Shown piece after piece: positions 1-12,460 of a DNA stretch of 12,460 nt. Each line of letters opens with the position of its first letter. Positions within the stretch are counted from its first letter, which is position 1. The notes beneath the pieces were generated by a model that ran no database searches, was not told where the DNA came from, and was given only the letters and a program-made list of their open reading frames with translations. The stretch lies in NCBI GenBank assembly GCA_045105515.1, contig JBGCDR010000109.1, positions 1-12,460 on the forward strand, written 5' to 3'. Made by a program: the position numbers and the translations under genes. The DNA comes from Oligoflexales bacterium (lineage in GTDB: Bacteria > Bdellovibrionota_B > Oligoflexia > Oligoflexales > Bog-1112).

Positions 1-2
1 AC

Positions 3-95
3 GCAGCTTCTTCAAAGTTAAGAGTCAGAATTGATAAGCTTCGTGATGAAATAGGTTACGCAGCAGCAGGTCTTTGGAACTATAAAATAACATAA
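3..95 (+). CDS. Possible 3' end of a CDS entering from the left edge, or a fragment of a disrupted gene continuing into 187..1206
   Basis: Frame 3 is open from the window edge: AASSKLRVRIDKLRDEIGYAAAGLWNYKIT, ending in TAA at 93-95. Too short to identify. Confidence 0.3.
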   Translation, partial: AASSKLRVRIDKLRDEIGYAAAGLWNYKIT

Positions 96-186
96 ATTAA
101 GCTACCAAAGGGTTTTATCAATTGTTAGACAACTCTAATACATAGAAGATAATTTATGGAATATTGAATTTTCAATTAATTCTTAT

Positions 187-1206
187 ATGAATCATAGTAG
201 GTGGATTCTTGCACTCGAAATAATTGAACTTGAGGAGAATTATAGTGCTATATTTGTTGAGGAACTAGAACTGGTTCTAGCTGGTAATAGTGAATTAACC
301 TGGTATAATCCCGCTTCTGCATCTATTGGTTCTAAAGACTATATGACCATAATTGATGAGTTCAAGTTAGAAAATTCTAGAAATAAAGACTCTCTGATTT
401 CTACACAGATTCCAATAGAAACTGAAGCTCAAAGACAGCTTACTCAACCGGTCATTGGAGGAAGTCAAGTATTTCGAAATACAAAACTAGTTGAAAACAA
501 TCTTAGAGTAATAGTTGTTTATGATTCAGCAGGACTGCCAGTACATAAAGCTGAGCTTGAGTTGATGAATCATCAGATAGCTGAGTATGCGGTTAACGAA
601 GATCTACCAATTCGTATAGAACCTTTGAGTACGCAGGATTTTTTAAGGACTGATACGAGCAATGCTGCACTAATAATTTGGAATGATATGGGTGCAGGGG
701 GAGCTAATTTCACTTCTGAACTCGTTCAGAAGTTTAAATTGGGTTATAATTCAGGAATCCCATTCCTAGCTTTGGGAGCAGATTTAACAAGTTACCACTT
801 AAACATGGATAGTGAAGACAGTTTTGAAACAAGCGAAGATTGGAGTAAACTTATCCATTTGGGTCTCAGCCCAGATCAAGGTAATCCATTTATTAGCAGA
901 AGAATCTTAGTGACTCCAGATGCAGAAGCACATGCATCTGCAATTGGACCCTATGGAATTATCTCCGAATTTACCTATAATTTTGCTCTCGACCATCCTT
1001 CTCAAGTTAAAGAAGGAGGTGTTGTTTTTGCTGTTGACCAATTTGGAAACTCCCAAGCTGTGATTTCTGACTTAAGCTCTGACACAGCCCCCACATTCGC
1101 TTTAAACTGTTTACTGCATCTCATAAATGAGCAGGACGTCAGCGAAAAACTTTTTAAAAATGTCATATCAAATATCCTCAACCCACTTAAGGTAGCTGTG
1201 AATTAA
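187..1206 (+). CDS. Hypothetical acidic protein, possibly the C-terminal part of a larger extracellular protein; C-terminal alpha/beta domain reminiscent of non-catalytic class I glutamine amidotransferase-like folds
   Basis: 339-aa ORF with no signal peptide and no clear RBS; the frame is already open from 139. The pattern LRVIVVYDSAG...ALIIWNDMG...GYNSGIPFLALGADL suggests alternating beta/alpha elements. The fold guess is inference. Confidence 0.7.
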   Translation: MNHSRWILALEIIELEENYSAIFVEELELVLAGNSELTWYNPASASIGSKDYMTIIDEFKLENSRNKDSLISTQIPIETEAQRQLTQPVIGGSQVFRNTKLVENNLRVIVVYDSAGLPVHKAELELMNHQIAEYAVNEDLPIRIEPLSTQDFLRTDTSNAALIIWNDMGAGGANFTSELVQKFKLGYNSGIPFLALGADLTSYHLNMDSEDSFETSEDWSKLIHLGLSPDQGNPFISRRILVTPDAEAHASAIGPYGIISEFTYNFALDHPSQVKEGGVVFAVDQFGNSQAVISDLSSDTAPTFALNCLLHLINEQDVSEKLFKNVISNILNPLKVAVN

Positions 1207-1268
1207 AACCGCAATTTATCCAAATTGGAATATAAGTATTGGTAATAAAAGTATTTATTTTTATTCTC

Positions 1269-1295
1269 TAAATTTTATTTTGTTTTGTTCGATCT
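1269..1295 (+). promoter_or_regulatory. Possible sigma28 (FliA)-like promoter
   Basis: TAAA(1269-1272)-N15-TTCGATCT(1288-1295) versus consensus TAAA-N15-GCCGATAA; 34 nt upstream of the 1330 ATG. Confidence 0.3.
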
Positions 1296-1329
1296 TATAG
1301 ACGGACTTATTTTTTAGAGGAAAAAAACT

Positions 1330-1782
1330 ATGAAAAAATATTTGTTTTTCGCTTTGACATTAGTATTTTTCGCATGTGGTCAAGAAGACGATGATGATTT
1401 GCAGAGTTCTCGTAGGACAAGTGCAGATGCTCTAGCTGAGCAAAATTTTATAGAAGATGATGCTTATAGAATTGATATTAGCATTGACTGTGAAAAATGT
1501 GCTGAGGGAGAACAAAGCCAAGAGTACTCTCTTTTTCTTGAAGATGTTTCAGTTTTTGATCATGCTACATTGAAGCAGATCCATTATTACGATTATGATC
1601 CTAACTACTGCGAAGCTCATACGGAGCCTGCATATGTGGAGGTCACAGTAACTGGTAATGACAACTCTTCTGAGGTTTACTACATCCTTGAGACAGCATG
1701 TGCCTTTACCTTAAAGGAAGGAAGATTTATTACCAAGGAAGATTATGCGAGACTTGCAGGTATTGCTTATTCTGGTAACTGA
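1330..1782 (+). CDS. Hypothetical lipoprotein, 150 aa, acidic, with four Cys after the lipid-anchor Cys
   Basis: RBS AGAGG at 1316-1320. Signal peptide MKKYLFFALTLVFFA|C with lipobox-like FFAC, followed by an acidic linker GQEDDDD. Confidence 0.85.
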   Translation: MKKYLFFALTLVFFACGQEDDDDLQSSRRTSADALAEQNFIEDDAYRIDISIDCEKCAEGEQSQEYSLFLEDVSVFDHATLKQIHYYDYDPNYCEAHTEPAYVEVTVTGNDNSSEVYYILETACAFTLKEGRFITKEDYARLAGIAYSGN

Positions 1783-1801
1783 CAAAGAATGAAACCTTTT
1801 C

Positions 1802-1826
1802 AAAGTGAATGGGTTCCATTCACTTT
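1802..1826. terminator. Perfect hairpin, probable intrinsic terminator (possibly bidirectional)
   Basis: AAAGTGAATGG(1802-1812)-GTT-CCATTCACTTT(1816-1826): an 11-bp perfect inverted repeat about 20 nt after the 1782 stop. Confidence 0.6.
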
Positions 1827-1976
1827 CCTAAATTTACACATTCAACCCAAAAAAATATCATAATAATTTAGCATTATTAAGCTAAAAACAAGTAATTCAT
1901 CACGAAAATAGGTTATATATATTAGGCACTTAAGCTCTATGCGAAAGTTTGCGAACAACAATAGGCATATTTGACT

Positions 1977-2003
1977 CGAATTTTATTCAGTTATTTCCGA
2001 TCC
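1977..2003 (+). promoter_or_regulatory. Possible sigma28 (FliA)-like promoter
   Basis: CGAA(1977-1980)-N15-TCCGATCC(1996-2003). The CCGAT core is present but the -35 match is weak. Confidence 0.25.
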
Positions 2004-2054
2004 AATTAAAGACTGTTAATTTCTCAGATTTGTTGCTAACAACAAGGACAAGCT

Positions 2055-3476
2055 ATGCAACTTAATAAACTAATATTAATAATATTTTTTATAAATCTCT
2101 CTTCATGTAGTAACAAGAAAGATATCAGATCAGCATCGACTTCCCACGCAAAGACCTCGGAAGATAGTATGGCTGATGATGAAGGTGACAAAGGTGGCTT
2201 GGAAGATGTCCTAGTAAGCCAAGGAGAGCAAGAAGAAGGTCTTGAAATCACGAATATTTCACTGGAAGGTCTTATTGATAGCGTTGAAAATGAGCTAGAA
2301 GCGAATACCACTGTAGCGACGATCAAGGCAGAGTTCTCTGATGGCTCAGCTTCAGATCTAGATGTTAACTTTCAGATTTTGGAAACTATAGATACTGATT
2401 ATGAGTTGTTCGAAGTTTCAGGTTCAACCCTTTCAAATATAGATGTACTTGCTGGGGATAAACGATTTGCATTGCACATAAAAGCTGAAAAAAGTGGTTC
2501 AACATTCGAGACCAATATTTTATTTTCTATTGCAGCAGGTAAGCTCCCCCCAGAAAGTCCTCAAAATATTGTTTTCCAGCCCGAACTAGCTATCGGCGAA
2601 GATAATTTAGTTGGGAGCTTTACAGTAGTTGATGATGAAAGATTTGAGCATGTGATAAGTCTTGTAGAAAACGAAGAAGTAGTAGAAAACGATAATGCTT
2701 TGTTTACCATTACCGAAGATAAATTATTCACATCTGATACTTTTGCGTGGAAGGATAGTTTTACTATCCAAGTTGAAGCGCAAAATAATGAATTTGAAGA
2801 CTTAAAATTTGCTACAGAAATCACTTTTTCAATAGCTGAACTAGAACTAGGTGCAGAGGATATTGTAGATGTTGATTTTTTGACAAAAACCTGGGCATAT
2901 AGTACTACTGGTGGGAATATGGCACCCAATTTTGGTGGAAATGAAAAAGCCATAAAAGACCAAAACAATAACAAACTGGCCTTTACTACGCTTGAGGACG
3001 CAAAAAATGAGTGCGAAAAACTAGCGAATTGCCATCGAGTTTGGCAGGTTAATGGTAACTACGTGGCTGGTAATGAAACTTATACACCTGGTAATTTCTA
3101 TCTTTTTGAAACAGGTATTAACCCAACCTTAGTGAGTCCAGTTACTGCTGGAGTCTTTCACACATTATACAGCACAACTGGTGGATTTTTGGCTCCAGAT
3201 GCTGCTGGAAATGCAAAAGTTATTAAAGACCAAGACAACAACAAGCTAGCCTATCCTAGCCTACAAGAAGCACAGACTGAATGTGACAAGCGTGCGACCT
3301 GCCGCCGGGTATGGGAGCTTGGAGCTGAAAATACATACAGTGCTGCCGGAGAAAGCTATTCGGGACCAAATTTCTATCTTTTTGAAACAGGTGTTTATCC
3401 TACAGATGTAAATCCTTATGGAGGGAAGTTTTACAATAAGGTTGTTGCACCAAAAAATGATCCATCTAATTACTGA
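2055..3476 (+). CDS. Surface lipoprotein / putative adhesin with two cadherin-like domains and two tandem C-terminal Cys-paired (PAN/apple-like) repeats
   Basis: RBS AAGGA at 2044-2048; lipobox LSS|C at Cys18. Cadherin-like units VEN..ANTTVATIKA..D..DYELFEVSGSTL and LVGSFTVVDD..ISLV..NDNALFTITEDKLFT..SFTIQVEAQN. Duplicated C-terminal module with TLEDAKNECEKLANCHRVW / SLQEAQTECDKRATCRRVW. Confidence 0.85.
   Translation: MQLNKLILIIFFINLSSCSNKKDIRSASTSHAKTSEDSMADDEGDKGGLEDVLVSQGEQEEGLEITNISLEGLIDSVENELEANTTVATIKAEFSDGSASDLDVNFQILETIDTDYELFEVSGSTLSNIDVLAGDKRFALHIKAEKSGSTFETNILFSIAAGKLPPESPQNIVFQPELAIGEDNLVGSFTVVDDERFEHVISLVENEEVVENDNALFTITEDKLFTSDTFAWKDSFTIQVEAQNNEFEDLKFATEITFSIAELELGAEDIVDVDFLTKTWAYSTTGGNMAPNFGGNEKAIKDQNNNKLAFTTLEDAKNECEKLANCHRVWQVNGNYVAGNETYTPGNFYLFETGINPTLVSPVTAGVFHTLYSTTGGFLAPDAAGNAKVIKDQDNNKLAYPSLQEAQTECDKRATCRRVWELGAENTYSAAGESYSGPNFYLFETGVYPTDVNPYGGKFYNKVVAPKNDPSNY
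2898..3404 (+). repeat. Intragenic tandem duplication, two ~90-aa units (starts 270 nt apart)
   Basis: Unit 1 is 2898-3128 (YSTTGG...NFYLFETGINPT) and unit 2 is 3168-3404 (YSTTGG...NFYLFETGVYPT). An identical 24-mer AATTTCTATCTTTTTGAAACAGGT occurs at 3093-3116 and 3369-3392. Confidence 0.9.
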
Positions 3477-3506
3477 TTAGATTGCAAAGCTGATTGCTAC
3501 CTTCAA

Positions 3507-4178
3507 TTAAGACTCGCAAAATCCTCCAATGCCACCAAATCCTCCTAATCCCCCCAGAGGGTTTCCTCCTAATAAAGGTAAGCTTCTTAACAAGTTATTA
3601 GCTACTCTGTCATTGGTGCTAAGTATGCTATTCATTAAGAGTGCAACACCCAGCATATTTACTGGCTTTGTTAGATTGCTTCTCCCATTACTATTTCCAA
3701 TAAAACGATTTGCACCTTGCTGCCAAAGGCTCATTGATAATGCTAGAAAATCGAGGCGACTACTGTGCCCGTTAGAAAAAAGTGAATTGGAAGCAAAGTT
3801 TTGAAAGAAATTCCGTAAAAAACCGTCTGTTTCTCGTGCATCTGCCGTGCTGCCAAAAAGTCCATCATTGATTAAACCAAGACCAGAATTAATAGCCAAA
3901 TTTTGTTCAAATGATCGTAAAAAACGGTCTTCACCACCGCTAGTGAAATCCATAGGTATTTGATCTCTAAGGGCGTTTGTTGCGAATGGCATCAAGCTTT
4001 TAATAACTGATTTAAAATGCCCGAAATCTCCAGGAAGCGGATCATCAACTTCGCTGTCCCTGGAAGGACTGCGCAAATCATTGAATATTCCTGAAAATGG
4101 GTTTTCTTCAGAAAAAACTGGTATGCTTGAGCAAAGAGCTGCGGATAACAATAGTGCAAAAATATTTTTATTTTTCAT
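3507..4178 (-). CDS. Hypothetical secreted protein, Gly/Leu/Phe/Asn-rich, with a C-terminal GG-repeat tail
   Basis: RBS GAGGT 6 nt upstream of ATG. Sec signal MKNKNIFALLLSAALCSSIPVFS|EE. Tail LLGGNPLGGLGGFGGIGGFCES. Confidence 0.8.
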   Translation of the reverse strand: MKNKNIFALLLSAALCSSIPVFSEENPFSGIFNDLRSPSRDSEVDDPLPGDFGHFKSVIKSLMPFATNALRDQIPMDFTSGGEDRFLRSFEQNLAINSGLGLINDGLFGSTADARETDGFLRNFFQNFASNSLFSNGHSSRLDFLALSMSLWQQGANRFIGNSNGRSNLTKPVNMLGVALLMNSILSTNDRVANNLLRSLPLLGGNPLGGLGGFGGIGGFCES

Positions 4179-4360
4179 AGAATTACCTCAATCTTGATAT
4201 TCACCAAACTAAATCGTGTATCATAAAATTTTTTGGAACTACCAGGATTGAACATACCATTCGAATTGTGAATTTTCTATAATTTTCAAATTTTCGGTAA
4301 AAAAAATCTTAATACCATATTTACTAATTGGAGTTTTTCAAATGGTCTTATGATTACTAG

Positions 4361-6265
4361 CTATCCACCCAAGAAATGCAGCAACGAAATATAAAAAAGC
4401 AAAGGTTCCGGAGGTATATTATCTCTGTCCTTTATCTTTAAACTGCTCTTGAAAAGAGAGGTGTGATTGCTTGGGAAGTAAATACTATTACCTAAATCTG
4501 CAAAGATTGGTGATAATCTACTTCTTAAAAATAAGTGCTCACCCATTGATTTGAATTTTGGTATTTCAAGAGTTTGAGCGATAAAATTTGCAATGTCAGC
4601 TTGGCTACGCTCTAGATATATATTTCTTTCTTTCACTGAAAAATGCTTAGCCGTATTTTCAGCGATCCCACCTGTTATTAGTAAGGGTACCCTGCTATTA
4701 AGTTCATCAGGTGGTATGTTAGCAAAGCTGGAATTTAAAGCGGGAGTTCTGATACCATGATCGCCTGTAACAATAACGATACTTTTTTCCCACAAGGATT
4801 TCTTTTTTAATCCTGAAATAAAAGTGCCCAATGCATAGTCTGCGTAATAAACCGTCCTTTCACTTGGGTGAATCCCTCGAAATTCGTAATTGTTTATATG
4901 TTTGGGTGCATCAGCTGGCAATTCCCAAGGAATGTGATTACTAACAGTCAGAACCATACCAGTTATAACTGGCTGATCTGTTGAAAGGTTAAGGGACTCA
5001 ATAGCATTTATCGAATAGTTTGCTAAGCTTAGGTCTCCAGTGCCCCAGCCAGTTTTAGCCATATCTTGCGGAAGCTCGGAAATGCTCAAGGTTGATCCTA
5101 CATTGTGCTTATCCCAAAACCACTGTTGGTTATCAAACCTTCCTTCTCCACCATGATGCCAAAAGCTTGTTCCTGATTCAGGGTAATCGGTAAGACATTT
5201 ATGATGAATATCTTGTCTTTCTTTCATAAGAGACCGGTCGATACCACTCAAATACCCGCACCATATTGCTTCTTGCCCCCCCCTTGTTACATTGCTAACT
5301 GACCATACCCGGTGGAACAATATACCTTTGTCTGCTAATTCATCAAATTGGGGGCTTATGGATTCCCTAGAATTTCCATACACCCCCATGTCGTAATACC
5401 GGGCTGACTCCATCAGATAAACAATAATGAGTGGTTTTTCACCTTTATATTTCAAGCTATTAAAGCTTTCATTAAGATGCGTTCCAATTGGTAAAATATT
5501 CAATTTTTCCTGCTGCTCTTTGAGGATTAATTGTTCAATATTCTCTTGAGTTATTGATGCTGTTCCATAGCGTTCTGTTAATAAGACAAGATCGTGTTCA
5601 CTCAAAGGCGGAATTTCAACTTTTTTTGTAACTTTATATACAAATCCCTCGATAAAATTAAATTGCAGGTTTTCAGGAACAAACCATTGAACTTTGTAGC
5701 GATTATGGAGTGTATGAAAGCCTATTCCTACCAAAATAACAAATGTTCCAATAAACCACTCTTGCTTGCGACTGAGTTGATATCTTTTGAAAAACATTTC
5801 TACCATTTTCCAAATAGCAAAACTGCTCAAGAGCATAAGCATGACCTTGAAATCAAAAACCGAACCAAAATTTGCCCTTAAAAATAGAGTGTCGGTGAAA
5901 TAAGAAAAATGGGAAGGAATGAAGGGGAAATGAAAAAACGAAACATAAGAACAATGAAGGCTCGCTAGAATCGCTATAGTTCCAATGAAAACAACTCGAA
6001 AAGAGGATTCAAGCATAGGTTTCCCGAGCAAGCCAATAATGAATCCACCTATTGATAATAGCACTGCCCCAAGAACAGAGGTCCAAATATCACTTAAAAA
6101 ACCAGTTATAAATGCAAGGAAATGAACTGTTTTGCCACTATTGTCGATTTGATGGTTTAAATCAGCAAATGTTAAGATTCTATGGAATATGAAAATACCC
6201 ATCAAGATAGCAGTTGACTTAGTAATACTGATTTTATTAGGCCTCACAGGGACTTTTTTCCTCAC
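4361..6265 (-). CDS. LTA synthase family protein (LtaS/MdoB-like phosphoglycerol transferase; alkaline phosphatase/sulfatase superfamily)
   Basis: About five N-terminal TM segments, then a sulfatase-like domain with metal/catalytic motifs IIVYLMES, SPQFDELADKGILF, SNVTRGGQ (catalytic Thr), LTVSNHIPW, YYADYALG, IVIVTGDHG. GTG start. Confidence 0.88.
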   Translation of the reverse strand: MRKKVPVRPNKISITKSTAILMGIFIFHRILTFADLNHQIDNSGKTVHFLAFITGFLSDIWTSVLGAVLLSIGGFIIGLLGKPMLESSFRVVFIGTIAILASLHCSYVSFFHFPFIPSHFSYFTDTLFLRANFGSVFDFKVMLMLLSSFAIWKMVEMFFKRYQLSRKQEWFIGTFVILVGIGFHTLHNRYKVQWFVPENLQFNFIEGFVYKVTKKVEIPPLSEHDLVLLTERYGTASITQENIEQLILKEQQEKLNILPIGTHLNESFNSLKYKGEKPLIIVYLMESARYYDMGVYGNSRESISPQFDELADKGILFHRVWSVSNVTRGGQEAIWCGYLSGIDRSLMKERQDIHHKCLTDYPESGTSFWHHGGEGRFDNQQWFWDKHNVGSTLSISELPQDMAKTGWGTGDLSLANYSINAIESLNLSTDQPVITGMVLTVSNHIPWELPADAPKHINNYEFRGIHPSERTVYYADYALGTFISGLKKKSLWEKSIVIVTGDHGIRTPALNSSFANIPPDELNSRVPLLITGGIAENTAKHFSVKERNIYLERSQADIANFIAQTLEIPKFKSMGEHLFLRSRLSPIFADLGNSIYFPSNHTSLFKSSLKIKDRDNIPPEPLLFYISLLHFLGG

Positions 6266-6410
6266 GAGAATTTAGAATTTGGTTGATTAATGGTGCGTAA
6301 AGAACACTATTAAGCTAGCATTATATATTACTTTGCGCTACAAATTTTTATGATAATTTTATGATTTTTTAATATCTCTGTATAAAAATTAGAAAGATCA
6401 TAGGTATCTA

Positions 6411-7664
6411 TTATCTAATATCTACTTTCAAAACCTTGCCATCTATAAGCATCTCCAAGATGGTTTGCTCGCTATCTGGTTCCAAGTTTTGCTTAATCCA
6501 AGCAACCAGGGCCATTGGGGTGGTGTAAGAACTTGGCCACCCCATAGGATATAAGGTTAAGCCAAATGGTGAAAGTTTTAGCTGATTTGGTACATATCCA
6601 ACCAGAGATTCAGGAGTATTCACAAGCAAATCCGAACACTGTAACAATTTAGCTACTTGATCTCTATTTGAGTTGAACAAGCTAAAATTTGTTTCGATAA
6701 CAGGGCTTGCTAAGGACTGAACACGTATCCGATTTTTTTGTTTCGAACAATCACTTAGATAAGATTCTAAACTATCACTGTAATTGGTATTGCTTAAACT
6801 TAATTGCGGTCCTGCTTGAAAAAGAATGGTATTACCCTTAGAAAAGGCATCATCATAAAATTTTTTCCAGCTGAGATTAATTTGTTTTAGAATACTTTCA
6901 TTTGGTAAATAGCCGCATTGAGGATGAACTCCATCTACATATGTCCTTTTAAAATCGGGAATAGACCAACCTGCCGAAAAATTTACATAGTCAATTTGAT
7001 GGGTCTCAAAGAATTCTTGTAGGGCAATTGTGCGCATTTCCATCATTTGATTAAAATTATCCAGTTCACTATAGTCCCGAGGATAGCATTCCCAATCATT
7101 AAGCCGTAAAATCATTAAGTCAATATTTTCGGTATTTGCTGCAATATAGTTAAAAATGGAATCTCCATGTGCAGTTTTTGCCCATTCGAAAGAAGCAATT
7201 TTTTCTAGAACTAAACTTAAGACTTCTTGGGTATCATCGTCATGATAATGCCGCATGTTTTTTGACTGTAATGTGGCAAATCTATGGTATACGTCTGGAA
7301 CGGTTAATTGATAGCGGTCCTTTATGATTCTGCTTCCTTCGGTACGATATTGACCAATCACTCTGTCTCTAAATAATGTAATACTGGTCAAATACATTCC
7401 ACTATCTATAATTAGGACTCGTTTATTGATCTTTTTTCTAAGAATTTTCCTGTATTTAGGCGTTTTAATTTTGACCCAGGTTTGTTTTTCAGAGTGCTTA
7501 GATTTAACGAGATCCTTGAGATCTGTCATGAATTTTTCTTTTCCAGAGAGACTCCAGTCAGAGTGGTCTGGCATGCTAGTATCAGAATTGCTGCTTTCAG
7601 CACTACAAGAAGCAAGAAATATGACTAGAAAATGAATAAAAACTTGAATAAAAAATGGCTTCAT
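6411..7664 (-). CDS. Divergent subtilisin-like (S8) serine protease lipoprotein
   Basis: Lipobox LAS|C at Cys20. Subtilase triad motifs in canonical order: VLIIDSG (D87), TAHGDSI (H166), YVNFSAG, and PSSYTTP (S379; compare GTSxAxP). RBS AGGT at 7671-7674. Confidence 0.72.
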   Translation of the reverse strand: MKPFFIQVFIHFLVIFLASCSAESSNSDTSMPDHSDWSLSGKEKFMTDLKDLVKSKHSEKQTWVKIKTPKYRKILRKKINKRVLIIDSGMYLTSITLFRDRVIGQYRTEGSRIIKDRYQLTVPDVYHRFATLQSKNMRHYHDDDTQEVLSLVLEKIASFEWAKTAHGDSIFNYIAANTENIDLMILRLNDWECYPRDYSELDNFNQMMEMRTIALQEFFETHQIDYVNFSAGWSIPDFKRTYVDGVHPQCGYLPNESILKQINLSWKKFYDDAFSKGNTILFQAGPQLSLSNTNYSDSLESYLSDCSKQKNRIRVQSLASPVIETNFSLFNSNRDQVAKLLQCSDLLVNTPESLVGYVPNQLKLSPFGLTLYPMGWPSSYTTPMALVAWIKQNLEPDSEQTILEMLIDGKVLKVDIR

Positions 7665-7675
7665 ATTTTTACCTA

Positions 7676-8374
7676 CTATAGCTGATCCACTTGTTCAATA
7701 GCATCTTGCCAGGATGAGCCGTTCTTACTAAGGCCCCTCACAACTCTAGTGTATGAGACTTTTTTCCAATTTGAGCTCAATTTGCTGTAAAACAGCTTTC
7801 CTTCTGTCGGGTTTATCATTGTCAACACCTCAAGCAGCTCCAAGCGATTGGAGGCTTGATTTTTTTTTGTACTTTTTTTTCCGGAAAGAGGCTGTTGCAA
7901 ATATTCGATTAAATGGGTTTGAATTATTTCATTTGATTCAGGAATCAGTTCTGCAACCTTCTGTATAAAATCAATTTGACGAACTAAATTCAGCTCGACA
8001 TTATTATTGCCATTTTTTTCTCTTGAAAGCCGATGTAAATTTTTAAAAGAATCTTTTATCAGTGATTCCATTCCATAATTATCAATCAGATCGTGCAGTA
8101 GGTCCTTCTCATTTATTAATGCATTATTTTGGCTTTTATAGAATAATCGGGACAATTTATGCCCTATAGGTACTTTGAAATCTGAAGGCTGCTTAAGTTT
8201 GGAATTTGGGAATTTAGAAATACTGTTATCATATGGAAGTATAGGTGCCTCTTTTTCAACGAAATGTTGATTCCTATCAAATTCTCGATACAAATCTTTG
8301 TTTGATAAATTTAAAATGTAGAGACAAAAAATTGTTGCTAATATCAGGTTCATTAAAATAAATTGTCTCAACAT
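7676..8374 (-). CDS. Hypothetical protein with a single N-terminal membrane anchor and a basic, helical soluble domain
   Basis: The track's GTG at 8380 lies inside the SD-like GAGGTG (8378-8383), so the ATG at 8374 is the more likely start (232 aa). Hydrophobic segment FILMNLILATIFCLYILNL. Flanking intergenic gaps are 16 and 11 nt. Confidence 0.75.
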   Translation of the reverse strand: MLRQFILMNLILATIFCLYILNLSNKDLYREFDRNQHFVEKEAPILPYDNSISKFPNSKLKQPSDFKVPIGHKLSRLFYKSQNNALINEKDLLHDLIDNYGMESLIKDSFKNLHRLSREKNGNNNVELNLVRQIDFIQKVAELIPESNEIIQTHLIEYLQQPLSGKKSTKKNQASNRLELLEVLTMINPTEGKLFYSKLSSNWKKVSYTRVVRGLSKNGSSWQDAIEQVDQL

Positions 8375-8390
8375 ATTCACCTCAATAAGT

Positions 8391-9161
8391 TCAATCTAGC
8401 AAATCAACATTTAAGACTGTTCTGGTTAAAAGCTTAAATTGTTCGTCAGCCCATTCATTTTGAAATCGAATCGATCCAGTAATTAGACCTTCAGAAAATA
8501 CTAAATTTTCTTCTTTAATACTCGAATTTGACATAATATTGTAGACTTTTCCTGTGAAAGAAAAGGTTTCCAAGCTTTCAATTTTGTCGCCAAGCAAGTC
8601 CTCATCAAGCAAAGATTTACCTACGGTTAATGTCTTCGCTGGCACTACATCACCGTTTTCCAATACCATTGGGTGCCCCATGGTAACCTCAAGTTTGCGT
8701 CCAGTTTTTGTCTCAATTATCAAGATATCTTCTTTAGTATCACCTACAACAAAATCTAGCAATTCCACCTCTTGCTCCAATAAGCTGCCTTGAGAAAGAC
8801 TGGTGTAAGCTTGCAACCCACGATCAACTGCCTGTTTCATGGGTGTGTAAAATCCACCAAACCTTATTTTTTGGCTACCTGTAAAACAGCCCTTAGGGCA
8901 CATTCCAGCAGTTGCTAAACCAGATTGGCATGGAGTTGACTCACTAAAAGGGGCTTTAATGCTCGCAAATGACCAATAGTGACTGGCTATATTAGCTGCA
9001 TTTTCAAGTTCTTTAGTAACATAGCCACATTTCCTAGCCCAGGCATTTCTACCTCTCATCTTGGACTCATCTGCAATAATATCTGTGTTGCACCGTTCAA
9101 TATGGCCATAACAGTAAAATGATTGTAAAAATAGCAGCACTTTGAAAATAATTTTTTTCAT
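8391..9161 (-). CDS. Secreted protein with a small Cys-rich N-terminal domain and a C-terminal Hint (Hedgehog/intein-like) autoprocessing domain
   Basis: Signal peptide at about aa 1-19. Hint block A G|CF at Cys92 (codon 8886-8888), block B LEVTMGHP (T160/H163), VPAKTLTVGKSL, block F GKVYNI. The terminal block reads GLITGS rather than HN, followed by a 26-aa tail. RBS AAGGA at 9169-9173. Confidence 0.88.
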   Translation of the reverse strand: MKKIIFKVLLFLQSFYCYGHIERCNTDIIADESKMRGRNAWARKCGYVTKELENAANIASHYWSFASIKAPFSESTPCQSGLATAGMCPKGCFTGSQKIRFGGFYTPMKQAVDRGLQAYTSLSQGSLLEQEVELLDFVVGDTKEDILIIETKTGRKLEVTMGHPMVLENGDVVPAKTLTVGKSLLDEDLLGDKIESLETFSFTGKVYNIMSNSSIKEENLVFSEGLITGSIRFQNEWADEQFKLLTRTVLNVDLLD

Positions 9162-9174
9162 ACTTTAATCCTTT

Positions 9175-10764
9175 TTATATTTTGCGACCTAGATATTCTA
9201 AGTGTCCTAGCACAAAGCCAAATTCATCAAAAATAGTCAAGACTAGTTTAGAGCTAGCAATATCATTGTGATCAGTAGCTAAGATGTTTTCCACCATTCT
9301 GAAATTGCATTTTTTTGAGAAGTTGCCAATGCAGATCCCAGGATGAGTAAGTCCTGTATTAGGATCAATTACTGGGGACAAAAAGCCCACATCAAAGGCT
9401 TCAATCTGACCATTCATCTTTTTCATCATTACAAATGCGCCTAGTTTTCCTCTATCGAAGATGCTATAATTACTGGAAAAATATCGAGAAGTACTTCCGT
9501 CAACTGTGGCGGCAATAAAGTCGACTGCACTCGCATTTGAATGCCCCTTAGCAACAGGATAGACCAACCATTGCCCCATACCGCTAAGATCTCTATATGG
9601 TTTAGGTATATCAATATGAATGGTATCAAGCTCACCAAGAGGGCATCTATTAGTACCTTGTATGCATGATTTTGCAAGCAGAGAAATTTCATTGTTCTGT
9701 TTTTGCAAAGATTTTATGTCCAAGCGCAGCTGCTTTAGTTGTTTATCCTTAAATATAAATCTTGGTTCAGATAGAAGAGAATCCTGCAACAATTTGTTGA
9801 GCGATGCATATTTTTCACGGTTAGAGCTGTAAAGCGTGTAGTAGAAGTTAAGAGCATCTTCCCTATAATGATCTTCAAGATCCTGATGTTGATCTCTTTC
9901 TCCAGCTGCAATGACTTCAGGAAACATATCATAAGATTGTTGAAACCATTTTAAAGTCACTCCATGCTTATATTTAAAAATATCTTCTCGCAATTTTGCA
10001 AGTTCAGTTGTTAATTCATCAGGATTACTAGCATAATCTTCAATGCGATTGCTGCCTCCAACAATTCTTGAGTGGATAGTTAAAATCGACGATTTATGCG
10101 CTAGTGATAGAAGTCTTTCAAACGACGCTTTTGCTTTTACACCGAATCCTGAGTAATCTGACTTTGCTTTAAGCTGCTCGACAACTTTATCCTCAGTGCT
10201 TGAAAATTCATAGAGTAAACTGTAGCGCCCACCAAGCTGCCTTCCAACATAAAAATGCGTCCCACAAGCTCTGTAGAATGCATTTATCCCATGGTTATTT
10301 AGAATATTTTTAGCTTTGTCAGTTAAAGAGAATGAAGGTGAATTAGTTCTGATTTTTTCTTCAGTTACAACATAATTTGCATCAACTAACCAGTAAAAAT
10401 TATCCTTCTTAACATCAATATCTTTAAAATAAGAAAAACTTCCTCCACCATTTCCCCAAAGTCCTTTGGCACTAACACTAGCACTGACATCCAAAGTTGT
10501 ATGTAATTCTGATCGGGACTTGATTTGTGATTCATTGTATAGTCGCGACAGCGCCTGCGGATTTGCGGATAACTCCACCCCATGCACACATGAACCAAAG
10601 GTTTGTGTTTCAGAATAATTGACTCCAGCACCAAGTTCGGGAAGATACAAATTTGCGGATAGAGACGAAATATCAATTTTTTCGTCCCCACATGAAGATA
10701 GAGAGATTGATGCCATCAAGGCGATGTTTCTAGTCAGTTTCTTACAGTCAATTCGAGCTGTCAT
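9175..10764 (-). CDS. MACPF/CDC-superfamily (perforin-like) lipoprotein
   Basis: The likely start is ATG 10764 (RBS GGAGAG upstream), not 10914, giving MTARIDCKKLTRNIALMASISLSS|C with lipobox Cys25 (529 aa). Signature CGTHFYVGRQLGG at 10228-10266 fits the MACPF motif (Y/W)G(T/S)H(F/Y)X6GG apart from position 1. Also an N-terminal LGAGVN...GSCV segment and alternating TMH-like segments LDVSASVSAKGLWG and AKSDYSGFGVKAKAS. Confidence 0.78.
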   Translation of the reverse strand: MTARIDCKKLTRNIALMASISLSSCGDEKIDISSLSANLYLPELGAGVNYSETQTFGSCVHGVELSANPQALSRLYNESQIKSRSELHTTLDVSASVSAKGLWGNGGGSFSYFKDIDVKKDNFYWLVDANYVVTEEKIRTNSPSFSLTDKAKNILNNHGINAFYRACGTHFYVGRQLGGRYSLLYEFSSTEDKVVEQLKAKSDYSGFGVKAKASFERLLSLAHKSSILTIHSRIVGGSNRIEDYASNPDELTTELAKLREDIFKYKHGVTLKWFQQSYDMFPEVIAAGERDQHQDLEDHYREDALNFYYTLYSSNREKYASLNKLLQDSLLSEPRFIFKDKQLKQLRLDIKSLQKQNNEISLLAKSCIQGTNRCPLGELDTIHIDIPKPYRDLSGMGQWLVYPVAKGHSNASAVDFIAATVDGSTSRYFSSNYSIFDRGKLGAFVMMKKMNGQIEAFDVGFLSPVIDPNTGLTHPGICIGNFSKKCNFRMVENILATDHNDIASSKLVLTIFDEFGFVLGHLEYLGRKI

Positions 10765-10847
10765 TATGGTTTCTCTCCGTTCTGGCTGCACTGCTAATCT
10801 TGCCAACTTGGACAATAAACAATATTTTTCGATGGATGAGATAGATT

Positions 10848-10904
10848 TCATAACTCTTTCATTTTCAAATAAAACATCATAACGCTCATTCATTGTCAAA
10901 TAAA
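10848..10904. repeat. Imperfect tandem direct repeat upstream of the MACPF operon, candidate regulator-binding sites
   Basis: TCATAAC--TCTTTCATTTTCAAATAAA (10848-10873) versus TCATAACGCTCATTCATTGTCAAATAAA (10877-10904): 24 of 26 aligned bases identical plus a 2-nt indel. Confidence 0.6.
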
Positions 10905-11010
10905 TTATCACCAAAAGAAAGAGACATCAGTAAGCAGTTACCCAATGTAGAGTAAATGAGTATTAAGCTGTTAAATCCAAATAAGCTAGATATTGGGAAA
11001 AGATCAAAAT

Positions 11011-11269
11011 ATGATATATCTTTTTGTTGATGAAGAAAATATTTTGAAAACTAAGAAATGAAATATTTCAAACAAATAAAGCAGAAAATGAAGCAAGAGA
11101 TTTAAAGCTGAAAATTTATCTAATCAGTAACGATAAAAAATTACAAGATCATTTCTTGAGGCCTTTCAGGTTATTATACTTTGAGTTATATGGTATGCAC
11201 ATCCACTTTAGGGGAGAGGTTTATAAAAATAGATACTATTGGGACTCGAAACTTAGATCATTCAAATAA
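11011..11269 (+). pseudogene. Possible frameshifted small gene or gene relic, not in the ORF track
   Basis: ATG 11011 reads MIYLFVDEENILK. Removing one A from the AAAA at 11047-11050 joins it to a 72-codon open frame 11051-11269 (LRNEIFQTNKAENEARDLKLKIYLISNDKKLQDHFLRPFRLLYFELYGMHIHFRGEVYKNRYYWDSKLRSFK*). Confidence 0.35.
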
Positions 11270-11375
11270 ATTGACAATCAATAATGCATATATCGATTAA
11301 CGATATTGACGCTAAAGCATCTTCATGAAAACGTTTTAAATTATTTACTTTCTATGACTTGAAAGGATTAAAAAG

Positions 11376-12287
11376 TTGGAATTTAATAAGAGAGATTTTC
11401 TTTATCATTTAGGTCTTGAATGGATTGAGGGTAAAACAAATGCAAGGATAAGAGATTTTAGCGATGTTCGCTATATTTTGTTAGGTGGAAAACCTAGGCG
11501 TATGAAGAACTTAGCTAGGAATCTTGAAGCTAATTTAGAACTAGGTCAGATTCACTCTGGGATCCAAGAAGTAGAAGAAGCTACCAAAGCAGGACGGTAT
11601 GTGATGTACAAAATAGGGCCTGTTCTATCGGTAAGTCATGGAATGGGCCGTCCTAGCTTATCAATTCTCTTAGAAGAGTTAGCAAAGCTTCTTTTTTATG
11701 CAAAAAAACACAGCAAAGACCTATTGGCACAGCCAGTTTATTTCTTACGTCTTGGAACCTGTGGGAGTTTAGGGGTCAAACCTGGAAATTTAATATTATC
11801 AACAGAAGCCTTGATGCCTGACCTAAACACAGGTCTTACCAAATACGAGCTTGACCAAAAAGTGAGCTATCCTAGCACCTTTTGTCCAAATTTTTTGCAA
11901 GAAATTCTAAATTTTTCGAAGAAAAATAAACCCTTGCTACCTGTTCATAAGGGAAAAACCATAACAGCAGATGATTTTTACCAAGGTCAGGGCCGCTTCG
12001 ATGGATACTTTAAATCTAGCTATAGTGAGTCCGAAAGGCAAACATTCTTTGAGAAAGCATATAAACTAGGAGTTCGCAATTTTGAAATGGAAGCCGCTGA
12101 GCTTGCATCTTTCTGTAATCGGCCAGATTCCCCCTTATCCTTATCTGCTGCTACCTTGTGTGTTGGATTGGTAGATCGGATGCAAGGGGACCAAGTGACT
12201 AACTCGCTATCAGAAATTAATAGCTGGGAGCAAAGTCTTTTAAAATTTGCAAGCCAATATATCTGTGATGCAATAAAAAGAATTTGA
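11376..12287 (+). CDS. udp: Uridine phosphorylase, eukaryote-type (UPP1/UPP2-like; PNP/UDP family)
   Basis: TTG start with RBS AAGGA at 11363-11367. Motifs DFLYHLGL, DVRYILLGGKPRRM, RYVMYKIGPVLSVSHGMG.PSLSILL.EL.KLL, RLGTCGSLG, DFYQGQGRFDG, GVRNFEME, LVDRMQGDQV. Confidence 0.93.
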   Translation: MEFNKRDFLYHLGLEWIEGKTNARIRDFSDVRYILLGGKPRRMKNLARNLEANLELGQIHSGIQEVEEATKAGRYVMYKIGPVLSVSHGMGRPSLSILLEELAKLLFYAKKHSKDLLAQPVYFLRLGTCGSLGVKPGNLILSTEALMPDLNTGLTKYELDQKVSYPSTFCPNFLQEILNFSKKNKPLLPVHKGKTITADDFYQGQGRFDGYFKSSYSESERQTFFEKAYKLGVRNFEMEAAELASFCNRPDSPLSLSAATLCVGLVDRMQGDQVTNSLSEINSWEQSLLKFASQYICDAIKRI

Positions 12288-12460
12288 CTGGTACATCCAT
12301 AAATAGTCTGATTTCCTAAACTAGTGTCTGGTCGGAAACTAAATTCTTGCCTTTGCAACTCAGTTTTTTTTATCGCGGTTGAAATTAATTTTAAAAACTC
12401 TTCTTATTTTCCAGTGATAAGTGAAAAATACCATATTTTCGGCAATTAAATATCTTCGTG

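Follow-up and report, generated by a model that had tools for sequence, protein, structure and literature searches.

The window, a 12,460-nucleotide stretch of DNA from an Oligoflexales bacterium, carries on its minus strand a gene for a precursor with a predicted Hint (Hedgehog/intein) domain. The gene and its parts are as follows.

8391..9161, minus strand: whole Hint gene, encoding a 256-residue precursor; the stop codon is 8391-8393
9105..9161, minus strand: probable Sec signal peptide, residues 1-19 (MKKIIFKVLLFLQSFYCYG), judged by eye
8889..9104, minus strand: conserved N-domain, residues 20-91, with Cys24, Cys45, Cys78, Cys88 and the last residue Gly91 (conservation and model)
8886..8888, minus strand: Cys92, residue 1 of the Hint domain, with the predicted scissile bond Gly91|Cys92 (conservation and intein alignment)
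8472..8888, minus strand: Hint domain, residues 92-230 (family profile, AlphaFold2 model, Foldseek and VIA-align)
8673..8684, minus strand: block B TxxH motif, Thr160-Met-Gly-His163
8472..8477, minus strand: Gly229-Ser230, replacing the His-Asn of inteins (conservation and structural alignment)
8394..8471, minus strand: conserved, probably helical tail, residues 231-256, x-R-[FY]-Q-N-E-W ... R243 ... R247 (conservation and model)

We found that the best homologues of the 256-residue protein match it at an E value of 1e-116, and that its family comprises 531 representative clusters at E≤1e-3. The open reading frame at 8391-9161 is, therefore, a real gene and not a chance ORF, and it belongs to a large Hint-protein family without a name. 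A Shine-Dalgarno-like motif, AAGGA, can be read 7 nt 5′ of its ATG. The N-terminus (KK, a hydrophobic run, then CYG|H) looks Sec-like by eye, and the N-termini of relatives are similar; an extra cysteine, Cys17, falls within the signal peptide. The first-pass annotation of this DNA had described a 256-residue protein made of a signal peptide, a small Cys-rich domain, a Hint domain lacking the terminal Asn and a short tail. All of these parts are present, and Cys24, Cys45, Cys78, Cys88, Gly91-Cys92-Phe93, Thr160/His163 and Gly229-Ser230 all lie where that annotation had placed them.

The Hint fold had likewise been predicted, and this was upheld by an AlphaFold2 model (mean pLDDT 87.8) built on a divergent alignment of 97 family members (mean column identity 22%). 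Foldseek returned 66 PDB matches to the model at E≤1e-3, and all 45 of those listed were inteins, bacterial intein-like (BIL) domains or the Hedgehog C-domain. In VIA-align, 87 chains reached Z≥8, and the Ssp DnaB mini-intein was superposed at a Z of 18.2 and an rmsd of 2.0 over 136 residues. Searching the PDB with the family profile gave inteins at E 3e-8 and a bacterial BIL at 9e-6, and a weak NCBIfam match, intein_Nterm, begins at residue 92. The structural model and the profile together confirm the protein encoded at 8391-9161 as a member of the Hint superfamily.

Every chain that runs from the first to the last intein residue (6rix_B 1..145, 1zd7_A 1..159 and 2in0 1..440 are examples) aligns to residues 92..230 of the model. 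Because of this full-span match, Cys92 is assigned to intein residue 1 and Ser230 to the position of the terminal Asn, the register in which Gly-Ser had been proposed to replace His-Asn. The title of the sister entry of 6rix_B names N145. Across the family Cys92, His163 and Gly229 are each found in 97/97 sequences and Thr160 in 96/97; the residue before Cys92 is Gly in 65/97 and Ser in 24/97, and the one after it is Tyr or Phe in 93/97. A C-terminal Asn (or Gln or Asp) preceded by His is absent from the protein, which has Gly229-Ser230 instead. Position 230 is Ser in 91/97 family members, Thr in three and Ala in two, and the loss of Asn thus appears as a fixed trait rather than decay; a second, divergent subfamily has Asp at the position of Ser230. 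The intein-type Cys, Ser or Thr at +1 after the Hint domain is also absent (Ile231 here; Val, Ile or Ala in the family), and no host-protein C-extein follows: 26 residues remain here, and at most 26 lie beyond the family match at the C-terminus in all 161 family proteins.

Such losses might mean that no chemistry takes place, the Hint domain having a structural or binding role but no catalytic activity and the precursor acting in its uncleaved form, for example, as a scaffold or an inhibitor on the MACPF protein described below. Not only is the terminal Asn gone, but the Asp of intein block F is replaced by Asn208 (91/97); in two inteins the residue aligned with it is the D of 'YDL'. However, the invariance of Cys92 and His163, and the near-invariance of Thr160, over 97 divergent sequences would be hard to explain without catalysis, and we consider a silent domain very unlikely.

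A variable N-domain, as the first-pass annotation had envisaged, was not what we observed. In the 97 sequences its conserved positions are R23 (86), C24 (91), R38 (88), W41 (91), C45 (87), Y62 (85), P71 (96), C78 (88) and C88 (94), and the same domain (R-C...R..W..C...P...C...C..G|C) occurs in 142/161 family proteins. It is modelled by AlphaFold2 as two main helices plus strands, with block-mean pLDDT of 84-97 for residues 31-90 and 67 for residues 21-30. An Atlas feature search with residues 20-91 gave no usable match, its structure rows comprising one probable relative and generic helical matches. N-domain, Hint domain and tail form one fixed module, which always stands at the C-terminus of the protein. 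At two loci the N-domain also occurs on its own. One of them, L034, pairs a full-length paralogue with an ORF for the N-domain alone, whose stop takes the place of the Cys92 equivalent, directly after the residue that precedes Cys1 ('...CRSN*' versus '...CRSS|C'); in the other, L035, the stop comes two residues later than the junction stop of L034. Both short paralogues end at the junction or no more than two residues from it, and a free C-terminus of the N-domain is, therefore, at least compatible with function. A standalone ORF that stops exactly at the junction also speaks against a Hint domain devoid of chemistry.

The Hint gene is flanked on the same strand by three further genes.

9175..10914, minus strand: gene for a lipoprotein of predicted MACPF/CDC fold, the upstream partner of the Hint gene (profile, Foldseek, Pfam and pairing)
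7676..8380, minus strand: 234-residue ORF, 10 nt downstream of the Hint gene, an orphan in sequence searches
6411..7664, minus strand: F5, gene for a 417-residue exported protein, a recurrent neighbour of Hint genes in related loci

The gaps between the consecutive MACPF-like, Hint, 234-residue and F5 genes are 13, 10 and 11 nt. The Hint gene thus sits in a predicted operon with the MACPF/CDC-fold lipoprotein gene, a feature that the first-pass annotation did not include. Promoter-like sites occur at chance level and terminator-like sites ~1.6 sd above it. The MACPF-like protein probably starts at Met51 (~nt 10764) and has the lipobox L-S-S-Cys75. Its Pfam MACPF match is weak (E 0.0058, 17.2 bits against a cut-off of 21.5). 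With the family profile the best PDB matches were 9uj0 'Aeg-L' at 1e-5, on which a literature search found no paper, and suilysin at 6.9e-5. The 45 Foldseek matches listed for its model all belong to the MACPF or CDC proteins, with TgPLP1 ranking first (E 2.6e-8); TM-scores over these matches are only 0.17-0.43, and the model has a pLDDT of 61. Judged from model and profile, the predicted fold of the 9175-10914 product is that of the MACPF/CDC group. A predicted complex of its residues 75-579 with residues 20-256 of the Hint protein scored 0.00 in two runs without controls, which speaks neither for nor against an interaction.

Of the two downstream genes, the 234-residue ORF was rejected as a conserved partner: searches of 40 related genomes and of Pfam gave no match to it, and it does not resemble the ORF that lies between two Archangium paralogues. 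Relatives of F5, in contrast, adjoin Hint genes in loci L025, L029, L046 and L048-L052. F5 has the invariant residues D87, H166-G167, N228-x-S230 and S379...P383, in the order of the catalytic residues of subtilases, and hhalign links its profile weakly to family F3, which bears S8 (E 0.091). It is possibly a divergent subtilase. We rejected its assignment as an established one, since motif order is all that points there, the hhalign E value is as high as stated, and neither Pfam nor the PDB gave a match.

To assess how regularly the Hint and MACPF-like genes occur together, we used 20 test loci from fresh genomes, picked solely on a Hint match, plus the four Hint-only picks of our first set. 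A MACPF-like gene lay within ~7 kb of the Hint gene in 17 of these 24 loci (13/20 and 4/4, respectively). Since five genomes totalling 27 Mb hold 53 MACPF-like matches (6 to 14 per genome), the chance of finding one in 15 kb is ~3%. In 24 of 25 Hint/MACPF-like pairs the two genes are on the same strand, with a median gap of 33 nt, and the distances between Hint proteins follow those between their partners (Mantel r 0.74, 0/2000 permutations as high), a correlation to which shared descent contributes. A subtilase-like gene (F3 or F5) was present in 11/20 test loci and at least one of the two partners in 17/20; the subtilase-like gene stood alone in 4/20, and neither was seen in 3/20, two of them at contig ends. 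Conversely, most MACPF-like genes have no Hint neighbour (genome G054, for example, has 14 MACPF-like and two Hint matches), and a 12.5-Mb 'Archangium sp.' MAG has six Hint-family matches and no MACPF-like match at E≤0.01. Among 170 proteins no MACPF-Hint fusion was found, one weak signal (P0057, E 0.001) aside. The pairing is, thus, conserved, yet not universal. The Hint family itself is present in 52 of 121 genomes of the window's phylum and also in Myxococcota records, and a word-index search of relatives returned only the label 'hypothetical protein'. Literature searches that combined MACPF with Hint, BIL or Bdellovibrio found nothing, and one for a large MACPF-like lipoprotein family of the predatory lineage found no paper.

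Passages in two reviews (PMC7765530, PMC5874633) describe cleavage by BIL domains at either their N-terminal or their C-terminal end. We propose that, after export, Cys92, aided by Thr160 and His163, would attack the Gly91-Cys92 peptide bond and form a thioester. With Ser at the position of the intein Asn, neither splicing nor Asn-driven C-terminal cleavage would follow. The thioester would be resolved, most likely by hydrolysis, freeing a disulfide-bonded N-domain of ~72 residues, and the Hint domain with its tail would remain as a spent single-turnover enzyme. The freed N-domain may act with the MACPF/CDC-type lipoprotein, whose gene is presumably co-transcribed, and, in many relatives, with a subtilase-like protein as well, as an accessory subunit of a pore-forming module, for targeting or restraint. 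The tail, just past the active site, would belong to the processing machinery and govern the timing, or the target, of thioester discharge. We give about even chances to this reading of the gene as an exported, self-processing BIL-type precursor that cleaves itself at Gly91|Cys92 and whose hydrolytically freed N-domain works with a pore-former.

Few stretches of the protein are as well conserved as the tail (IRFQNEWADEQFKLLTRTVLNVDLLD), whose conservation the first-pass annotation had proposed to test. Gln234 is found in 94/97 sequences, Arg243 in 93/97 (Lys in this protein), Arg247 in 90/97 and Asn235 in 68/97, and the motif core, G-[S/D]-x-x-[FYW]-Q-N...R, persists in the divergent second subfamily. 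This pattern fits a functional role for the tail. The tail is modelled as a helix over residues 231-249 (block-mean pLDDT 72 and 61 over residues 231-250); its 26 residues are polar-amphipathic, with a moment of 0.425 versus 0.273 when shuffled and a mean hydrophobicity of -0.31. NCBIfam gave no match to a C-terminal sorting signal in it at E≤0.1.

Plain hydrolysis alone does not explain this conservation, which therefore favours a different fate of the thioester, namely Hedgehog-style acyl transfer. A nucleophile presented by the tail would attack the Gly91 thioester, and the N-domain would become covalently anchored to a membrane lipid (through, for instance, a PE amine or a hydroxyl), to a glycan or to a lysine of a partner protein. 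Such a role suits a tail that starts directly after the active-site position and is predicted to form an amphipathic helix with two conserved Arg, although a tail so short and polar is not like a lipid-binding region. In outline the protein resembles Hedgehog: it lacks the Asn, its junction reads G-C-[FY], and T and H occupy +69 and +72. A Ser or Thr capable of acting as a nucleophile stands at +139 in 94/97 sequences, in the place taken in Hedgehog by the second catalytic Cys, at +143. However, the ends of the aligned ranges set Hedgehog Cys400 closer to model residue 232 than to 230, and its equivalence with Ser230 is, therefore, uncertain. At the place of Hedgehog D46 there is no conserved acid: position +46 is Phe137 (Tyr in 53 and Phe in 39 of 97), and columns 136 and 138-141 are variable. 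In nearly every family member the N-domain closes with a conserved Cys-x9-Cys-x2-Gly loop, as though its donor end had to be recognized, and the MACPF-like partner is a putative membrane-acting lipoprotein; yet the N-domain-only paralogues that end at the junction could not be ligated in this manner. On balance we regard acyl transfer as rather doubtful, though it is the strongest of the rival readings.

A more specific version, a bacterial Hedgehog-style lipidation that controls a perforin-like weapon, seems to us clearly unlikely. Here the Hint domain and tail would move the C-terminal Gly of the N-domain off Cys92 and onto a membrane lipid, such as the amine of PE, and the small, disulfide-rich, lipid-anchored N-domain would either shield the producer in the manner of CD59 or mark the prey membrane for the MACPF pore, with a matching partner gene for each MACPF paralogue.

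The thioester could also be met by the N-domain's own N-terminus. A protease, perhaps the subtilase-like neighbour, would cut after Arg23, and Cys24 would attack the Gly91 thioester to give a backbone-cyclic mini-protein of 68 residues. Native chemical ligation between an N-terminal Cys and a thioester is spontaneous once both ends are available, the opening R-C pair is conserved in the 97 sequences and present in the divergent subfamily too, and 11/20 test loci provide a subtilase-like gene. Cys24 may, however, be just one half of a disulfide, 13 of the 24 Hint-only loci lack a subtilase-like gene, and the N-domain-only paralogues have no thioester, all of which makes cyclization highly improbable.

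BIL domains were discovered two decades ago, and hardly any biological role has, to our knowledge, been assigned to them since. The association of such a domain, its fixed partner domain and its conserved tail with perforin-like genes would offer a concrete, testable function for BIL domains, and the analysis also uncovers a large family of MACPF-like lipoproteins in a predatory lineage. If the thioester went to a lipid or a protein, the system would be a natural bacterial ligation of the Hedgehog type, bearing on the origin of the Hedgehog processing domain, and it might be turned into a compact self-ligating tag for protein engineering.

The first-pass annotation called the precursor Hedgehog-like. 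With the Hedgehog catalytic residues numbered T69, H72, D46 and C143 (PMC12054796), T160/H163 stand at the positions of T69/H72 counted from Cys92, and Ser230, at +139, comes within ~2 residues of Hedgehog C400 by range ends. Shared with Hedgehog and Hog proteins are the signal peptide, the G|C-F junction (at which cleavage is here predicted), the TxxH spacing, the missing Asn and an extension past the Hint domain. Unlike theirs, the tail is 26 residues long, polar and without the size of a sterol-recognition region; no counterpart of D46 is seen, Ser stands only approximately for Cys143, the N-domain is one conserved family and the protein is bacterial. Structural Z-scores are 17-18 for inteins and BIL domains versus 15.9-16.1 for the Hedgehog C-domain; a PDB search with the family profile yielded no Hedgehog chain up to E 1, and Pfam Hint (PF01079) does not match the protein at E≤0.1 and matches 2/30 long relatives weakly. 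In sequence and structure the protein is, thus, nearer to inteins and BIL domains, and the name Hedgehog-like holds for its architecture but not for its kinship.

C-type BIL domains of the predator Bdellovibrio bacteriovorus reportedly occur with a 'PPS-1' (putative predator-specific) domain (Dori-Bachash et al. 2009, Funct Integr Genomics 9:153), which likewise joins a BIL-type Hint domain in a predatory bacterium to a conserved companion domain. On C-type BIL or PPS-1 our literature search found one second-hand sentence (PMC9185962). The present family may be this C-type BIL. The A-type and B-type BIL domains (Pfam PT-HINT PF07591 and Hint_2 PF13403) are said to have been defined by Amitai et al. 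in 2003. These, too, are bacterial Hint domains of secreted proteins, which self-cleave and are not mobile inteins. According to a passage in PMC7765530, the intein motif at the C-terminus is missing from the B-type as well, whereas the A-type keeps the His-Asn that is missing here. A- and B-type domains lie inside variable regions of large proteins and have sequence downstream; here the Hint module ends the protein and has its own conserved tail and fixed N-domain. The protein has no PT-HINT match at E≤0.1, while 5/30 long relatives reach the PT-HINT cut-off of 27.7 bits (best P0109, 37.8 bits), and Hint_2 matches neither the protein nor any of the 30 relatives scanned.

For a small protein that is encoded, or acts, with a MACPF protein there are two models. 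CD59 is a small lipid-anchored inhibitor of the MAC, which blocks a MACPF protein. In pleurotolysin, a small aegerolysin (OlyA/PlyA) accompanies the MACPF protein PlyB; a passage in PMC9174665 states that the aegerolysin recruits its MACPF partner to the membrane. The partnership suggested here is a prediction from gene neighbourhood, for proteins with no known relation of sequence or fold to these. For ligation, a model is offered by the BIL domains of Tetrahymena BUBL (PDB 6y75 and 6tmm; Z 17.5 over 138 residues), which rank near the top of the structural matches to the Hint domain. They differ in being eukaryotic, in keeping the terminal Asn (N143A in an entry title) and in flanking a ubiquitin-like domain. 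Through its thioester, a BUBL BIL domain joins that ubiquitin-like domain to other proteins, which sets a precedent for ligation driven by a Hint domain.

The 256-aa protein described in the first-pass annotation is encoded by the minus-strand ORF 8391-9161, and this Hint gene is the second in a tight series of four genes separated, in order, by gaps of 13, 10 and 11 nt.

Genes of the minus-strand series
9175-10914, minus strand, MACPF-like ORF, 579 aa, first gene
8391-9161, minus strand, Hint gene, 256 aa, second gene
7676-8380, minus strand, downstream ORF, 234 aa, third gene
6411-7664, minus strand, ORF of family F5, 417 aa, fourth gene

The 234-aa product is an orphan. Also on the minus strand, 145 nt downstream of the operon, is a gene (4361-6265) whose 634-aa membrane-protein product belongs to the sulfatase / LtaS-type transferase family (Pfam Sulfatase, 3.3e-20) and was not seen in the other cassettes. 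The plus strand encodes a uridine phosphorylase (11376-12287), whose top model, the eukaryote-type TIGR01719, scores 249.5 bits, just below its cut-off of 249.95, and a 473-aa probable lipoprotein (2055-3476) carrying in its C-terminal half two copies of a ~90-aa Cys-containing repeat (...KDQ.NNKLA...EC.K.A.C.RVW...NFYLFETG...).

Scanned as a single sequence, the Hint protein matched Pfam Intein_splicing (E 0.026) and, over residues 92-166, NCBIfam intein_Nterm (E 0.0083), both below cut-off, and a word-index search gave four matches among 1155 candidates, namely the protein itself and three relatives. Exhaustive phmmer over 1.84 billion representatives, in turn, returned 531 proteins at E≤1e-3, of which 243 reached ≤1e-10 and 24 reached ≤1e-30; the Hint protein belongs to a real, large family. 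In the window's phylum the family occurs in 52 of 121 sampled genomes (E≤1e-12), in several of them in many copies. Named records of relatives point to Myxococcota and 'Deltaproteobacteria', and the source labels of relatives read 'hypothetical protein' or 'Hint domain-containing protein'.

We aligned 97 of the 152 proteins in hand at that stage, omitting most of the longer ones. C92, H163 and G229 were invariant, T160 and P71 were kept in 96 sequences, and S230 in 91 (T in three, A in two). Set beside these columns, a Hint domain that is simply silent is a minor rival, which we consider improbable. The N-domain had been expected to vary, an expectation that fails because its columns are conserved (R23 in 86, C24 in 91, R38 in 88, W41 in 91, C45 in 87, Y62 in 85, C78 in 88 and C88 in 94 sequences) and because 142 of 161 family-profile matches begin at the N-domain. 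Cyclisation through the conserved Arg23-Cys24 is another minor rival, and in our estimation a very improbable one. In the same 161 proteins at most 26 residues (median 2) lie beyond the family match, and in relatives of 775-988 aa the N-domain, Hint domain and tail form a C-terminal unit after PKD or TSP1-like regions. The three parts are a single fixed module.

Conservation extends into the tail, with Q234 in 94 of the 97 sequences, N235 in 68, an aromatic residue at 233 in 93, R247 in 90 and Arg at 243 in 93 (Lys in the window protein). Because the tail is so strongly conserved, acyl transfer of a Gly91 thioester to a defined acceptor stays a serious rival, even if we think it rather unlikely. 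In another genus group the relatives carry Asp in place of Ser230 and a G-D-x-x-W-Q-N...R tail, and both the R-C pair that opens the N-domain and a C-x-C-G-C-F junction are retained. Common to both subfamilies are an [FYW]-Q-N core 5-6 residues beyond the end of the Hint domain, as well as a distal Arg.

Two short ORFs adjoining full-length paralogues encode the N-domain only. One of them, at locus L034, stops with '...CRSN' opposite '...CRSS|C' in its neighbour, exactly the predicted cleavage point, and the other stops two residues past the junction point. These ORFs fit cleavage at the junction, and they also show that an N-domain ending in a plain C-terminus can exist.

The AlphaFold2 model of the Hint protein, built on the 97-sequence alignment, has a mean pLDDT of 87.8, with a confident Hint domain, an equally confident fold of strands and helices (32-44 and 50-58) for the N-domain, and a tail modelled as a helix (231-249) at lower confidence (block-mean pLDDT 72 and 61 over 231-250). 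The Foldseek and VIA-align matches listed were inteins, bacterial intein-like (BIL) domains and the Hedgehog C-domain; VIA-align gave Z 18.2 for the Ssp DnaB mini-intein, 17.5 for Tetrahymena BIL2, 17.1 for the Clostridium thermocellum BIL and 15.9-16.1 for the Hedgehog C-domain. Residues 92..230 of the model align with chains spanning the first to the last intein residue (6rix_B 1..145, 1zd7_A 1..159, 2in0 1..440), and therefore Ser230 lies at the place of the terminal Asn and Gly229 at that of the His. The register proposed earlier, with Gly-Ser replacing the intein His-Asn, is thus correct. A PDB search with the family profile matched inteins (Pho RadA, 3e-8; KlbA, 9e-8) and the C. thermocellum BIL (9e-6), and in these profile alignments Asn208 (91/97) stands opposite the Asp of 'YDL' in intein block F.

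The main new result is the conserved gene neighbourhood. The product of 9175-10914 has a probable lipoprotein signal, read from sequence as Met51...L-S-S-Cys75. Pfam MACPF weakly matches it and two relatives, and an 18-sequence profile matched 9uj0 'Aeg-L' (1e-5) and suilysin (6.9e-5) in the PDB. Every Foldseek match listed for its model (pLDDT 61) was a MACPF or CDC protein, TgPLP1 being the best (2.6e-8), with low TM-scores. By profile and predicted fold, we assign it to the MACPF/CDC superfamily. The family is large in the lineage, since five genomes each hold 6-14 matches to its profile. At L034 (G030:C106, 1-8111) at least five MACPF-like ORFs form a tandem array with one full-length Hint gene and the N-domain-only ORF, and residues 49-164 of P0057, a long (528 aa) Hint-family member, weakly match the MACPF-like profile (E 0.001), a region that may be a fusion remnant.

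The Hint profile matched 30 of 41 related genomes and a single MACPF-like query 18, with twelve of the query's match sites beside a Hint match. The pair was present at all 16 loci of our first set, a biased one, since twelve were picked for nearness of both genes and four on the Hint match only. In an unbiased set of 20 further loci from previously unused genomes, picked on the Hint match only, a MACPF-like ORF was in the flank at 13, a subtilase-like ORF (families F3 or F5) at 11, one or both at 17, and neither at three, two of them at contig ends. There were 53 MACPF-like matches in 27 Mb (five genomes), so the chance of one per 15-kb stretch is ~3%. The pairs share direction in 24 of 25 cases (median gap 33 nt, both gene orders seen), and Hint and partner distances correlate (Mantel r 0.74, reached by 0 of 2000 permutations), a figure inflated by shared ancestry. 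Against a strict partnership, the subtilase-like gene is the only one of the two partners at four of the 20 loci, and MACPF-like genes mostly have no Hint gene alongside. An 'Archangium sp.' MAG with six Hint-family matches, two of them tandem paralogues, gave no MACPF-like match at E≤0.01; at its locus L003 (7746-10485) an unrelated 261-aa exported ORF lies between the two paralogues.

The C-terminus of F3 matches Pfam Peptidase_S8 (3.6e-10). F3 (~700 aa) directly adjoins the Hint gene at L020, L031-L033, L036, L037, L039, L040 and L045, and the small families F4, F6 and F7 recur in the same cassettes. F5, the exported 417-aa product of 6411-7664 (minus strand), retains in a three-sequence alignment D87, H166-G167, N228-x-S230 and S379..P383, in the same order as the subtilase catalytic residues. 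Its motif order suggests a possible divergent subtilase, and any kinship with S8 would be tentative. Hint genes are flanked by F5 relatives, which at times number two or three (L051, L052), and F5 rather than MACPF-like genes is mainly the partner of the Asp-type subfamily (L048-L052 in genomes G054, G061 and G046; L046, L050).

As the most likely reading, to which we give an even chance, we propose that the precursor would be exported, form a Gly91 thioester via Cys92, Thr160 and His163, be unable to splice, and set free an N-domain that would work with the MACPF-like lipoprotein and also, at loci that have one, with a subtilase-like enzyme. In the literature searched we found no paper joining MACPF with Hint or BIL domains and, judged by title, none on MACPF proteins of Bdellovibrio.

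The first-pass annotation likened the precursor architecture to Hedgehog, a likeness that held for layout. Counting Cys92 as residue 1, Thr160 becomes 69 and His163 becomes 72, the numbers of T69 and H72 in the Hedgehog active site (C1, D46, T69, H72 and C143, as numbered in PMC12054796); the G-C-F junction is shared, and position +139 is Ser/Thr (94/97). However, the family profile retrieved no Hedgehog chain from the PDB at E≤1, no conserved acidic residue was seen in the 97 sequences near +46 as a counterpart of D46, and by the range ends of the structural alignment Cys400 of Hedgehog falls nearer to residue 232 of the model. Short and polar, the tail has a mean hydrophobicity of -0.31 and an amphipathic moment of 0.425 versus 0.273 shuffled. 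The resemblance is one of layout only, with no specific descent. The Hint family may well be the C-type BIL from Bdellovibrio (Dori-Bachash 2009, as cited in PMC9185962), in which case the protein itself is of an already known kind.
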